This document shows positions 1 through 64,000 of a stretch of 64,000 bases of DNA, one piece after another (position 1 is the first letter of the stretch; the number at the start of each line of letters is the position of its first letter). Both the position numbers and the translations under genes were made by a program. The DNA lies in sequence record NC_031120.1; one strand, given 5' to 3'. The notes beneath the pieces were generated by a model. That model ran no database searches. It worked only from the letters and a program-made list of their open reading frames with translations, and was not told the DNA's origin.

Positions 1-498
1 ATGACCACGATTGCGTTCGACGGCAACATGCTTGCTGCCGATTCCCAAACCACGCAAGGCGATTATCGGTTGTCTCTGCACGCCCAGAAAATTTTCCAGC
101 CTGCGGTTGGGGAGAACTGGCGGGTGATGGGTCAGCGCGTCGTCGCCTATGGCGTTGCCGGTACTCTCCAGGGGTGGCATTACCTTCGGGAGGCATTGTC
201 CGGGTTCAATGGCCTGTGCGTGAACACCACCTTCCCAAAAGGCGTGGTGGTGAGTTACTTGGTCGTCACCGAGGACGGTGAGGTCTACGCCGGGGGTCAG
301 TACGAGAACGACAACGTCGCCTGGCTGACCAAAGTCAGTGCACCGATTGCCGTTGGTAGCGGTGCGGAGTTCGCCATGGGTGCGATGGCACAAGGCGCTT
401 CCGCTGCACAAGCCGTGGAAATCGCTGCTCGGTTCGATGTCAATACCGGCGGGGCTGTCCAGGTATTACACCCGGTCAAAAGTCCAATTACAGATTAA
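1..498 (+). CDS. Ntn-hydrolase (HslV/proteasome beta-like) peptidase
   Basis: N-terminus MTTIAFDG..LAADSQ (Thr nucleophile exposed after Met removal) and a GSG-x-x-A-x-G-A motif near the C-terminus. Confidence 0.7.
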   Translation: MTTIAFDGNMLAADSQTTQGDYRLSLHAQKIFQPAVGENWRVMGQRVVAYGVAGTLQGWHYLREALSGFNGLCVNTTFPKGVVVSYLVVTEDGEVYAGGQYENDNVAWLTKVSAPIAVGSGAEFAMGAMAQGASAAQAVEIAARFDVNTGGAVQVLHPVKSPITD

Positions 499-546
499 CC
501 CAGTGCTATGCTGAGAGGCGCACGTTGGTTTCTCTGAAAGAATTTC

Positions 547-623
547 GGGGGTATGGCGCAATTGGCTAGCGCAGTGGATTCCAAATCCGAAGGTTCAGGG
601 TTCAAGTCCTTGTGCCCCCGCCA
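547..623 (+). tRNA. trnW: tRNA-Trp (CCA)
   Basis: Acceptor GGGGGTA/TGCCCCC, anticodon loop TT-CCA-AA, T-loop TTCAAGT, encoded CCA. Confidence 0.93.
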
Positions 624-872
624 CTTTCCAATCGCTCGATGACCCGGTTATCCATCTGGCCCGAGTGAACAACACCGCATAGCCGCAAGGCGTGAGTGAT
701 GGATTGGAAAAGCAGATGGCAGAAGTTAAAATTATAACGGGACGTAACGGTGTGCAGTACGCCGAGCGTAACGGGGCAGTCTGTCGGTTAGACATGCCCA
801 AAAAAGCATTTAGCCAACAGGTAAGCGAGTCACCGCGGACGACACAAATTTGTCAATCGGCGGAGAATCCTC

Positions 873-1094
873 ATGAACCTGTATTTGCTAGAACGACTGG
901 ACGACGTCGGTTACGACGAGTTTGATTCCATAGTCGTTGCCGCACCTACGGTGCAGGCCGCGTGTGCAATTCGTCCACGAGGCGGATGGATACCAGACAA
1001 CCAAGCCGAAGACGGGGTTACCCTGAGGATAGCGTTGATAGGTACAACTCATCTGCCCACTGGCATCGTTCACACGTCGTTCAACGCAGGCTGA
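873..1094 (+). CDS. small phage hypothetical protein
   Basis: 73-aa ORF (MNLYLLERLDDVGYDEFDSIVVAA), GGAG upstream, followed by a UUCG hairpin. Confidence 0.6.
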   Translation: MNLYLLERLDDVGYDEFDSIVVAAPTVQAACAIRPRGGWIPDNQAEDGVTLRIALIGTTHLPTGIVHTSFNAG

Positions 1095-1100
1095 ATAAAC

Positions 1101-1118
1101 GGCGAACTTCGGTTCGCC
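1101..1118 (+). other. stable hairpin (processing or termination) just upstream of tRNA-Cys
   Basis: GGCGAAC-TTCG-GTTCGCC; no U-tract. Confidence 0.6.
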
Positions 1119-1122
1119 AACC

Positions 1123-1198
1123 GGGACAATGGCTCGAGCGGTAAGGCGAGTGATTGCAAATCACTTTCAGGTCGGTTCGAATCCGGCTTGTCCCTCCA
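1123..1198 (+). tRNA. trnC: tRNA-Cys (GCA)
   Basis: Acceptor GGGACAA/TTGTCCC, anticodon arm AGTGA-TTGCAAA-TCACT, T-loop TTCGAAT, CCA. Confidence 0.95.
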
Positions 1199-1337
1199 AC
1201 ACATCTCGCCCGATGTGAATCTCTAAACAATAAAAACCCGTAGAGCCTTTCGGGGGTGTAGCTAGTAGGAGTGTTTGTGCACTCTACGGTCTTTCACTCC
1301 TGGGCGCTGGCTCACCCACCCAAAGGAAAATTGAATC

Positions 1338-1763
1338 ATGTTTAGTATCTTCAAAAAACGCGCTAACCGTGCTATGTCCGAAATCAAAAAATTCGACAAA
1401 CGCGACCTGGCTGAAGCCGTGGTTAACGCCGCTTACCTGATTGCTTACGCAGACGGCGAGCTGGAATCTTCTGAGAAAGCGAAAATCGATCAGGTGCTGC
1501 GCGCTAACCCAGTTCTCTCTAACTTCCAGTCTGAGCTGAACTCTATCGCCTCCACCATCATCGCCCAGCTGGAAGCGGACATCGATATCGGCCGCCGTGC
1601 TGCTCTGCGTCAGATTGCTGACGTGAAAGGCGACCAGCGCGAATGTGAAGACGTCCTGGACGTTGCAGTGGCTATTGCCCGTGCTGATGGCGAAATCGAA
1701 CCGGCTGAAGAAGCGATGCTGAAACAGATCGCCGAAGCGCTTGGCCTGCGTTACGACGCCTAA
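1338..1763 (+). CDS. terB: TerB-family (tellurite resistance B-like) protein
   Basis: A-A-x-L-I-A-x-ADG-x-x-x-x-x-E motif and C-terminal A-x-A-DG-E-I-x-x-x-E-x-x-x-L-x-x-I-A-x-x-LG; AAGGA RBS. Confidence 0.85.
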   Translation: MFSIFKKRANRAMSEIKKFDKRDLAEAVVNAAYLIAYADGELESSEKAKIDQVLRANPVLSNFQSELNSIASTIIAQLEADIDIGRRAALRQIADVKGDQRECEDVLDVAVAIARADGEIEPAEEAMLKQIAEALGLRYDA

Positions 1764-1766
1764 GCC

Positions 1767-1946
1767 ATGAAGCTGAAAACCAAGCTGTACATCGCGGCCG
1801 CACTGTTACTGATGTTGCTTGGCAACTTCGTAGGCAGGGCATTCACGTTGCTTGCCTACTTAGCTGTAATCGGCGTGGTAGCATATCTGGTGTGGCCACT
1901 CATTAAGACTTACGCTGCCAAGGCAAAAGCCAAGGTCAAGTCTTAG
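1767..1946 (+). CDS. 59-aa membrane protein with two hydrophobic helices (absent from ORF track)
   Basis: MKLKTKLYIAAALLLMLLGNFVGRAFTLLAYLAVIGVVAYLVWPLIKTYAAKAKAKVKS; starts 3 nt after the terB stop. Confidence 0.7.
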   Translation: MKLKTKLYIAAALLLMLLGNFVGRAFTLLAYLAVIGVVAYLVWPLIKTYAAKAKAKVKS

Positions 1947-1955
1947 TGAGCTTAG

Positions 1956-1977
1956 TGGGGAGGTCGTTCCCTCCCCA
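1956..1977 (+). terminator. GC-rich hairpin after the membrane-protein gene
   Basis: TGGGGAGG/CCTCCCCA stem followed by pyrimidine-rich sequence. Confidence 0.5.
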
Positions 1978-2010
1978 TTGTTCCATTCTCTTTTAAAAAT
2001 AATAGGTACA

Positions 2011-2847
2011 ATGATGAGAAAGGTTCTTTTTGGTTTGTTAGCAGCACTGAGCTTCACAGCGATGGCTGGGCAGGACGTGGTCATTACCACGGGGCAGCAA
2101 GGACTGACGTACAACTCAGTCTACGGGGTAAACCTGGCAGGGGCGCTGAATGAGTTCGGCAATACGGCCCGTGTCATTCCGTCTAAGGGGTCTTCGGACA
2201 ACCTGGATAAGATTTCAAGCGGTGAAGCCCAGATCGGGTTCACGCAAGCTGATGCCTTCCAGTTCTGGCGTCAGCAACATCCGAACGAAGCGCAGAAGGT
2301 TGACATCGTTGGTCAGCTGGGACGCGAGTGCGTTTGGGTCGCCGTCAAGAAAGACGGTAAGATTAGTTCAGCTGGGGATTTGACCAACGGTGCGAAGATT
2401 GCCGTCGGTGACCCTGACTCTGGCTCATACGCCAGTTGGCAGTATCTCCAGTTGCTGGTTAAAGAATACTCGAAAGCTGAAACCTACGCTAAAGGTGGCA
2501 TTCGTTCCCTGTCCAAAGTAGCGACGGGTGAGTACGATGCGTTCCTCTGGGTATCGGCTCCGGGTAAAAGCAACAAATTCCTCGATGCGGTTAATCAAGA
2601 AAGCTCCGGCTTGAAGCTGATTGACATGAGCACCTGGAACGTCAACGACAAACTGCCTAACGGCCAGTCGGTCTACACCAAAGAATCTGCTGAGACTGAC
2701 CAGTCTGCGTTCTTCGGTAAGAAGGTTGATGTTCCTTGCACCACCACGCTGGTTGTAGCCAACACAGACGCCGGTGATGATCTGCTCGAAACCGTCTCGA
2801 CCATTCTCCTCAAAAACACCTCGCGTGTCATGGGGACGAAGAAGTAG
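2011..2847 (+). CDS. TAXI-family TRAP solute-binding protein (periplasmic)
   Basis: Signal peptide, then TG..G.TY, S.GS.DNL..I..GEAQIG..QAD and KIAVG...SGS motifs; start placed at ATG 2011. Confidence 0.85.
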   Translation: MMRKVLFGLLAALSFTAMAGQDVVITTGQQGLTYNSVYGVNLAGALNEFGNTARVIPSKGSSDNLDKISSGEAQIGFTQADAFQFWRQQHPNEAQKVDIVGQLGRECVWVAVKKDGKISSAGDLTNGAKIAVGDPDSGSYASWQYLQLLVKEYSKAETYAKGGIRSLSKVATGEYDAFLWVSAPGKSNKFLDAVNQESSGLKLIDMSTWNVNDKLPNGQSVYTKESAETDQSAFFGKKVDVPCTTTLVVANTDAGDDLLETVSTILLKNTSRVMGTKK

Positions 2848-2849
2848 TT

Positions 2850-3460
2850 CAGAACTACGGTGCACGTCTGAGCCTGGTACCGTGGGCAACATCTTCTCAG
2901 GTGGGCTGGTATCCCACCTGAAACGGTAATAGCAGAGACCCAGCGCATACCCGTAAGCCGTTGGTAGCCGGTTACATAAAGCACTATCCTTTCGAGGGTA
3001 GGTAACTGACCGTTCACACTCTTACTCGATGAGCGTACTTATATATGCAAGGACTAATTGAGTTGGTACGTAAGCTCGTCCATTCGCTTAAAGCGTTTTG
3101 GCGGGACTGCCGACACTGGTCACTTGCTCATTACTGGCTTACAGGCGGTGGGAAGTCCCGTGAGGGTTCCCGATACAGACATCTTCCTGCGTGGAATTAT
3201 ATGTCCGTTTCGGACAGGCCAGCACCGGACTGCTAATCCGCCTTGCTAACGCCTGTAATACTACAATCTGATATCCTTTAATGGGATTAAGTTCCCAGTG
3301 CGATAGAGCGGCTGTGTGCCGTTGAGATTACGATTCCTGCGGGAGCAACCGTAACTCGAAAGTAATGTGATAGCGGGTGGTGCTTGGAGAGGTTCAGACC
3401 GGAGGATACTCTGGCTCAACCGAAGAAGTCCATCACCCGCATTCTCACCAAAAGTCCTTT
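2850..3460 (+). ncRNA. candidate large structured non-coding RNA, family unassigned
   Basis: No credible ORF; many 6-10 bp stems containing G-U pairs, with UUCG/GUGA loops (see findings). Boundaries and strand approximate. Confidence 0.5.
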
Positions 3461-3618
3461 TACAGATTTATTCCCTATATATGTCGATGATAACAAAGCG
3501 AATTCTAACGAATGAGTTTTCTTTGTTATATGTCGGGGTACCGGTTAAGGTTATATATTGCGTTCTGCTGCGTGCGGTTGCGAATAAACTACAACCGGTG
3601 CTCCGGCACCCGTACAAT

Positions 3619-3703
3619 GGCAGATTACTCAAGCGGCAACGAGAGCAGACTGTAAATCTGTGGCCTTCGGGCTTCGTAGGTTCGAGTCCTTCATCTGCCA
3701 CCA
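3619..3703 (+). tRNA. trnY: tRNA-Tyr (GTA)
   Basis: Acceptor GGCAGAT/ATCTGCC, anticodon CT-GTA-AA, long variable arm, CCA. Confidence 0.95.
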
Positions 3704-3711
3704 CTTACCAC

Positions 3712-3787
3712 TCTCCCGTCATCTAGAGGCCCAGGATACGACACTTTCACTGTCGGTACACGAGTTCGAATCTCGTCGGGAGAACCA
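3712..3787 (+). tRNA. trnE: tRNA-Glu (TTC)
   Basis: Acceptor TCTCCCG/CGGGAGA, CGACA-CTTTCAC-TGTCG, CCA. Confidence 0.95.
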
Positions 3788-3790
3788 TTT

Positions 3791-3867
3791 AGGACTGTAG
3801 TTCAGCTGGTTAGAATACTTGCCTGTCACGCAAGTGGTCGCGGGTTCGATTCCCGTCAGTCCTGCCA
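3791..3867 (+). tRNA. trnD: tRNA-Asp (GTC)
   Basis: Acceptor AGGACTG/CAGTCCT, CTTGC-CTGTCAC-GCAAG, CCA. Confidence 0.95.
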
Positions 3868-3872
3868 TACCT

Positions 3873-3962
3873 GGAGAATTGACCGAGAGGCCGAAAGTGC
3901 TCCCCTGCTAAGGGAGTGGTGGCGAAAGCTGCCCGTGCGTTCGAATCGCACATTCTCCGCCA
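3873..3962 (+). tRNA. trnS: tRNA-Ser (GCT)
   Basis: Acceptor GGAGAAT/ATTCTCC, CTCCC-CTGCTAA-GGGAG, long variable arm, G73, CCA. Confidence 0.95.
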
Positions 3963-3968
3963 CACAGC

Positions 3969-4046
3969 GGACGTGACCTTCTGAAAAGCACCCGGCGGGT
4001 GGTTAGAGTAAGAATCAGTTCTGCCTTAAATGGCAAGCGTCCACCA
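3969..4046 (+). ncRNA. tRNA-sized, ACCA-ended element without a canonical anticodon loop
   Basis: GGACGT/GCGTCC acceptor-like stem followed by ACCA; T-arm-like TGCC-TTAAAT-GGCA. Confidence 0.4.
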
Positions 4047-4052
4047 CACAAT

Positions 4053-4118
4053 GGTTTCTCCCAGTCGGCCTGGGGTCGTCTATAATGGACGAAGTTGGTT
4101 CGAATCCAGCAGAAACAA
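4053..4118 (+). pseudogene. degenerate tRNA (pseudo-tRNA, nominal anticodon TAA)
   Basis: GTTTCT/AGAAAC acceptor, TCGTC/GACGA anticodon stem, canonical T-arm GTTGG-TTCGAAT-CCAGC, no CCA. Confidence 0.5.
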
Positions 4119-4119
4119 G

Positions 4120-4191
4120 AACAACGCTGTTAAGTTGGTTAACACTCGACTCATAATCGAATATTCGCTGGTTCGATTCCAGCCGTTGTTC
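4120..4191 (+). tRNA. tRNA with CAT anticodon (Met or lysidine-Ile); CCA not encoded
   Basis: AACAACG/CGTTGTT acceptor, GTTA/TAAC D-stem, CT-CAT-AA loop, GCTGG-TTCGATT-CCAGC. Confidence 0.85.
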
Positions 4192-4200
4192 GCTCTTTCA

Positions 4201-4276
4201 GACCTTGTAGTTCAGTTGGTAGAACGGTGGACTGTTAATCCATATGTCGCAGGTTCGAGTCCTGCCAGGGTCGCCA
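4201..4276 (+). tRNA. trnN: tRNA-Asn (GTT)
   Basis: GACCTTG/CAGGGTC acceptor, GTGGA-CTGTTAA-TCCAT, CCA. Confidence 0.95.
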
Positions 4277-4281
4277 CATTT

Positions 4282-4416
4282 TGTATTGCCCTTGTCCCGG
4301 AGACATTCCTAAGACAAATCCATCCATGGTCGGGGGCAGTACAGAACCAAATACCGGTCATCGCATCTATTGCCGCCTACCCTGCATGGGCTGCTCCTGG
4401 GATGCGGTGACTGGTA
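4282..4416 (+). ncRNA. candidate structured RNA at the 3' end of the tRNA array
   Basis: 10-bp and 16-bp stems containing G-U pairs, followed by a U-tract near 4433-4440. Confidence 0.4.
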
Positions 4417-4551
4417 CCATCTTTACCCGTTAGTTTTTTTCTTTCAATCTAAATAAGCCTGGTGCGAAGGTTACCAATGGACTGACGGGTAGAGCCCTAG
4501 CGGGGGATAAGCCGCTAACAACAACAGAAATAGCAATAGAAGGAAAGTCCG

Positions 4552-5064
4552 ATGTTTACAGTACAACGTATCGTCAAAGGTACCCGCTGTCCTATCGACC
4601 TGGAAGAACCGGCACTCGGTGACCGCGATTCCGATGTGTTTAAGGAAGCGATGAAACTGGCACAGGAATCCATCGACATGCAAAATGCAAATGTCCTGAT
4701 GGATACCAACCTGGCCGGTGCCCGCGAGATAATCGCGATGCAGGAGAAGATGCATTCTCCTGAAGGCGTGGACGAAGAAACCGCCCATGACTTTTGCCGT
4801 GAATTTACCGCAGTGGATTTAGAGTTCCATTACGACGACTCCAAACCTGAACAGCAGCCACAACAGGCTGTCCTGTTAGGGTCACGTCAAGGCACCCGTT
4901 CTCTGGACGAAGCCATTGGGGTATTGTCGTACGAACTCGAACCTCGCCGCAGTGAGGAGAACCCCGAAGTGTACGTGCAAGCGTCACGCTACGAGTTCTT
5001 CTATCCAGGGGACCAGGTCTACGTAACGAACCGTTACGGTAAGACGGTCGATTCCCTGCGTTAA
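4552..5064 (+). CDS. hypothetical protein
   Basis: 170-aa ORF with AAGGA RBS and normal codon usage. Confidence 0.75.
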   Translation: MFTVQRIVKGTRCPIDLEEPALGDRDSDVFKEAMKLAQESIDMQNANVLMDTNLAGAREIIAMQEKMHSPEGVDEETAHDFCREFTAVDLEFHYDDSKPEQQPQQAVLLGSRQGTRSLDEAIGVLSYELEPRRSEENPEVYVQASRYEFFYPGDQVYVTNRYGKTVDSLR

Positions 5065-5206
5065 CCGAATCAACCCGCTCGTTGATACCTGATACTGTTG
5101 GAGCGACCCACTCCTGCCTGAAACCAGTATCGTTGCAGTGCTCTTGAAAGCCACCCAGGTACGCCCTGCCCCGTTTGGGGCAGGGATGTATCCTATATTT
5201 TTTTGG

Positions 5207-5225
5207 ATATATATCATCTTGGTGA
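5207..5225 (+). promoter_or_regulatory. phage early-promoter-like motif
   Basis: ATATATATCATCTTGGTGA, one of seven copies of a shared intergenic motif. Confidence 0.55.
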
Positions 5226-5271
5226 GATTACAATTCGGTAATCATTTAACGTTTAATCATGGAGTTCAATT

Positions 5272-6264
5272 ATGTCCCACATCATCGCCGCATCCGCTAT
5301 CGGCACCCTGATGAGTTTCGGTTATACCGAAGCCGAAGCTAAACGCATCCGTGGCTTCATGCCGCGTCGTTTCCAATTGATGGGCCAAGTGTTACCGTTG
5401 ACGAACATCGAAGCCTGGTTAGCTTACCGCGCCGTTAAGCACTACATTCAGCAGACGAATGAACGCGGTCGCTTCCACATGCAATTCACCAGTGGCTACC
5501 TCAACATGATGCCACATGAGAAAATGAAGTACACCTCCCCGAACTGGGAAGTGGAGTTCAGTACCCGTGAGTTCGTTCGTCACTTCGGTGATGCATTATA
5601 CACGGACATGAACGAAGAGGCGGGACATCGCATTATCCGCCTGAACGAGGATGGTTCCTTTATCATTAAGAACCGTCGTCTGGAACAACTGCTGCGGGAA
5701 ATGGAAGGGCGTGAGTATCGCCGTGGTGTACAAGTCAGCACCTCGGTATACACGAACAGTGTCGCCGGTGATTTGCACTTACCGAAGGACGAACACTACA
5801 GCGCTCGTGATATCCGCACAATGTTCTATCACGGTAAGTTGGCAAAAGAGTACGCACGTCAACCGGACGGCACGCTGTTACCACGTACTGGACTCGACCA
5901 CCACGAGGTGGCGAAATATCTGCATTTTCTTTATAACGAACTGCTGGCAGGTAAGGAGCACGGTTCGCTGTTCCATAGCGAACGTATTACCATCCAGTCC
6001 GTAATGAATTCCCGTAGCCCGTTCGGCTATTCGCAAATAATCGGACACCTGGGCAACGTCGTCTATTTCTCAGACGGGACGTTAATCACGATGGAAAGCG
6101 TGATGACTAACGTAACGACCATGCCGATGTCGGCATTCAATGCGTGGACTAACACTGTTGCCATGGATATGGCTCGTATCCCAATGAACGGCCATGTAAT
6201 CGAAACACCGGTCATTCCCGTCACCATGAAAGACTACTTCACTGTGGAAGAGTGGAGAGCATAA
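5272..6264 (+). CDS. hypothetical protein
   Basis: 330-aa ORF, GGAG RBS, terminator downstream. Confidence 0.8.
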   Translation: MSHIIAASAIGTLMSFGYTEAEAKRIRGFMPRRFQLMGQVLPLTNIEAWLAYRAVKHYIQQTNERGRFHMQFTSGYLNMMPHEKMKYTSPNWEVEFSTREFVRHFGDALYTDMNEEAGHRIIRLNEDGSFIIKNRRLEQLLREMEGREYRRGVQVSTSVYTNSVAGDLHLPKDEHYSARDIRTMFYHGKLAKEYARQPDGTLLPRTGLDHHEVAKYLHFLYNELLAGKEHGSLFHSERITIQSVMNSRSPFGYSQIIGHLGNVVYFSDGTLITMESVMTNVTTMPMSAFNAWTNTVAMDMARIPMNGHVIETPVIPVTMKDYFTVEEWRA

Positions 6265-6267
6265 TCC

Positions 6268-6298
6268 AGAAGCACCCTACGGGGTGCTTTCTTTTTTT
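6268..6298 (+). terminator. intrinsic terminator
   Basis: AAGCACCC-TACG-GGGTGCTT followed by a T run. Confidence 0.85.
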
Positions 6299-6333
6299 AC
6301 TGTTAAGCGTGCATCTTATAGGAGGACGCCCAG

Positions 6334-6783
6334 ATGGCTAACATGACAATGAATTACAGCTTCGTGGATTTGATGAATCGTTACGGGGCTCGCGATATCT
6401 TTAAAGAGTTCAAGAACGGTGTGATGCCTGGTGACTTCCGCTTTAACAGTCGCTATGACGAGCTGCTGCACGATGAAGTGTTTGGGTTTGTATTCCACCA
6501 TCCGTTTTTCCGTGAATGGAAAGCATCCCTGGTACTCGATGAAAGCGTATCCGCCATCCGCCTTGGTGATACCTGCCCCGTGATACACACCGGGTACAAT
6601 CTCTCCATTCAGGAAGTTCGACGTTTCCGCAACGACGGTAAAGTCATCAGTGGTTTCATGCGTTCCATGGCCAATAGCCTGAACCATAAAGCCCTACCTT
6701 ATGACGAGGTGTTCGCGCTTATCATGGATGCCCTCTTTACCGCCCAACATGTGATGGGCTCGAAGATCGAGAACGTTCACTGA
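6334..6783 (+). CDS. hypothetical protein
   Basis: 149-aa ORF with AGGAGG RBS. Confidence 0.8.
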   Translation: MANMTMNYSFVDLMNRYGARDIFKEFKNGVMPGDFRFNSRYDELLHDEVFGFVFHHPFFREWKASLVLDESVSAIRLGDTCPVIHTGYNLSIQEVRRFRNDGKVISGFMRSMANSLNHKALPYDEVFALIMDALFTAQHVMGSKIENVH

Positions 6784-6850
6784 TTTTTTACGCCAGATAC
6801 CCTCACTATAGGGAGTCTGAGCATTATTAGATTCCGATAGGAGAAGAAGC

Positions 6851-7237
6851 ATGAAGACGAAGCTGCGTCCTCTGGATGTGATTCTCGCTCATCCAGAAAC
6901 GTTAGGTAAGATTAAGCCAAAGTCCGAGTTGGACAAACAGCTGTTGGAATGTATCGAGTGGGGGTTTGCTTTCCATCCGGACGAAACTACCAATACAAAA
7001 AAGCTTGACGTTTCTGATGATGTGGAAATCGACTGGAGTGAGAAGGAAGGGTTCGATGATGTGCGACGCTACGTGGAGCAGGCAACTGTCCCCGCTATAA
7101 TTCCGATTGCCGGAAAAGCAGAACATGTTATCTCGTTACGTCGTGTGGCTAACGCCCAGGAAGAGGTAGTACGTAATGGGGAGGCGTGGTCGTATGGTAC
7201 GGCCAGCCATCTGAAGAACTTGCTCCTGCAAGCATAA
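6851..7237 (+). CDS. hypothetical protein
   Basis: 128-aa ORF with AGGAG RBS. Confidence 0.8.
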   Translation: MKTKLRPLDVILAHPETLGKIKPKSELDKQLLECIEWGFAFHPDETTNTKKLDVSDDVEIDWSEKEGFDDVRRYVEQATVPAIIPIAGKAEHVISLRRVANAQEEVVRNGEAWSYGTASHLKNLLLQA

Positions 7238-7242
7238 TACCC

Positions 7243-7280
7243 TACCCCCGCAACCGCGGGGGTAAGTATTTCTTTTTTTT
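7243..7280. terminator. terminator between convergent genes
   Basis: TACCCCCGC/GCGGGGGTA stem followed by a T run. Confidence 0.75.
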
Positions 7281-7282
7281 GT

Positions 7283-8095
7283 TTACGACTTGTAACGACC
7301 ACCAGACTGCCAGTTGTAACGATCGCCGATGTTGTCGTTGTGAATCATCGCGCGTTTCACCGCAGGCAAGGTATCATCAAAAGATTGCCCTGCATCGGAG
7401 TACCCTTCAATCACATTCTTGAAGGCACCGAACTCCATCCCGTTCTCCAGCTTGCCGGAGTCCATGTCGAAGATCAGCTTGTTGTAGATGTACTGCTTAA
7501 CAGCAAAGACAGCCAAGGTAGCAATGAGCGGATAGAAGTCCGGTTTGATTTCATTCAACTCTTCGGTCATTGCCAGTTTTGCCATCAGCTTGGTGGCATA
7601 GACGAACATGCCCGGGTCTTTAATCTTCACGGTGTTCGGTCCTAAGACTTTCACTTCCGGTGAGGAGATACGTGGCAGGGCGGATTGGGAATCCACAACC
7701 TGTTGGTTAGACGCCAGGATGCCGGTGGTGGCCCCATCAAGATAAGAACCAGCAGGAGGCAAGGTATACGCTTGCCCAGCCACAGGCGTAACGGCCAGAT
7801 AGCCCCCGATGATTTCCCGACCTCCGGTTTTGAAATCGTCGATGAAGTAGACACGACTGTAATAGTCGACAGCATCGTTCTCATACGGCAAACCCTGGAG
7901 GTCAATCTCTTCGTACTGACCCATCCGACAAATCTCAGGGATGACAAACTCGTCCAATACCTCGCGTGTGATTTCGTTATCGACCCCGCTCGCAACACCC
8001 AATGAGCGTAGGTTGTCAGGAATAAAAGCAATCCTGAGAACTGGAGCAGGGATATCGCGCCGGATACGACGCAGGCAATAATCAATGACATTCAT
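7283..8095 (-). CDS. conserved phiKZ-like virion structural protein
   Basis: 270-aa ORF (MNVIDYCLRRI..IP), AGGAG RBS; identity from recalled synteny only. Confidence 0.6.
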   Translation of the reverse strand: MNVIDYCLRRIRRDIPAPVLRIAFIPDNLRSLGVASGVDNEITREVLDEFVIPEICRMGQYEEIDLQGLPYENDAVDYYSRVYFIDDFKTGGREIIGGYLAVTPVAGQAYTLPPAGSYLDGATTGILASNQQVVDSQSALPRISSPEVKVLGPNTVKIKDPGMFVYATKLMAKLAMTEELNEIKPDFYPLIATLAVFAVKQYIYNKLIFDMDSGKLENGMEFGAFKNVIEGYSDAGQSFDDTLPAVKRAMIHNDNIGDRYNWQSGGRYKS

Positions 8096-8216
8096 TTAAA
8101 GCTCCTGTGAAGCATTTTAACGGCGTTCATACCAACGGGTTAAGCTACCCCACGACTTCCCTAAAAAACTACGTTACGTCGCCATTATGTGCGTACCGCA
8201 GTCGAAGATATTTGAC

Positions 8217-8235
8217 ATAGATATTATCTTGATGA
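8217..8235 (+). promoter_or_regulatory. phage early-promoter-like motif
   Basis: ATAGATATTATCTTGATGA, 25 nt upstream of the 8260 ORF. Confidence 0.6.
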
Positions 8236-8259
8236 CATTCCATAAGGAGTATCTTCCCA

Positions 8260-8592
8260 ATGACGCGGGTCTTCTTTGAGTTGAACTTGAAAACCAAACA
8301 AGGATACATAGGCCCTCACTGGTTAATTATCAATGCCATTCAGGAGCTTATCTTTCCGGGTAAATTCGACTTGCCAAAACACATACTGGACATAGCCAAG
8401 CGCTATGACGGAACGGACGCGTGGTTTATGCTCGCTCGACTGGGGCCAAATCATCGCCATCCTTTTACCTACCATAACGGGGTTGTAGAAACGTGGTCAG
8501 AATACACATTAAGCCAAGTGATGTGCATGCAGAGTTTTGGGGTCGCATTGCCGCCACTCCTTGCGCCGCTGCCTTGCGTGTCGACGAACTGA
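8260..8592 (+). CDS. hypothetical protein (first of early gene array)
   Basis: AAGGAG RBS; overlaps the next ORF. Confidence 0.65.
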   Translation: MTRVFFELNLKTKQGYIGPHWLIINAIQELIFPGKFDLPKHILDIAKRYDGTDAWFMLARLGPNHRHPFTYHNGVVETWSEYTLSQVMCMQSFGVALPPLLAPLPCVSTN

Positions 8593-9149
8593 AAAAGCAG
8601 GAATTGACCGTACAACTTCTCCACACGGCATTAGAACACATCTTCCTCTCCATCCCAGAGATGCCTAATGCTCAGTTGTCCGATCACCTCGAACCTTTCA
8701 TTGACCGCCCGCTGTTACATAAGCTGCTGCAAGAGCAGGGGGTGGTGGAAGAACCGGAAGTCATCATGAGTCAAGCGAAGTTGGTCTCAGAGACGATTCT
8801 CGGTACCGACTATCAGGGCACGAAGATGATTGAGCATACCGTTTATGAATCGCCACGGGAATTAATCTACGGCGCATTCGAGCAATGCTTTATCGACTTT
8901 ACTAATCACATCGAGCGGATACTCATTACAGGGTTCCATCAGATGGGCAAACGTCTGAACCGTTATGCCGTAGTGTCATTGTTGCCACACTTGACACCAC
9001 ATGGGCGTATCGTTTCTCTGGAGTTATCTTTCGGTGAAGACATCAGACACATTCATTATCGGGAATCCTTCCCGTCAGGGCGATACAGCCCAAACGTCAG
9101 TCACGATGATAACCTTCGTGACGTACAAAGCCTACTTGCGGATAATTGA
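8493..9149 (+). CDS. hypothetical protein
   Basis: 218-aa ORF; start uncertain. Confidence 0.7.
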   Translation: MVRIHIKPSDVHAEFWGRIAATPCAAALRVDELKKQELTVQLLHTALEHIFLSIPEMPNAQLSDHLEPFIDRPLLHKLLQEQGVVEEPEVIMSQAKLVSETILGTDYQGTKMIEHTVYESPRELIYGAFEQCFIDFTNHIERILITGFHQMGKRLNRYAVVSLLPHLTPHGRIVSLELSFGEDIRHIHYRESFPSGRYSPNVSHDDNLRDVQSLLADN

Positions 9150-9477
9150 AAAGGCGGATAAAGACGATTATCTCCTCACGGGAAATGATTGTCAGAATTT
9201 GTTGAAGTACATTGTCTGGGATTTGTTTCAATACCTGATACACCATTTCAACCCTTACGCCGGTATCGACTATGAAGATGTCGCCACCATCGTGAAGGGT
9301 ACACGCCCGTCGACGCCCAAACACATTGCATTTGAATGGGCCGAAATAGTACGCAAAGCCATGTGCGAAGAGTTTAATATAGCGTACAAAGGGTATCTCC
9401 TCTCTTACGAACTTGATGGCGAGTTTGTTCGAGTCACCACCAAGAAGGTGATGGAAAGTGCAGACGATCTATTTTGA
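9106..9477 (+). CDS. hypothetical protein
   Basis: ORF 9001..9477; start moved to ATG 9106 to limit overlap. Confidence 0.65.
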   Translation: MITFVTYKAYLRIIEKADKDDYLLTGNDCQNLLKYIVWDLFQYLIHHFNPYAGIDYEDVATIVKGTRPSTPKHIAFEWAEIVRKAMCEEFNIAYKGYLLSYELDGEFVRVTTKKVMESADDLF

Positions 9478-9847
9478 GCTACCCGATACGTATCGGGAGA
9501 TGCTTAAACCACTAGGTCAGTTCGGCGGGCTTGATTATTTCCAGAACCATGAGACGGTTGACCGCTATGTCGAACAGTTGGTTCGCATGGAGATTATCCG
9601 CCGTTGGTGTCGAACAGACTTGCTGCATGTTAAAGAGTGGTTTAAAGCGACCATCGCGGTAGACCCGATTTCAACTGATTACTTCATTAATCAGGCAATA
9701 CAAACGTACATCGTCCAGTCCACGGACATATGGCGCTGTATACAACGTGAATTAACCTTCACACCCACCGGTCAATTTCTGATGTGGCATGTTGACTATG
9801 GACTGTGGAAAATGATTGCATCAGGAGTTGACTATTATGTCGAGTAG
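9458..9847 (+). CDS. hypothetical protein
   Basis: 129-aa ORF translationally coupled to its neighbours. Confidence 0.75.
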   Translation: MQTIYFELPDTYREMLKPLGQFGGLDYFQNHETVDRYVEQLVRMEIIRRWCRTDLLHVKEWFKATIAVDPISTDYFINQAIQTYIVQSTDIWRCIQRELTFTPTGQFLMWHVDYGLWKMIASGVDYYVE

Positions 9848-10343
9848 TTCGTATTTCCTTATTCCCGACTATCAGGATATTTGCGGCCCGCTGTCTGAGT
9901 TCGATCCTCATGCGGTATTGCGGGAAATCAACGATGACCTGAACGGGGTTATCAACAAAGCCTTTGCGTTTGTTGAAACCGGCTCGATTGGCGAAGACCT
10001 GCCGTTTATGTTACCGAACACGTTCCAGTACATCGCGACCGAGTTATCAACACGGGGCATTGTGCTGGAAGGTAATCAGACCCTGGTGTACGGCGCGGCG
10101 ATTCAGGACGTTGGTAAAGCGTTTATGACCGCAGTGTCCACCTCACCACACTGGTTTACCCGTTACGGCAAATTCGTGGGTGCCCGTTACAGCCTCAACC
10201 GTCCAGGTGGTGTCGAGTTCCTGTTGGACTATGCGCAGGTGAAGTTCCCGCAGTTTGAATCTGCCGAAGCGTACAACACCATGTCCCCGAAACTGCTGAC
10301 GGTAATTGAAATGCTGATAGGGTCACTGGGAGGCCGCCTATGA
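9837..10343 (+). CDS. hypothetical protein
   Basis: AGGAG RBS favours ATG 9837. Confidence 0.75.
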   Translation: MSSSSYFLIPDYQDICGPLSEFDPHAVLREINDDLNGVINKAFAFVETGSIGEDLPFMLPNTFQYIATELSTRGIVLEGNQTLVYGAAIQDVGKAFMTAVSTSPHWFTRYGKFVGARYSLNRPGGVEFLLDYAQVKFPQFESAEAYNTMSPKLLTVIEMLIGSLGGRL

Positions 10344-10906
10344 TTGTCTACTACGACGCTACGGAGCGCGTAGACGATTACGGCAAAGCCAAGTTCTACG
10401 AGATAGTTCGCGAATACATCGCGGAAATCTTTGAGCGAAGTGGTCTGGAGATAGTCGGTGGCGATCAGGCAATCATCGACATCTACCAGAAGTTTTCCTA
10501 CGCGTTCGTTATCGGCACGTTGACCGGAAACCCGCTGCTGTTTGAAGATAACTTCTTTGAAGAGCTGGCTGATCCTGTCGGTGACTGGAAAGGTGTGGAA
10601 GATCGTTCAGGCGAACTCTTACTGTCGTTAGGGTTCAGCATGGAAGACATTAAAGGCCCTCTGGTACAGCAGGACGCGGAAGCGACCATGGTGTGGGAAG
10701 AGTCGGTGGTGCCTAATACATACGGTAACCCAATGCAGCAACTTAACGCCAGACGGGCGGCGTTAGAGCTGTTCAATCAATCGGTAGCAAGCCAGTCTGG
10801 GTTGGCGGGCTTAATACCTCAGTTGTATCCGGGGCGTTACCTGAACCATTACGGTGACGATTTCAAAGGGTTAGTGGTGGTGTGCGAACATGAAGGTCTA
10901 CTTTGA
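10340..10906 (+). CDS. hypothetical protein
   Basis: 188 aa, GGAGG RBS, ATGA overlap with the upstream stop. Confidence 0.8.
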   Translation: MIVYYDATERVDDYGKAKFYEIVREYIAEIFERSGLEIVGGDQAIIDIYQKFSYAFVIGTLTGNPLLFEDNFFEELADPVGDWKGVEDRSGELLLSLGFSMEDIKGPLVQQDAEATMVWEESVVPNTYGNPMQQLNARRAALELFNQSVASQSGLAGLIPQLYPGRYLNHYGDDFKGLVVVCEHEGLL

Positions 10907-11327
10907 GCTGAAAGACATCTGTGACGTCGACGGTATACTCGGGCGGGTAAACATCGATTCAGCGTATTACGATCCTAAACGGACACCACACATGTGTTAT
11001 CTGTTTGTGGCGGAGTATGCGAAAGAGGCGTTAGAACAGATTGCGAAACACGGGTTAGGCGTCGGGTTCGTTACCTTTAGTCCGCCGAACCAATACCAAA
11101 TCCTCGCCAGAATGAAAAATCTCTGGCCGGAAGAAGACATCCTCAATCTGCGAATCAGCTTCGATACGATTCGTCTGGATGAAGAGGTACGCTTCTTCGA
11201 GTTACAGCAAATCGTGCAAGCAGTGAGCATCCGCACCGGACTGAATCGTCTGGAGGTGGCTGAGCGTACCAAAGTATCACTCTTTATGAATGAGATTGGT
11301 AACGCACTGATTTGCTTGGAGTGCTAA
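10890..11327 (+). CDS. hypothetical protein
   Basis: 145-aa coupled ORF. Confidence 0.75.
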   Translation: MKVYFELKDICDVDGILGRVNIDSAYYDPKRTPHMCYLFVAEYAKEALEQIAKHGLGVGFVTFSPPNQYQILARMKNLWPEEDILNLRISFDTIRLDEEVRFFELQQIVQAVSIRTGLNRLEVAERTKVSLFMNEIGNALICLEC

Positions 11328-11336
11328 GGAGCACAG

Positions 11337-11933
11337 ATGATTTATAACGTGTTGTCCGTCCAGACCTGGGGAGTTAACCTGGGTGTGGTTGGCCACCTTA
11401 CCGACGGGGATGTGTTTCTGGAAGCGGTGGAGAAGACCATCGCGAAGTTTCCAAAGATGCGTATCGACCTGCCGGTAGGGGAGCTGGAAAGCGATGTGAT
11501 GTATACCGCGTTGCGCACGGCGGCCATGGCGTATCTCCATGACCATCAAACTGCGCTGCCACGCGTTCAGTTAAGTCGTCTGAAAGCGTTCCTCGACTCA
11601 TTAAGCGATGAGTACCGTCGCTGGAAGTTCGATGCGGGTATGGGATGTGCCGTTAACGATGCAATCATGGAGGAGATGTCTCCGTTAATTGAATTGCATC
11701 GTTCTGTGAGTAGTGACAATTTCAGTGTGGCGAACACGATTCTGGAATACTCGGTGGAAGCCGTTTCGCAGTTCTTTGCAAAGCAGCTAGTCGAGGAGTT
11801 CAGTCACGTCGTGGAGATGTATCGTCTCATGCACAAAGGTAAGATTGAACGCCTGGTGCTCACGCTCGATTTTCCGCGGTGTCAGTATAACATCATGGAT
11901 ATGAGACTGCACATTCACGTAGCGGAGGAGTAA
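11337..11933 (+). CDS. hypothetical protein
   Basis: 198 aa, AAGGAG RBS. Confidence 0.8.
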   Translation: MIYNVLSVQTWGVNLGVVGHLTDGDVFLEAVEKTIAKFPKMRIDLPVGELESDVMYTALRTAAMAYLHDHQTALPRVQLSRLKAFLDSLSDEYRRWKFDAGMGCAVNDAIMEEMSPLIELHRSVSSDNFSVANTILEYSVEAVSQFFAKQLVEEFSHVVEMYRLMHKGKIERLVLTLDFPRCQYNIMDMRLHIHVAEE

Positions 11934-12340
11934 TGTACGACATTAAGCAGTTAGAGGCTGGGTCGGTAGTCAACATCACGTATGACACGCCGATTAAAAT
12001 GGCTGAACAACGTGTAGTGGTTCTGGGTACCTGTGGCTACGAAATGGCCAAACAGATCGAGGACGTTAACGCCACACAAAAGAACATCTACTCCAGCCTG
12101 GTCGGTCAGCCGGATGACAATACAGCGAAATACCTGTATCTGATGTTCAAAGGCAGCAATGGTAAGATTCGTGTGGCAGCAGACGCGTGGATTCGTGAAG
12201 TCAGTATTATCAAGAATCTGCAAGTGCGCTTCCTGGTCACGGTGGATAACCGTGATGAGATTGACGAAATCACCAAAGCGTTAGCGATTCGTGGGCTCAA
12301 TAACGTGAGCTTTGAAATCGTTGACAATACGGCCGGTTAA
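11933..12340 (+). CDS. conserved phiKZ-like protein preceding DNA polymerase (possible SH3-like fold)
   Basis: 135 aa, TAATG overlap, GGAGG RBS. Confidence 0.7.
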   Translation: MYDIKQLEAGSVVNITYDTPIKMAEQRVVVLGTCGYEMAKQIEDVNATQKNIYSSLVGQPDDNTAKYLYLMFKGSNGKIRVAADAWIREVSIIKNLQVRFLVTVDNRDEIDEITKALAIRGLNNVSFEIVDNTAG

Positions 12341-12345
12341 GAATA

Positions 12346-12375
12346 CCCCGCTTCGGCGGGGCTTCTTTTTTTTTT
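12346..12375 (+). terminator. intrinsic terminator
   Basis: CCCCGC-TTCG-GCGGGG followed by a T run. Confidence 0.85.
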
Positions 12376-12433
12376 ATTTTTCACGTCAGCCAATAGTCTT
12401 ATAGCAGAGAACCCAACGCCACAGGAGTACAGC

Positions 12434-14743
12434 GTGGAATATAATGAACCATTCCGTTTGCCCGTTGATGACTACACGCGAGAGATCGATGTCATCGAAG
12501 GCTACATGGAGCAAATGACGCTGTACATCTGGCACCAGACAGATCACAAGTACAGCAAAGAGTTCATCCGTAAGCAGATTGATGAGATGTTTGCGGAAGG
12601 TGGCGAACTGGCTCATAACTTCCCATCGTGCAAGATGTGGGTACGTAACCAAACCACCGGCGATCGTGAAGAGAAGCACACGACCATCGATAAGCTATTC
12701 CGGACAGTGATTGACAAGCAGATTATCTCGGCTCCATCACTGACCTTCTATTTACCGGAGCACGTTAAGCGCTCGAAACTTTCCGAATTCACCGCAGAGA
12801 ACGTGCGTAAGCGTGCGGTGGTGAAGAACGAAATGTACGAAGCAGCAGCGGCCGGTAACGAAGTGCTGAAGATTAACAAGAAGAACGAACAGAACGCCGT
12901 GAAGACCCTGAACAACGGGATGTCCGGTGCGTTCTCGTCACCGTACACGGTTATCTTCAACCAGTCATCGCACTCGGTGCTGACGTCAACCTGCCGTACC
13001 GCAACCTCGTTCGGTAACGCCGGTAACGAACGTCTGTTGGGGGGCAACCGCCACTACGACACACCGTCGCGCGTCATTGACCACTTCCTGAGTATCGGTA
13101 CCCTGACCGACTTCCATGCCTTTAAAGAGTGCCTGGAGAAATATAACCTGCACATGCCAACCGTTGATGAAACGATGGACGTTATCACCTATTCTTCAGA
13201 CCTGTACTGGCGCAGTGCCGAAGGTCTGGCGCGGGTACGTCACTTCGTTGAGCGTGTCTCGGATATGGAACGTGCGGCCTTCGTCTACATGGGTGACTTC
13301 TATCATCTGGCGAAGTTCAACGACGAGTTCATGCGTGGCTTTGTTACCGCATTGATTTCGAAACAAATGGTGGATGACTGCACGAACTGGTCAGACGACG
13401 ACTGGAAAGCCGCAGAGAAAACCATTGACGGCGACATGAAAATCATCATCGGACAGTTCCGTACGGATATCGTACCGCTGGGCAAATCCTTTGGTGACGT
13501 GAAGAAGAAAGATAAGGAAACGGAGAAAGCCTTACCGTGGTCCGAACAGGGTGCTTACAAAGAGCTGATTCGCTCTGCGGTCTTCCTGCAACGTACCCTC
13601 GGTGAGTACGCCTGCCTTATCAAGAATATCCTGACCACCAAGAACCTGCCAATTAACATTGCCAGGATGCCGGATGTGATTCGTCGTGTGGGCGTGGTAT
13701 CTGATACCGACTCCACGATGATGACCGCGCAGTGGTGGGCACAGTGGTATTGTGGCCAGCATTATGGTGAGACCGCAACCCGTGTATCGGATGCAATGAT
13801 TTATATTGCCACCCAGCATCTGCGTCACCTGATGGCCAGCATGTCTGCCAACATTGGGGTAGCGAAAGAGCGTATCTTCCTGTACGCCATGAAGAACGAG
13901 TATAAGTTTGACTCGTTTGCGCTGACCACTAAAGCCAAGCACTACTTCTCCATTATTACCGGACAGGAAGGCCAGCTGAAAAAAGACCCTGAGCTGGAAG
14001 TAAAAGGCGTGTCCTTGCGTACGTCGAACATTCCGCCGATCATCATGAAGGAGTTCAAGAAAACCATTCGTCAGCTGTGTATCACTGTGGCGAAAGGTGA
14101 ACGTATTGAAATCGTTCCGTTGATGGAAAAGGTGGCCTCCATTGAGCATAGCGTTGTGGAATCACTGCGTAGCGGCAATGCGGGTTATCTGAAAACCACC
14201 AACATCAAATCACGCGACGCGTACCAGGGTGATGAGAAGAGCTATCACTACCACCGCATGTACAACACCATCTTTGGGCCGAAATATGGCTACATTGGGG
14301 AACCGCCTTACGACGCGGTAAAACTGCCGGTGAACCTGGAAACCAAAACGGCCTTGAAGGAATGGATTGAGTCTATCGAAGACCCGATCATTCGTAACGG
14401 GGCACAAGCCTGGTTTGAAGAAACGAAAGGTCGTACTTACAGCACCCTGATTCTGCCAGAGCACCTGGTTGAGAACCACGGGATTCCCCCTGAACTGATT
14501 GCGGCTGCCAACGTACGTAAGACTGCCTTTGCGACAGTTGAACCGTACTACCACATCCTGGAATGCTTAGGCGTCTTCATGATTGATAAGACCCGTACCC
14601 GTCTGCTGTCAGACTACTACGGTGAGTCGCTTGAAGCCCTGCAAGAGCTGCCGGATCTGAAAGCCGTGCGTTACGTACCGAAAGCTGAACGTGATGCTGA
14701 GGACGAAGAAGAGGATGAGGATGGAGAAGAAGCAGAAGAGTGA
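12434..14743 (+). CDS. split family-B DNA polymerase, catalytic part (phiKZ gp50-like)
   Basis: Motif B-like KNEQNAVKTLNNGMSG and motif C SDTDS; GTG start after AGGAG; acidic C-terminal tail. Confidence 0.85.
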   Translation: MEYNEPFRLPVDDYTREIDVIEGYMEQMTLYIWHQTDHKYSKEFIRKQIDEMFAEGGELAHNFPSCKMWVRNQTTGDREEKHTTIDKLFRTVIDKQIISAPSLTFYLPEHVKRSKLSEFTAENVRKRAVVKNEMYEAAAAGNEVLKINKKNEQNAVKTLNNGMSGAFSSPYTVIFNQSSHSVLTSTCRTATSFGNAGNERLLGGNRHYDTPSRVIDHFLSIGTLTDFHAFKECLEKYNLHMPTVDETMDVITYSSDLYWRSAEGLARVRHFVERVSDMERAAFVYMGDFYHLAKFNDEFMRGFVTALISKQMVDDCTNWSDDDWKAAEKTIDGDMKIIIGQFRTDIVPLGKSFGDVKKKDKETEKALPWSEQGAYKELIRSAVFLQRTLGEYACLIKNILTTKNLPINIARMPDVIRRVGVVSDTDSTMMTAQWWAQWYCGQHYGETATRVSDAMIYIATQHLRHLMASMSANIGVAKERIFLYAMKNEYKFDSFALTTKAKHYFSIITGQEGQLKKDPELEVKGVSLRTSNIPPIIMKEFKKTIRQLCITVAKGERIEIVPLMEKVASIEHSVVESLRSGNAGYLKTTNIKSRDAYQGDEKSYHYHRMYNTIFGPKYGYIGEPPYDAVKLPVNLETKTALKEWIESIEDPIIRNGAQAWFEETKGRTYSTLILPEHLVENHGIPPELIAAANVRKTAFATVEPYYHILECLGVFMIDKTRTRLLSDYYGESLEALQELPDLKAVRYVPKAERDAEDEEEDEDGEEAEE

Positions 14744-15005
14744 TCAGCCGGTGCTTCAGCTTGCTGTTCGCGATGAAGAAATATTCTGGGGGCGAAAAAT
14801 CCCCCAGGCATTCTGGGACGAGTGGCTGAAGTGCTTTCAAACGGACGCTCCAGCCGATCCCAGTTTACACGAACAGTTAACGGTACTTCGCGAGCAAGCG
14901 CTGTATCTACCGAAAGCGCAGCAGACTGAACTGTCCCTCGTTATTCGGGAAGCAGTCGGGAAATGGTCACAGGAGAAGCTCATTGGCCTCAAAAGCGGAA
15001 CCTGA
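14721..15005 (+). CDS. hypothetical protein
   Basis: ORF overlapping the polymerase stop; GAGG RBS. Confidence 0.55.
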   Translation: MEKKQKSDQPVLQLAVRDEEIFWGRKIPQAFWDEWLKCFQTDAPADPSLHEQLTVLREQALYLPKAQQTELSLVIREAVGKWSQEKLIGLKSGT

Positions 15006-15273
15006 ACGTCTGTTGGGTATTCGGACACCGAAGAGCGCCATGTGGGCGCTCATGCCCAAGCGTGAGTTATCGGAGATTATCCGTGAGCTGCTATTGACCG
15101 ATCATCAAACTGAAAGGATGATGGTTGAGCAAGGTATTCCGGTTGACGATCTGATAGCCAGCATGACCCCAGCACAATCTGCGGAGATACGTGAGGCGAT
15201 TGTGAATGTAATCCGTAAGGTAGTAAAGGAGACGATTGACAATGGCCTACCGCGATCCGAAGAAAGCGACTGA
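14983..15273 (+). CDS. hypothetical protein
   Basis: TTG start after AGGAG. Confidence 0.55.
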   Translation: MASKAEPERLLGIRTPKSAMWALMPKRELSEIIRELLLTDHQTERMMVEQGIPVDDLIASMTPAQSAEIREAIVNVIRKVVKETIDNGLPRSEESD

Positions 15274-15427
15274 GATGCAACGGGATATCTTAAACGATCT
15301 GCAAGAACGGGGTTGTACCGATATCCAATTGCACAGCTCCGGGGAAACCATCCACATGACCGCATTTGATCCGAAGAAGAAAAAGTGTGTGCAGGTGTTT
15401 GGTAAGCCGTACGTAAACGGGAACTAA
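15242..15427 (+). CDS. small hypothetical protein
   Basis: AAGGAG RBS; terminator follows. Confidence 0.55.
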   Translation: MAYRDPKKATEMQRDILNDLQERGCTDIQLHSSGETIHMTAFDPKKKKCVQVFGKPYVNGN

Positions 15428-15439
15428 AAAAGAAAAGGG

Positions 15440-15468
15440 AATCGCATCCCGAAGGATGCGATTATTTT
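15440..15468. terminator. terminator between convergent genes
   Basis: AATCGCATCC-CGAA-GGATGCGATT flanked by A and T runs. Confidence 0.75.
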
Positions 15469-15510
15469 CCCTATTATATGTACACTGGAAACAGTGTGCG
15501 TACGAGGGGA

Positions 15511-16578
15511 CTATTTTCCAGAATCTGCAATCAGGTCTGCAAGGGGTAAGAACAACGTATGCCGGTAATGGTGATACACCGACTTCGGTAACTTGTTCAA
15601 TACCTTGAGGTCCATGAAGCGATCCAGGTCGTACGACAGTTGTTTCTTGAATTTACTCATGACGCCCCCGTCATAGCTGAAGCAATATTGCATCCAGCTC
15701 CAGTTGACCAGATTCAAATGCCATGAACTTTGCAGCGTGCTGCCGAGGTCACGGAATAAGATGCGGTCAATTGCAGTACGGGTTTCTCCTGGGTGATTAA
15801 AGAACTGCGGTACGTGTGCCAGCACCACACCCGGAAGCGGGTTAGCGGCCAGCAATACTTTACGAATGTTTTGTGCATTCTTGATTGCGAGGTCGCGGAG
15901 TGGCGGCACCGGAACTGTCCTCACCGGTTGTTCGGGTTCCACTTCTCTTTCCGCTGCAACAGCGCGGTGGATATTGAGGAACGCGATATCCATGTACGAC
16001 GGTAGCATCCTGCTGATAACGTGTCGCCAGGCATACACCGGCGTAGTAATGGGTTCTTTGTTGCGGTAGTACATCTCTGCCTTGACATACTGCCACAACA
16101 ACTCAACGAGGTTAATCTCGATGATACACACCCCACGCGGCTTACCATTGCCGAGCTGCCAATTCAAATTGGTGTACTCGTGATACAAGTAGCGTGCCGG
16201 TGCGTATTCGCGGAAGGACAACTCGGGATCAATCGGTCGGGCTACGAGAGAGATAATCTCATCCTGGCCCTCGATAAATGCTCCGTTAAACACCTGGCCA
16301 AACTCCCCGACGGAAGTGAGACGCATAGCGTTTCCAATCCCCACCAAGCGACGTCGACAAGCCCACTCGATATCTTCGTAGTCGGGTTCGCCTGCGTAGC
16401 CCACCTGGGACAGAATCTGTAGGACGAGATGACCGGATGCTACACGGGTCTGTACCGAGTCGAAGTGGTTGCGAATACGTTGGTGGTTATTTTTTACAAG
16501 ACTACCTAATTGTATAGCGGAAGGGTCTGCTGTATGCCCTTTGATTTCCACTTGCTTTAATTCGGCTTGACTGAACAT
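15511..16578 (-). CDS. conserved virion-associated protein divergent from chimallin (phiKZ gp52-like by synteny)
   Basis: ORF 15511..16599; AGGAG RBS favours ATG 16578. Confidence 0.65.
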   Translation of the reverse strand: MFSQAELKQVEIKGHTADPSAIQLGSLVKNNHQRIRNHFDSVQTRVASGHLVLQILSQVGYAGEPDYEDIEWACRRRLVGIGNAMRLTSVGEFGQVFNGAFIEGQDEIISLVARPIDPELSFREYAPARYLYHEYTNLNWQLGNGKPRGVCIIEINLVELLWQYVKAEMYYRNKEPITTPVYAWRHVISRMLPSYMDIAFLNIHRAVAAEREVEPEQPVRTVPVPPLRDLAIKNAQNIRKVLLAANPLPGVVLAHVPQFFNHPGETRTAIDRILFRDLGSTLQSSWHLNLVNWSWMQYCFSYDGGVMSKFKKQLSYDLDRFMDLKVLNKLPKSVYHHYRHTLFLPLADLIADSGK

Positions 16579-16630
16579 GACGGTCTCCTGTGTTACCACA
16601 TAGGAACGGTCACTTTCAAAAAAATTACAG

Positions 16631-16649
16631 ATGTATATTATCCATGTGA
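16631..16649 (+). promoter_or_regulatory. early-promoter-like motif (distal, chmA)
   Basis: ATGTATATTATCCATGTGA. Confidence 0.55.
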
Positions 16650-16720
16650 CAGTTCCGGCATATCTTTCTGTAGGCGTTATGTATTAGGCGACGGCTTGAT
16701 TACATTCCACCATATCTCAG

Positions 16721-16739
16721 GTAGATATTATCGTCGTGA
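16721..16739 (+). promoter_or_regulatory. early-promoter-like motif (proximal, chmA)
   Basis: GTAGATATTATCGTCGTGA. Confidence 0.6.
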
Positions 16740-16779
16740 ACTCTATACTGTAAATCACCTATCAAGGAATATAAATACC

Positions 16780-18588
16780 ATGGTTAAAATCGTAGAAGAA
16801 AACAACAACGCACAGGCCGCTACCACTGCAACTGCTGGTGATGCCGCTCTGGGTAAAATGAAATCCACCGCTGCTGAAAAGCCAACTGACTACAGCGGCG
16901 TGTTCGACCGTGCGTTCGACTGGTCTTCTTCCAGCAGCATGGCCGGTGATTTCGTGCGTGCTCTGGATGAAGCCGCAGAAAAGAATGATAAACTTCGCCT
17001 GTTCAAATACGGCGTGGTTGAAGGCATCGCTCCGGAAATGGGTTCCGCCGCATTCGTGGCTGGCGACTATAATGGCTCCTGGCTGTACGGCCTGCTGTTC
17101 TTCGAGAAAGGTCAGTCCATGCGTTTCCAGGAACTGCCTAACCATCAGGAAACCTACTACACTCTGGTAGACCTGATTGACAAGAGCGTGCTGGCGAAAG
17201 TCGAAGCCTCTATCGGTACTGGCGAAGCTGTGCACTACATGCTGACCAACACCGTGCCGGACATCTCCGACCACCGCATGAGCGCTGAGTGGGCACAGTC
17301 CCTGATGGGCCAGATGCTGCTGGGTATCTTCGGTCGTGCTCCAGGCTGGCTGGGCGGTATGGTGCTGAGCAAAGCTGACCGCTTCCAGATCAACGTGGCG
17401 ACTCCGGATTCCGGTATTGCGATGGATGACAACGGTCACCCGAGCCGTGCAGACTTTGCGCTGTATGTTGAGCACACTCCGTCTAACCAGAACCAGGACG
17501 AGCCAACTCTGCTGGACTCTTCTGCCGCTACCGAATTCCCACCGGTACGTGCAGCGGGTTACGTCAACCTGCGCTTCACTGGTCTGAAAGCACCGGGCCC
17601 GAACGGCGTGCAGGATCTGAAACAGCTGCAAGGTGAAGTCGTTGTCTCCCTCATCGACTCCCAGGCTCGTGGTTCCCGTGCACCGTACGAACGTCAGATT
17701 GTTACCCTGGCGGGCTTTGCGGATATGGCACAGAACGGTGGCTGGCGTGACCAGTTCATCAATACGCTGAACACCACTGATCGTAAGTTCTCTGCTCTGG
17801 CATCTTACCTGAGCTGGGGCAACGACGGTGTGCCGGATCTGTCCAAACTGGATAAGAACCGTGACCACATCGACCAGGCTCTGAAACTGTTCGCACCGTC
17901 TTCTGCGGCGCTGGTAGTCAACCATCGTGCTGGTAACGGCGTAGGTGGCCTGTCTAACCTGCTGTCTGAAATCGCGGTCGGCAACCTGAACAGCCTGGGT
18001 CAGCTGATGAACATCCTGGACGCGATGTTTGCGAAAGGCTCTACCGAGTCCTTCCGTAAATACTTCGCCAAGGCGCTGGGTGATGGTGTGAACCCGGTTG
18101 CTGAACTGCTGCCACGTCACGTTGTGGCTGCGGCGGTTCCGGGTATCGCAGGTATCTACTCCGGTGCCGGTTCTAAGCGTTCTGTACAAGACGGTGACCT
18201 GATTGCAGTCTGCTCCTTCCTGGGCGACAAGCAAACTGACGTCATGCGTTACGTCCACGCTCAGTCCTACCAGAACCGTGAGCTGGAGCAGAAAGCACAG
18301 CGTATCTACCTGGCCAAACTGTACTCCGGTATGTACGGCAACCGTCAGCTGCGTCTGACCGGCGAGTCCCTGGATATGGCAATCAACCCAATCCTGGCAC
18401 GCTGCATCCTGGACAAGGTGCGCGAGAAGGCTGGCTGGCAGATCAACGGCGTCAACGCTTACAACGAAATGGAAACTTCCCTGTTCTACAACAACGGCGG
18501 ACAGTCTCTGATTCTGACTGGCAATGGCACCACTGGCGGTCTGTCCGACTTCGGTCTGGGCGTATCGCTGAGCGATTACAACCTGTAA
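16780..18588 (+). CDS. chmA: chimallin, phage nuclear shell protein (phiKZ gp54-like)
   Basis: 602 aa from ATG 16780 (AAGGA RBS); extreme highly-expressed codon bias; sits between a divergent virion gene and the DFDGD RNAP subunit; extended G/S/L-rich C-terminal segment. Confidence 0.8.
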   Translation: MVKIVEENNNAQAATTATAGDAALGKMKSTAAEKPTDYSGVFDRAFDWSSSSSMAGDFVRALDEAAEKNDKLRLFKYGVVEGIAPEMGSAAFVAGDYNGSWLYGLLFFEKGQSMRFQELPNHQETYYTLVDLIDKSVLAKVEASIGTGEAVHYMLTNTVPDISDHRMSAEWAQSLMGQMLLGIFGRAPGWLGGMVLSKADRFQINVATPDSGIAMDDNGHPSRADFALYVEHTPSNQNQDEPTLLDSSAATEFPPVRAAGYVNLRFTGLKAPGPNGVQDLKQLQGEVVVSLIDSQARGSRAPYERQIVTLAGFADMAQNGGWRDQFINTLNTTDRKFSALASYLSWGNDGVPDLSKLDKNRDHIDQALKLFAPSSAALVVNHRAGNGVGGLSNLLSEIAVGNLNSLGQLMNILDAMFAKGSTESFRKYFAKALGDGVNPVAELLPRHVVAAAVPGIAGIYSGAGSKRSVQDGDLIAVCSFLGDKQTDVMRYVHAQSYQNRELEQKAQRIYLAKLYSGMYGNRQLRLTGESLDMAINPILARCILDKVREKAGWQINGVNAYNEMETSLFYNNGGQSLILTGNGTTGGLSDFGLGVSLSDYNL

Positions 18589-18604
18589 TCGTGTAATAAA
18601 GGAT

Positions 18605-18643
18605 GGGGTGGGAGCGATAGCTCTCACCCTCCCCTCTTTTTTT
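18605..18643 (+). terminator. intrinsic terminator after chmA
   Basis: Purine/pyrimidine imperfect stem followed by a T run. Confidence 0.7.
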
Positions 18644-18656
18644 GCTTGAGGTTGAA

Positions 18657-20249
18657 ATGCAGAAAGCACCAAAGTTTTATGGTATTTCCGGGCGACTGGA
18701 AAGTCAGGACAAGTATCTCCTTGACTTGATGATTGAAGCGGACGCAAAAAGAATTAAACCGCCTACTATTATCAACGACATTGCGATAGGCGGCGACCCG
18801 ATCCGGGTAGCTGAGCAAATTGACCTGTTGGTGCAGAATCGTATCGTTGGTGAACAACTTAACTCGACTCCTATTTGCGACATCCTGTGCGAGAACCCGA
18901 CTGCACACCGCTATAATCTGGGCAAGGTCTGTCCGTGTTGTGGCTTTCGTGTAACGGAAAACCGGATTGAGTCTGATGTATGGTTGCGTGCACCTGACGA
19001 GATTGGGCATTTTATTAACCCACGTTTCTGGGCAATGTTCAATGCGTTCTTCAACACCAAGAAGATTCGCAAGTTTGACCGCAACAAAGTAGGCGTAGGC
19101 AACGGTTCGGATTTAATGATGTGGTTCCTCGACCCGTATTACCGGAGCGAAGAGCCGGACTCGAAGCGTGCACAAGTGGTGAAGCGGATTATGGAAGAGC
19201 ATGGCGTCCGCCGTGGTATCCATTATTTCGTTGACCACCATAAGCAGATCTTTGAGATCCTGACCAAGCCAGACTCCTGGCGGGAAATCTATCCGCCGCA
19301 ACGTAACAACTCCACGGCAAGCGAAGTGCTGCGCATGCAATGGAAAGAATTGTTCGACACCCAGGCCGGGGCAATGTTCCCGAAACACCTGCCAATCATC
19401 TCGTCCAAGTTGATTGTGTCAGAAGAGGGACGTCGGGGGATCATGATTGACCCGGTGTATACCTCTGCCATTGATGCGGTGAAGAACGTAGCACAACTGT
19501 ACACCCGTAAGCGAGCAGTCGATACACGGTTCATGATTAGCCGTGCGTTGAAAGCTAACCGACAACTGGCGTACTTCTATATCGACTTCCGTCGTGAGAA
19601 CTTAGAGCAGAAACCGGGCGGCTATCGTGCCAAGGTCAGCTCCACTCACGTTTGTAACTCTGGCCGTGCAACCATATCGCCGATTGCCTCTCCGCATGAC
19701 GCCTGGAAGCTGAAAGCGCCCTGGCGCTGGGCTGTGGGATTACTCTCCGTCGATATCGAAAGCAAGCTGATGGACCGTGGGTTTACCTCACGCCAATGTG
19801 AACGTATTGTGGCTAAGGCCGCGATGCAATACGATCCGCTGGTCGATGAAATCTTCAAAGAGCTTATCAAGGAATCTCCGGGTGGTTTGGGGATACTGGT
19901 GTTACCACTTCGTAACCCGACTCTGGTACAGCTGTCTATCCAGGCACTGTGGATTGATGAAATCATCACCGATGTAAACCAATGTTCGATTCGTATTTCG
20001 GACCGGGTTATCAAGATGGCGAACGCCGACTTCGATGGCGACCAGCTCATGGTCTACCGCCCAACCGACCAACGCGAAATCGATCTGGCGATGGCATACC
20101 GCCCAGACAACGGCTTCATGTCCTCTACCAATGTGAACGAGGTAGAACGCGGCATGATTTTACACAGCGAACTAATCAGTATGCAGAACCGTTTCCTTAT
20201 CGAAACAGATGAGGATGACGAAATCGGTGTGGCTCTCGAAGACCTTTAA
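18657..20249 (+). CDS. non-virion RNA polymerase beta-prime subunit, catalytic part (phiKZ gp55-like)
   Basis: NADFDGDQ catalytic motif, CPCCG zinc-binding site, RNP motif; uninterrupted. Confidence 0.92.
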   Translation: MQKAPKFYGISGRLESQDKYLLDLMIEADAKRIKPPTIINDIAIGGDPIRVAEQIDLLVQNRIVGEQLNSTPICDILCENPTAHRYNLGKVCPCCGFRVTENRIESDVWLRAPDEIGHFINPRFWAMFNAFFNTKKIRKFDRNKVGVGNGSDLMMWFLDPYYRSEEPDSKRAQVVKRIMEEHGVRRGIHYFVDHHKQIFEILTKPDSWREIYPPQRNNSTASEVLRMQWKELFDTQAGAMFPKHLPIISSKLIVSEEGRRGIMIDPVYTSAIDAVKNVAQLYTRKRAVDTRFMISRALKANRQLAYFYIDFRRENLEQKPGGYRAKVSSTHVCNSGRATISPIASPHDAWKLKAPWRWAVGLLSVDIESKLMDRGFTSRQCERIVAKAAMQYDPLVDEIFKELIKESPGGLGILVLPLRNPTLVQLSIQALWIDEIITDVNQCSIRISDRVIKMANADFDGDQLMVYRPTDQREIDLAMAYRPDNGFMSSTNVNEVERGMILHSELISMQNRFLIETDEDDEIGVALEDL

Positions 20250-20263
20250 CGTAGGAGGAAAGT

Positions 20264-20851
20264 ATGGGAATGTGGAATAACCTGACCACGGCATTCACGA
20301 AACAGGAAGCAGGTGGTGGGGCGTTCGACTTTTTCCAGCAATCGTTCGATATCAAACGAGTGGCCCCAGATATGCTAGACCGTGTTATGGAACATAAACG
20401 GGAACTGATGTCCCTGGATATGTTCCGTAAGACCAGTGCAGCGGCACGTAAGCTGCAACATACGGACGGCACAGAAGTGATTCGTCAGTTAACGGAGATT
20501 GGTGAATTCCAACACGCGAACTCAATCCTTCAACCGTTCCTGGTCGCAATGCCGGAGTACCGTAAGCTGTATAACGAGAATCTGGCCACTGGGTACGAGA
20601 CAGGCTTCTCTCAGACCGATGTGTTCCGTGGGAATGCGTACATGCATACCGACGACAACTATCGTGAGATGACGTCTGACTTCTCAACCGAGTACGATGA
20701 AGATAAGATTTGGCACTGGGTGTCCAATGAAGATCGTCAACATCGACTCACCACCATCGAGCGTGTAGACCTGGCTATTAACCGCGTACGCATGCGTGAC
20801 TTCGACTGGGAAGACGGTGACCCGTGTTCCGAGTTAAACGCATCGTGCTAA
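20264..20851 (+). CDS. conserved jumbo-phage hypothetical protein
   Basis: 195 aa, AGGAGG RBS. Confidence 0.8.
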   Translation: MGMWNNLTTAFTKQEAGGGAFDFFQQSFDIKRVAPDMLDRVMEHKRELMSLDMFRKTSAAARKLQHTDGTEVIRQLTEIGEFQHANSILQPFLVAMPEYRKLYNENLATGYETGFSQTDVFRGNAYMHTDDNYREMTSDFSTEYDEDKIWHWVSNEDRQHRLTTIERVDLAINRVRMRDFDWEDGDPCSELNASC

Positions 20852-20862
20852 TGTAAGAAAGG

Positions 20863-20894
20863 GAGAGGGGCGTAAGGCACCCCTCTCTTTTTTT
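20863..20894 (+). terminator. intrinsic terminator
   Basis: GAGAGGGG/CCCCTCTC followed by a T run. Confidence 0.8.
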
Positions 20895-20945
20895 CTCGTT
20901 ATCGTCCCGGCAAATTCTATGTCGTGGTTCTATCAGGAGAGCAAC

Positions 20946-21323
20946 ATGGTCATTGCAGTCGGGACGGTATCGACCCGGGGGTGGGCTAAAACCACCAAGG
21001 AAAAAATTACGGAATTGATGAATCATTATACGGAGGCTGGTTATTCACAGTCGGTGATTTATCGAGACAACATCAAATCGTATTCTTGGTCGTGTGCGCA
21101 GTATGCACAGCAACCGGAACTGTTAGTGCAGCAGGTGGAAGCGGATTTGAGACGGCTGTACGGGAATGTGTTCCCGGAAGGTGCCGAGGCGGATGTGAAC
21201 TACGAGTTCATTAACGACAACAAAATCAAATACCGCGTCATCATTAGCTTGCGTGTAATGGTTGATGGAGAATGGTTTGATGTTACCAAAGCATTAGAAG
21301 TTGACGCCAGTGGGGGCATTTAA
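20946..21323 (+). CDS. conserved jumbo-phage protein (possibly virion)
   Basis: AGGAG RBS gives ATG 20946; TATG late-promoter core at 20918. Confidence 0.7.
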   Translation: MVIAVGTVSTRGWAKTTKEKITELMNHYTEAGYSQSVIYRDNIKSYSWSCAQYAQQPELLVQQVEADLRRLYGNVFPEGAEADVNYEFINDNKIKYRVIISLRVMVDGEWFDVTKALEVDASGGI

Positions 21324-22000
21324 TGGCTGAAGAACAAAAAATGGAAAACGCTGAAATGTATCAGCGCGATCTGATGGAACCGCAGCATGTGTATGCACTT
21401 GACCGTGCACTGGTTGCGGAACAAGATATTCGTGAGAACCTCGATCCGTACGCACGTTTCCAGGAGTCCACGTTCCGTCGTCAGGGTCTGCCGATTTTGA
21501 GCGGGCTGATTGACGATACGTTTGATCAGAACAGCTGGACGAGTTTTGTCGGTTCACCGTTTGTACCGGTGCAGATTGTGTCTGACGATCTGACAAAAGT
21601 GCTGTTTACCATTCCGGCCCTGAATTATACCGGACAGACGCTGATGCATGTTGAAGGCCAACCTTCGCTGACCGATGAGTCGATGGAGATTGAACGTTAT
21701 GCCCAGCTGATGCCGACTGCCGGTGAAAAGGCCAAGCATGATCTGATTGTGAACACGCTGGATGGAATCGATAAGGTCGCTTACGAAACCAACCGTCGCC
21801 GCGCATTCAATGTCATCAAACTGCTGAACTGGATCTACGAGCGCTATGGCCTGAAAGGGCGTATCGCGTTCCCGCAAGGGATGGAAGATCTGCTCGGCAG
21901 TCCAACGGCCACAGTTGCCCCGACTCCCGTTCAAGTACAACAGGCCACGGCCGCAGCGGAGATGGGTGATGGCGGAATCGACGATTACGAAGACCTTTAA
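21323..22000 (+). CDS. conserved hypothetical protein
   Basis: 225 aa, TAATG coupling. Confidence 0.8.
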   Translation: MAEEQKMENAEMYQRDLMEPQHVYALDRALVAEQDIRENLDPYARFQESTFRRQGLPILSGLIDDTFDQNSWTSFVGSPFVPVQIVSDDLTKVLFTIPALNYTGQTLMHVEGQPSLTDESMEIERYAQLMPTAGEKAKHDLIVNTLDGIDKVAYETNRRRAFNVIKLLNWIYERYGLKGRIAFPQGMEDLLGSPTATVAPTPVQVQQATAAAEMGDGGIDDYEDL

Positions 22001-23156
22001 CCGGTCAGAGGTCGCACGGCACATCGAGAAGATTTACCACATTCCCGCGAAGCCTCTCGATGTGCGTCGCATTCTGGTGATGTCCGATATTCACCTTCTA
22101 CACCGACGGGTGCCGACCTGGCACATCATCGAAGTGTTGAAGGAGAAAATCATTTCGGGCGGTGAAACACTAGATGCAATTTATATAGCGGGGGACTTAT
22201 TCGATGACTCCCGTTATCTCCGTCAAGACGAGTCACAGGAGGCCGTTGGCTTCCTGACTTGGTTACTCGAATGGTGTCGTACCACCAAGACTGCGCTACG
22301 CATTATCGAAGGAACGCCGTCCCATGACCACGGCCAGAGTAAAGTTGTCGAAGCCCTGAACATTACGGTTGGGGTTGACTGCTTATATCTGGCAGGGATT
22401 GGGGTGTTCTACGATGAAGCTATTCAAGCTACCGTCGGGTGGGTACAGGATGAGTACAAGGATCGTGTTGCGGCGAACACCGAAGCAGAGATGGCCGAAC
22501 TGATGGCCACTCGTGGGTTGGAGAAAGTTGATTTCTTCTTCATGCACGGCTGTTTCAAATTCCAGGTGCCGATTGAATCGCCACACTGGTTTGATGAAGA
22601 CTTTTGGATTTCACGCTGTCGCCTCGGTATTTATATCGGCCATGACCACCGTGAGAAAGTCTTTAGCCTCATCCGCGTTATGGGAAGCGTGGATAGATTG
22701 GCACACGGAGAGAATGAAGACAAGGGCATGACGCTCGTCGACTTCACACCAACCGTGGCGAGGAACTACTTCCTCGTTAACCAAGCTGCGTGCCCAATGC
22801 GTGCAGTGGAAGCAAGCGAAGACTACACCGCACAACTGGCGGCGTGTCTGGATGCCTTAGCCTATATTGACGCCCACCCGTCGCGTGCCATCGGCCGCTT
22901 TAAGGTGGAATATCATAACGGCTCTCCGATTGCTGACCACGTTAGCAAATGGAAACGTGAATACGGATTCCACATCGAGGGAAAACGTGTTAACACGAAA
23001 GACGAGGAACAACGACTCGTCGCAGTGTTCTCTACCGAAGCTGTGGTAGATGAAAGGATAACGCCCGAAAACGTCGAGCGTATCTTGTTAGAAGGAATGA
23101 ATGGGATGAAGTACGATCCCGCCATTGTTTCCGATATCGTTAGGAGTATCCAATGA
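21969..23156 (+). CDS. Mre11/SbcD-like metallophosphoesterase nuclease
   Basis: SDIH, AGDLFD, EGTPSHD, HG and GHDH calcineurin-like motifs; GGAG RBS before ATG 21969. Confidence 0.85.
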   Translation: MAESTITKTFNRSEVARHIEKIYHIPAKPLDVRRILVMSDIHLLHRRVPTWHIIEVLKEKIISGGETLDAIYIAGDLFDDSRYLRQDESQEAVGFLTWLLEWCRTTKTALRIIEGTPSHDHGQSKVVEALNITVGVDCLYLAGIGVFYDEAIQATVGWVQDEYKDRVAANTEAEMAELMATRGLEKVDFFFMHGCFKFQVPIESPHWFDEDFWISRCRLGIYIGHDHREKVFSLIRVMGSVDRLAHGENEDKGMTLVDFTPTVARNYFLVNQAACPMRAVEASEDYTAQLAACLDALAYIDAHPSRAIGRFKVEYHNGSPIADHVSKWKREYGFHIEGKRVNTKDEEQRLVAVFSTEAVVDERITPENVERILLEGMNGMKYDPAIVSDIVRSIQ

Positions 23157-23977
23157 GCCCCATTAGCGTTGACCGCAAATTTGGGGGGTATCCGATATCA
23201 ATCGCCGGGTCACTGGCGATGGAAGGTTTATTGCACACCGGCGAATTTGCCGACCGTGATGGCGAGATTGCCATTAACGAGTATCAGGCTTTGTTCCTGA
23301 ATTTACGTACGCTTTTCCGTAATGCATTTTACGCATTCGAAGAAAACCGAGAACGGCTCACGCCAGACGTATTGAAGACTTGCATCGAAGAAGATATAGA
23401 AAATATATTTGCCACCGCGCGTGCGGTGGCCCCTTCGATGGTATGTGTCTTTTACCTCTGTGAGTACAAAAAGGTGAACCGCGAGTTCCCGAAAGGTGCC
23501 TTCCGAAATGCGAACACCCCGAACCAGGTCTTCTATAATTCCCTGGAACAGGACGTGTACAAAATGTTCTTACTGGAGCAGCCGCGTCGCGATGACTTCC
23601 AGGTATTTGATGTCTACCCCGATGGTGACAAGAACACCCTGTTATTAACCCATTACCCGTGTGACCTGCTGGCCGTGAAGAAATTCCCGCGACTGGCGCT
23701 GTTGGAGTCCCATACCGGTGAGGTGAAAACCCAGCTGCAATGGAACACCAAGATGTACAACAAACCGGAACGTATCCCGTTCAACAAAGGCTTCTTAACG
23801 CTCTTTGGTGATAACGTGATGTTCCACCCGCAAGACCGTAAGATACGCACGGTGGTATTGAAAGTGGCTGAGAAATACAGCTGGAATGCCAGTACCACCA
23901 TGGACCGTATCAACAACTGTTTGCGCCTGGCGAACGAACCCCACGTCATTGCCTACCTGCGTGAATTGAACAACTAA
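23153..23977 (+). CDS. conserved phiKZ-like protein, possible 5' nuclease (FEN/PIN-like) fold
   Basis: 274 aa; LNLRTLFRN segment and C-terminal LFGD motif resemble 5'-3' exonucleases; function uncertain. Confidence 0.5.
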   Translation: MSPISVDRKFGGYPISIAGSLAMEGLLHTGEFADRDGEIAINEYQALFLNLRTLFRNAFYAFEENRERLTPDVLKTCIEEDIENIFATARAVAPSMVCVFYLCEYKKVNREFPKGAFRNANTPNQVFYNSLEQDVYKMFLLEQPRRDDFQVFDVYPDGDKNTLLLTHYPCDLLAVKKFPRLALLESHTGEVKTQLQWNTKMYNKPERIPFNKGFLTLFGDNVMFHPQDRKIRTVVLKVAEKYSWNASTTMDRINNCLRLANEPHVIAYLRELNN

Positions 23978-24039
23978 TTTTTTACATCACCGGGGTATCA
24001 TGTGTAGATACCCCTTAACTAAGATCAAAGGATTTCCCA

Positions 24040-24702
24040 ATGGGCATGATTAATACTGAACTCTTTAATAACAAGTGGTGCTTCCCGCAAACGGAACCCG
24101 ACAACCAGGGAAAGACCCGCAAAATTGGTATCGAACCTAACTTCTTCAAAGATAGCCAGGATTGCGAAGGTTTGAAGTTCAGCTATTCTTTCGCCAAAGG
24201 CGAAGGTCTGTATTACAACGCCAACCCAGAAATCTGCCAGGCGTTCCTGGATGCGCTGCGTGACGTGTTGCGTAAGTCAGAAAAAGACGTTATCAGTTTC
24301 AGTAACACTTCGGGCAACCGTGGCCAGGTTACCCTGTCTGTTGGTCGTGGCGATGACCTGGTACCGTTTGTGGCGATTTCCGGTGAAATCAACGGCCAGC
24401 GTCGTAACAAGAAGTTCTACTTCCCGGTGCCGAAGAACTACATCATCACCCGTAACGGTGCACCGCTGTCCGATCTGGAATCCGCAGAACGTATGGCTCG
24501 CGTGTTTACCGAACGTTTTCACAAGTTCCAGGAATGGCTGGATGCATCCTATAAAGCGAAAGTGTGGAACCCAACGGGTGGCGGTAATCCAGGTCGTGGT
24601 GGCTACAATAACGGTGGCGGTCAAGGCGGCGGTTATCAGAACCAGGGTGGTGGCCAGCAGTCTGCACCACCATCTGACGCCAATTTCGACGAATACCTTT
24701 AA
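24040..24702 (+). CDS. chmC: ChmC/Imp6-like nucleus-associated RNA-binding protein (phiKZ gp67-like)
   Basis: 220 aa with a G/N/Q-rich disordered tail ending DANFDEYL; directly precedes the gp68/gp69 pair. Confidence 0.7.
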   Translation: MGMINTELFNNKWCFPQTEPDNQGKTRKIGIEPNFFKDSQDCEGLKFSYSFAKGEGLYYNANPEICQAFLDALRDVLRKSEKDVISFSNTSGNRGQVTLSVGRGDDLVPFVAISGEINGQRRNKKFYFPVPKNYIITRNGAPLSDLESAERMARVFTERFHKFQEWLDASYKAKVWNPTGGGNPGRGGYNNGGGQGGGYQNQGGGQQSAPPSDANFDEYL

Positions 24703-24712
24703 GTAATAAAAC

Positions 24713-24737
24713 TACCCACTGGCGAGGCCAGTGGGTA
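24713..24737 (+). terminator. 11-bp hairpin after chmC
   Basis: TACCCACTGGC/GCCAGTGGGTA; no U-tract. Confidence 0.5.
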
Positions 24738-24777
24738 TAACGCTTGTTGATCCCAGGCGCATCGTACGAATTTTGAG

Positions 24778-24796
24778 ATAGATGTTATCTCCGTGA
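24778..24796 (+). promoter_or_regulatory. early-promoter-like motif
   Basis: ATAGATGTTATCTCCGTGA. Confidence 0.55.
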
Positions 24797-24824
24797 ATAT
24801 AACTCTGTCGGAGCACTGACGATA

Positions 24825-26450
24825 ATGAAAATAGACAAAGTAAAAGACAACGTCACCATCATGCATAAAGGCGAGACTATCGCTTTCATGAACGTGCCGA
24901 GCATCCGTAAGTCACCGGGGCCGGATTTACGTGATCATGCTGGAAAAGTTGTCACTCGCGACGAACTCTTGTTTAGTGAACTGAATCGATACTGGGCGAC
25001 GTTGAAAGCGGCCGACCAGGATGAACTCTTCGAAGCCTATTCGCTGCTGGATGAAATTGCCAGCGAGTCGATGGAAGTCATGCGTGAGCATGTGCCAAAG
25101 GTGGTGGCGGTGATTGCCAAGCATCACCCGGAAGAAGTGTATAAAAAGCTGTACCCGATTAACAACGTATTCATTCCCGAGAAGCTGCACTACTCGTTCA
25201 ATGACATGTCGCCGAACTATACGCAGTCGATGACGTATATCGTGCCGGACTATTATCAGCTACTGATCTTGACCTTGCAGGTGAAACCGTTCATTCCGGT
25301 GTTTGCGGTACTGGGTGCGTATACTGCCGGTAAAGGGCTATCGCAGGAAACCAAACGTCAGGTGGTGTACAACATTAACCTGGCCTTTGAGATGATTTGC
25401 GAAACCCCGTTGGTCAACTCTCCCGCCATTACCAAACTGAGCAGCTTCTTAGCCAGTCTGGTGGAGAAGTTCCAGAAAGAGCTGAGCAACCGCAGCAACG
25501 GAACTAGCCTTAACGTGCTGGCCTCGGTATGTGGCTACGGTTCGGACATGATGGACGAATACCTGCTGGCCTTAACGGTAGTGCGTTTACTGGCGATACG
25601 TCCGGGCTACGCCGATTATCCTGATGGGCGGATGGAAGACAACTCGATTGTCTCCAGCATCTATTTCGGTATCCGTACCGAAGTGGAGAACGGGTTTGCG
25701 AACCGTATCTCGGGTCAGAGCGTCATCATGAAGCAGCACCCAACCGCGGTGGTGTTCAATGGGGAAAAGGGCAAGGTCAGTGCTATAGACCTGGTCTCGG
25801 CGCGTAGCGTTGCGCCAATGAAGGAACCGATTCGTGCCGGGGTGATGTTCGTGGATTATCGCCGCTACATCAAATCGACCGATCTGGATATCCCGCCTGC
25901 CCTGGTGAAAACCCTGATTGACTCGATGCAGGCGCACCATACCGGTGTCACCTACGAGTTGCATGAATGGTTAGTGGCGGCAGTGTGTCATCGTCGTACC
26001 GATCACCGTTCGTACAAAGATATCGACCCGGACAAGTTCATCTATGCGATGGCGATTGCCCAGGCGGTGTATTTGAACTACGGCATGTTCGAACTGGCGC
26101 AGCTGTTGAGCTGTGAGATGTTACCGGGTAACGTCAGCGGGTATCCGTTTGACCCGGTGGACAGTGAACTGAAAATATCTGTAGATAGATATTATCCTCA
26201 GGCATACCGTCCACAACGTAATCAAGAACAACAGTCCGTTGTGCGTACGTCGCTGGACATTCTGGTGCGTAATCACATCAGTCCGTTCAACTTCCATCTG
26301 AAGTGTTCAGATGAAGCAGCTGCGTTGCTGCACTGTAAGACCGATGTCCCGCATCACCGTCCGGGTAGCAATATCCTGACACAAATCACTGAGATCCTCG
26401 GAATTCAGGCCCGTGGCAAACTCAAAGAAGTATCATGGTTTAACCAATAA
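24825..26450 (+). CDS. non-virion RNAP specificity (sigma-like) subunit (phiKZ gp68-like)
   Basis: 541 aa; assignment from synteny and size. Confidence 0.7.
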   Translation: MKIDKVKDNVTIMHKGETIAFMNVPSIRKSPGPDLRDHAGKVVTRDELLFSELNRYWATLKAADQDELFEAYSLLDEIASESMEVMREHVPKVVAVIAKHHPEEVYKKLYPINNVFIPEKLHYSFNDMSPNYTQSMTYIVPDYYQLLILTLQVKPFIPVFAVLGAYTAGKGLSQETKRQVVYNINLAFEMICETPLVNSPAITKLSSFLASLVEKFQKELSNRSNGTSLNVLASVCGYGSDMMDEYLLALTVVRLLAIRPGYADYPDGRMEDNSIVSSIYFGIRTEVENGFANRISGQSVIMKQHPTAVVFNGEKGKVSAIDLVSARSVAPMKEPIRAGVMFVDYRRYIKSTDLDIPPALVKTLIDSMQAHHTGVTYELHEWLVAAVCHRRTDHRSYKDIDPDKFIYAMAIAQAVYLNYGMFELAQLLSCEMLPGNVSGYPFDPVDSELKISVDRYYPQAYRPQRNQEQQSVVRTSLDILVRNHISPFNFHLKCSDEAAALLHCKTDVPHHRPGSNILTQITEILGIQARGKLKEVSWFNQ

Positions 26451-26462
26451 GGAGTATCAAGA

Positions 26463-28172
26463 ATGAATGGCATGCTTTTAAAGTCACTGCAAATCTATCC
26501 AGTTTACGAAGTACCTGAGCAGGTGCGTCGTCGTATTGCTATCTCCGGCACCACGGGAGCACTGGATAGCTTGAGCGATATCGTGGCCCAGAATGGTCAC
26601 GCCGCTTCAGGCACCACCCAGTATCAGAACGCCTTAGCCGACATCGTCGGCTTTGATGCAACCCCACAAGGGTTCGAGCGTCCTATCGTTAACATCTCTG
26701 GTGATGACACCAGTGTAACCCAGTTCGCGTACGAAGCACGCGACACCGGCATCTATAACTTCGTGATGGTGCTGGTAGCGAACCCGATCAATGAATCCCG
26801 TTCGCAGGAAGTGCAGTACGTGGTCACGGGCTACACCTCCCAGGGTGAGCAATCGTTAATCAGTGGCTTGCTGCCAGATGACCTGGTGTTGTACATCAAC
26901 GACATCTTCGGCATGCAGACCACTTATCGCCGCAATGCGTTCGGTGAGCGTGTGCTGGATGAGAACAGCTTCCGCATGATTGACAACTACGTGTTGTCGC
27001 GCTCACTGGCCTTCAACGATTATCATGAAGCCAGCATTAACGCCATCAACATTACCAAGTCAGCAGACATGGTGAAGAAGATGAACCTCGGTAAAGGTGA
27101 GAAAATCATCCCAACCGACAACACCCTGTTCGCCCCGGTTGCGTCCACGGCCCCGACCTTACTGGCGGGTAACCTGACACAGCCAACGAACTTCGTGACG
27201 GCTATCTCTAACTCGTATCTGCGCACTATGGGGCGTGATAACGAACTGAGCATGGTGGACAGCTTCTTCGAAGGTACAGGCGGCACCGCCGTTGAGCAGG
27301 AATTGCAGAGTCTCGGTGTGGTGCGTACGTTCACGAACTACGAGCTGGTGAAAGCCTTCCGTAGTGCGCTGAGCACCAATACCGGCAACGCGAAAGAAGG
27401 TTGGAGCATTTCGCAGCGTGCGAACTTCCGTCTACGTGATCTGAAAGTGGCGCTGGTGAACCCGCAAATGGTGGACCAGCAAATCACTGATTCCCTGTTC
27501 TTGGCCGCCCGCCGCGGCATGGGTCAGATTGACAGCACCGACTCCTGGATTGGGCGTAATGGTTATTCCTCCATGGGCAACCTGGTGAGTTATGATCTGT
27601 CCATGCAGCTGGGTGCGATCCTGTCACGTAACCTGGTTGGTCGTGTGAGCTTTATGTTTGACAACCGTCAGGCGGACTTTACCAACATGCCGGTATTGAA
27701 CGTGTATGAAGACTCCGTCGAGGCGATTGCCAATGCGCAGCTGCCACGTCTGTTGGGTCAGCGTCTGCTGTCCGATCTTCATGCCATGTTCGTGAAGGTG
27801 ACCAAGCACAACCATATTCGTTGTGCGGTGCAGGTTATTGCCCTGCTGGGTACGGTAACCCGCGTGGAAATCCTGATGGACGGCGAGAACCAGGCGGAGC
27901 GCTACACCTACGCCAGCTTCATGTCAGCACGTCTGCATAACGGCAACACCACCAGTCTTGAGTACGCTGGTCGTCTGGCGGAAAGTACCTGTGACTTAAT
28001 GAACGCCATTGAAGACGGTTTCGGTACCCACGAGCGGGGTATCGGTAAAGATAACCTCTTCTCCAATATCCCATCCGCGCCGAATCAGAGTGGTAACTCG
28101 ATTCTGGATAGCGGCTCGTCGAACACTATTCTGGGTAGCAACAGCCTCAAGCGCAATAGCCTCCTGGATTAA
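26463..28172 (+). CDS. picA: PicA/Imp1 nuclear import factor (phiKZ gp69-like)
   Basis: 569 aa directly after gp68-like gene; assignment from synteny. Confidence 0.65.
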   Translation: MNGMLLKSLQIYPVYEVPEQVRRRIAISGTTGALDSLSDIVAQNGHAASGTTQYQNALADIVGFDATPQGFERPIVNISGDDTSVTQFAYEARDTGIYNFVMVLVANPINESRSQEVQYVVTGYTSQGEQSLISGLLPDDLVLYINDIFGMQTTYRRNAFGERVLDENSFRMIDNYVLSRSLAFNDYHEASINAINITKSADMVKKMNLGKGEKIIPTDNTLFAPVASTAPTLLAGNLTQPTNFVTAISNSYLRTMGRDNELSMVDSFFEGTGGTAVEQELQSLGVVRTFTNYELVKAFRSALSTNTGNAKEGWSISQRANFRLRDLKVALVNPQMVDQQITDSLFLAARRGMGQIDSTDSWIGRNGYSSMGNLVSYDLSMQLGAILSRNLVGRVSFMFDNRQADFTNMPVLNVYEDSVEAIANAQLPRLLGQRLLSDLHAMFVKVTKHNHIRCAVQVIALLGTVTRVEILMDGENQAERYTYASFMSARLHNGNTTSLEYAGRLAESTCDLMNAIEDGFGTHERGIGKDNLFSNIPSAPNQSGNSILDSGSSNTILGSNSLKRNSLLD

Positions 28173-28181
28173 GGATAAACA

Positions 28182-29549
28182 ATGCACATCATTAGCTTCT
28201 ATCAGTCCGCGTTGGAGTCACTGGGCTTCAACCGTGACGGTGACCTGCTCGTTCATGCGGACGATGCTACCCCTGCGTACTTTACGTACAACAAAGAGAA
28301 GCGCCGTTTGGCGCTTCCTACCAATGCCATGATTAAGAACGGCATGGAAGATCCGAACGGGCGTGAGTGTCATGCCTTCCACCCACTGTGCGAATCGGTA
28401 CTGGCTGGGGAGTCGGGTACCATCCGCTTCATGAAGAAAGCGATCCGTAATGCGGTATGGATGCGCACCATGGATCTGATTGACGTCATCATGGACATCA
28501 ACGCCACCAATAAATCGGTACGTGCGGCACCGTACAAGAAGTTCATGACGGACATCATCTGCGAAGGCATTAAAGAGCCAAAGCTCGATGAGAAGCTGAA
28601 GGCCAGCTGGGTCGCTTTAAGTAACCACCTGATTGAGACGGTGGAACCAAAGAAGCAAACCCATCTGTTTATCGCCCCGGACATGACCATTGACGGTATC
28701 AAGTTTGTGCGGGTGGCCAACTTCAAGCACCTCTTCGAAGAAGAGAGCCTGGACGATACCGCCACGTACTTCGGCATCAAGATGCATCGTAAGCAGGATA
28801 AAGTGATTATCCACCGCCTGCTGATGACCATCCTGGGCTGGTACCCGGACGTATGTGGTTCCAATGACAACCGTCCGTACTTCGGTTGCCTGGCGCGTGG
28901 TTGGGCGCAGTATGTCGTGAACTATAACCAGATCGTAAAAGGTCTGCGGGATCACAGCGCACTGCGTCCGCTGAGTGATGAATGGATTGGTCAACTGGAT
29001 TCGATGTCGCAGTACGACAATGTGATTCAGACCCTGCCGTTCAACACCGGCTCCAGCTCCCCTAACCCGGAGAAGGATACCACGCAGCAGCAGTACCGTG
29101 TCACCAGTCAGCAACCGAGCCTGCAAACTGAGCGCACCCGTGCTTCTCAGCTTCAGCAGGAACCGGAACCAGAAGCGGGTTCACTGGAAGGCTTCTTCAA
29201 GAAGAATCTGGGGAACACCGATCGCTCTGGCAAGCTGAACATCGATGCCCTACCATTGGTGCAACAGCGTGCACTGCGTGAAACCGGTCAGCTGATTGCC
29301 CGTAACGAAGGCCCGAGCGTCACCGAGATTTCTCTGGTGAGCGTACACGGCGGCCGTAAGGCAGCTGCAACCCTGGGTACCTTGTCCAACAATAACAACT
29401 CCGGCAACTCGATTCTGGGTGGCGGGAGCGGACAACGCCTCGGCGGTTTAGGTGGCCTGGGTGGTAGTTCATTACTGGACAATGGCCCTTCTCTCGGCCC
29501 GTTGAATAACAACGGTGCCCGTGGGAACGGTGATTCGTTCAAGTGGTAA
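28182..29549 (+). CDS. conserved nucleus-cluster protein (phiKZ gp70-like) with low-complexity C-terminus
   Basis: 455 aa; FHPLCE motif; Q/G/N/S-rich tail. Confidence 0.7.
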   Translation: MHIISFYQSALESLGFNRDGDLLVHADDATPAYFTYNKEKRRLALPTNAMIKNGMEDPNGRECHAFHPLCESVLAGESGTIRFMKKAIRNAVWMRTMDLIDVIMDINATNKSVRAAPYKKFMTDIICEGIKEPKLDEKLKASWVALSNHLIETVEPKKQTHLFIAPDMTIDGIKFVRVANFKHLFEEESLDDTATYFGIKMHRKQDKVIIHRLLMTILGWYPDVCGSNDNRPYFGCLARGWAQYVVNYNQIVKGLRDHSALRPLSDEWIGQLDSMSQYDNVIQTLPFNTGSSSPNPEKDTTQQQYRVTSQQPSLQTERTRASQLQQEPEPEAGSLEGFFKKNLGNTDRSGKLNIDALPLVQQRALRETGQLIARNEGPSVTEISLVSVHGGRKAAATLGTLSNNNNSGNSILGGGSGQRLGGLGGLGGSSLLDNGPSLGPLNNNGARGNGDSFKW

Positions 29550-29562
29550 AAAAATAAAGAAG

Positions 29563-29591
29563 AAGAAGGGACCGAAGTCCCTTCTTTTTTT
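29563..29591. terminator. bidirectional terminator
   Basis: AAGAAGGGAC-CGAA-GTCCCTTCTT with A and T runs. Confidence 0.85.
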
Positions 29592-29913
29592 AACTGACAA
29601 TGGTATCCAGCACTTCGGACACCGCTGCCGAGGTTGGCACTACCAGCGTCTGGAAGTCTTCGGTGTTGAATTGCATAGGCTCATCGATCCCGTTCAGTAG
29701 CATGATCGGATAGATCTGATTATCCTGCCACCCGACTAATTTACAGTAGGCATAAAAGTTATGTATTTCTGGCCAGGCATAACGCGGTTCAACAGCGACT
29801 GTCCTGGTATCCTTGTGATTACGCAGATACTCTGTGTGATCTCGTAATACGCGTCGTTTTGCACTGTCGAGCGAGGGTACTACTTCATTCAAGGTAATAA
29901 ACTTTTCGAGCAT
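29590..29913 (-). CDS. small virion protein, LysM/baseplate-wedge-like
   Basis: 107 aa; I-x-x-L-N-G-I-x-x-P pattern resembles T4 gp53/tail-X LysM-like domains by eye. Confidence 0.45.
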   Translation of the reverse strand: MLEKFITLNEVVPSLDSAKRRVLRDHTEYLRNHKDTRTVAVEPRYAWPEIHNFYAYCKLVGWQDNQIYPIMLLNGIDEPMQFNTEDFQTLVVPTSAAVSEVLDTIVS

Positions 29914-29938
29914 GGGGTCTCCTTGAAAAGATTAACGC

Positions 29939-29957
29939 ATATATATTATCTTGGTGG
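29939..29957 (+). promoter_or_regulatory. early-promoter-like motif
   Basis: ATATATATTATCTTGGTGG. Confidence 0.6.
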
Positions 29958-29983
29958 AGTAACCAAGAAGGAGTATTTAATAA

Positions 29984-32197
29984 ATGAGCACACCGGTACA
30001 ACTTGTCGGCTCACACGCAGACCGGGAAACTACATCACCTGAACAATCGGGTGCACGCGCCTCCATGGTGGGTGGACATATGAAATCGGCAGCGCCGATT
30101 GACCATCCAGAACATACGCTGCACTTTACAGGGGCCGATGTAAATTACCATGATATCGTGTTTAACGACATCGTCGAAGATTCAGGTACGGTCTGTGTCT
30201 ATAACGATAATGGCGCACATAAGCGCGCCGTCTTTACGCGCCACTCTCGGGTCGGGCATCCGGCTCCATTAGAACATGCAATCTTTTTCCGCCGTAGCGA
30301 GTCCAGTGCGGCAATGCACCACAAACCTGTGATCGATGTGATTGAGATTAATCATTACACCCATCACGACAACGTCTTCACGTCAGAGAAACGTACCACT
30401 GACAAACTGCGTGCGGTATTGCGCGGTGAAACGTTGATGCTTGACAAAGATGAAATGCTGACCACCATGAACTGCCAGAAAGACGGCGAGTTTGTGGACG
30501 GGGTTAACCTCCCGACGGTTACTATTTCACACCCGGACATCATTGAGGATTCCTACACTATCTCCGAATATGCAGCTGAACGAATGCACGCTTTTGGGAT
30601 AAAGGAAATCGAGCTGGTGCTCCGGGAAGACGAATACCTGTTGGATACCTACGGCAAGGACACCCCAGAAGGGCGTATCCCGGCCTACTTCCCCGATGTG
30701 GGGGAAGCGGTACGTGCCGATGGCTTGGTGATTGCTGCACGACAGTTTGATCCGCTGTATGCCGCTATCAATGCCAGTGCGGGTGAATGTCAACACGCTT
30801 CACCGTGGTACGACCATTGTGAATACGTGGATGCCGATCCCGAGCATTACAATAATCCGCTGCCGACCAACGGTTCCCGGGTAATTGATGTTCAGGTGTG
30901 GCGTGACGAAACCGGTATCCATAACGGGGTCAACAACATCCGTGCAACGGAAGAGAACAAGAGCGTTCTTGACCAGTACGCGTTGGGGTTGAAACAGTAT
31001 TACCGTGACATCGTGCGTTTCTACTTCACCGTGAAAGATGATGTGGTCTGGTCACCGAAAGCCTGTGAGTTCCTGGAGAAAGCCTTCGCCTCCGAAACCC
31101 ATGAGGTCTACAGCGAGTTTCGTCATGAGATTCGTGAAGTGGTGGAAGCTGCCGCGCGTCGTGGTGAATACAAACGTGCTGACCTGGATAGCAAGGTGCT
31201 GAATCGCCTGAGTTCTCCGGTTGAGCGTATGTTACGTGACACCATCAAAACCTACACCATTAAGATTGTGGTGCGGTATCCGATCCCAGTAACCGTCTCC
31301 TCGAAGATCACTGACCGTTCAGGTACCAAAGGGATTGTCGGTGCGGTGCTGCCGGTTGAAGAGATGCCATTGGATGAGTTTGGTCAGCGTGTCCATGTAT
31401 TGCGTTCCATGAACGCCGTACCACGTCGCTCAACTTACTCTGGCCTGTTCCACATCTATTGGTCTGCCGCTTCTGAGCAATTGAAAATGCGCTTGAAGCC
31501 GATGATTGATGCTGGGGAAATTGACGAAGCCTTCAACATTCTGCTGGACTACCTCTCTCGCTATAATCCGGATTGGGCGAATGTGATCATGCAAGATCAC
31601 GAAACCACGGAACGCAAGCGTGACCTCTTTAAAGAGATCTACGACTTCAGCATCCGTATCTGGATTCCGCACGAGAACCCGAAAAGCTCACTCGAGATGG
31701 CGAAAGACTTGGGTGAGTACGCGCCGAAGAAATCGAAGCTGCTGTTGACGAACTATGACGGTGAGAAGGAGTGGACGAAGAACGAGTTTTACGTGGGTTA
31801 TGTGGAAACACTACGCCTCGATAAGACCGGTCGTGAGTTCTCTTCCATCTCGTCCATGTTCACCAACTACCTGGGGATGATTGATGCATCCAATCAGGGA
31901 CGTGGCTCGTATCCGATTAACTACTCTGCGAAGAAGTGGGGTGGGGAATCTGAGCACCGTCTGTGTGACGGCTTTGGGCAGGGGATGTTTGACGAAGTGC
32001 ATAACCGTTCGAACTCGCCAGACGTGCATCGCGTCATGGTCGAAGGGATGTACTTGTCGCCGACGCCAAGTAACCCAGGTTATCTGGTTGACCGCAATAA
32101 ATATCCGCTGGGTGATTCGCAAGTCGATCGCATGATTGACAACATTCACCGTTGTGAAGGGTTCGTGTTAGTTCGTCCGCTGAGGGAGGATAATTGA
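29984..32197 (+). CDS. non-virion RNAP beta subunit, C-terminal part (phiKZ gp71-73-like)
   Basis: KITDRSGTKG (beta GDK..R.G.KG motif) and KWGGESE; uninterrupted. Confidence 0.88.
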   Translation: MSTPVQLVGSHADRETTSPEQSGARASMVGGHMKSAAPIDHPEHTLHFTGADVNYHDIVFNDIVEDSGTVCVYNDNGAHKRAVFTRHSRVGHPAPLEHAIFFRRSESSAAMHHKPVIDVIEINHYTHHDNVFTSEKRTTDKLRAVLRGETLMLDKDEMLTTMNCQKDGEFVDGVNLPTVTISHPDIIEDSYTISEYAAERMHAFGIKEIELVLREDEYLLDTYGKDTPEGRIPAYFPDVGEAVRADGLVIAARQFDPLYAAINASAGECQHASPWYDHCEYVDADPEHYNNPLPTNGSRVIDVQVWRDETGIHNGVNNIRATEENKSVLDQYALGLKQYYRDIVRFYFTVKDDVVWSPKACEFLEKAFASETHEVYSEFRHEIREVVEAAARRGEYKRADLDSKVLNRLSSPVERMLRDTIKTYTIKIVVRYPIPVTVSSKITDRSGTKGIVGAVLPVEEMPLDEFGQRVHVLRSMNAVPRRSTYSGLFHIYWSAASEQLKMRLKPMIDAGEIDEAFNILLDYLSRYNPDWANVIMQDHETTERKRDLFKEIYDFSIRIWIPHENPKSSLEMAKDLGEYAPKKSKLLLTNYDGEKEWTKNEFYVGYVETLRLDKTGREFSSISSMFTNYLGMIDASNQGRGSYPINYSAKKWGGESEHRLCDGFGQGMFDEVHNRSNSPDVHRVMVEGMYLSPTPSNPGYLVDRNKYPLGDSQVDRMIDNIHRCEGFVLVRPLREDN

Positions 32198-34335
32198 TGG
32201 AAGCTCGTGCAGTCCACGTACGTGATTTGCGTAATCTTAATTCAAACCAGGTGTGGAAGTTACGCGGTCGCTATGATGTAACGTTTGATGACGGTGTGGT
32301 CCAACGCATGTCGGGCCGCCACATCAAACTGAGCTGGCCGTACTGGGGGATGTCGCGCTTCTATCCGAAAGTCCCAACACCGTCCACGCTGTGTTATCGG
32401 CGTGGGGGTGAATGGTCGACGGATGATCGCCACCTGGAACTGATGTCCGAAGCTGCGGTCCTGGCGCGTAACGCCGGGATTGATTTGGCTGACACCCGTT
32501 ACATCCTCAGCCAGCACGTTTACGCTGATGCGTTTAACCTGACCGTAAAGAACCTGTTGTCGTATTGCACCACTATCGATATCGATACGCTGTTGCAGAT
32601 CTACGACCACCCGGAATACCAAATCATCCACGAGTGGATGAAGATGTATCCGTCGGGGTACGATGCGGAAGGGAAGGACTTCGTCAACGAAGCGTACAAG
32701 ATTATCCAGAAGATTATCGAATCGACGGAGTTGTTCGGCAACCCGTTGGCCATGTCGGTATTGGATCGCACGCTGAAACTTGATCAGGTACTCCAGGCAT
32801 TCGTGCGTGGGAAAACCTCTGAGATTGATTCGCGTGTGTACACCAATCAGGTGTGGGAAGGATTCTTCACCGGGCTGAACACAGTCATCAGTCGACTGAA
32901 AGAAGCCGGGGCGACGTCTCGTTCGCACCTGTACAACACCGACAAAATCGCCGAAGCAGAATACGGTTCGCGCAAGCTGCAATTAGCAGCCAACGTGCTG
33001 ACCCACTTCACGCTGGACGATTGTGGTACGAACCATGCCCATAGCCATACGTTCCGTGATAACAACGAAGACCGGGCGAAGTACAAAGCCATGGTTGGGA
33101 TGCGTTATCGCTTCGAAGGTGAAACCGGTGCATGGCGCGTATTCGAGAAGGATATCGGTGAGCGTGACGAGGAAGGCAATGAACTGACGCCGAAGTTTGA
33201 TTCGGTCGTGGGTAAACCGTTGCGTTTCCGTACCGCGATGTGCTGCCTCCACATGCGCAAGCAAGGTGTGTGTGCAGTCTGCATGGGTGACTTGGTGTAC
33301 AACCTCTCGGAGAAAACCTCTCCGGGACATTTGGCGTCCACGTCCATTTCAGAGAAAGGTACGCAGGGTATCCTGTCAACCAAGCACTTAGACTTCCTGA
33401 GACACCTGTTCAAACTGGTTATCGCAGGGCGTGTTGGTGCGTACTTTGAAGAGTACAAGAAGGGATCGGAGAAAGGGTTACAACTCAAGCAGAAGCCGGA
33501 GTTCGGAACCTGGGATGAATACGTCATGGTCGTTAACGACAAGATGCATTCTGAAATCAGTCAGGTGGCGTATTATGACAACCTGGATGATATCGACGAG
33601 ACCAGCCTGCCAGATGTGCGTGACGTCACCTTTACCCGCCTGGATAAGGAAGGGGAACCGATCGGGGGTGAATCCATCGATGTCCAAATGGGCGTCTGTG
33701 GTAACTTCTCGAAACAGTTCCTGGCATTCTTCCTCAAGGTGCGGGACAAGGTGCAGTTCATCCGTAAAGGCGAGATTCGTATCCCGCTGGCCGGATGGAA
33801 AACCAAACAGCCGTTCCTGGTTTACACCAACCGTTCGGAATCCATGGCAGAGTTCGTAGCCGGTCTGGAGACCAAGCTACGTTCGATTGCGGCGGACAAG
33901 AACGAAGACCCAGTGGACTTCACCACTGATGCAACTGTGAAGATGAATAAAGACGGGCGTGTGAAAACGCTCACACTGGTGGAGATGGGTGGGTCTACCG
34001 AAGCGCAATGTACTTACGCGCTGTTCGATACCTTCCGCTACATTAAGCGTAAACTGAGCGGCATTCCGATGACGCACATTGCGATTATGTTGGCCATCTC
34101 CCGTGTTGAATCCCCAACCAACCCATTCCCGGCCGCAGGCTTCGATTCTGAAGAGGCGATTGACAGCATGGGTAAACGGTTTATGGACCACAACACGCTG
34201 ATTGCGATTCGTTCCGCCGCCCCGATGTTCTTCTTCCAGGGTCAGCAGGACAATATCAACCAGCCAGGGTTCTATACCGATCGTCGTATTCCGGCGTCGT
34301 TGTATGACGGGTCCTTTAAGACACGGTTGCATTAA
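32197..34335 (+). CDS. non-virion RNAP beta-prime subunit, C-terminal part (phiKZ gp74-like)
   Basis: DDCGT and C-x-x-C zinc ligands (CCLH..GVCAVCMG), bridge-helix-like segment, QGILSTKH; TGATG coupling. Confidence 0.88.
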   Translation: MEARAVHVRDLRNLNSNQVWKLRGRYDVTFDDGVVQRMSGRHIKLSWPYWGMSRFYPKVPTPSTLCYRRGGEWSTDDRHLELMSEAAVLARNAGIDLADTRYILSQHVYADAFNLTVKNLLSYCTTIDIDTLLQIYDHPEYQIIHEWMKMYPSGYDAEGKDFVNEAYKIIQKIIESTELFGNPLAMSVLDRTLKLDQVLQAFVRGKTSEIDSRVYTNQVWEGFFTGLNTVISRLKEAGATSRSHLYNTDKIAEAEYGSRKLQLAANVLTHFTLDDCGTNHAHSHTFRDNNEDRAKYKAMVGMRYRFEGETGAWRVFEKDIGERDEEGNELTPKFDSVVGKPLRFRTAMCCLHMRKQGVCAVCMGDLVYNLSEKTSPGHLASTSISEKGTQGILSTKHLDFLRHLFKLVIAGRVGAYFEEYKKGSEKGLQLKQKPEFGTWDEYVMVVNDKMHSEISQVAYYDNLDDIDETSLPDVRDVTFTRLDKEGEPIGGESIDVQMGVCGNFSKQFLAFFLKVRDKVQFIRKGEIRIPLAGWKTKQPFLVYTNRSESMAEFVAGLETKLRSIAADKNEDPVDFTTDATVKMNKDGRVKTLTLVEMGGSTEAQCTYALFDTFRYIKRKLSGIPMTHIAIMLAISRVESPTNPFPAAGFDSEEAIDSMGKRFMDHNTLIAIRSAAPMFFFQGQQDNINQPGFYTDRRIPASLYDGSFKTRLH

Positions 34336-34338
34336 TAC

Positions 34339-34364
34339 AGAGGGGCATCTGCCCCTCTTTTTTT
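34339..34364 (+). terminator. intrinsic terminator
   Basis: AGAGGGGCA/TGCCCCTCT followed by a T run. Confidence 0.8.
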
Positions 34365-34377
34365 GTAGAGGGGCAAC

Positions 34378-36078
34378 ATGCACGAGATACACATCACGCA
34401 TACCTCAATGGGGGTGCGAGTGGAGGTGCCAGTCCGTCAGGTCGAGATAGCGATCAAGACCTGGGCTGAGCAAAACCTCCATGCCCCTAAGATGGGGAAA
34501 GACCACGGTCGAATAACCGTGGAACAGGGTGATGGCTATTACGCGTACTTGCCTAGTACGAGATCCTTCATCTTCCACAAAACGTTTTTGGAGCAGATTC
34601 TGTCTGTTATCAAAAACACGATCGTCTCCTACCAGCTTGACGCCACGATTAAAGAACACGACGTCAGCAAAGTGCGCAAACAGCCGTACGGTTGTGCATT
34701 CCCTAACCATGGGTTCGAATTGGAAGTACACGATCCGGACTCCCGCTTCTATTACCAGAACGACGTGGTGGAAGCGGCACTTGACCCGTTATGGGCACAG
34801 GTGATATTTGCCATCCAGACAGGCCGTGGTAAGACGAAGTCTCTCCAGAAGGTCATGGTAAGGATGGGCGTACGAACGGCGCTTATCATGCGTCCTACGT
34901 ACAAAGACAAGTGGATCTTCGACTGTTGTGATGACCCTACCGGTCTGAAGGTCGAAAAGGAACACGTTCTGGTCTGTCAAGGGGTGCAGTCGATTTACGA
35001 CGCCTACGAGATGGGGCAGAATGGCGAGTTAGACGCGAAGGATATCCGTATCATTATTATCCCAACCGTCACGCTCCAGTTGTTCCTGAAAGAGTACATG
35101 AACACCGCGGCGACCAACGCCATTAACCTGGACGACTTCTACGACACCATGGGTGTCGGCCTTGTGGGGTATGACGAGGTGCATGAGCACTTCCTCCTGG
35201 TGTACCTCAGTGGCATTATGTTGAACCCGCCGAAGACCGTGGAGATGTCCGCGACCCTCGAGCCGGGTGCCAGTAAGGTGTTCATCCGTGAACGCTATAA
35301 GGAACGCTTCCCAATCGTTAACCGGTTAAGTATTCCTTATATTCCCGTGGTGGATGTTCGCGGGTTGTACTACAGCATCGAAGACAAGAAGTTAGCGTGG
35401 TGGGCGACGAAGATGACGCCGTACAACCACAAAGTCTTCGAAGGGAAATTGATGCGGGAAGGCTACCACATTTCGTACTGCGAGATGTGGTATAACCTGA
35501 TGGAGCGCACGTTCCTCGAGAACTACGAGCCGGGACAGAAAATCATCATTCTGTTTGCGACCGTGGACATGTGCGAGTTCTACGCGAACTACGTACGCGA
35601 GAAACTGTCAACCCATCCGCGGTTCTGCGATTTGATGGTGGCGAAGTATAACGGCGGCGATTCGTATGACGATTTCATCATGGCCGAGATTGGGGTCTCC
35701 ACCCCGAACAAAGCCGGGACGGCAATCGACAAGCCGGGCACCGTGCACATGTACGTGACCACGCCAATTGATGACCAGCAGCTCAACGAGCAGATTGCTG
35801 GGCGTCCACGTCCTGTTATCTGGGACATGAACCCGAAGGTGTGGTTCGGCCATTGCATGAACATCCCGAAACACGGCGCTTACCTGAACTCCCGCATGCA
35901 TTCCTTGAAAGGGAAAGTGCTGTCGTTCAAGGTGGCAACCTCTCCGTACGTTGTAAGGAAAAGTTATGATAACTCCGCCACTTCCAGCCGCTCCCGAAGC
36001 CCCTTACGTCGGCTTGAGTTTAGCAAAGTTTCTCGAGGTCGTTCTAAGGGCGTATCCCGGGGTAGAAGACGTCGCTAA
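34378..36078 (+). CDS. superfamily 2 helicase (phiKZ gp75-like)
   Basis: Walker A QTGRGKT, DEVH box, SAT motif III, QIAGR motif VI. Confidence 0.88.
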   Translation: MHEIHITHTSMGVRVEVPVRQVEIAIKTWAEQNLHAPKMGKDHGRITVEQGDGYYAYLPSTRSFIFHKTFLEQILSVIKNTIVSYQLDATIKEHDVSKVRKQPYGCAFPNHGFELEVHDPDSRFYYQNDVVEAALDPLWAQVIFAIQTGRGKTKSLQKVMVRMGVRTALIMRPTYKDKWIFDCCDDPTGLKVEKEHVLVCQGVQSIYDAYEMGQNGELDAKDIRIIIIPTVTLQLFLKEYMNTAATNAINLDDFYDTMGVGLVGYDEVHEHFLLVYLSGIMLNPPKTVEMSATLEPGASKVFIRERYKERFPIVNRLSIPYIPVVDVRGLYYSIEDKKLAWWATKMTPYNHKVFEGKLMREGYHISYCEMWYNLMERTFLENYEPGQKIIILFATVDMCEFYANYVREKLSTHPRFCDLMVAKYNGGDSYDDFIMAEIGVSTPNKAGTAIDKPGTVHMYVTTPIDDQQLNEQIAGRPRPVIWDMNPKVWFGHCMNIPKHGAYLNSRMHSLKGKVLSFKVATSPYVVRKSYDNSATSSRSRSPLRRLEFSKVSRGRSKGVSRGRRRR

Positions 36079-36349
36079 GGTATTGTGTCAGGACCCGAAA
36101 ATCAATCGGGCCTTTCACTATTACATGGTGACTGAACACTACGCCGGGCTTTTCATTGAGCAACGCGGGTTACGCTATCATGTAACCCGCACCTCAAACA
36201 TCCGTGGCACCGCCGCGTATGAGCTGTACACCTACACGCTCTGGACCGATAACCCGGCCGGGAGCGTTGACCAAAACCCAAAAATGGCCTATGCCCTCTT
36301 CTCTGAAAAGTGGCATGATTGGGTGACGGTTCCACATAACGTATCTTAA
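35966..36349 (+). CDS. hypothetical protein
   Basis: 127 aa, AAGGA RBS; overlaps the helicase 3' end. Confidence 0.6.
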   Translation: MITPPLPAAPEAPYVGLSLAKFLEVVLRAYPGVEDVAKVLCQDPKINRAFHYYMVTEHYAGLFIEQRGLRYHVTRTSNIRGTAAYELYTYTLWTDNPAGSVDQNPKMAYALFSEKWHDWVTVPHNVS

Positions 36350-36404
36350 AACAGCAGTTGGATATAATGTGTGAATCCACCCTGTATTTGTAAAGGAAAA
36401 TCCC

Positions 36405-36998
36405 ATGTCACGTCGTAAAAAACTCCCTGGTTTTAATCCAAAGCAGAAAGCCCGTGATAGCATCACGCGCAATATGCGCGACATCAACAACGTGGAGGAA
36501 ATCTTCCGCGGTGAATCGTTAATCCTGTCTGACCGCATGGATACCGAAGGCAAAGCCCTGGAGCTGATTGAAAGCCCGGAGCTGCGCGATTATCTGACCA
36601 CCCATTTCAACCGCACGAAGAACGGTTTCGTCGGTCTGATGGCGGAGTTTACCCAAAAGCTGATTGCTATCCGTACCCCGGCCGATGCGCTGGCGTGTGA
36701 GTGGATGGACATTCTGGCTGAACAGAAATGGGACGACGTGCGTGACAAGTTTAGCTTGGCGGATGTGACCTTAACGGCCGCGTCTACTGATGCTATTTTC
36801 CTGGGTCAGGAATGTACCGCGGCCGCTATCGAACTGTTCTCGCAATATGCGTCGCGTACCAGCGCTATGCACCGTGCCATGCGCATGGGCTTGACCATCC
36901 CGGAAGTTATCCAGTTCATGGAAGCGGTGGATGACCACAATGCCCCGGCTAAAGAAGCAGCAGCCCCAGAGGCCGAAGAGGAAACTGCGAATGTCTGA
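36405..36998 (+). CDS. hypothetical protein
   Basis: 197 aa, AAGGA RBS. Confidence 0.8.
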   Translation: MSRRKKLPGFNPKQKARDSITRNMRDINNVEEIFRGESLILSDRMDTEGKALELIESPELRDYLTTHFNRTKNGFVGLMAEFTQKLIAIRTPADALACEWMDILAEQKWDDVRDKFSLADVTLTAASTDAIFLGQECTAAAIELFSQYASRTSAMHRAMRMGLTIPEVIQFMEAVDDHNAPAKEAAAPEAEEETANV

Positions 36999-38946
36999 AC
37001 AACAACTTGACCCGCGTCCGGGTATGGTGCGTCGCGACGAAAGCGCCGCCCCTGCCCCTGCGGAGTTTCAGCTCCTGTCTGATGACTACATGCGCCACCT
37101 GTCAAAGGGTGACGCTGTGGTCGAGATGCTTAAACTCAACCCCACTTTTTCTTTTGCCTTTGCCAGTGAGCAGTACGACGCTTGGCACGCAGCGAATGCG
37201 CAACCTGCATCACCGCCGGAACCGATCCCAACGGCTGCGGTTGCGCCAGCGCCGCTTGTGGAAGAGAAGGTAATCGCACAAGATCCGCCAAAGCAGCAAG
37301 TACCGGAAACCATCCGTACCCTGCATACGCATGCCGAGCCGAAACCCGCACCAACTGAACAGCGTCTGGTGCCCCAGGCTGCTCCCGATGCGCCACTTGC
37401 GGCACCGAAAGTGCCGGATGTTGACCAACCGGTGGTTGCGGCTTCTGCCCCACAGGGCATTAACTTCGGTAGCCAACCACACCGTGAAGAAATCACCACC
37501 ATGGCTGAAGACGACCCACACCGTCTATTCAGTCAGGCCGGTGAGTTGATTGGTACCTTTACCCCGCTGGCCGCGGAAGAGGAAGCGACCCGTTTCTTCT
37601 CCAATATCAAGCGTGGTAGCAAAGGCCAACCGCTGTTTGCCTCCGAAGCAGAAGCCGAGAAGTATCAGCTGCTGTCCACTGCGCTGGAATTGACCCCGCC
37701 GGTCAACACCTTAGGCCGTGCGGCGTTTGATATTGCGCTGGAGCGTACCGATACCCCGTGGACGCAGGGGATGACACTGCCAACCGGGAAGATGGTTGGA
37801 CCTGCACAGGACCGTGGTGCGGATGCTAAAGGTGCACGCGCGGCACTGCGTCGCCGCCGCCAGTCTGGTTCCCCTATCTCCCTGTGGCTGCCGTCTACCG
37901 GTATCTACGTCGGTTTCCGTGCGCCACTTGAGCGTGAGATGTGTGACTTCGATGTACGCCTGACCACTGAGACGGCGACCATCGGTATGCAGACCTATGG
38001 CCTGCTGCTGTCGTCCATGTCCGGGGTGTATCTGCGTCACATGGTGGAACATTCGCTGAACTTTGCGATTGAAACCACCTACGACTGCCAGGGTAACGAC
38101 ATCAAGACGGCACTTATCGACATCGTTGACCTCGACGATTATTGGCTGCTGATTCTCGGCCCGATTATGGCCAAGTTCCCCGCCGGTATTCCGTGGAAGA
38201 TGGTGTGCACCAAAGACGAGTGTGGTCACGAGCGTGATGTCAAGCTGAACCTGGCGCGCTGTATCCGTATGGCGGATGGCCTGTTCACCGACCTGCACCG
38301 TGCCATGAACCAACGTCAGCGTGGGAAAACCTCCGACAAGGTGATTGGTCCAGAAGACTATCAGGCTTACCGCAATGAGCTGCCGCATAACCCGGCCTCA
38401 ACCTTTAAGCATGAGCAGACTGGCCTGACCATCAACTTCGGTCGTTCTACCATCGGCGAGTATCTCGACAGCACGGATAAGTGGCTGGAAGATATCAACC
38501 GTGCGGCCACCGATGCGCTGTCCTCCAACGCCAGCGACTACGAACGCACCAACTACATCAAGTTGACTGCCGAAGTCCGTCGGCTGACCCGTCACGCCCA
38601 CCACGTCAAATCCATCGTCGTGGAAGAAGAAGTGAACGGCGAAGTGGTTGAGAACCTGGAAACCGATCCGGCGAAGATTGTCGAGATTCTGGAAGACATG
38701 TCCTCTGACCGCGTGTACGTGCTGGCCTTTGAGAACGCCCTGGCGCGTTACACTGACCTGTCGCGTCTGGCAGTGCTCGGCTACATGGGCCATGCGTGCC
38801 CAGCGTGTGGGACGACTGAAGGTGAAGAAGACGGTCCGTTCCGTGGTATTGTTACCATTTCACCGGACAGGGTTTTTTTCGCGCTATCTCGTGTGGTGTC
38901 AGAGATACAGAAAGTCTTTTTACAACAGTTCGGAAATATTGGCTAG
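36991..38946 (+). CDS. putative tail/baseplate assembly chaperone with zinc-binding motifs and Pro/Ala-rich N-terminus
   Basis: 651 aa from ATG 36991; C-x4-C-x-H and CPACG motifs reminiscent of T4 gp26-type chaperones; slippery site near the end. Confidence 0.55.
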   Translation: MSEQQLDPRPGMVRRDESAAPAPAEFQLLSDDYMRHLSKGDAVVEMLKLNPTFSFAFASEQYDAWHAANAQPASPPEPIPTAAVAPAPLVEEKVIAQDPPKQQVPETIRTLHTHAEPKPAPTEQRLVPQAAPDAPLAAPKVPDVDQPVVAASAPQGINFGSQPHREEITTMAEDDPHRLFSQAGELIGTFTPLAAEEEATRFFSNIKRGSKGQPLFASEAEAEKYQLLSTALELTPPVNTLGRAAFDIALERTDTPWTQGMTLPTGKMVGPAQDRGADAKGARAALRRRRQSGSPISLWLPSTGIYVGFRAPLEREMCDFDVRLTTETATIGMQTYGLLLSSMSGVYLRHMVEHSLNFAIETTYDCQGNDIKTALIDIVDLDDYWLLILGPIMAKFPAGIPWKMVCTKDECGHERDVKLNLARCIRMADGLFTDLHRAMNQRQRGKTSDKVIGPEDYQAYRNELPHNPASTFKHEQTGLTINFGRSTIGEYLDSTDKWLEDINRAATDALSSNASDYERTNYIKLTAEVRRLTRHAHHVKSIVVEEEVNGEVVENLETDPAKIVEILEDMSSDRVYVLAFENALARYTDLSRLAVLGYMGHACPACGTTEGEEDGPFRGIVTISPDRVFFALSRVVSEIQKVFLQQFGNIG

Positions 38947-39059
38947 ATGCCGACGACATCCCGTCCGGCACCATCATCAACGCACTGAAGCTCGACACCT
39001 CCTCGCTGTTTAAGCAGCGCAGTAGCCGACCTATCACGTATCAGGAGGCGCATGACGAG

Positions 39060-39353
39060 TTGCTCTCCACCTACGATGAGGTTATGGGCTTCGAAACCGG
39101 TGAGAACAACATTGGCCTGACAGACTTCGAGAACCCGATGATGGGTTCGCTGTACGAAATCTGGATGACCACGTATGTGCGGGAACGTATCTACGACGTG
39201 TTTCACGTCAGCTATGATGAATTCCTGAACCGTCCACGATGGGAAATGATGAAGATGCTGGAAGTGGCGAAACGACGCATTGCGGAACTTAACAAAGTGC
39301 AGAAGGACGTCATTCCAGAGGACTGGGAAAAGCAGTTGCAAGGAAAGGTATAA
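39060..39353 (+). CDS. downstream chaperone-like ORF (T4 gp51-like by eye), possibly made as a -1 frameshift extension of the upstream gene
   Basis: VFHVSYDEFLNRPRWE motif; frame open from 38826 with no ATG before 39084; the only upstream start with an RBS is TTG 39060. Confidence 0.6.
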   Translation: MLSTYDEVMGFETGENNIGLTDFENPMMGSLYEIWMTTYVRERIYDVFHVSYDEFLNRPRWEMMKMLEVAKRRIAELNKVQKDVIPEDWEKQLQGKV

Positions 39354-39355
39354 AA

Positions 39356-39384
39356 GAAGGGGCTTCGGCCCCTTTCTTTTTTTT
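39356..39384 (+). terminator. intrinsic terminator
   Basis: GGGG-CTTCGG-CCCC followed by a T run. Confidence 0.8.
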
Positions 39385-39419
39385 GTGTTGATATGACACC
39401 CGCCTTAGGAACGGAAAAA

Positions 39420-40274
39420 ATGGAAAACTTGTATGACGATTACGCTGACGTATTGGGAAAGGTTCGTCAGGAAGCACGCTTAGCACCAATCCTCGACTTG
39501 GTGAGCCTGGGAATCGAGTACGGCTACGACACGACACTCGCGGACATTTACTACCAGCCGCTTTCTGAGCCGAACGATGAATGTATCCGCCTTGAGGGCA
39601 TTGTTGTCAAGGTGGCCGTGGGTTTAGGTCAACGTGTGGGGATTGGCTTTAACCCGCAAGAAGTGTTCAAGAAGCCGAAGGAGACCGTCCGCGTACTGCA
39701 CGGCATCCTGGAAGCCTTTGACGCGTTCGAAGACAAAGATGCCCTGTACGGTATCCTGTGCTCCGGTGAACCGCCACAGTACATCCTGGAGAACATGGTG
39801 CGCCATGTGTACGGGGACAACGAACTGCACTTCGAAGATTTGATTGTGGTGGTGGAACCGCGTCTGTTAACCCCGATGCGCAACATCTTCGCGGCTCAGT
39901 CTGCGGAAGAGACCAAAGAGACCGAGGTCAACCCGCGAATGGCCCGCATCGTCCCATACCTGCGCCTGTACCCGGCCAACCCGTCTGCGGCGGTCTTTAT
40001 GAACCTGCCTGCAATGGTGGACATCAATGCGGTGGCCCAGTCCCTGGACTTCAGTGAAGACAACGGTGTCGGGGAGCTGGAACTGCTGGTCATGTACACC
40101 GTGGGGATGGCCATTATAGATGCTGAGCAATACGACCAGGCTTACGAGAAGCTGGAAGATTGCCTGGCCTTGATTAACAACGATGATTTACCTGACACCC
40201 CCATCTTAAAAGATGCCTTAACCGGGTTGAAGGAAATCTACGGCATGGGGCTAGAAATCGATGACGAAGATTGA
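39420..40274 (+). CDS. conserved acidic protein (probably virion)
   Basis: 284 aa from ATG 39420; TATG late core at 39392. Confidence 0.7.
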   Translation: MENLYDDYADVLGKVRQEARLAPILDLVSLGIEYGYDTTLADIYYQPLSEPNDECIRLEGIVVKVAVGLGQRVGIGFNPQEVFKKPKETVRVLHGILEAFDAFEDKDALYGILCSGEPPQYILENMVRHVYGDNELHFEDLIVVVEPRLLTPMRNIFAAQSAEETKETEVNPRMARIVPYLRLYPANPSAAVFMNLPAMVDINAVAQSLDFSEDNGVGELELLVMYTVGMAIIDAEQYDQAYEKLEDCLALINNDDLPDTPILKDALTGLKEIYGMGLEIDDED

Positions 40275-41565
40275 GTACCTCTACGCGGCCTGTAAGTCCG
40301 GGGCGTGGCGTCGCCTGGTCTGGCGCATGGGCATCTTTAACGTCTGCGTGTTCCCCGAAGACAACGAATCTCCGGTGCAGTATGATCTGACGTTTATTGA
40401 CGGGATGCCGCACTATTGGGAATCGGCCGACGATGACAGTCCCGGTGAATGGATTGCCATCACCGACGGCAAGAAGGATGAAGAGCTGTTCTTCCCGGAA
40501 ACCGTGTTGCCGTTACCCAAAGCGGAGTACCCCGGGTTGGAAGAGGACATCACCACTACCGTGGGGCGTTACGTTCTGAACTGGGTGGTGATTTACTACG
40601 CCTTCGGGACCCGACTCCCGTACCTGCGTGAGGGTGGGCCAATGTCCTACGCGAAGCAGATGTACGAACGCTGCGTGGATAATGAAACGGACCTGCCGGA
40701 AGACGAAACGGTGATTCGTCCGAGCATGATAGACCGCTTTGTAAACGGCCTCAGCGAGTTGGCTCCGATGGCTAAGGCAATCTCCCCAACCGGGACATTG
40801 CGCTCGTTTACGGTGCATCCAGACGCGTATAAGGTGCGTGATGCGTTACTGCTCAAGCACAAAGACGAACTGGATAACCCGGCAGTCATTGCGATGATTG
40901 AAAAGGCGCTGGATGAGCTGGATACCGAATGGTTGTCCGGTGACCAGTCGATTCAATTCTACGCCTCGAAGAAAGCGCGCATGCGTCGTCGTAAGCTGAT
41001 GCTGTTCTACGGCATCGAAGCCTCGTTCCACGAGGGGACGGACTACACCCTGATTCCGAACGCGTTGGTGGAAGTCGATAAGTTCGGCATGGAGAACCTG
41101 GTTGCCAAGTACAACTCCATTCGTGAAGGTTCGTACTCCCGTGGTGCGGAAACCGCAAAGGGTGGGGAACAGGTACGTATCATCCAGATGATCTTCCAGA
41201 ACCACCGTATCGTGGAAGGGGACTGCGGCACCAAGCTGACCCATCCGGTCCTGATTACCGAGGCGAATGCTGGGCGTTATATCGGAATGAACGCCATGGT
41301 TGGCGGGAAACCGACGATGATTACCGCCGACATGATGAAGGCCAGCATGGGGAAAATCCTGTTACTGCGCCGTCCCATCTTATGTCAATTGCCCCACATC
41401 GACTGCTGTGCGACCTGTGCCTCAGCGGATAAAGCGAAAGAACCACGCGCAATCGCTGCGGATATCTCCACCGCGTTCTCCAACGTCATGGGCGTAGCGA
41501 TGGCGAAGATGCACGGTTCTGAAAACATTGTGCGGGAATTCAAACCCCAAATCCACATTACCTAA
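40261..41565 (+). CDS. virion RNA polymerase beta-prime subunit fragment (phiKZ gp80-like)
   Basis: GDCGT and RRPILC..CCATC zinc ligands; SR..ETA.GG bridge-helix-like segment. Confidence 0.85.
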   Translation: MTKIEYLYAACKSGAWRRLVWRMGIFNVCVFPEDNESPVQYDLTFIDGMPHYWESADDDSPGEWIAITDGKKDEELFFPETVLPLPKAEYPGLEEDITTTVGRYVLNWVVIYYAFGTRLPYLREGGPMSYAKQMYERCVDNETDLPEDETVIRPSMIDRFVNGLSELAPMAKAISPTGTLRSFTVHPDAYKVRDALLLKHKDELDNPAVIAMIEKALDELDTEWLSGDQSIQFYASKKARMRRRKLMLFYGIEASFHEGTDYTLIPNALVEVDKFGMENLVAKYNSIREGSYSRGAETAKGGEQVRIIQMIFQNHRIVEGDCGTKLTHPVLITEANAGRYIGMNAMVGGKPTMITADMMKASMGKILLLRRPILCQLPHIDCCATCASADKAKEPRAIAADISTAFSNVMGVAMAKMHGSENIVREFKPQIHIT

Positions 41566-41575
41566 GGAATATCCC

Positions 41576-42085
41576 ATGAGCGAAGTTGTAAAAGATGAAT
41601 CTACCCAGGACGTCCGTCCGGTCGCTGCGGTGCGTGCCACTGCTCCGGCCTATGGCCAGGAAGACCAGGGCAAAGTACAGCTGGTTATCGAGATGCTGGA
41701 CGAAGCCGGTGCGGCGGTAGGCCGTAACAAAAAGCCGAAAGCCGAGCTGGAATCTGCGGCTTACAGCAAACTGCACAGTGCGTTCCGTAACCTGTTCCAG
41801 TTGCGCGGTCAGCCGTTCCTCGATGGCTTCGCAGCGTTTGTCTCTGCGGCCGTGAAACACCAGAACGGGATTTTCTATACCCCGCTGGCGACCGCGCACA
41901 TGGACAACTTCAACAACCGCAATGAGCGTGAAACCTTTATGATCTTTATCCACATGGTCATTCGTTTCGCCCGTTGCCAGAACAAGGCCAACTTCTCTTC
42001 GGAGAACAACGTAGAGCGTCTGGCAGCCCGTGTGGTTGACCCAGAGCTGCAACAGTTGCTGCGCCACGCCTTCCTGGCAGCGTAA
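41576..42085 (+). CDS. conserved hypothetical protein
   Basis: 169 aa, AAGGA RBS. Confidence 0.75.
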   Translation: MSEVVKDESTQDVRPVAAVRATAPAYGQEDQGKVQLVIEMLDEAGAAVGRNKKPKAELESAAYSKLHSAFRNLFQLRGQPFLDGFAAFVSAAVKHQNGIFYTPLATAHMDNFNNRNERETFMIFIHMVIRFARCQNKANFSSENNVERLAARVVDPELQQLLRHAFLAA

Positions 42086-42098
42086 AATAAATAAGAGT

Positions 42099-42135
42099 AC
42101 CTCACTACCCAAACGGGTAGTGAGGTTTTCTCTTT
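42099..42135. terminator. bidirectional terminator
   Basis: ACCTCACTACCC-AAAC-GGGTAGTGAGGT. Confidence 0.85.
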
Positions 42136-43913
42136 TAAAAGCCTGAAACGTATTCCACAGGCGGTTCTTCGTTAGCCACACGTTTGTTGAACGCATCCAA
42201 CACGGTGTCTTTCTCCGGCAGCTGGAACAGGCTGCACGCGATATCCATCGCATTCACCTTACCGGCCGTCAGGTTAACCCCGGCAGCACGACGGACAGAC
42301 TCCGGTACCCCACTGATGGACAGCAGCTCGATGATGGTGGTTTCACGAGACTGGTTCATCATGTTGGTGGCAGACGGGTATGCCTGGGTCAAGTCGGCAT
42401 CAGCCGCTTGTCCACGGAATGCAGAGTAGAACGTTGGCAGTTCTTTCAGCACATCCAATCCGTTCTCGGCGTTCATGCACGCCGTCAGGGTAACAATCCA
42501 ACCGTCGGTACCAATCACCTCATCGTCGAAGTCGTTACGCATTGCCGAGCCCACGGAACCGATGACCAGGTCTTGGGCATACAGGTAGTAGGTAAAGGCC
42601 ACGCATATTCGTTTCGGTAGCGATGGGAAGATATCGTACATCGAATAACCGGCAAGAATCGAGATTGCCGAAGACAGGTCGTTCGTCTTCTTATCCAACA
42701 ACACAATCATCAGGTTATCGAAGATGTTGTAGACGCAATACTCCAGCGCGTAGTCCCGCTGCGCCTTCAAGTGCCATTCCAGCTTCTCCTCGTACGGCAG
42801 TCCCGGGATATCGAGTTTGTTCAAGCCTATCTCGCTATCCAGGATGGCGTTCAGTTTGTACGACGGACGTTGTCCTTCATGCACCCGCAGGGAGCGGAAC
42901 AGCACCATGGCGTCCACGAAGTAGAACGAGGCCATGCAGTACAGCACATGCCACTGCTGAGACGGGGCTTTGGTCAGGGACTTGGACTCCGTCTTCTTCG
43001 ACGCCTTGTCTTCTTTGAACCACACGCGGCGGTATTTCTCCGGCACGTCTGGATGACAGAACACATCTTCCGGACGAATGCCGGAACGGTCTAAGGCTTC
43101 CATCATACGGTTGATATCGAACTCGTGGTTCCAGGCGACCATCAGGTCAGGTAAGCGCGGGTGTATCTCTTCAAACATCCGCTGCACACACAGCCCCGAG
43201 TTGGCACACTCGTACGTGAAGATTTTGTAGCCTTCGATAACGTTCTTCTCTTTGACCTCCACCTCGTCCGTGACCTTGTTCTTTTCACGGAACTGAATCT
43301 TGGACAGCATCTGCTGCGCTTTGGTCACGAGACGGTCTTGCCAGTTCTTGCCCATGCGTGCAGCGTAGTCCGAGGTACAGAAGAAATGTATCTCATCATC
43401 CAGCACAAAGGACATTAACCACGGGTCGCGGCTCTTGTCTTCTTCACGGGTTTCCACGTCGTACACGCAGATGCGGTTTGGAGTGGCGCGGTCTTTCCAC
43501 TTCGACATGTATTTCTCTTTAATGTACGAAGTGACCGGTAAGTCAGCCCAATAGACAAACGGGGAGGTACAAATCTGTTTCAGCTTCTTGCGGGGGTCGG
43601 GGAAGGATGCCCCAAGTGCCATTTGAATGGCGTTACCCATGTTGACGTCGGTCGTCCAGACTTCCTGGCAATTCCCTTTCTTTTCGTACTCTTTCTTTTC
43701 TTTGTGGTTACGAAACTCTTTACGCGTGATATACACCGGACGACGCACGTTTTCCAGCATCAGAATGCGAGGAATGAAGCGCCCATCCTTAGTATGGATG
43801 ACCTCTTTGACGAGGACAAAATCGTTTTGTTTTTCATCATCGGTCGCGTAGGCAACGTTTTTGCACTCTTTGGCAATGACATCCTCAGGTGCGTAATAGC
43901 GATTGCTTTCCAT
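42135..43913 (-). CDS. split family-B DNA polymerase, 3'-5' exonuclease part plus motif A (phiKZ gp82-like)
   Basis: ExoI DVETR, ExoII AWNHEFDI, ExoIII YNIFD, motif A-like DADLTQAYPS; start 43913 or 43928. Confidence 0.85.
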   Translation of the reverse strand: MESNRYYAPEDVIAKECKNVAYATDDEKQNDFVLVKEVIHTKDGRFIPRILMLENVRRPVYITRKEFRNHKEKKEYEKKGNCQEVWTTDVNMGNAIQMALGASFPDPRKKLKQICTSPFVYWADLPVTSYIKEKYMSKWKDRATPNRICVYDVETREEDKSRDPWLMSFVLDDEIHFFCTSDYAARMGKNWQDRLVTKAQQMLSKIQFREKNKVTDEVEVKEKNVIEGYKIFTYECANSGLCVQRMFEEIHPRLPDLMVAWNHEFDINRMMEALDRSGIRPEDVFCHPDVPEKYRRVWFKEDKASKKTESKSLTKAPSQQWHVLYCMASFYFVDAMVLFRSLRVHEGQRPSYKLNAILDSEIGLNKLDIPGLPYEEKLEWHLKAQRDYALEYCVYNIFDNLMIVLLDKKTNDLSSAISILAGYSMYDIFPSLPKRICVAFTYYLYAQDLVIGSVGSAMRNDFDDEVIGTDGWIVTLTACMNAENGLDVLKELPTFYSAFRGQAADADLTQAYPSATNMMNQSRETTIIELLSISGVPESVRRAAGVNLTAGKVNAMDIACSLFQLPEKDTVLDAFNKRVANEEPPVEYVSGF

Positions 43914-43984
43914 CGGTTCTCTCTTCATCGATTCGGCCTATAAGGATCGGTGGTGACGTAAAAATCTTTAAAAGGACGCCGGAA

Positions 43985-45337
43985 ATGGGTTACTGGTCTA
44001 AACATGCACAAACGGTGGAAGAGTTAAAGCTCGTTGCTGCCGAATCAATTAAGTTTCAGGATAAGAAAAAGCTAGCTGCCCTGGCCGAAATCGTGGCGGC
44101 ATTCCAGGCCGCAGGGGATTACTCGCTGACGGCGTATGACACCTGTGGCGTGAAAGAGTGGGCACAGGAGAACTGTGGCGTGGGGATTAAACTCTGTACC
44201 GGGCATGAGCTGGGTATGGAAAGCGAACTCTTTGCCGCGGTAGAACCTCCTCAGCTTGATGCCAACAACCCGATTGTGGCCGACCTCAGCAAAACCGTGT
44301 ACCAGGGTAACAAAGACCTGGACATGTACACCAAGTTCCTCAAGGACAATGAGCTGAACGGTGAGTTTGACGACACCAACGCCAAGATTAAAGGTGACCT
44401 CAGCAAGATTACCAGTCCGCTGTACGTAACGCCGGAAATCTTCCGGGGGCGTGCCCAGTTAACGGCCTATGAAATCGCAGCGATTATCCTGCACGAAATC
44501 GGTCACGTCTACTGGTACTTGCGTACCCTGATGCGTGGCGTGGTGGTGAACCTGATTGCGGATGCTGCGGCAAACCGCATGATGGAGATGGACTCCCCGC
44601 AGGAAAAACTGCGTGTGGTGAAAGACGTTGAGCGCATGCTGAACACCAAAGTCAACCACCCGGAAACCATCGTTAACGAGTACAAGAAAGAAAACCTGTA
44701 CTTGCACCTGGTAACGCAGACCCTGCTGCAACGTCCGAACGTGACCGGTGGTCGCGGTACCGGCAACCGGGTGTGGGAACGTGCGGCTGATGACTTCGCA
44801 GCGCGTTTTGGTGCGGCTCCGCATCTGGCGTCCGCGCTGTACAAGATGGAGATGTCCAACTGGTGGATTCTGCGCAACAACTCCTACACCAACATCTATA
44901 CGCACCTTATCGGTGAACTGTTGGAAGTGAGCTGGCTGATTGCCGGGTTCGCCAGTCCGATCGGTACCATCTTCAGCGTCATCAACCTGACCTTCGGTCT
45001 GCTCATCAATGACCCAGGCAGCACCATTTACGATCCGCCGCAGGAACGTTTCGAATCCCTGCGCCGTAACCTGGTGGAAGAGCTGAATACCCTGAAAGGG
45101 GTGAACACCAAACAGGCGAACGAGAACCGTGACCGCTGCTTGCGTGGCATTGCCCAGCTCGACCAGATCCTGAAAACGGTGAAGGACAAAGACAACATCT
45201 ATTCCTTCCTGTTGAAGACCTGCACCTCGTACGGGCGCAAAGAAAAGGCTGCCGTGGATTATCAACGTCAGCTCGAAAGTTATATGTCCAACGACCTGCG
45301 CATTGCCTCCGCGAAGCTCGAGCAGTTGGCCGGTTAA
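43985..45337 (+). CDS. head protein with HExxH zinc-metallopeptidase motif
   Basis: IILHEIGH plus ERAADDFA third-ligand motif; AAES processing site near the N-terminus; AAGGA RBS. Confidence 0.7.
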   Translation: MGYWSKHAQTVEELKLVAAESIKFQDKKKLAALAEIVAAFQAAGDYSLTAYDTCGVKEWAQENCGVGIKLCTGHELGMESELFAAVEPPQLDANNPIVADLSKTVYQGNKDLDMYTKFLKDNELNGEFDDTNAKIKGDLSKITSPLYVTPEIFRGRAQLTAYEIAAIILHEIGHVYWYLRTLMRGVVVNLIADAAANRMMEMDSPQEKLRVVKDVERMLNTKVNHPETIVNEYKKENLYLHLVTQTLLQRPNVTGGRGTGNRVWERAADDFAARFGAAPHLASALYKMEMSNWWILRNNSYTNIYTHLIGELLEVSWLIAGFASPIGTIFSVINLTFGLLINDPGSTIYDPPQERFESLRRNLVEELNTLKGVNTKQANENRDRCLRGIAQLDQILKTVKDKDNIYSFLLKTCTSYGRKEKAAVDYQRQLESYMSNDLRIASAKLEQLAG

Positions 45338-45360
45338 GATAAATTCGAAAGGGTATAACC

Positions 45361-45798
45361 ATGACTCACAAAGTTTCTTTAAACAGCCTGGTGCTGGATT
45401 ACAAGCGCGCGAATGAAGGTAAGGGCGTCGAAGGTACGCGTGCGCTGACGGCGATTGTTGCCTTTGCCCTGGCCTACAATGCCCCGCTGCCCGATAACGG
45501 CCCGTACGGCTCAGGTGATGCGGTAAACGGCTGCCTGAAGCCTATCATCAATAACCTGGTGTCCGATGTGAATGAGCTGTACTGCATCGACCTCGGTTCC
45601 ATTGATGACCTGATTACCGTGATGTATTGCAACCGTTACGATGCTGCCCACGGTGGGCGTCGTGCCTTGGAAGCGTACTCCGTCAAGCAGATCGTGGAAG
45701 AGACCCTGGGTGCTGACATCTGGCCAAACGTGCTGATGTGGTGCGACCGTTTCATCGACTGCGCAGGCTTCTACCTTTCTGAAACCAAAAAGGACTAA
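45361..45798 (+). CDS. putative virion protein
   Basis: 145 aa within the head operon. Confidence 0.7.
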   Translation: MTHKVSLNSLVLDYKRANEGKGVEGTRALTAIVAFALAYNAPLPDNGPYGSGDAVNGCLKPIINNLVSDVNELYCIDLGSIDDLITVMYCNRYDAAHGGRRALEAYSVKQIVEETLGADIWPNVLMWCDRFIDCAGFYLSETKKD

Positions 45799-45801
45799 GC
45801 C

Positions 45802-47556
45802 ATGACCAGCATGACAATGGTAGGGGGGCTGGTCAGTCCGGCCCCGCAGTGGCGTCTGGGTGAGATGGGTGAGCTGTTGCGTGAGCACATGAATACCAAA
45901 ATCGAAAGCCTGGACCAGCTGTCGCTGTACATGCAGCGTAACGATGCGGACATGCTGTACGGTGGCCGTATCCTGGCGCAGCTGGATGCCATTCTCGACG
46001 ACCTGAAACGCAACGGTGTTTCGCGTGACCTGGCCGTCGCCGTGGAATCTGCCCGCCCGGGAACCATCCCGAAAAACGTGCAGAACATCCTGACCTCGAA
46101 CTATACCCGTACCCACCAGAAAGAGACCATTGCAGCGCTCGAGTCCTGGAAGGAAGCGGGCAAGGTCGGTCTGTTGGTGCTGGTTATCACTGCGGTACTC
46201 AAAATCCTCAGCTGGCTGATGAGCAACGGTGGGGATTACAAAGGCCCGTCGGGTGGGGATGTGAAGGGGTCGATTCCGGACATTAAAATCGACTACCAGA
46301 AAGTGCGCGAAGCCATCCCGCAGGTGGTGCTGAAAGTGCCGGAAAACAAACGTACCGAATGCCAGGCCACGATGATGGGCTTCAAGACTACCTCGGTCTT
46401 GAAAGCGTACAAACGCATTCTTGAGAAAGACCCGAAAAAAGCCATGTCTTCACGCGTGGGCGTCAGTGCGCTGAAGCTGGACAAGGTGCTGGACAAGGTG
46501 CAGGCGACCATGAATGTCGACTACCACACGATGGTATTAGGACGTTCGGTGTTTGATCATCTGTTCGATAACCTGGCCGACGGTCGTGGGGGTCCGAGCG
46601 ATGTGATTGAGATGGCGATTGATAACCTGCTGTCCACCTGCAAGTTTGGTGACGCGGTCTTTAATCGCAGCTCCGGTGGTAAACTGTACGCGCTGCTGCC
46701 TGACGTGCTACGTAAGGCGGGGATTCGTATCCCGGTCAGCACCATGTTTGAAGTGGCGAACAACAACTACCGTGAACTCGGGCCGTACTTCGCGAGCGTT
46801 AGCCGTACCTTCGAGGACATGCGTAAAGAAGTCGACTACGACAAACCGGATGTGGTGCTGGGCTGGAACAAATCCGAAGAGAAGTATAAGGATATCTTCT
46901 ATAACAGCTTCAGTAACAGCGTTCGTCGGATGAACGATATCCTGGCGACCACCATTCCTGATGTGTCGGGTAAAGGCATTAACTGGGACACTTCTCCTAC
47001 GGTAGCGATGTCCGAGCAGCAGGCCAGTACGCTGATTGGTTATGGTGACCCGGTGGGGTTTGTGGGCGGTAAGGTCTTAATGACTGCCGGTTACGAGTCG
47101 TACCTGAACGCTTCGTCTTGGCAGCTGATTAAAGAGAAGATGACACTCTCTGAGTCTCAGCTGGAAGCGTTGCTCGGCGCGGTCTGTCAAATGGCTGACC
47201 CGTTCCATCTGGCTCCAGCACGGGGTATCATCTATATCGATGAATACCGCAAACTGGAGAAAGAAGCGGAAAACATGGTGAAGAACATCGAAGCCTGGCA
47301 GAAAGATCTCAAGGCCAAGAATGTCGACATCAATAAAGTCGTCTCGAAACTGACGGCGGGTATTACGGAGCAACGTAGTGATTCGCTTAACCTGGGCCGT
47401 GAGATTGGCATGGAGCTTCAGGACGGCGACTTCTTTGCGGTGCTGCGTAAGCACATGACGTACGTGCGTCAAATCTCCCGTGGGGTTATCGCGCTGAACC
47501 GTTGTGCGCAAGCCAGTAACCAGAACTGGGCGTACAAGCATAACACGAAAAAATAA
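45802..47556 (+). CDS. processed head/ejection protein
   Basis: 584 aa; AVES and ALES sites followed by a hydrophobic helix (VGLLVLVITAVLKILSWL). Confidence 0.65.
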   Translation: MTSMTMVGGLVSPAPQWRLGEMGELLREHMNTKIESLDQLSLYMQRNDADMLYGGRILAQLDAILDDLKRNGVSRDLAVAVESARPGTIPKNVQNILTSNYTRTHQKETIAALESWKEAGKVGLLVLVITAVLKILSWLMSNGGDYKGPSGGDVKGSIPDIKIDYQKVREAIPQVVLKVPENKRTECQATMMGFKTTSVLKAYKRILEKDPKKAMSSRVGVSALKLDKVLDKVQATMNVDYHTMVLGRSVFDHLFDNLADGRGGPSDVIEMAIDNLLSTCKFGDAVFNRSSGGKLYALLPDVLRKAGIRIPVSTMFEVANNNYRELGPYFASVSRTFEDMRKEVDYDKPDVVLGWNKSEEKYKDIFYNSFSNSVRRMNDILATTIPDVSGKGINWDTSPTVAMSEQQASTLIGYGDPVGFVGGKVLMTAGYESYLNASSWQLIKEKMTLSESQLEALLGAVCQMADPFHLAPARGIIYIDEYRKLEKEAENMVKNIEAWQKDLKAKNVDINKVVSKLTAGITEQRSDSLNLGREIGMELQDGDFFAVLRKHMTYVRQISRGVIALNRCAQASNQNWAYKHNTKK

Positions 47557-47564
47557 AAAGCAAC

Positions 47565-47598
47565 ACCCACTCCTTCGGGAGTGGGCTGCTTTATTTTC
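47565..47598. terminator. bidirectional terminator
   Basis: CCCACTCC-TTCG-GGAGTGGG flanked by A and T runs. Confidence 0.8.
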
Positions 47599-47599
47599 T

Positions 47600-50548
47600 T
47601 TAGTCCTTGTCGGTATCGTGACGGTTGTACGCAATGACGATATCGTCTTTCAGACCGATACTGCCGTTTGCTTCAATCGCCAACTTCTTACCGATAGTGA
47701 CCCGAGCGGCTTCATCAACCACCGTGAACAGGCGCATGTCCTGGTCTGGCCCCATGCTGCCCAGCTCGACCCCGATGATCGACCCCTCGAGCTTCGTCCC
47801 CAACACCTTCCCTAACTCGGTACTGGAGACCGTGTTGTGGGTTTCCAGGTAATCGTTAATTACCTGGCTGGTCTGTTTACGAATCATGGCAATCAGGTCG
47901 GTGTTCTGACGGTTGGCTGCCGTGAGGTAGTAGTTGACGGTGAACTGGTTCTCAGCCGGGATAGGCGTGACGGCCCCATCTTCGGTACGGGCGTTGATGT
48001 AGCCCATGGTGGTGATAGGCACGAAGAACGCTTCGGTCCGCTCCAACAGCTGACTCTGCAAGCTTGGCACCGCATCGGTGATTTTGACAATCAGGAAGTC
48101 AATCACGGTTTGCAGGTAGCTTTGCACCTCATCGCTGTTGGCAAACTTGTAACGGGCATCGAACACCGCCATCTCACTACGGAACCGAATGCTGCGCGGC
48201 TTCGCAATGATAGGTTCTTTGGTCGAGGGGTCACGTTTCAAGTCACCTTTATAGTACGCAATCTCACGGGTTCCGTCAGCGTTGTACTTCGGATCACCCT
48301 GACGATGCAGATACACCAGTTGCACCGGTGGGTCTTGCGTATCATCAATGGTGTACTTCGGTACGCCTTGGGCATCACGGTCGAGCACGTCTTCTTCCCA
48401 CACCGCCAGAACGTCTTCGGTGTAATACTCGTAGTTGATACTGTCCGTGACCGCACGGGCTTTACGCCAGAAGGCCGACAGTGACTTCCCGAGTTCCATC
48501 TTGAAGATTTCATGGGTAATCCCGATGGCATCCCGCGACGGGGCCACGATGATGGTGTCCATGTCTGCGCGCTCGTAGTTCTTCGGGTAATACGCAGAAC
48601 AGCCGTAGAACACGTTGAAGTCCTGAAGCAGCGCCACGGGCACGTTCACGGTGTTGCTGGAGGTGATGCGGGTGTTGGTCAAAACCAGCTCATCGTTACG
48701 GTCAACGTCAAGGTTGGTTTCTAACGGGAACTCCCACACGCGCTCACTGCCTTGCTTACCAACCAGCGTGCCGTTGATGTAAGCCACGCTCTCACTGTTA
48801 CGTGGCGTAAAGGAGATTTGGGCAAACACCTGATCATCACTCAGGGCCTGATACGGTGGCTCTGATTTCGTGACGGTACGCAACACATAGCCGGTCTCGG
48901 TCATCAGGATTTGGTAATCCGCGGTGACGACCGACAGTTCGGTACTGATGTTGGTACTGATGAAACGCTTGCTGGAGAGCTTCGGCTTATCCAGCTGGTA
49001 GATACGCACGTCAATGGCGTTGTTGTTGATGTCCAGCACGTAGTGGAACGGGGTGAACAGATACGGGGTGGCATTCCCGGCAGTGACCAGGTCAGCCTTA
49101 CGCATTGAACGCACCAGTTCCGTCATGGTCGCATCCACTGCCAGAGCCGCACCGTCAAAACGATACAGCGTGCCCGGCAGCACCGTCATACGGCTGTCGT
49201 TGATACGCACCGTCGGCAGGGTTGCCAGTTCATCCCAGCTGAAATACAGCGGACTGGTCACTGAGCCAATCGGGGAACTTACCTTCGACAGCGTGGAGCT
49301 TGGCAGGGGGGCGGAGAGCAGGTACGTACGGTCGGTGACGTAGTCAATCGCCTTATACAGCTCCAGGTCGTAATCGCTGACCACCGTGGACAACTGCCCC
49401 GGGGTAATCGGCGTCTGACGCACACCCACGGCGTTATTCACCACCCGAGTACGCAGTTCATCGAAGGACAGGTCAGTACGGCCACCGGCAGTACGATACC
49501 CCGTCTCTGCAATCAGCTGGGCAATGGAGAAGGATTTCAGCGGCGTCCAATAGGAGGCATCCACTTCATCGTTCAGGTCGCGCAGGTTCCAAGCAAACTC
49601 GTCCATCGCATAGCTGGACAGGTCAATGTCCAATGGCCCCAGGGTGGTATAAACATCCATGCGGATTTCACCGGAGACCAGGCCGTTATTCAGGTACACA
49701 GATGGGATGGTGCACTGAATCTGCCCGTTGTTGACCTGAATCAATGCGGTAGCCACGGTCGGGTCATACACGTCACGGCTGTGCGTGTGCGGAATCTCCA
49801 CCCAACCGGTACCGTTCGCCGTATGCTGCCACACCCGGACGTAGAAGAACTTGTTGGTAAAGGAACGTACCAGCACAAAGGTGTTAGTCCCGGTCGTGGT
49901 GTCTGAGTGGGATTTCACGTCGTACTGCTTCACCGGAATCTTGATACGCAGCAGCGTGGAGGTGGTGGTCGGGGAAGAACCCAGTTCCCACTCCAGGGCG
50001 TTGGTCGAGACCGGAGAAATCGGGGACTGGTTCTCGGTCAACCACAGCACCTGGAAGGCCGGGTTCTCGTTGGTCCCGTACGGCAGCACACGAATCTCAA
50101 TCGGGTACTGGATAGCGAACACATAGCCCGCCACCTTAAACTGGGTGTCGCGCGGAATTACCAGTTTGCGAACGCCTGCGAACTGTAACGGCATCGCTTT
50201 CGCCAACAGCGAGTCGATGTCGATAATCAGCTGCATCTCGGTACCGGACGGTTGGGCAAAGACGTCGATGTAATCCACGTCGGACATGTGGCGGTACAGG
50301 TCATCCATGGTCTGGGCCATTGACGGGAACGTACGGGGTACGGTGGCCCGCACCCCTTCAATGGTGGCGTGACCCAGCGTGACCCCACACTCGGTCAGGA
50401 ACACCACCGGGTCGGTTGGGTCCATCAGGGTAATGTTGTCCGCACTATCCTGCGCTTTCTGTAACTGGTTCAGTAAAAGAGTCTGCATGGCTGACGGGTT
50501 ATTCGCCAGCAACAACAGGTTCTTCGACAGCGTTGCGATAGTATCCAT
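47600..50548 (-). CDS. large baseplate wedge protein (T4 gp6/baseplate J-like)
   Basis: 982 aa; GGRTDLSFDELRTR resembles the GG.D.E....LR.R baseplate motif. Confidence 0.65.
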   Translation of the reverse strand: MDTIATLSKNLLLLANNPSAMQTLLLNQLQKAQDSADNITLMDPTDPVVFLTECGVTLGHATIEGVRATVPRTFPSMAQTMDDLYRHMSDVDYIDVFAQPSGTEMQLIIDIDSLLAKAMPLQFAGVRKLVIPRDTQFKVAGYVFAIQYPIEIRVLPYGTNENPAFQVLWLTENQSPISPVSTNALEWELGSSPTTTSTLLRIKIPVKQYDVKSHSDTTTGTNTFVLVRSFTNKFFYVRVWQHTANGTGWVEIPHTHSRDVYDPTVATALIQVNNGQIQCTIPSVYLNNGLVSGEIRMDVYTTLGPLDIDLSSYAMDEFAWNLRDLNDEVDASYWTPLKSFSIAQLIAETGYRTAGGRTDLSFDELRTRVVNNAVGVRQTPITPGQLSTVVSDYDLELYKAIDYVTDRTYLLSAPLPSSTLSKVSSPIGSVTSPLYFSWDELATLPTVRINDSRMTVLPGTLYRFDGAALAVDATMTELVRSMRKADLVTAGNATPYLFTPFHYVLDINNNAIDVRIYQLDKPKLSSKRFISTNISTELSVVTADYQILMTETGYVLRTVTKSEPPYQALSDDQVFAQISFTPRNSESVAYINGTLVGKQGSERVWEFPLETNLDVDRNDELVLTNTRITSSNTVNVPVALLQDFNVFYGCSAYYPKNYERADMDTIIVAPSRDAIGITHEIFKMELGKSLSAFWRKARAVTDSINYEYYTEDVLAVWEEDVLDRDAQGVPKYTIDDTQDPPVQLVYLHRQGDPKYNADGTREIAYYKGDLKRDPSTKEPIIAKPRSIRFRSEMAVFDARYKFANSDEVQSYLQTVIDFLIVKITDAVPSLQSQLLERTEAFFVPITTMGYINARTEDGAVTPIPAENQFTVNYYLTAANRQNTDLIAMIRKQTSQVINDYLETHNTVSSTELGKVLGTKLEGSIIGVELGSMGPDQDMRLFTVVDEAARVTIGKKLAIEANGSIGLKDDIVIAYNRHDTDKD

Positions 50549-51810
50549 TAGATAAGTCCTGCCTTTTTCAAGATACGTTGGTAATCGACGTTATAGACCC
50601 ACCATGACAGCTTGCGGCGAATCGGGTCGATGTGCGGGTACCCGTAGTAGTTAAACAGCGGTAACATCTGCGGCGGAATCTGCTGCATCATGTCCATCCC
50701 TTGTGGGGTGAAGTTACCGGTGCGAACCGCTTCGGCGGTCGGTGACATATCCGGGTTGAAGTACGACACCGTGGCGTTGAACATGTCCATGTACAGCGGG
50801 TCGTCGTAACGGGCCCCGATACACTGCCACTGCAACGAGATGTTGGTGTCGTCGTTCATCTGCGGTTTGGAGTTGTCGACCGAGGCCATCTGTCCGGCGT
50901 TGTTGTTCATCGGCCAGGCGACACAGGCGGTCCAGAAACGGGTGATGTTACCCAGGGGGTCATAGCGCATCCCGTAGATACGTGACTGGTAATCGATGCG
51001 ACGCTGAATCGAGTTACGAATCTTCGGCATAAAGCGCCCTTCCTTCACCCCGGACATATACTCAATCCAGATAGACGCCAGGCGCATGATGGCATTGCCG
51101 TACGGGTTGGTTAAGGAGGTCGAGAGCGAGAACTGGTTGTTAATCTCGTGGGTGGAATCCACCATCCCCCACTGCTCACGCTTGATCCCCTCGTCTGACA
51201 TCCAGTTATCTACCGACTCATCCGGCATCCCAGAGAGGCTTACGAGTTGTGTCGAAAGCAATGGTATGAAAGCCTGTAAATTATCAAACGGTACATCAGG
51301 CATAAACGGCGTACCGAGTCGACTGAGTCGGCGACCGTACTTGTCGCGTGGACTGTCTGAGAAACCCAGTTCAAAGTCCGGGTCCAGTGCCGCCAACAGT
51401 GAGTAATCCAGGGAGGACCTGGGCTGCATCGCCATGTTGGAGAAGCGGCGTGAGTTCGCGATATTGTTATAGTCCAGGTTAAAGTCTGGACGGGTGAAGA
51501 AGGTCAAACCACCGTATTCTCGGTTAACCGGAATAGGGTTGTTGGCCATCATATGGTTGAACCCCATGAGGGGATTGGTCATACGCTGCGCAGCGATACC
51601 CAAACCGACTGTCAACCGAATCCTGTCTGCCCACACGGATAATTCGTCTTCTACCGCCCCTTCCGTGGGCTTCGAGGTCGAGGTTCGACCATCGAAATAC
51701 CCTGCTACCGAAGGCACCTTAGTGATGTCCGTCGAGTTAGGAACGGTGTAGTCGATATCCGTATTTGCGTCGTAACCAGGATCTGTATTCTGTTCAGTCT
51801 CGTTACTCAT
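50548..51810 (-). CDS. virion structural protein (tail/baseplate, tube-like)
   Basis: 420 aa; GLTFFTRPDFNL; coupled to the baseplate gene. Confidence 0.6.
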   Translation of the reverse strand: MSNETEQNTDPGYDANTDIDYTVPNSTDITKVPSVAGYFDGRTSTSKPTEGAVEDELSVWADRIRLTVGLGIAAQRMTNPLMGFNHMMANNPIPVNREYGGLTFFTRPDFNLDYNNIANSRRFSNMAMQPRSSLDYSLLAALDPDFELGFSDSPRDKYGRRLSRLGTPFMPDVPFDNLQAFIPLLSTQLVSLSGMPDESVDNWMSDEGIKREQWGMVDSTHEINNQFSLSTSLTNPYGNAIMRLASIWIEYMSGVKEGRFMPKIRNSIQRRIDYQSRIYGMRYDPLGNITRFWTACVAWPMNNNAGQMASVDNSKPQMNDDTNISLQWQCIGARYDDPLYMDMFNATVSYFNPDMSPTAEAVRTGNFTPQGMDMMQQIPPQMLPLFNYYGYPHIDPIRRKLSWWVYNVDYQRILKKAGLI

Positions 51811-51814
51811 CAAT

Positions 51815-51832
51815 TTTTACTCCGGAGTAAAA
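51815..51832. promoter_or_regulatory. 18-bp palindrome containing the Shine-Dalgarno core of both divergent genes
   Basis: TTTTACTCCGGAGTAAAA. Confidence 0.6.
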
Positions 51833-51838
51833 TTAAAA

Positions 51839-53017
51839 ATGGCAGAAAATACCTTAGAAACGAGTGTCGTCTCGTTCCTGTCAAAGTTTCCAGACCTGTT
51901 CCGGCAACGCGCCGATTCACTGGAAGAATTTAACCAGATACTCTATAACGAGTACACGACGCTGGTTGAGCAGTCGCTCCTTGGCCTGGATTATCTGCCG
52001 GGTATCCTGGAAAAACTTCAAATGCTTATGGCCGGTAACCAGCTGACCGCTATCTCGCTGCTGGTTGGGGTTCCTGAGGTCGATGTTATCGGTACCCTGG
52101 ACCAGATTTCTACCCGCCGTAATTCTGCCGATGCTGCTGCCCGTTCTGGCGCACGTTTAGGCAAGTTCGCCATGGGCGAAAGTCGTGGCCGCTTTGGTTT
52201 GCCGTCATACGATAACCTTGCCATGGCTGTTGGCGAATCCGCCCGTCCGTCTCGCCGTAACCCGAACGTACAGGTTGCTGCTGAGAGCACGTCCGTGGAC
52301 AAAGCTGAGCGCGTGTCCTCTACGCTGCCATCTAACTTCATTAAACAGATGGCCGAGCAGGAAGGTCTGTCCCAGGGCAAACAGTTCTCTGCCACCTTCG
52401 AGCGTAACGGTAATAAGGTTGAAGTGCCAATGCGCATTCGCCTGGACGTGAAGTCCGTACCGACCGAAGGGCTGGAAACCATTATCGCCTTTAGCGACCA
52501 GACCAAAGACTTCTGGGACCGCTATCTGCGTCTGCAATACAAAGGCGGGCGTAACGGCAGTGCGCTGGATAAGATTGCTGCGGCAAAAGACCTGGCGTTC
52601 TCCAACGACCTGATCGAAGAGTACCGTAAGAACCGCTTCCGCGATAAAACCGGCTACTACTCGAAGATGATGGAAAAGCGTAACAGCAACTGGATGTCCG
52701 GTCTGCTGACGTTGGCTCCGTCCATTAACAACGCCTCGGGCATTATCGTGGTCTCGCAGGAAACCATTGACGGACTGGAAGCCCAGATGGGTGGTTCGTT
52801 CGATGACTTCAACGTGCGTCAGCGTATCTTCCAGGATACCTTGACCGTGTACTACGTGGTTGTTGATACCACCTGGAACCGTGTCACCATTTATACCCGT
52901 GGCATGAACGGTTCTCAGGAACTCGACAAATCCGACTTCTCCAAGTCTAAGTCCGGTAGCGCCGATGTGAACAAAATCATCGAAGCGTACCGTTCTGGCG
53001 CACAACCGGTCCTTTAA
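51839..53017 (+). CDS. processed inner-head protein (phiKZ gp89-like by synteny)
   Basis: 392 aa; AMGES, AVGES and AAES sites clustered around residues 110-150. Confidence 0.65.
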   Translation: MAENTLETSVVSFLSKFPDLFRQRADSLEEFNQILYNEYTTLVEQSLLGLDYLPGILEKLQMLMAGNQLTAISLLVGVPEVDVIGTLDQISTRRNSADAAARSGARLGKFAMGESRGRFGLPSYDNLAMAVGESARPSRRNPNVQVAAESTSVDKAERVSSTLPSNFIKQMAEQEGLSQGKQFSATFERNGNKVEVPMRIRLDVKSVPTEGLETIIAFSDQTKDFWDRYLRLQYKGGRNGSALDKIAAAKDLAFSNDLIEEYRKNRFRDKTGYYSKMMEKRNSNWMSGLLTLAPSINNASGIIVVSQETIDGLEAQMGGSFDDFNVRQRIFQDTLTVYYVVVDTTWNRVTIYTRGMNGSQELDKSDFSKSKSGSADVNKIIEAYRSGAQPVL

Positions 53018-53028
53018 GGGGTTAGCGA

Positions 53029-53964
53029 ATGGCTATTCCAAATATGCTGGCAATGCTGTTGCCGAGCTTTGAAGCAACCAACCTGAAAAACAGTCTCGGT
53101 TCGAACTGTGATGCGTTGGGTGAGGTGCTGTTACCACAGTACCAGAACTTGCAGGAACTCTTTGGGACTGTTGAGGGCAAGGAGTTCAACTCTAAGTCTG
53201 TCCAGGGTCTCAGTGATAACCTGGTGCGCTACATGCGCGAAACCAAACTGGAAGTGGCGGGTCTGCGTGACCCGAGCATCCTGGAGTACATTATTGCGGC
53301 GATGCAGAACACTGTGGCACTGCGTCCGTTCCTGGAACAGTGCATCAACCGCGATATCGGTAAGGCCGTCGTTACAGCGTCATTAACGTTTAACAAACAA
53401 ACGTTGCTCCAGATTCTTGACCTGATCGATTTCTTCACCGTGTACTCGTCCACGTTGCTGAACTTCATCACGGCGGAAGAGATTGGCAATCAGCCAAACT
53501 CCAACATCGCGGTGAAAGGGATTGGTCCGAACGACCTGACGTACCTGAATGCACGGCTCGTGACCTTCGGTATTGCAGTGCGCGTGCTGGCTACCCCAGC
53601 CAACAAACTGAAAGCCGACTATGCGGAGATTCCGGAAGCGGTATTCAGCGAAGAGACCTACAATGAGTTGGTGGAAGCCTTCGGTTCGAAGACTACCGAC
53701 CCGCTGGGCCTCTCTGCGGTACCATTCCCGCTCTCTATCGTTTATCGGGTCAAACTGTCCTGGGCTGATTATCAGATGGACAAGTACGATGAATGTGTGG
53801 AAGCGGCAAAAGCGACCGAGCTGCGTATTTTGCTGTACAAAAAACAGCAGGCGAACGGTCAGGGCGATGCGCACATCGAGAAACAAATCGAGCGCCATGA
53901 GAAACGCCTGGCGGAACTCATGCGTAAACGTGAGCGTTTAGAGAAGAAGTACGATCTCAAGTAA
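53029..53964 (+). CDS. inner-head protein (phiKZ gp90-like by synteny)
   Basis: 311 aa with C-terminal coiled coil. Confidence 0.6.
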   Translation: MAIPNMLAMLLPSFEATNLKNSLGSNCDALGEVLLPQYQNLQELFGTVEGKEFNSKSVQGLSDNLVRYMRETKLEVAGLRDPSILEYIIAAMQNTVALRPFLEQCINRDIGKAVVTASLTFNKQTLLQILDLIDFFTVYSSTLLNFITAEEIGNQPNSNIAVKGIGPNDLTYLNARLVTFGIAVRVLATPANKLKADYAEIPEAVFSEETYNELVEAFGSKTTDPLGLSAVPFPLSIVYRVKLSWADYQMDKYDECVEAAKATELRILLYKKQQANGQGDAHIEKQIERHEKRLAELMRKRERLEKKYDLK

Positions 53965-53982
53965 TCGCCACAGGAGCCTAAC

Positions 53983-54546
53983 ATGTTGCAAGAAATTACC
54001 ACCCCGGATTTCAACCAGGCAGAACGCATGTTGAAAGCCTACATGGATACCCTCACGCAGAACCCGGTTCTGGTTCACGATGATGAGGTCATCCATGGTG
54101 TCCTGCCCGCGGTAGCTACGGTTTTACCCTACTTCCGACTGGCTGCGGCAGAGAGTGTGCAACAAGTATTATATGACGAATATCCGCAAATCGGTTTTAC
54201 GTTCAATACGTTCTATAACGAAACGGTCGCCTTCTTGCTGGAAGGCAAGCGTCGGACGACGACCGTAGGTACTTGGTCCGTGTTGATGACCTCGTACATG
54301 AACGACGTACGCGGTACCAAGTACGTACAAGAAACCGGTAGTATTGGTGCCCGCATGGTCTCCGCTGCCTTTGGTAAGGCTGGTACGGTACGTGAATTCG
54401 GCAAAGCGCTGCAATCGATGCAGGCCGACCAACGTCTATTATCATATGCAGACCACGAACTGCTGGCACGATGGATGACGCGTACTAACGGATTGTCCGA
54501 TATGATTACGTCGTTGGCAGTGTTCTTAAAAATCGCACGTCCCTAA
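53983..54546 (+). CDS. putative head protein
   Basis: 187 aa, AGGAG RBS. Confidence 0.65.
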   Translation: MLQEITTPDFNQAERMLKAYMDTLTQNPVLVHDDEVIHGVLPAVATVLPYFRLAAAESVQQVLYDEYPQIGFTFNTFYNETVAFLLEGKRRTTTVGTWSVLMTSYMNDVRGTKYVQETGSIGARMVSAAFGKAGTVREFGKALQSMQADQRLLSYADHELLARWMTRTNGLSDMITSLAVFLKIARP

Positions 54547-54603
54547 GGGGGCCCCTTTCTAGGGGCGTGTAATTCGGTTATAACCAAACAGGAAATAAGT
54601 AAC

Positions 54604-55878
54604 ATGGCAAATTTTGCACAACGTAAAGTGGCCCGTGAGTCCATCGAGGGTAGCAACCCTAACGACATCGACGGCCTGAGCAACGTAGAACCGGGTCACG
54701 AAAACCTGGATACCCAGCTGGCTGAGATGGTGTCTGAAGATGCGATGCTGGAACAGCTGGAAGGCGACGGCGAAACTCTGACCGCGGATATCGATCGTAC
54801 TGAAGCTGCTGTTGGCGCTGCTGATGAAGCAGAAGCGAACGGCGAAGAGCTGAGCGAAGAATCTATCGCCCACACCGAAGTTGCGCAGGAAAGCATCCGT
54901 CGCCGCTGGGGTCTGGACGTACCGAAGGTTGCTCGCGAATCCTTCCGTCGTGGCCGTGGCATGACCAAAGCTGCCGGTGAAGGCTGGAAAGACACCCTGA
55001 AAGGTCTCTGGGAGCGCTTCATCGAGCTGGTTAAGTCTGTGATCAACAAGATCAAAGACGTTAAGCTGAAATACATCAACGTCGGTAAATCTGCGCAGGC
55101 TCGTGCGAAGAAATACCAGGCCGCGATTCGTACTCTCGGCAAGAAAAACAAAGAAGAAATCGGCGGTGGCTGGATTTCTAAACTGTCTATCGAAGGCAAG
55201 TTCGATGTTGATCAGTCTGTTGCGCTGGCAAAAGACGTAACTGGCGGTAAAGCAAAAGCAGCTATCTCTGCAATGCAGCACCAGACCGGTAACGTTGTTG
55301 CTGTCGTGCAGAAAACTGCTGACGGCGAAACTGAAGCGTTCAGCTTCGGTGATGCGAAAGTCGAACTGTTCGGTACCGCAGCGTCTAAACTGCAAAACCT
55401 GCCAGAATTCGAAAACGGTGAAAGCCAGAAACTGATGGCGCTGCCAGGCAACGCATACATCCAGTCTGGTACCAAGTCTATTCACGGTACTACTTTCACT
55501 GCGATCGCGTTCATGTCTACCGGTGATGCCACCGAAGAGAAAGACATCGCAACTCCTGACAGCAGCAAACTGTCTAACGCCGCAGCTGCGCTGGACGTTA
55601 TCGGTAAAGGCTTCGAAAAAGTCCTGCTGGACTTCCGTGCCTATGACACTGAAGTTGCTAAGCTGGTTACTGCCGCAGAGAAAGCGAAAGCTGCTCTGGA
55701 TAAAGGCAACGAAAACGAAAACGCACGTAACGAACTGAGCGCTGCTCGTTCTGCCGCTGACCAGTCAGTGAAGAACTACCAGACTCTGCACCGTGGTGTG
55801 TCTTACGTAGCTAACACCGTGATCTCTGGCCTGAACGGCTACATCGGTGCTGGTATCGGCGCTTACGGTAAGAAGTAA
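54604..55878 (+). CDS. abundant processed head/ejection protein (SPN3US gp53 / phiKZ gp93 family)
   Basis: Acidic propeptide with ARES/AQES sites; W..L.E...ELVK..I helix; strong codon bias. Confidence 0.75.
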   Translation: MANFAQRKVARESIEGSNPNDIDGLSNVEPGHENLDTQLAEMVSEDAMLEQLEGDGETLTADIDRTEAAVGAADEAEANGEELSEESIAHTEVAQESIRRRWGLDVPKVARESFRRGRGMTKAAGEGWKDTLKGLWERFIELVKSVINKIKDVKLKYINVGKSAQARAKKYQAAIRTLGKKNKEEIGGGWISKLSIEGKFDVDQSVALAKDVTGGKAKAAISAMQHQTGNVVAVVQKTADGETEAFSFGDAKVELFGTAASKLQNLPEFENGESQKLMALPGNAYIQSGTKSIHGTTFTAIAFMSTGDATEEKDIATPDSSKLSNAAAALDVIGKGFEKVLLDFRAYDTEVAKLVTAAEKAKAALDKGNENENARNELSAARSAADQSVKNYQTLHRGVSYVANTVISGLNGYIGAGIGAYGKK

Positions 55879-55916
55879 TCGGTTGTCGCACTGACGCCCG
55901 ATACGTAATCATTTGA

Positions 55917-55940
55917 AGTGGGGCGACGATGCCCCACTTA
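55917..55940 (+). other. intergenic hairpin abutting the RBS of the second paralog
   Basis: AAGTGGGGC-GACGAT-GCCCCACTT directly before AGAGG. Confidence 0.55.
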
Positions 55941-55954
55941 GAGGAAGAGAACAA

Positions 55955-57250
55955 ATGGCAAATTTTGCACAACGTAAAGTCGCTCGCGAATCCATCGAAG
56001 GTACCGGTACTGTTGTTCCGGATGGCCTGGAGCTGCCAGCGGAATCCGTAGAAGGTATTCTGGCCGATCTGGCTCAGAACGAAAAAGAAATCGATCAGCA
56101 CGACGCTGAAGCCGATGTCCTGGCAGAAGATGCCACCGAAACCGAAGAGCAGTTCGATGCCGTTGGCGAAGCTGACGACGCTGCTGCTGATCCGTCTGAC
56201 GACAAGATGGAAGCCGAAGAAGACATGTCCGACGAAGCTGCTGAAGCGCTGGACGTGGCTCAGGAATCTATCCGTCGTCGTTGGGGCTTCGATCACCGCG
56301 CCAGCGTAGCTCGTGAAAGCTACGGTGCGCGTAACCGTCGCCAGGTTGCTCGTGAATCCCTGTGGGATGACATCAAAGCCTTCTTCCGTCGTATCTGGGA
56401 ATGGCTGAAAGAGCAGGGCCGTAAGGTGAAAGACCGTTGGCTGAAGTTCAGCAACCAGGGCAAGTCTATCCAGAACCGCTCTAAGAAGTATGCTGAAATC
56501 ATCCGTAACCTGGGCAAGATCAAATCTGGTAAAGATGAGATCAGCGGTGGCTTCATCAAGTCACTGACCGTCGGTGGTAAATTCATCGGTGATAACGTTA
56601 CTGAGCTGAAAGCTGCACTGGGCAAGTCTGACGACATGAACAAAGCGCAGGCCGACCTTCTGAGTGATCTGGTGACCTTCACCGACGTCATTGAGAAAGG
56701 CGTGACTGATGCGAAAGGTCACAGCGGTGCTGCGGCTGGTTCTGCTGCGTTCCATGAGCACAGCGCACTGGTTAAAGACATGAAGGCATTCGCTGGTTCA
56801 GAAGAACTTCTGGGCAACCAGATTGCGAAGATCGAAGTGTCTGGCGAAGGCGAAGAAGTGTCTGTTACCGCCACTGTGGTTGAAAGTGAACGCGATGTCC
56901 CTAGCGAAGTGAAAACTCCGTCTATCGGCACCCTGGGCACTGTGAACACCTTCTACGGCAACCTCGGTAAAGAAATCGAGAAGTTCGTACAGGCGTACCA
57001 CAAAAACAACCAGGCTCGTGAGAAGTACGAGAACGGTATCGAGAAGATCCTGAAACGTCTGGACAACCTGAAAGTGGATGACCTGGACGCAGACGTATCT
57101 AAACTGGTGCGTATCTCTCGTCGCTTCATCACCTCTTCTCAGTCTCTGCTGAGCACTGCTGAGCGTGTTGTAGGTACCATTGCGAAAAATGCCGTAGCTG
57201 GTATCAACAGCTACATCCAGGCAGGTATCGCTGCGTACGACAAGAAGTAA
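55955..57250 (+). CDS. paralogous processed head/ejection protein (SPN3US gp54-like)
   Basis: Same N-terminal 16 aa as the upstream paralog; four AxES sites; ends YIQAGIAAYDKK versus YIGAGIGAYGKK. Confidence 0.75.
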   Translation: MANFAQRKVARESIEGTGTVVPDGLELPAESVEGILADLAQNEKEIDQHDAEADVLAEDATETEEQFDAVGEADDAAADPSDDKMEAEEDMSDEAAEALDVAQESIRRRWGFDHRASVARESYGARNRRQVARESLWDDIKAFFRRIWEWLKEQGRKVKDRWLKFSNQGKSIQNRSKKYAEIIRNLGKIKSGKDEISGGFIKSLTVGGKFIGDNVTELKAALGKSDDMNKAQADLLSDLVTFTDVIEKGVTDAKGHSGAAAGSAAFHEHSALVKDMKAFAGSEELLGNQIAKIEVSGEGEEVSVTATVVESERDVPSEVKTPSIGTLGTVNTFYGNLGKEIEKFVQAYHKNNQAREKYENGIEKILKRLDNLKVDDLDADVSKLVRISRRFITSSQSLLSTAERVVGTIAKNAVAGINSYIQAGIAAYDKK

Positions 57251-57267
57251 TTCTTAGTCGTTGAATC

Positions 57268-57307
57268 ACCCACCCTTCGGGGTGGGTTTTTCTCTTTCTT
57301 TTTTTTT
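57268..57307 (+). terminator. intrinsic terminator
   Basis: ACCCACCC-TTCG-GGGTGGGT followed by long T runs. Confidence 0.88.
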
Positions 57308-57329
57308 GTTCGACTGAAAACAATCTCAG

Positions 57330-57348
57330 ATAGATATTACCTCAGTGA
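57330..57348 (+). promoter_or_regulatory. early-promoter-like motif
   Basis: ATAGATATTACCTCAGTGA, containing the TATTAC core recalled for phiKZ early promoters. Confidence 0.6.
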
Positions 57349-57412
57349 CTAGACGCTCTAGTTTTTTACATGAGCTGTTTACCTTATGAAACTACCCAGA
57401 AGGAGAATCATT

Positions 57413-57973
57413 ATGCGTTATTCTTTAGACGATTTAGCGTCTGTCGTTAGACAGACCATGCCTTTTCCTGCTTTTGACTTGACCTTTAAATCATCAGTCA
57501 ATCGCCATATCGTGCACACGATACCCGAACCGATTATGGTGGCCTTCGCCATCATCATTACCCACGCCTATCGTTCCTGTTCAGCCCATACGCTGACCTA
57601 CGGGCAGCACGAGTTCCATTGTCCGGCATTGGACTACGATGACTACCTGCGCCTGAAAGATGCCTGGCAGTGGTTATCGAAAGATGACTACACGCTGTTC
57701 AACAAAGTCCACAGTGCTGACTTTAGTAAGCAGGAGTATTTCTTCCGTGAGAAGAATGCCCGGGTCTCGGCAATGTTCAACGGCTGCGAAGTGTACATGG
57801 TCATCCCGACCTTGGCGGCGAGAGAAGTCCACGGTGCGGTACTGGTTCGCCAGACTCAGGTCTGTGATACGCTTCTGGACTTTCCCAGTCCCGTCAAGAT
57901 GCATTTACCTCACTCTGGTGCAGACATCGTCCTCAAAGCCCCAATGAGTTACATTACGCGGAAGGAAGCCTAA
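57413..57973 (+). CDS. hypothetical protein
   Basis: AAGGAG RBS gives ATG 57413. Confidence 0.7.
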   Translation: MRYSLDDLASVVRQTMPFPAFDLTFKSSVNRHIVHTIPEPIMVAFAIIITHAYRSCSAHTLTYGQHEFHCPALDYDDYLRLKDAWQWLSKDDYTLFNKVHSADFSKQEYFFREKNARVSAMFNGCEVYMVIPTLAAREVHGAVLVRQTQVCDTLLDFPSPVKMHLPHSGADIVLKAPMSYITRKEA

Positions 57974-57974
57974 G

Positions 57975-58325
57975 ATGGTAGATAAAAGCCTATACAACCT
58001 GAGCATGCCTGCCACGGATTCCGTGGTTATCATGAAGATGGGTGGGGAACGCTTAGAACTGGTGCAGGAAGATGTCAGCGGTCTACTGGAGTTCCTCAAC
58101 GACCGTAACCGCATTGGGGCCTACACCCTGCGTCTACGCACACCGTTCATCGGCAGTGGGGTATTCGCCGGGGTGAAGACCGAACACCTGGTGGTGGACG
58201 TGGAAGCGCGCTTTGTGACCATCACCCTGATTACCAGTAGCCTCCAGCAGCACACCTACGGACGTAAAGACCTGACGGCGTACTTGCGGGAATTGAACAA
58301 AATGATTCAGAAGGGAAAAGAATGA
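57975..58325 (+). CDS. hypothetical protein
   Basis: 116-aa coupled ORF. Confidence 0.7.
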   Translation: MVDKSLYNLSMPATDSVVIMKMGGERLELVQEDVSGLLEFLNDRNRIGAYTLRLRTPFIGSGVFAGVKTEHLVVDVEARFVTITLITSSLQQHTYGRKDLTAYLRELNKMIQKGKE

Positions 58326-58858
58326 AACTTTCGATTATTGCGGCCTGTGACCTCAACAACGCCATCGGTAAAGATAACACCTTACCCTGGCGGCTCCCGG
58401 CGGACTTAGCCAACTTCAAAGCGTTGACGACCGGGAAGATAGTTATCATGGGTCGCAAGACCTGGGATTCCCTCGGTCGTAAACCGTTACCTAACCGTAA
58501 GTGCATTGTTATCAGCAGCAATCCGCGTGATGTGCTTATTGCAGATATCCCGGATGACAACGGGGTGATAGCGGTACCGAGTCTTCACGAAGCGCGCAAG
58601 GCTGCTGAAGTCCTGATTGAAAATGGTGGTTATCCTCTCGAGGTGTTTGTGATTGGCGGCGGGCAGATTTACCACGCTTTCATGAGCATCGCCGATGCTA
58701 TTTATCTGTCGCGGGTTAATCTGAAAGTGGAAGGGGCCGATGCCTTCTTCCCGGAGATTGACCGTGATGTCTTCCGCCAGGACTTGTCCCTTCGTCACCT
58801 CCGTGACAACGAAAAGAACACCCACGATTGGTACTACCAAATCTGGAACCGTATTTAA
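58322..58858 (+). CDS. folA: dihydrofolate reductase
   Basis: IAA..N.AIG....LPW.LP.DL..FK..T, IMGRKTW.S, LPNR and VIGGGQIY motifs. Confidence 0.97.
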   Translation: MKLSIIAACDLNNAIGKDNTLPWRLPADLANFKALTTGKIVIMGRKTWDSLGRKPLPNRKCIVISSNPRDVLIADIPDDNGVIAVPSLHEARKAAEVLIENGGYPLEVFVIGGGQIYHAFMSIADAIYLSRVNLKVEGADAFFPEIDRDVFRQDLSLRHLRDNEKNTHDWYYQIWNRI

Positions 58859-58888
58859 GCGACCATCAACCCACTCAAGGAGTAACTT

Positions 58889-59179
58889 ATGCCAACTATG
58901 AATGTAATGACTGTCCGCGAATTCGAAGCCGCAGTAAAGAAACTCGAAGGCTTCACCCTTATCATTCGCCGTCCGGTCGGTAGCCTGCTTCCGGCGTACG
59001 AGAACGTGCGGTCGTACAAAGGCGGGGCTTACCCGTCTAACTTCATGCTGAACCGTTTGCAGCCGCTCGGACTGGCCGTCGGGGAAGTGGAAATCGTGGA
59101 CGGTAATGGCCGGGTCGTCGGTGACAACATGCTGCTGTCACAAATCCGCGATACCTACACCGAGCGTGACGCCGCGTAG
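58889..59179 (+). CDS. small hypothetical protein
   Basis: 96 aa, AAGGAG RBS. Confidence 0.75.
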   Translation: MPTMNVMTVREFEAAVKKLEGFTLIIRRPVGSLLPAYENVRSYKGGAYPSNFMLNRLQPLGLAVGEVEIVDGNGRVVGDNMLLSQIRDTYTERDAA

Positions 59180-59186
59180 TGGTGTG

Positions 59187-59220
59187 AAGAATAAGGGGCT
59201 TCGGTCCCTTATTTTTTTTT
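59187..59220 (+). terminator. intrinsic terminator
   Basis: AATAAGGGG-CTTCGG-TCCCTTATT followed by a T run. Confidence 0.8.
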
Positions 59221-59268
59221 GCGCTTACGTTTGCGACCAGTGATATGTACACAACGAGGGACAAGCCA

Positions 59269-60786
59269 ATGCAACAGTATTACGAAGTGCCATCATTGGA
59301 CTTGACCGTGCGTAAGTCGGTGATTGACGGGGTGGTGGAGCGCGTACTGATGGAATCCGGGATTGAGAAGCCGGACATCGTTTACGTGGACTCCTTCAAC
59401 ACTGCTCATCAGCCTGACTCCACCTTAGGGGAAGAAACCAACCCCGAGTACGCCGCCACTGAGCGTATTTACATCGAAGTGTCTGACGAACGTGATGAGA
59501 TGTCCCGTATTAACCGCAACGTCGGTATGGGCAACGAAATCCCGTTCTTTAAGAACGACATCGACCAGGTGAAAGCATGGGCAGTCCGCAGCAAATACAA
59601 AGCCACGGTGACCTTCCGTCGCAATGCAGAATCGCCTGACGAACTGCAACGCTGGATTAACCGTCTGAACAGTTTAATTGACATGGGGCGTTTTACCCTG
59701 GTCACCGAAGCAGAAGCCTATTACTACATCCCGAAAGGGGTGTTGCGTCTGCTGAACGAAACGTACAAAGCCTCTGAGGCCCGCGTACCGAAGTTCGAGA
59801 AGTTCGTCGATTACCTGAAAGCCTATTTCCATCCGTCGGTGTTCGTGGCTGGGAACGTGGCCGGAGGGCAAGCGACCATGGCGGTACGCTGGTCACCGGT
59901 GCGAATGGAAGTGGTGTATGACACCCAACTGCCCACCTGGGACAAGGAAGAGAACCACTACGAGTCAACCTTCACGGTGCAGTTCGATTACGAACGTCCG
60001 GAAGAGGTGGCCTGTGTCTATCCGTACATCATCAACCAGACGCCTCTGCCTGATGAGTACCAGCCGCAGATTGATCCGCCGTGGATGGAGAACGAGGAGC
60101 AGATTGAGCGCTCAGTACAGCAAAAGCAATTTGATGGCACCTGGTGGAGTAACGAAGCCACCCAGCTTATCATCCTGCCGTACCTGTTGTGCCCGAAGGA
60201 ACAGTTCCACCGGACCCACACGCCAATAGAACGTATCGCCCTGCCTATCTTTGGCACCGATGTGTGCTTCGGTGAAGAGAACATGTCGAATCCGGTCGTC
60301 TGCACCACCGACGATTTGCCGTATGTCTGGAACCCGGTGCTGCTGCCGTATATCGAACACTGTCGGGCGATTGACCCCACCGGGATGCGTGGGGTGTTCC
60401 GTATGGAGATGTTCGAGAACGGGGCACGCATTGAGCCGCAATACTACCACTGGGACGGGGAAGAGTTTTCCCTGAAACGGGAGATGGACGTCACCAAGAA
60501 CTATTTCCTGACCGAGCGCGTCATTTACGACTGGCGTGACATGGATATGTTCCCGCTGAGCCGTTATCCGAAAGCCGCTGAACTGTTGGTCAAATGGTTG
60601 TTCCCGAAATGGGACACCCCAGACTGGTGGTGGGAGCTGCCGGTATTGCCGCCGAGTGTGTGGGATGAAATTGAAAAGCAGACGGTGAAACCGGAGAAGG
60701 GCTTGTACCTGACCGTGTTCAACACGTCTATCATTGCAATACGAGGTGTGAGCGATGCTGCAAGCGAAGGGGAAGGGGGACACTAA
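59269..60786 (+). CDS. virion structural protein (neck/tail region)
   Basis: ~505 aa from ATG 59269 (GAGG RBS), TATG late core at 59244; role from recalled synteny. Confidence 0.6.
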   Translation: MQQYYEVPSLDLTVRKSVIDGVVERVLMESGIEKPDIVYVDSFNTAHQPDSTLGEETNPEYAATERIYIEVSDERDEMSRINRNVGMGNEIPFFKNDIDQVKAWAVRSKYKATVTFRRNAESPDELQRWINRLNSLIDMGRFTLVTEAEAYYYIPKGVLRLLNETYKASEARVPKFEKFVDYLKAYFHPSVFVAGNVAGGQATMAVRWSPVRMEVVYDTQLPTWDKEENHYESTFTVQFDYERPEEVACVYPYIINQTPLPDEYQPQIDPPWMENEEQIERSVQQKQFDGTWWSNEATQLIILPYLLCPKEQFHRTHTPIERIALPIFGTDVCFGEENMSNPVVCTTDDLPYVWNPVLLPYIEHCRAIDPTGMRGVFRMEMFENGARIEPQYYHWDGEEFSLKREMDVTKNYFLTERVIYDWRDMDMFPLSRYPKAAELLVKWLFPKWDTPDWWWELPVLPPSVWDEIEKQTVKPEKGLYLTVFNTSIIAIRGVSDAASEGEGGH

Positions 60787-62080
60787 GTTTGTCCCTGTGG
60801 AACCGGCGACGCCGGAACTGAATAAGCCCCAAGACGGGGTGAAAGAAAAAACCAACATTATCACCAGCCCGGAACGCACCACGGTCATTGACATGGAGCG
60901 CAACCCGAAGAACTACCTGCTGCCGGTAGTCGAAGGGTCATCCTGGCCGACGGAACGTTGGTATCGCTCGCTGAAAGGCAAGAACGACCCGAAGGTGCTG
61001 TTTGATCCGAAGGTGGACAACCCCAGCCAGCAGTTTGACTGCGTACGTAATCTCGAGCTGCGGGTAACCTCTGCCCTCGACCGTAGCCAGGACAGCACCA
61101 ACAAAACCTACAGCATGACGGGTGCCGCTACCGTGGTCAACTCGGTGCCGGTGAATGAGGGGGACTTCTTTACCGCCTCCATCGGTGACGGGCGCTTTGG
61201 GCTGTTCACCATCATCACCTCGAACCGGCCGTCGAACAACAAGGTCTCCACCTATACCGTGGAATACGGCATGTTGTACGAAGTGACCCCGTTCCATCGC
61301 GAGGTGCTTGACCGCTGTACGGTGCGCACGTACTACTACGTGAAAGAACGCGCCTATACCGGCGGTGACACGCTACTGACCGAGAAAGAGTACCGGGCGT
61401 ACCTGGAACTGGGTGAGCGCATTGAGAGCATTGAAGAGACGTATGTCAAGCGTTTCTACAATGGCGATGCCCAAACCCTGTTGTACCCCAACGACGCCTG
61501 GGGCTATGCCTACGACGTGTTCTTGGCACTGTTCGTGAAAGCCATTGGTCTGCGAGTGGTTGGGAAAGATATCCGCATCTATCCACACCAACGCACCAAC
61601 GTCAAGGATGTGGAAACCTTGTTCTCGCTGATTGTGAAACAAGACCCACTGTTCTTGGCCGATGCCAATCGCCCGAACAAACCGTTCCAGACCCGCTCGT
61701 TCCGTACCCTGCAAGTGGCTAACAGTGTGGGCTGGTCGAAGATCTTCGTCACCCGCTTCTTCCAGGCCGATATGCCACTGAACCAGCAGTTGGGGAACTG
61801 GGAGCCGTTCACCCCATTTGACCCGAAACTGGTGCCGCTGAATGGTGCAGACGTGCCGCTGTTCAATCCGCTGACGTACACGCCGTATATCCTCTCTGAG
61901 GAGTTCTACAACGGTTCGTTTACCTCGGTGATTGAATACGCCCTGCACCTGTACTTGAACAAGCAGCCGCTGGACAGTGCGATTGCAGCCCAGCTCGGGG
62001 TTGAGGTGCATAAGCTCCCACGGGACAGCCAGTTCTACTACGTGCCGTTGGTGTACGTGTTGCTCAAGTACGCGAGGTAA
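60755..62080 (+). CDS. virion structural protein (neck/tail region)
   Basis: 441 aa, GAGG RBS; role from recalled synteny. Confidence 0.6.
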   Translation: MLQAKGKGDTKFVPVEPATPELNKPQDGVKEKTNIITSPERTTVIDMERNPKNYLLPVVEGSSWPTERWYRSLKGKNDPKVLFDPKVDNPSQQFDCVRNLELRVTSALDRSQDSTNKTYSMTGAATVVNSVPVNEGDFFTASIGDGRFGLFTIITSNRPSNNKVSTYTVEYGMLYEVTPFHREVLDRCTVRTYYYVKERAYTGGDTLLTEKEYRAYLELGERIESIEETYVKRFYNGDAQTLLYPNDAWGYAYDVFLALFVKAIGLRVVGKDIRIYPHQRTNVKDVETLFSLIVKQDPLFLADANRPNKPFQTRSFRTLQVANSVGWSKIFVTRFFQADMPLNQQLGNWEPFTPFDPKLVPLNGADVPLFNPLTYTPYILSEEFYNGSFTSVIEYALHLYLNKQPLDSAIAAQLGVEVHKLPRDSQFYYVPLVYVLLKYAR

Positions 62081-62082
62081 TC

Positions 62083-62625
62083 ATGGCACAAAAACGCAGT
62101 GCAGCGTTCTACCTGTTCCATGCCTGGATTGGTTGGCGTATTCCTGAATACGCCACGCTGACCCGGTATGCTCTGGAAGAGCACGGTATCTTTATGCCTG
62201 AAAATAAAGATAAGGCCAAAGCCATTCTGCTGAACAAGAAATTCGTCATGTACCGCCCCGCGGAGATTGCCGAATACCTCGCCACCGGTGGGGCCCTTGA
62301 CATTAACGACCCGAACGACGCGATCCGTGTCTACGGGTGGATAATGGAGCATCTGGCCAACTGGCTACACCATCTGGAACAACCACAAATGTTCCTGCGC
62401 CACCCGCCGATGGATGGCCTGCGTAAGTTCAACAAGCTGGCGAACCAGTTGTTCCCGGTTGCACACCGCTACGGCTACTTCAAGCGTCCGGAAGACACCA
62501 TGTCCTCGGCCTTACAGTCGCTGTTCACGCCGAACGTACGCCGGGAAGCAACGCGCCACCGCTTTAACGACACTATCATGCGCCGCTTAGAGGTTGCCTA
62601 CCGTCGGCTGGGAGGGAAGAAATGA
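62083..62625 (+). CDS. conserved hypothetical protein
   Basis: 180 aa, GAGG RBS. Confidence 0.7.
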   Translation: MAQKRSAAFYLFHAWIGWRIPEYATLTRYALEEHGIFMPENKDKAKAILLNKKFVMYRPAEIAEYLATGGALDINDPNDAIRVYGWIMEHLANWLHHLEQPQMFLRHPPMDGLRKFNKLANQLFPVAHRYGYFKRPEDTMSSALQSLFTPNVRREATRHRFNDTIMRRLEVAYRRLGGKK

Positions 62626-63929
62626 TTCCGCGTTTTCAGAAAATCGTTAACGCCCATATCGCCCAAGCGACGGGGATGCCTGCCATCAATTACGATGCCA
62701 TCATCACCGTGAAGGGAAAACCGCTGACCGTCATCAAAGTGCATTCAGTGATTAACAGCGGGAATTTCCTCAATGACATGACCGGGTTGATTCACATGAC
62801 CGTGGTCTTGCCATTGACCCAGCAGCGTATTGCGACCTCGCGGGCAGATGGGGATTTGCGGGTACAACTGATTGTGCGTACTGCCAACAACAAGCTGGTC
62901 GGTATCTTCCCATATCGCGGAATTGCTATCAGTAACCGCGAACAGGACATGGAAGCCCCTACGGCCTTCATGGGGGAGTCGGGGGATAAAGCCATTGCGA
63001 TGGTGACGTTTGAACTGATGGATGAAACCATGTGGTTCATGCGCACGGCCAACGTACGGGTGAACTACCACGACACCGATGCCTTAACCGTGGCCCGCAC
63101 CATCCTCGCCCAGACCTTCCCACAGGCAGGCGGGGACAGTGGGGAAGTGTTGTCGTTGCAGTACGAGCAAGAAGAGCAGCAGCTCTACCGGGATATCGTG
63201 TTGCCGGACTCCACCACCTTCCTCGGGGTGTTTGATAAGCTCCAGGAAGACTTTGGCATCTACAGCAAAGGGTTGGGGGTCTATCAGCATCTACGCCGCT
63301 GGTATCTGTTCCAGCTGTACGACTCGGAGAAGTTCAACACCGCGAAAGACAAGCTGGTTATCATGAACCTGCCGCGCGAGATGTCGGCCCACATCGACAA
63401 GACCATCCACATCACTCCCGGGGTCACGTATTTGATTACCGGCGGGGACAGCCGTACGCTGACCACTCGTGATGAAGATGCACTCAACGTCGGGACGGGG
63501 TATCGGGTAGGGTCGATTCGTGCCCTCGACGGACGTGCCACTTCATTTACCCCGGGTGGGGTCAGTATGACGACGGCAGACAAGTTTGTCTCGCAGGCCA
63601 ATCCTGTTGACTATGCCGGTAAAGTGGTGAATGCCCCCGTGGCGAAAAACCATTTCACCGACAACGACAAACCGATGCGCGCGAAGCTCGCCAAAACCGC
63701 AGGCACCATCACCAAAGTCACCTGGAACTATTCGGTGCATGGTCTGGTGAAACCGGGGATGGCCGTCAAGTTCATGTACGCCAATGAATTTGGCATGTAC
63801 GCCCGTTACGGTACCGTGCTGGGTGAAGTCTACCAGGCCGGTCTTGATGGCGGCAGTATTGCTACCGCGCGCTATAACACCACGACCGAGTTAACGCTCT
63901 GGTTGTCGGAACAAAAAATAACAGCATAG
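62622..63929 (+). CDS. virion tail/baseplate hub-like protein (phiKZ gp101-like)
   Basis: 435 aa; LQ..FGIYSKGLG.Y segment; ATGA coupling. Confidence 0.55.
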   Translation: MIPRFQKIVNAHIAQATGMPAINYDAIITVKGKPLTVIKVHSVINSGNFLNDMTGLIHMTVVLPLTQQRIATSRADGDLRVQLIVRTANNKLVGIFPYRGIAISNREQDMEAPTAFMGESGDKAIAMVTFELMDETMWFMRTANVRVNYHDTDALTVARTILAQTFPQAGGDSGEVLSLQYEQEEQQLYRDIVLPDSTTFLGVFDKLQEDFGIYSKGLGVYQHLRRWYLFQLYDSEKFNTAKDKLVIMNLPREMSAHIDKTIHITPGVTYLITGGDSRTLTTRDEDALNVGTGYRVGSIRALDGRATSFTPGGVSMTTADKFVSQANPVDYAGKVVNAPVAKNHFTDNDKPMRAKLAKTAGTITKVTWNYSVHGLVKPGMAVKFMYANEFGMYARYGTVLGEVYQAGLDGGSIATARYNTTTELTLWLSEQKITA

Positions 63930-63970
63930 GCATTCCCTATGTCGAAGAAACCATAAGGACACGTTAAGTA

Positions 63971-64000
63971 ATGAAATCTGTATTTACGCTCCGTATGCCT
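63971..64000 (+). CDS. start of a CDS running off the window
   Basis: TATG core at ~63938, AAGGA RBS, ATG 63971. Confidence 0.45.
   Translation, partial: MKSVFTLRMP

Follow-up and report, generated by a model that had tools for sequence, protein, structure and literature searches.

What is encoded in a stretch of 770 nt beside the tRNA array of a jumbo phage, in which no gene has been annotated? The window analyzed here (64,000 nt of record NC_031120.1, one strand) is the left end of the genome of Erwinia phage vB_EamM_Caitlin (Chimalliviridae), with 100% identity to the GenBank record, and that record leaves positions 2848-3618 without annotation. A sequence-only reading of the window had singled out this gap next to the tRNA array of a nucleus-forming enterobacterial phage, and both the gap and its setting are as it described. 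It proposed that the gap holds a giant structured non-coding RNA, either a new member or a new class of the RNAs exemplified by ROOL and GOLLD. Large structured bacterial and phage RNAs of unknown function, such as ROOL, GOLLD, and OLE, are rare, and each new class has been informative.

Distribution and conserved structure of the element

We found the structured element (Table 1) as a single copy per genome in about 55 SPN3US-like jumbo phages (47-52 in GenBank), which belong to the Machinavirus, Seoulvirus, phiEaH2/Asesino, and Wellington/Kwan types. Further copies are present on IMG/VR and related metagenome contigs, in SPN3US-like chimalliviruses only. In every carrier, the element is located in the tRNA region, and its three domains (D1, D2, and D3) occur in constant order and were never seen apart in 37 loci. 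The flanks vary by clade, with the TAXI gene, gp2, or tRNA-Cys upstream and a promoter, a ParB-like gene, or a tRNA downstream. At three loci of the phiEaH2 clade (L018, L025, and L023), a tRNA gene begins <10 nt after H8, the last hairpin of D3, and at L017 a tRNA-Cys ends ~30 nt before the element. A blastn search of 5,426 E. coli genomes with the element gave no match; therefore, a host RNA gene is not its source. A pattern scan of genome contigs returned 24 matches, approximately the number expected by chance, for which nhmmer gave no support beyond a short pattern-sized stretch. Nine of 16 metagenome matches and two viral matches were discarded as false positives inside coding regions. 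The literature on SPN3US, jumbo phages, Chimalliviridae, and ROOL/GOLLD holds no description of this RNA, and our search of literature and data for its expression, end mapping, or proteomics returned nothing.

The sequence-only reading had suggested covariation among homologs as a check on its helices, and the signal is strong. In alignment A1, 93.3% of the cells at 89 pairs are paired, compared to 82.2% in shuffles, and double (compensatory) changes occur at 39 of the 89 pairs (26.7±2.2 in shuffles). The covariation score is 0.350, compared to 0.047-0.070 with slid partners. Among pairs, there are 135 G-U and U-G combinations and only 14 A-C and C-A combinations, so that the structure is assigned to the + strand. 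Given that the MFE z-scores of the two strands are alike and modest (-3.4 and -3.7), the case for above-chance structure rests on covariation and not on folding energy. As judged from these alignments, the element is a large, ornate, conserved RNA structure adjoining a phage tRNA array.

Table 1. Features of the locus on the + strand, with positions in the window
Feature	Position	Strand	Description	Basis
Hairpin ACGGUGC/GUACCGU	2857..2883	+	Directly after TAXI stop; outside core	Sequence, alignments
Structured element (core)	2897-3444	+	~550 nt	Covariation across homologs
Domain D1	2897..3013	+	P1, P2, P3, P4a, P4b	CM alignment A5
P1 hairpin (TCAGGTGGG/CCCACCTGA)	2897-2921	+		Compensatory changes
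P2	2923-27/3009-13	+	Closes junction around P3, P4a, P4b	
P3	2940-46/2957-64	+	Inside P2 junction	
P4a	2968-75/3002-08	+	Inside P2 junction	
P4b	2984-89/2996-3001	+	Inside P2 junction	
Promoter-like motif TTAC-N14-TATATATG	3022..3047	+	Caitlin clade only; ends on G of ORF ATG	
PK1 3' strand UACU	3023..3026	+	Pairs with P1 loop GGUA 2908-2911	
ORF, 63 codons (55-64 in relatives)	3045..3236	+		Coding signatures
Domain D2	3116..3299	+	LR encloses Ha, Hb, Hc, Hd, He	Alignments
LR long-range helix	3116-3136 with 3277-3299	+		Covaries
Ha	3139-47/3250-58	+	Inside LR	
Hb GNRA hairpin (GGGAA..CCC-GTGA-GGG..TTCCC)	3150-3171	+		Covaries
Hc	3184-87/3193-96	+	Inside LR	
Hd (TGTCCG/CGGACA)	3203-07/3211-15	+		Covaries
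Ha* alternative helix	3214-19 with 3251-56	+	Competes with Ha	
He	3221-23/3245-47 plus 3226-29/3237-40	+	ORF stop in loop	
D3, first part	3307..3357	+	H6 and H7	
H6 hairpin	3307-3323	+	Conserved UGUGU loop	Compensatory changes
H7 hairpin	3324-3357	+	Variable	Alignments
H8, terminal long hairpin of D3	3369..3444	+	GCGGGTGGTG/CATCACCCGC around CCGGAG/CTCTGG	
Promoter-like motif TTAC-N12-TATATATG	3460..3483	+	3' of element	

Most of the helices listed in the sequence-only reading are real and show compensatory changes: P1, P4a/P4b (read as CGGTTAC/GTAACTG around CTATCC/GGGTAG), the GNRA hairpin Hb, Hd, and H8 with its inner CCGGAG/CTCTGG stem. Others had to be redrawn or dropped. The proposed TACCGT/ACGGTA stem is not conserved; across clades, its ACGGU strand pairs instead with ACCGU to form P2. 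Likewise, AGCA/TGCT is not conserved, and the form that is kept is AGC/GCU around CGGA/UCCG (He). The 9-bp helix Ha is present, but it is invariant in three clades, and so has zero covariation, and it is missing from the phiEaH2/Wellington clade, in which helices other than Ha close D2. The TTACG/CGTAA stem (H7) exists as a hairpin but is variable, with two or more unrelated versions whose distribution crosses clade boundaries. The ACCA at 3450, taken as a candidate 3' end, is found in Caitlin only.

The support for D1 includes a pseudoknot, PK1, that was absent from the earlier list and connects the loop of the first hairpin to the linker 5' of the ribosome-binding region. On CM alignment A5, D1 and PK1 together have 96.1% paired cells, double changes at 24 of 35 pairs, and a covariation score of 0.572 (0.07-0.09 with slid partners). 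CM R1 found one copy at each true locus and zero in controls. The P1 loop (2906-2912) has 7 nt, conforms to YUNR, and is anticodon-loop-like, resembling the anticodon loop for Thr (GGU) or Ile (GAU). PK1 is paired in 25 of 26 distinct sequences, with compensatory changes at two of its four pairs; the variants are GGUA/UACU, GAUG/CAUU, AAUG/CAUU, GAUA/UAUU, and GAUA/UAUC. Its 3' strand lies ~20 nt before a start codon and, in the Machina and phiEaH2 clades, immediately 5' of an SD-like AGGUGA. These two clades also carry an extra hairpin after the 5' strand of P2. Upstream of the core, the position of the hairpin that follows the TAXI stop is occupied by a hairpin in every clade, with unrelated sequences, and it is possible that this hairpin is a boundary or processing element.

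In D2, the long-range helix LR varies as ACUUG/UAAGU, AUUCA/UGAGU, and AUUUA/UAGGU. The helices of H8 in D3 (helices 14 and 15 of A1) are 94-98% paired with double changes at 11 pairs, and the internal loops CUUGGAG / GAAGAAGUCC are nearly invariant; Wellington/Kwan have a diverged version of H8. Nucleotide conservation peaks in the non-coding D3 and at single-stranded loop and junction positions, which form invariant columns. A column scan proposed several additional long-range pairings (among them AGCCGG/CUGGCU, and the P1 loop with the H6 loop), which we did not retain, as they are wobble-only or clashing with better-supported helices. On its 3' side, the element is bounded by the downstream promoter-like motif, where the following transcription unit, that of the tRNA array, begins.

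An open reading frame within the structure

The statement that the gap carries no ORF was wrong. A 63-codon ORF is conserved with coding signatures, beginning 5' of D2 and ending within it, while D3 lies 3' of the ORF and is untranslated. A conserved functional ORF at 3045-3236 was the very observation that the sequence-only reading had set against its own proposal, and comparative sequence evidence supports it. The proposal thus stands as to a structured, conserved RNA, but this RNA is not simply non-coding. Frame 1 has zero stops in 20 of 20 homologs, compared to 1-7 stops in the other five frames, with one exception. All length changes are multiples of 3 and hence in frame, and the distance from a conserved Trp codon to the stop is 114, 117, or 120 nt in all homologs. 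The AUG is invariant, and it lies on an AU-rich stretch that is predicted to be unpaired in most of the representatives folded; the Caitlin and Seoulvirus clades have a weak SD. GenBank calls of the ORF are inconsistent over about 50 records, and in Caitlin it represents a gene missing from the annotation.

The two parts of the ORF evolve differently. No conserved RNA structure covers the first ~24 codons, which experience purifying selection at the protein level: the N-terminal third has dN/dS of 0-0.4 with dS up to 1.5. The frame enters D2 at codon 25, stays open through four D2 hairpins, and ends at a UAA (3234-36) in the conserved He hairpin loop, so the last 40 codons, two thirds of the ORF, are within D2, and LR pairs codons 25-31 with its 3' strand. 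In this C-terminal part, dS is about 0.1, as expected if RNA structure constrains synonymous sites. In the Caitlin clade, dN/dS of the last 40 codons is about 0.7-1.4, and the open frame alone, not the sequence of the tail, appears to be maintained there. A conserved amino-acid pattern, W-x-L-x-H-Y-W, coincides with LR and may be an RNA effect.

These data bear on the alternative that the element is an ornate RNA of the ROOL/GOLLD kind with no coding role, whose frame is untranslated and open by accident or for RNA reasons. We consider this unlikely. The frame is open in every homolog with in-frame indels only, for which the probability of a chance occurrence is 0.03-0.20 per clade, and the N-terminal codons show the low dN/dS given above together with an excess of third-position differences. 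In the Machina clade, the ORF has 12, 20, and 58 differences at the three codon positions. Such an RNA would be consistent with the size, the GNRA hairpins, the pseudoknot, the invariant loops, and the position by a phage tRNA array, and with a peptide tail that is disordered and near-neutral.

It would also be consistent with a promoter-like motif of the Caitlin clade whose last nucleotide is the G of the ORF's ATG and whose TTAC doubles as the PK1 strand. The promoter-like pattern has three matches in the window, compared to 0.01 expected, although two of these matches served to derive the pattern; the third match lies 28 nt upstream of an SD+ATG gene start. By the rules established for phiKZ promoters (PMC4666361), the motif at the ORF would start a transcript that lacks the ORF's start codon. 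We rejected a phiKZ-type TATG start as the general explanation of the conserved ATG because the phiEaH2/Wellington clade loses the T at -3, and with it the TATG core, and keeps the ATG along with a good SD. In the Caitlin clade, the ATG may still serve as such a start site. A scan of the + strand for sigma-70 promoters and intrinsic terminators found none, which says little given that these phages use their own polymerases.

An ordinary small-protein gene, with UTR structure that serves mRNA stability or export and an RNA that is itself functionless, would account for the coding evidence, the predicted accessibility of the start region, and the restriction of the family to one phage lineage. 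We regard this explanation as quite unlikely: the conservation peaks in D3 and in single-stranded loops are unexpected for generic stabilizing hairpins, and synonymous sites in D2 are constrained.

For the peptide, AF2 predicts a helix at residues 2-33 (32 residues, pLDDT 77-88), most of it within the first ~24 codons, that is amphipathic and net positive, and residues 36-59 are predicted to be disordered. A profile search of 5.8 billion proteins recovered seven clusters only, all from these phages. The peptide falls in PHROG 26199, a family of unknown function; a Pfam search gave no match, and Foldseek against the PDB was uninformative, the model being a single helix. A hok-like type I toxin messenger, in which the folded mRNA silences a small toxic peptide until processing, shares with this locus a small ORF (here ~60 codons), conserved long-range pairing, and a YUNR U-turn loop. 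Unlike the hok/Sok-type mRNAs, however, the element encodes a peptide that is not a membrane helix (the maximum 19-residue Kyte-Doolittle mean is ≤0.96, so there is no transmembrane segment), its start region is predicted to be open rather than sequestered, and its YUNR loop pairs in cis, in PK1. These differences make a toxin messenger very unlikely.

One RNA or independent neighbors

Our preferred reading, to which we assign a probability of roughly one half, is that the locus produces one + strand RNA (2897-3444) that is both the messenger of a small protein and a conserved three-domain fold, matured with the tRNA operon. The RNA would be made as part of the tRNA-region transcript, and tRNA-processing enzymes would define its ends wherever a tRNA adjoins it. 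Nucleus-forming phages keep transcription physically apart from translation. Because transcription takes place inside a ribosome-free compartment, the RNA would have to fold before meeting ribosomes and be translated later. From their geometry, D1 and PK1 may tune initiation at the exposed start site. Each passing ribosome would have to melt D2, and translation and the native D2 fold would therefore be mutually exclusive; the competing helices Ha and Ha* are, again by geometry, a plausible switch. A function at the RNA level could reside in D3 and the refolded D2, for example as a scaffold or as a binding partner for the peptide or a host factor.

It is conceivable, but in our view doubtful, that the locus instead consists of three independent neighbors: a riboswitch- or operator-like leader (D1 and PK1), the small gene that it controls, and a stable RNA of its own (D3 and the 3' part of D2) cut from a tRNA precursor, like T4 species 1 and 2. 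PK1 adjoins the SD-like element, the usual site of a translational operator, one clade has a tRNA directly adjoining H8, and the unrelated versions of H7 across clades and the diverged H8 of Wellington/Kwan indicate modular evolution. Against independence, the covarying LR physically ties codons 25-31 of the ORF to the segment downstream of the stop, and the modules stay together in all 37 loci.

A more elaborate version of the one-RNA reading, which we judge unlikely, is that the element represents a new class of ornate RNAs that are translated. It would fold in the ribosome-free phage nucleus, and cytoplasmic translation through D2 would flip Ha/Ha*, with either the peptide or a tRNA setting the state. 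A tRNA anticodon would then compete with the P1 loop for the codon-like triplet in the linker (ACU, AUU, or AUC). If true, an activity of the RNA would be coupled to the supply of phage tRNAs or to the capacity for translation.

Unusually, codon and helix constraints fall on the same nucleotides, and the element provides a natural system for learning how one molecule accommodates both ribosomes and an elaborate RNA fold. It may also shed light on the frequent occurrence of large non-tRNA RNAs in phage tRNA clusters. SPN3US-like phages include isolates reported on E. coli (vB_EcoM_Lh1B and EC001 are E. coli members), and these, together with SPN3US amber mutants, make the element directly testable. 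Such mutants have been described (PMC5105663).

Comparison with known RNA families

We ran cmscan against Rfam with the gathering threshold over the whole window and with E ≤ 10 and permissive filters on 2700-3650. No family matched the element; there were two chance-level matches, to bxd_5 (11 bits) and to archaeal RNase P (8.5 bits). As the sequence-only reading had stated, the element cannot be assigned to tmRNA, RNase P, or group I/II introns. The only RNase P match covers P1 alone and compares to a gathering score of 84 bits; group I/II introns are without an Rfam match, and the flanks differ between clades. The covariance models of ROOL (RF03087) and GOLLD (RF01998) gave no match at either the gathering threshold or E ≤ 10. 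Of the earlier alternatives, then, membership with ROOL/GOLLD by homology was not found, and a new class is tenable, as no Rfam family fits. The element resembles ROOL and GOLLD (for context, 10.1101/2024.12.08.627333) in its length of several hundred nucleotides, many helices, occurrence in phages or prophages, and position next to tRNA genes. Unlike them, it carries a conserved ORF, and its host range is a different one, that of enterobacterial jumbo phages.

An ORF amid pseudoknotted structure, a pseudoknot shortly upstream of it, and a stop in a hairpin loop are also features of tmRNA (ssrA), and the likeness of the P1 loop to a Thr or Ile anticodon loop could point to a tmRNA-like or tRNA-mimicking RNA that acts on ribosomes. 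We consider this extremely improbable. ARAGORN found no tRNA or tmRNA within the element, and the Rfam tmRNA and tRNA models had no match in 2700-3650. Unlike tmRNA, the element has no tRNA-like domain (a T-arm and an acceptor stem are missing, and the ACCA is not conserved), and its ORF of 55-64 codons starts at its own invariant AUG, whereas the short tag frame of tmRNA lacks a start codon and is entered by trans-translation.

Translational operators and riboswitches offer a parallel for D1, the loop of which pairs with an SD-adjacent linker, as in the thrS anticodon-arm mimic and in SAM-II/preQ1-II; the anticodon-loop-like P1 loop is a further likeness to the thrS operator. In two clades, PK1 lies directly beside the SD-like element, but the AUG region is predicted to be open in folds. 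Unlike these regulators, the element has structure that runs through and beyond the ORF, and it has no Rfam match. Species 1 and 2, the stable RNAs encoded among the tRNA genes of T4, are likewise non-tRNA RNAs within a phage tRNA cluster, and they are released by tRNA-processing enzymes, as the element may be. They are about 120-140 nt long and have no ORF, whereas the element is ~550 nt and has an ORF, and no sequence relationship between them is expected.

Dual-function RNAs such as S. aureus RNAIII/hld, SgrS/SgrT, and SR1/SR1P, which are up to about 500 nt and encode a small peptide, combine a structured RNA with an ORF that lies partly in helices. Two features by which such RNAs can be recognized are present in the element: an ORF within the RNA that is conserved and bears coding signatures, and conserved structure beyond coding needs, including in untranslated parts, as seen in covariation. 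Unlike RNAIII, SgrS, and SR1, the element is phage-encoded, lies in a tRNA operon, and has a longer ORF, two thirds of which is within a closed RNA domain. On comparative evidence, it joins a conserved ~550-nt structure with a conserved protein of 55-64 amino acids, and no RNA family described so far shows this combination. The element thus appears to be a member of none of these families and, in kind, to be most like a dual-function RNA.

Genomic context and distribution of the element

Using blastn, we matched 2848-3618 to Erwinia phage vB_EamM_Caitlin (KX397365; Machinavirus, family Chimalliviridae) at 100% identity and the same coordinates. The GenBank record holds no feature between the end of the TAXI-family gene (2847) and tRNA-Tyr (3618). 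ARAGORN and Rfam confirmed the tRNA array, and no known RNA was found within 2848-3618 by ARAGORN or by Rfam at gathering thresholds and at E ≤ 10 with permissive filters; only two sub-threshold Rfam matches occurred there (11 bits and 8.5 bits). Positions 1-2847 encode a HslV-like peptidase homologue, a TerB-like protein, and a TAXI-family TRAP solute-binding protein, with tRNA-Trp and tRNA-Cys interleaved, which is an unusual gene set for a phage. A 155-nt gap in the tRNA array (3963-4118) contains T-arm-like GGTTCGAATCC at 4097-4107 and acceptor-like pairing of 4054-59 with 4111-16; neither ARAGORN nor Rfam (E ≤ 1) called a tRNA there, and the gap may hold a degenerate or unusual tRNA.

Features of the element and its surroundings (window coordinates)
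Feature	Position	Strand	Description
D1	2897-3013	+	P1; P2 closing a junction with P3 and P4a/b
Promoter-like motif	3022-3047	+	Ends on the ORF ATG; Caitlin clade only; its TTAC is the PK1 strand
D2	3116-3299	+	Long-range helix LR around a closing helix and hairpins Hb (GNRA loop), Hc, Hd, He
D3	3307-3444	+	H6, variable H7, long hairpin H8
Promoter-like TTAC-N12-15-TATATATG	3460-3483	+	Downstream of the element, ahead of the tRNA array; conserved in three clades
Leader hairpin	3490-3529		AUAACAAAG/CUUUGUUAU, then AUGUCGG; conserved; between the promoter-like site 3460-3483 and tRNA-Tyr
tRNA-Met (CAT)	4119-4193		ARAGORN and Rfam (47.6 bits); missing in the Caitlin GenBank feature table
Promoter-like TTAC-N12-15-TATATATG	29938-29962	-	28 nt upstream of a gene with strong SD and ATG; divergent intergenic region

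Searching with the stretch by blastn, we obtained matches in 47 phage records, with identities of 80 to 86% in close Machinavirus relatives and approximately 68% in Machina-type phages. For Seoulvirus (SPN3US and others) the blastn match was limited to a 230-nt core; in a MAFFT alignment of whole intergenic regions, the element is conserved end to end in SPN3US. SPAsTU also carries the complete element. Environmental contigs and a fourth, more divergent clade (phiEaH2/Stratton/Asesino and Wellington/Kwan/SNUABM_11) came from motif scans, two independent ones of IMG/VR and one of metagenomes; nine metagenome and two viral matches from these scans were discarded as false positives. After duplicate removal, 31 distinct sequences remained, forming 19 clusters at 97% identity. 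Across 185,579 genomes of bacteria and archaea, the same motif matched at chance level only, and blastn did not find the element in E. coli genomes. With a covariance model built on the 5' domain, exactly one copy was detected per true locus, and the 34 control loci had none. The family is narrow, with approximately 55 genomes from a single phage lineage.

Wherever it occurs, the element sits within the tRNA region. At three loci (L018, L025, and L023) a tRNA starts <10 nt past its last hairpin, and at a fourth (L017) the element begins approximately 30 nt after tRNA-Cys. GenBank annotation of the locus is inconsistent: Machina-type records call a 64-codon ORF, ChrisDB (L003, 1636-1845) a version lengthened to 69 codons by an in-frame ATG farther upstream, and Lh1B (L014, 1598-1786) another ORF spanning D2/D3, while Caitlin, SPN3US, and most other records call none.

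A covarying fold and a selected reading frame

On each strand, the minimum free energy was approximately 3.4 to 3.7 SD lower than in shuffled sequences; folding energy by itself therefore does not prove a structure or identify the strand. With 20 representatives as input, RNAalifold predicted 74 pairs, 34 with compensatory changes, and we curated this prediction to 89 pairs for testing. In this structure 93.3% of cells were paired, compared to 82.2% in column shuffles, and 39 pairs changed on both sides (26.7±2.2 in shuffles; matched by 0 of 500). The structured RNA proposed by the sequence-only reading was borne out by covariation among homologues, the 89 pairs scoring 0.350 versus 0.047 to 0.070 with partners slid by 1 to 3 columns. 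Because G-U pairs (135) far outnumber A-C mismatches (14), the minus strand is ruled out. When the 5' domain was re-aligned by covariance model, 96.1% was paired, 24 of 35 pairs showed double changes, and covariation was 0.572 (0.07 to 0.09 slid). The RNA structure is real and on the plus strand.

D1 gains an optional hairpin in two clades. A scan for covarying column runs pointed to PK1, a newly found predicted pseudoknot between 2908-2911 in the 7-nt P1 loop and the linker at 3023-3026. Of 26 distinct sequences, 25 keep the pairing (GGUA/UACU, GAUG/CAUU, AAUG/CAUU, GAUA/UAUU, and GAUA/UAUC), with compensatory change at two of four positions. The pairing also explains the conserved YUYAYU string (TTAC in Caitlin). 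The loop is of the YUNR/U-turn type seen in anticodon loops (Y-U-[GGU, GAU or AAU]-R-N). In the Machina and phiEaH2 clades its 3' partner directly precedes an SD-like AGGUGA, approximately 20 nt ahead of the start codon.

In D3, the internal loops of H8 are almost invariant; in Wellington/Kwan-type loci (L027/L028) H8 has strongly diverged (GGAGGGGAUG...CAUCCCCUCC), keeping the stem and losing the GAAGAAGUCC loop sequence. H7 (3324-3357) has two or more versions, unrelated in sequence, that are shared among clades (compared in L009, L017, L004, and L021). The Seoulvirus version also occurs in the Machinavirus pSal-SNUABM-04 and in L017. The versions do not track phage phylogeny, which suggests that parts of the element have recombined or been exchanged as modules.

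The ORF starts at an ATG (3045) and stops at a TAA (3234-3236), both conserved, and is intact in the first 20 sequences and all later ones, at 55, 57, 61, 62, 63, or 64 codons. Frame 1 has no stops, compared to one to seven in the other five frames, with a single exception; after dinucleotide shuffling, the frame stays open with a probability of 0.03 to 0.20 per clade. The stop lies 114, 117, or 120 nt from the conserved Trp codon, despite intervening hairpin loops of changing length. Machina clade substitutions by codon position number 12, 20, and 58. By the Nei-Gojobori method, the N-terminal ~24 codons, over which we found no conserved RNA structure, have dN/dS of 0 to 0.4 with dS up to 1.5. 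Over the C-terminal 40 codons dS falls to ~0.1 and dN/dS reaches 0.1 to 1.4, the pattern expected where RNA pairing holds the nucleotides. These comparisons show that the ORF is real and under selection. A pure noncoding RNA is possible as an alternative, but the sequence-only label "non-coding" fails against the frame's intactness in all homologues and its N-terminal dN/dS.

AlphaFold2 predicts one helix (residues 2-33, pLDDT 77 to 88), amphipathic and net positive, followed by a disordered tail. A hok-like toxin messenger is an unlikely alternative reading of the element, as the peptide has no membrane-spanning segment. The family corresponds to PHROG 26199 (function not annotated) and, among 5.8 billion proteins, occurs in these phages only.

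Interlock of the frame with the fold, and transcription signals

Codons 25-31 form the LR 5' strand, the LR 3' strand (3277-3299) lies past the stop codon, and the stop is always the final three bases of the 7-nt He loop; a translating ribosome therefore has to open all of D2. D1 and D3 would be left untouched by a ribosome reading the ORF. LR covaries (ACUUG/UAAGU, AUUCA/UGAGU, AUUUA/UAGGU; GCUC/GAGU in the fourth clade). Independent modules instead of one unit are possible; the unrelated H7 versions speak for this reading, and the ORF's supply of one LR strand, which ties it to the 3' part, speaks against it. An ordinary gene with stabilizing UTRs is less likely, as synonymous sites in D2 are constrained. 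Three clades have an invariant 9-bp helix Ha (3139-47/3250-58); the fourth lacks it and has an extended LR instead. A competing helix, Ha* (ACAGGC 3214-19 with GCCUGU 3251-56; AUAGGU/GCCUGU in Machina, GAAGGU/ACCUUC in the fourth clade), uses the same 3' strand and can form in all clades; Ha/Ha* is a candidate functional switch.

The window has three occurrences of the pattern TTAC-N10-20-TATATATG versus 0.01 expected, two of these sites having served to derive it. [quoted passage not shown] If active, the site at 3022-3047 would yield a transcript without a start codon. The fourth clade has lost the T at -3 and kept the ATG and a good SD, so the start codon is the family-wide conserved feature, and the site may be an internal promoter in Caitlin. 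No promoter was recognized upstream of the element, which is therefore probably cotranscribed with the genes or tRNAs that precede it. The leader hairpin covaries with Seoulvirus AUACCAGAG/CUGUGGUAU, and Machina-type phages have a ParB-like gene in its place.

A proposed bifunctional RNA and its closest known counterparts

Judged by comparative evidence, the element is a covarying three-domain RNA that contains a small ORF under selection. The reading with the best support is a bifunctional RNA, part messenger and part structured molecule, that matures along with the tRNA operon. Transcription in Chimalliviridae takes place in a compartment without ribosomes (reviewed in PMC13282480), which makes cotranscriptional leader-peptide attenuation unlikely and means that the RNA has to fold first and be translated later. 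A start site left open, with a folded domain on either side, would fit this order; the 12 nt ahead of the AUG are AU-rich and predicted to be unpaired in full-length folds of most representatives folded. We infer that D1/PK1 may tune initiation, that ribosome passage may remodel D2, and that D2 and D3 could have a separate activity as scaffold or binding partner.

A literature search found no published description of the element, and the finding is real and new. As an ornate RNA that codes, it is in that respect more interesting than a plain noncoding RNA. It is like ROOL and GOLLD in context and size; however, it has a conserved ORF, which they lack, and it fails both families' models, the Rfam check with cmscan returning no match to either even at E ≤ 10. 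A tmRNA-like RNA is a remote possibility given the similar layout, with a pseudoknot ahead of the ORF and a stop codon in a hairpin, but the element has no tRNA-like domain, and the ACCA 3' end proposed at 3450 does not hold. Functionally, dual-function RNAs such as RNAIII are closest to the element.

Follow-up and report, generated by a model that had tools for sequence, protein, structure and literature searches.

The closest described systems to the arrangement reported here are lambda gpG/gpGT and the conserved -1 frameshift in the tail assembly chaperone genes of long-tailed phages (Levin et al. 1993; Xu, Hendrix and Duda 2004, the latter cited in PMC9024508). In these, a -1 shift at an X_XXY_YYZ heptamer (G_GGA_AAG) close to the 3' end of the upstream ORF gives a short product and a rarer long product that share their N-terminal part. 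The upstream protein is about 140 aa, the genes lie between the tail tube and tape-measure genes, conservation across phages lies in the arrangement rather than in sequence, and no strong RNA stimulator is needed. In bacteria, the E. coli dnaX (tau/gamma) and IS3-family orfA/orfAB -1 frameshifts use A_AAA_AAG-type tandem-slippage heptamers with a defined upstream Shine-Dalgarno-like element and a downstream hairpin or pseudoknot to yield two products from one mRNA in a set ratio, although in dnaX the shifted product is the shorter one. A third point of comparison is T4 gp26, a baseplate hub assembly protein with a proposed chaperone or cofactor role (PMC9024508). T4 gene 26 yields a second product by internal in-frame initiation, not by frameshifting.

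We analyzed a window of 64,000 nucleotides (NC_031120.1) from Erwinia phage vB_EamM_Caitlin (Machinavirus, Chimalliviridae), where the 651-codon gene gp49 is followed by a small annotated ORF, gp50. The original prediction was that a programmed -1 ribosomal frameshift at a T run 22 codons before the gp49 stop, with a hairpin 4 nt downstream, joins gp49 to the following frame as a tail-chaperone-like, possibly Zn-binding pair giving 651- and 787-residue products, with independent initiation at a TTG as the competing explanation. Every sequence feature it described is present where it was placed (Table 1). Its interpretation was supported only in part, as comparison with relatives favours the frameshift itself, but not the hairpin, and the tail-chaperone label only loosely.

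Table 1. Coordinates of the features at the gp49-gp50 locus in the Caitlin window, with the observations that define them.
Position	Strand	Feature	Observations
36991..38946	+	gp49, the 0-frame gene (651 aa); orthologue of phiKZ gp77 / 201phi2-1 gp136 and Chimalliviridae core gene cg18	GenBank annotation; phrog_8054 and phrog_4585; orthology notes in the 201phi2-1 record; core-gene table
36991..37857	+	N-terminal part of gp49 (residues 1-289), rich in Pro/Ala/Gln and poorly conserved	Translation; distant orthologues align only from about residue 293 onward; few invariant columns before W257
37858..38880	+	Conserved core of gp49 (residues 290-630), ending in the invariant Phe-Phe that the slippery run encodes; four near-invariant Cys (C406, C411, C603, C606)	Alignments of orthologues; AlphaFold2 model of residues 251-651 (pLDDT 80.7, pTM 0.81); BFVD fold matches
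38826..39353		Open -1 frame	Stop at 39351-39353; first ATG/GTG/TTG is the annotated TTG at 39060; first ATG at 39084
38874..38880	+	Slippery heptamer T_TTT_TTC in the 0 frame (codons GTT TTT TTC); proposed site of the -1 shift	No change in 24 distinct SPN3US-like sequences
38881..38946	+	Dual-coding overlap: 0-frame tail of the short product (21 codons plus stop) and first part of the -1-frame extension	0-frame stop TAG at 38944-38946, 22 codons after the TTC codon; per-site change (0.82) lower than in the three flanking segments (1.10-1.79), with only the heptamer (0) lower; no stop in either frame; about 30% of pairwise codon differences synonymous in each of the two frames, against 4% in the third
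38885..38907	+	Inverted repeat, TATCTC (38885-38890) and GAGATA (38902-38907), 6-bp arms and 11-nt loop	4 nt after the heptamer; role as stimulator not supported
38880..38990	+	-1-frame linker (37 codons), with no canonical start codon, running across the 0-frame stop and the so-called intergenic gap	Translation; in the gap (+1..+38), third-position periodicity in the -1 frame (20/13/35 changes) and no -1-frame stop in 24 sequences, against 9 and 10 stops in the other frames; low model confidence, as expected of a linker
38991..39353	+	Conserved helical C-terminal domain in the -1 frame, plus the stop; annotated gp50 is its last 97 codons	phrog_7580 matches residues 38-156 of the -1-frame read over positions 1-119 of 119; tblastn with the 122-aa Machina protein aligns from 38985; alignment; model
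39043..39048		AGGAGG, Shine-Dalgarno sequence	11 nt before TTG 39060
39060..39353	+	gp50 as annotated (TTG start, 97 aa); may be an additional, independently initiated, N-terminally shortened product in Caitlin	Shine-Dalgarno duplex energy -10.3 kcal/mol, against -4.7 to -7.4 for neighbouring genuine starts; among 19 tabulated genomes this strong-SD TTG occurs only in Caitlin and pEa_SNUABM_4; ChrisDB and pEa_SNUABM_9, in the same clade, have no start codon there
39356..39385	+	Intrinsic-terminator-like hairpin followed by a T run, just after the downstream stop	Pattern scan; no such site between the two ORFs, so they should share one mRNA

To determine whether the layout could be due to chance, we first scanned the ORFs of at least 150 aa in the window, which hold 22 in-frame X_XXY_YYZ heptamers. 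The gp49 heptamer is followed by the longest open -1 frame of these, at 159 codons, with the next longest at 75 and a median of 11.5. We then compared 47 distinct junctions that fall in 15 clusters with under 50% protein identity over the last 260 residues, including phiKZ-like, 201phi2-1, PCH45, Moabite, Agricanvirus, RSL2 and SPN3US. A lack of the slippery site in orthologues, or -1-frame stops after it, had been named beforehand as what would refute the idea, and this was not what we found. The downstream ORF is in the -1 frame of the upstream gene in all 47 junctions and that frame is open from the T run for 151-191 codons in all 47, while the distance from the site to the 0-frame stop ranges from 33 to 141 nt.

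A perfect T_TTT_TTY heptamer is kept in 42 of 47 junctions and in 13 of 15 clusters. The Phe-Phe motif is conserved as protein, so only the synonymous choices argue for selection on the RNA, but these run against the codon bias of the same genes. The first Phe codon is always TTT, and although the residue before Phe-Phe varies (V, L, T, G, A, I, Y), its codon ends in T in 42 of 47. Elsewhere in these genes Phe is TTC 560 times and TTT 272 times, 36 of 40 other Phe-Phe pairs begin with TTC and none is TTTTTT, and only 28% of third positions are T. Four rows of the table behind this comparison, for Caitlin and three close relatives, were not used because a second, imperfect T run nearer the stop had been picked. 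The five imperfect heptamers (three G_TTT_TTT, one A_TTT_TTC and one G_TTT_TTC) all have a canonical start within 10-36 codons of the site, and it is possible that some lineages rely on separate initiation.

No canonical start codon is conserved for the downstream frame. The stretch from the site to the first ATG/GTG/TTG is 87 codons in a phiKZ-type genome, 80-103 in one metagenomic cluster, 79 in PhiEaH1, 70 in Deimos-Minion and 62 in Caitlin, and the start-less 85 codons of the phiKZ-type genome are homologous to the 201phi2-1 -1-frame read (E = 2e-9). Where an ATG does sit near the N-terminus of the domain (Machina clade +39, Seoulvirus +45) it has no Shine-Dalgarno, and GenBank annotators chose a different start in almost every record. 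Coding signatures extend upstream of every annotated start, and in Caitlin the family profile of the downstream domain starts 23 codons before the annotated TTG.

The coding signatures in 24 SPN3US-like sequences point the same way. Upstream of the heptamer only the 0 frame shows periodicity and the -1 frame holds 35 stops, whereas both frames are constrained in the overlap and the 38 nt "intergenic" gap evolves as -1-frame coding sequence. The downstream domain shows strong purifying selection, with 3036 synonymous against 1369 non-synonymous pairwise codon differences.

We found no support for the predicted hairpin as a stimulator. It is absent from the minimum-free-energy fold of 38881-38960, and that stretch folds no better than shuffles (z = +0.31; z = -1.04 for 161 nt). 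Pairing was counted over 22 relatives, and among the 15 that are distinct there were 0 compensatory changes. Although 80% of cells pair, the changes that do occur break pairs, and the repeat lies in dual-coding sequence, which explains its conservation and means that it says nothing about structure. Across lineages the folding energies of the 60 nt after the site range from -0.8 to -19.6 kcal/mol, and no common structure, upstream motif or conserved Shine-Dalgarno-like element was found, so that the elements that define the dnaX and IS3 sites could not be shown here. Some phage frameshift sites also lack a stimulator.

Taken together, we suggest that gp49 and gp50 form one recoded gene, a reading to which we assign a probability of roughly 0.7. 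In this model, most ribosomes stop at the end of gp49 to give the 651-residue protein, while a fraction slip back one base at the heptamer as both Phe-tRNAs re-pair on the T run and continue in the -1 frame. The product would be a 787-residue protein with the same first 630 residues followed by 157 residues (the codons of 38880-39350), namely a linker of about 37 residues and a helical domain of about 120. The arrangement would be ancestral to the nucleus-forming jumbo phages (Chimalliviridae) and, by analogy with gpG/gpGT, would set a fixed ratio of a short and a long form of a non-virion assembly factor that may act in baseplate-hub assembly, as proposed for T4 gp26. The site, the open frame and the family-wide conservation and coding signatures are established by the sequences, but that ribosomes rather than the RNA polymerase make the shift, its efficiency, the existence of the long protein and the function of either form are inferred from sequence alone. 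We also found no independent sign that the two parts work as one chain, as no natural single-ORF fusion turned up among 48 close homologues of 389-706 aa or among the hits of a search of 1.84 billion representative proteins. One long hit from a metagenomic contig does read through in one frame, but its frame change does not coincide with the T run and the contig is short and of low quality, so it was set aside.

Of the alternatives, the one that survives best, though we consider it unlikely, is that there is no recoding and the downstream domain is made only by separate initiation at start codons that differ between lineages, canonical or not, or by re-initiation after the upstream stop, with the T run kept for Phe-Phe and the open -1 frame a by-product. 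The strong AGGAGG-TTG pair in Caitlin fits this view, as do canonical starts within 40-70 nt of the upstream stop in several lineages (that of Moabite with a fair Shine-Dalgarno, -5.9), the nearby starts in lineages with imperfect heptamers, and the small separate proteins of 80-165 aa that gene callers predict everywhere. However, it does not explain the constant -1 relation, the absence of -1-frame stops from the T run onward, the start-less but homologous coding stretches of 62-103 codons, the -1-frame periodicity upstream of the Machina and Seoulvirus ATGs or their lack of a Shine-Dalgarno, or the synonymous choice of TTT and of a preceding NNT. Initiation at TTG 39060 would also remove the 23 most conserved N-terminal residues of the domain, and this start is not conserved even within Caitlin's own clade, though it is plausible as the source of an additional product in Caitlin.

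Somewhat less likely still is transcriptional slippage, in which the RNA polymerase adds one U in the T run and a minority of mRNAs carry the two frames fused, with nearly the same protein outcome. Middle and late genes of these phages are read by a phage-encoded multisubunit enzyme, the site is a homopolymer of 7 T's in Caitlin and phiKZ-type genomes and 8 in Deimos-Minion and RSL2, one added base gives the same frame as a -1 ribosomal shift, no stimulatory structure was found, and all the comparative evidence fits this reading equally well. On the other hand, runs of 7-8 are short for efficient polymerase slippage, which is usually seen at 9 or more, five junctions have only 5-6 T's, and the run always sits so that it forms an X_XXY_YYZ heptamer in the 0 frame, although the conserved Phe-Phe also forces this. 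A homopolymer miscall or a decaying downstream frame is effectively refuted, even though such runs are classic sites of sequencing error, since the two-frame layout recurs in 47 distinct sequences from many laboratories, decades and platforms with runs of 5 to 8 T's, the 0-frame tail after the run is itself conserved and under selection, which a miscalled single ORF would not show, and the downstream domain is under purifying selection.

We consider it somewhat more likely than not that all nucleus-forming jumbo phages share this as an ancient recoding event in cg18, with the small, inconsistently annotated downstream ORF being the C-terminal domain of a frameshift product rather than a gene of its own. 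The family would then have arrived independently at the gpG/gpGT logic in an unrelated, Cys4-containing, gp26-like protein encoded away from the tail genes. While -1 frameshifting in tail chaperone genes is established, full-text searches and several supplements gave no report of a frameshift in these phages, no peptide, ribosome-profiling or transcript evidence for one and no data on phiKZ gp76/gp77, although most subscription journals lay outside the search and an earlier report cannot be excluded; the "gp77" of the Goslar and PCH45 papers refers to other genes. No record we could search annotates the frameshift. Chimalliviridae are among the most studied phages at present, for their phage nucleus, defence evasion and use in therapy, and cg18 is one of their roughly 68 core genes and has no assigned function. 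A conserved frameshift would correct the gene models of phiKZ, SPN3US, Goslar, RAY, PCH45 and more than a hundred related genomes, add a hidden domain to a core protein, and explain why the ORF downstream of gp77 has a different start in almost every record. It would also extend the rule that tail morphogenesis factors are made in two forms by a -1 frameshift to a protein family and a phage family where it was thought absent, give a testable lead to the function of gp77, and be a natural frameshift site on a plain T run with no evident stimulator, read by host ribosomes that these phages modify.

The likeness to gpG/gpGT is one of logic and not of homology, with no sequence or fold similarity to these chaperones. 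The conserved layout would give two products sharing an N-terminal part, and the product is probably a non-virion morphogenesis factor, but the upstream protein is 651 aa with a Cys4 motif, and the genes lie among RNA polymerase, helicase and DNA polymerase genes in Caitlin, with the same context in relatives. The Zn-binding idea rests only on the four near-invariant cysteines. Searches of Pfam, NCBIfam, PHROGs and PDB sequences with single proteins and with alignments gave nothing annotated, including any tail-chaperone family; as in all our searches and models, the two parts were used separately. None of 10 diverse orthologues matched any relevant Pfam family at E <= 0.1 or an annotated PHROG, and no Pfam, NCBIfam or PHROG profile links gp49 to T4 gp26. 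A PDB fold search with the gp49 model gave no significant match (best E = 0.72), and a fold search with the downstream domain returned only orthologous uncharacterized jumbo-phage proteins.

gp49 is about three times longer than T4 gp26, and some GenBank annotators call its orthologues "T4 gp26 like". It appears to be non-virion, though the evidence is indirect: Goslar gp81 is not mentioned in the main text of the Goslar virion paper, and in the 201phi2-1 record gp136 and gp135 carry no mass-spectrometry note, whereas gp138 and gp139 do. The predicted fold of gp49 residues 251-651 weakly resembles BFVD entries named "Baseplate hub assembly protein, bacteriophage T4-like", "Baseplate hub assembly chaperone" and "Baseplate hub subunit", names that are automatic annotations, with Foldseek returning about ten such hits (E 3e-7 to 1e-2, probability 0.97-1.00, modest TM-scores of 0.44-0.58 normalized to the target, and rmsd 8-10 A).

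The region is 100% identical to Erwinia phage vB_EamM_Caitlin (NC_031120; genus Machinavirus, family Chimalliviridae), and coordinates in the window equal genome coordinates. The two genes of interest, gp49 and gp50, are both annotated as hypothetical and lie among RNA polymerase subunit, helicase and DNA polymerase genes. Examination of the sequence confirmed the original observation of a slippery heptamer in the 0 frame near the end of gp49, followed by a long open -1 frame, and the inverted repeat and AGGAGG described with it are also present where they had been placed. The 0-frame codons are GTT TTT TTC, 22 codons before the TAG stop, and the -1 frame holds no ATG, GTG or TTG before the annotated start of gp50. 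The ORFs of at least 150 aa in the window contain 22 in-frame slippery heptamers, and this one is followed by the longest open -1 frame, at 159 codons compared to 75 for the next longest and a median of 11.5. A second, imperfect T-rich stretch is found closer to the gp49 stop in the Caitlin clade only, but it is not a perfect heptamer and is not conserved in the Machina clade.

Coordinates of features in and around gp49 and gp50 of phage Caitlin
Feature	Coordinates	Description
gp49	36991-38946	Upstream gene, 651 aa
N-terminal region of gp49	36991-37857	First ~290 residues
First cysteine pair	38206-38223	C406/C411
Second cysteine pair	38797-38808	C603/C606
Open -1 frame	38826-39353	
Slippery heptamer	38874-38880	T_TTT_TTC in the 0 frame
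-1-frame read used in searches	from 38880	
Inverted repeat	38885-38890 and 38902-38907	
Second T-rich stretch	38914-38920	In-frame TTT TTA preceded by C, 30 nt before the gp49 stop
gp49 stop	38944-38946	TAG
tblastn alignment with the 122-aa Machina protein	from 38985	
phrog_7580 match	from 38991	From residue 38 of the -1-frame read
AGGAGG	39043-39048	11 nt before the TTG at 39060 (whole element 39043-39062)
gp50 as annotated	39060-39353	TTG start, 97 aa
Terminator-like hairpin	39356-39385	GGGGC-TTCG-GCCCC core with a T run, directly after the downstream stop

The downstream gene is longer than annotated. When the -1 frame was read from the heptamer as a piece of its own, it matched the whole profile of phrog_7580 (positions 1-119 of 119), beginning 23 codons before the annotated TTG, and tblastn with the 122-aa Machina protein also aligned from upstream of that start. 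An alignment of eight Machinavirus genomes showed the heptamer and its surroundings to be almost invariant, while the flanks differ by about 25%. We then compared 17 SPN3US-like phages of five genera (Machinavirus, Erskinevirus, Seoulvirus, Derbicusvirus and Wellingtonvirus). In all 17, the heptamer lies exactly 72 nt before the last base of the upstream stop and the -1 frame is open from before the heptamer to the end of the downstream ORF. No start codon is conserved among them: the Machina clade has an ATG at +39, Seoulvirus has an ATG at +45, phiEaH2 has a TTG at +45 and Asesino a GTG at +12, while the Caitlin clade, CR5, EarlPhillipIV and pEa_SNUABM_11 have nothing before +87 to +138.

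To determine whether this arrangement extends beyond the SPN3US-like phages, the conserved C-terminal half of gp49 was used as a query and found orthologues throughout the family (200 records). Notes in the 201phi2-1 record identify the gene as the orthologue of phiKZ gp77, 201phi2-1 gp136 and EL gp47. In each of the distant lineages examined, namely a phiKZ-type genome (KTN4), 201phi2-1, PCH45, Moabite, Deimos-Minion, RSL2, Xoo-sp14, JM-2012 and PhiEaH1, a T_TTT_TTY heptamer sits in frame on the same invariant Phe-Phe, the downstream ORF is in the -1 frame, and that frame is open from the heptamer onward. Adding IMG/VR contigs gave 47 distinct junctions in 15 clusters of under 50% identity. 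The -1 frame is open for 151-191 codons in 47 of 47 junctions and the heptamer is perfect in 42 of 47, and the distance from the site to the 0-frame stop varies from 33 to 141 nt. The five imperfect sites (three G_TTT_TTT, one A_TTT_TTC and one G_TTT_TTC) belong to three 201phi2-1-like IMG/VR contigs (L042, L044 and L045), PA1C and Noxifer, and all have a canonical start 10-36 codons after the site, which hints that some lineages have moved toward separate initiation of the downstream domain.

Since Phe-Phe is invariant as protein, only the synonymous choices are informative about selection on the RNA. Elsewhere in these same genes Phe is encoded by TTC twice as often as by TTT (560 against 272), 36 of 40 other Phe-Phe pairs begin with TTC and none is TTTTTT, and only 28% of third positions are T. 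At the motif, however, the first codon is always TTT, and the preceding codon ends in T in 42 of 47 cases although the residue it encodes varies (V, L, T, G, A, I, Y).

Coding signatures were examined in 24 distinct SPN3US-like sequences. Upstream of the heptamer, changes pile up at 0-frame third positions (24/21/49) and the -1 frame holds 35 stops, while the heptamer itself never changes. The 66-nt overlap has a lower rate of change (0.82 per site) than any other segment apart from the unchanged heptamer, neither frame has a stop there, and about 30% of pairwise codon differences are synonymous in each of the two frames, against 4% in the third, as dual coding predicts. The 38-nt "intergenic" gap after the 0-frame stop varies most (1.79 per site), but it does so with -1-frame periodicity (20/13/35) and has no -1-frame stop, compared to 9 and 10 stops in the other frames, and so behaves as a loosely constrained, translated linker. 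The downstream domain shows strong -1-frame purifying selection. In the phiKZ-type genome, the 85 -1-frame codons that precede the first canonical start are homologous to the 201phi2-1 read (E = 2e-9).

The comparative evidence for a conserved recoding event is strong. We consider recoding of some kind likely, with ribosomal slippage the favoured mechanism at a probability of about 0.72. The slippery site, the open -1 frame, their conservation and the coding signatures are read directly from the sequences, whereas the shift itself, the ribosome as its agent and the role of the products are inferred from these comparisons without experimental data. The original prediction of a -1 frameshift joining two tail-chaperone-like ORFs is partly supported: the arrangement would work like gpG/gpGT, but it is not a member of that family. 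The proposed hairpin just downstream of the heptamer is not part of the minimum-free-energy fold, and the region folds like its shuffles. Over 15 distinct relatives it shows no compensatory change and substitutions break pairs, and across lineages neither a common downstream structure nor a common upstream motif appears. This weakens the case for an efficient shift but not for a low-level one; the lambda G/GT site works at a few percent without such elements.

Separate initiation of the downstream domain, which had been raised as the competing explanation, is unlikely to account for its production alone, though it may contribute in some lineages. Genuine starts in the window have anti-Shine-Dalgarno duplex energies of -4.7 to -7.4 kcal/mol, whereas the Machina ATG (+39) scores -0.2, the Seoulvirus ATG (+45) +1.9 and the phiKZ-type ATG (+219) -2.6. 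The TTG of Caitlin scores -10.3, the strongest Shine-Dalgarno match near the locus, and an extra, shortened product from an internal start is therefore plausible in Caitlin and pEa_SNUABM_4. The AGGAGG arises from the conserved Gln-Glu-Ala codons, and in the Machina clade the same residues are encoded without a Shine-Dalgarno. However, this TTG is absent from ChrisDB and pEa_SNUABM_9, and its use would remove the most conserved N-terminal motif of the domain. The terminator-like hairpin follows the downstream stop and no such site separates the ORFs, so the pair ends a transcription unit. Slippage by the polymerase instead of the ribosome is somewhat less likely still. An artefact is very improbable; one short metagenomic contig (L065, Logan contig SRR24775682_366466), 93-96% identical to Caitlin, does read from the gp49 frame into the downstream frame as a single 312-aa ORF (P0050), but the frame change does not coincide with the T run and the contig has further discrepancies, making an assembly or read error most likely.

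No Pfam, NCBIfam, annotated PHROG or PDB sequence match was found for either part. An AlphaFold2 model of gp49 residues 251-651 is confident (pLDDT 80.7, pTM 0.81), although confidence falls to 51, 43 and 29 over the last three 10-residue blocks (residues 381-401 of the model, just past the Phe-Phe), and 385-401 is the only segment below 50, covering most of the 0-frame tail. The model has no significant PDB neighbour. In BFVD it matches orthologues first and then about ten proteins named T4-like baseplate hub assembly protein, chaperone or subunit (E 3e-7 to 1e-2, TM to target 0.44-0.58), in agreement with the "T4 gp26 like" notes of some annotators. A chaperone or cofactor role has been proposed for T4 gp26 (PMC9024508), but the link to gp49 is only a fold-level lead from a predicted structure. 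The two cysteine pairs of gp49 are nearly invariant across the family, with RSL2 lacking the second pair, and on sequence alone it is possible that they form a zinc site. The N-terminal region of gp49 is rich in Pro, Ala and Gln, differs in length between relatives and has no counterpart in distant orthologues (about 500-600 aa), and is probably a disordered extension specific to SPN3US-like phages. The -1-frame piece is modelled as a low-confidence linker followed by a helical domain that resembles only its own orthologues.

Full-text searches, reviews or core-genome papers and several supplements gave no mention of frameshifting in these phages, though most subscription journals fell outside the literature searched, and we therefore regard the finding as probably, not certainly, new. 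None of the 28 annotated records examined joins the two ORFs in one CDS. Instead, the annotated start of the ORF downstream of the gp77 orthologue differs in almost every record, with offsets relative to the upstream stop ranging from -135 to +219 nt, and two records (Wellington gp52 and Deimos-Minion gp272) annotate it as overlapping the upstream gene. The core-genome study lists phiKZ gp077 as core gene cg18, "hypothetical protein", and does not list the downstream ORF as core (supplement of PMC10299810), even though it is present and in the -1 frame in all 15 clusters examined here; inconsistent gene calls are the probable reason. In the PA1C record the downstream ORF is described as similar to "PHIKZ076.4", which implies that a re-annotation of phiKZ has already added or renamed an ORF in this interval.
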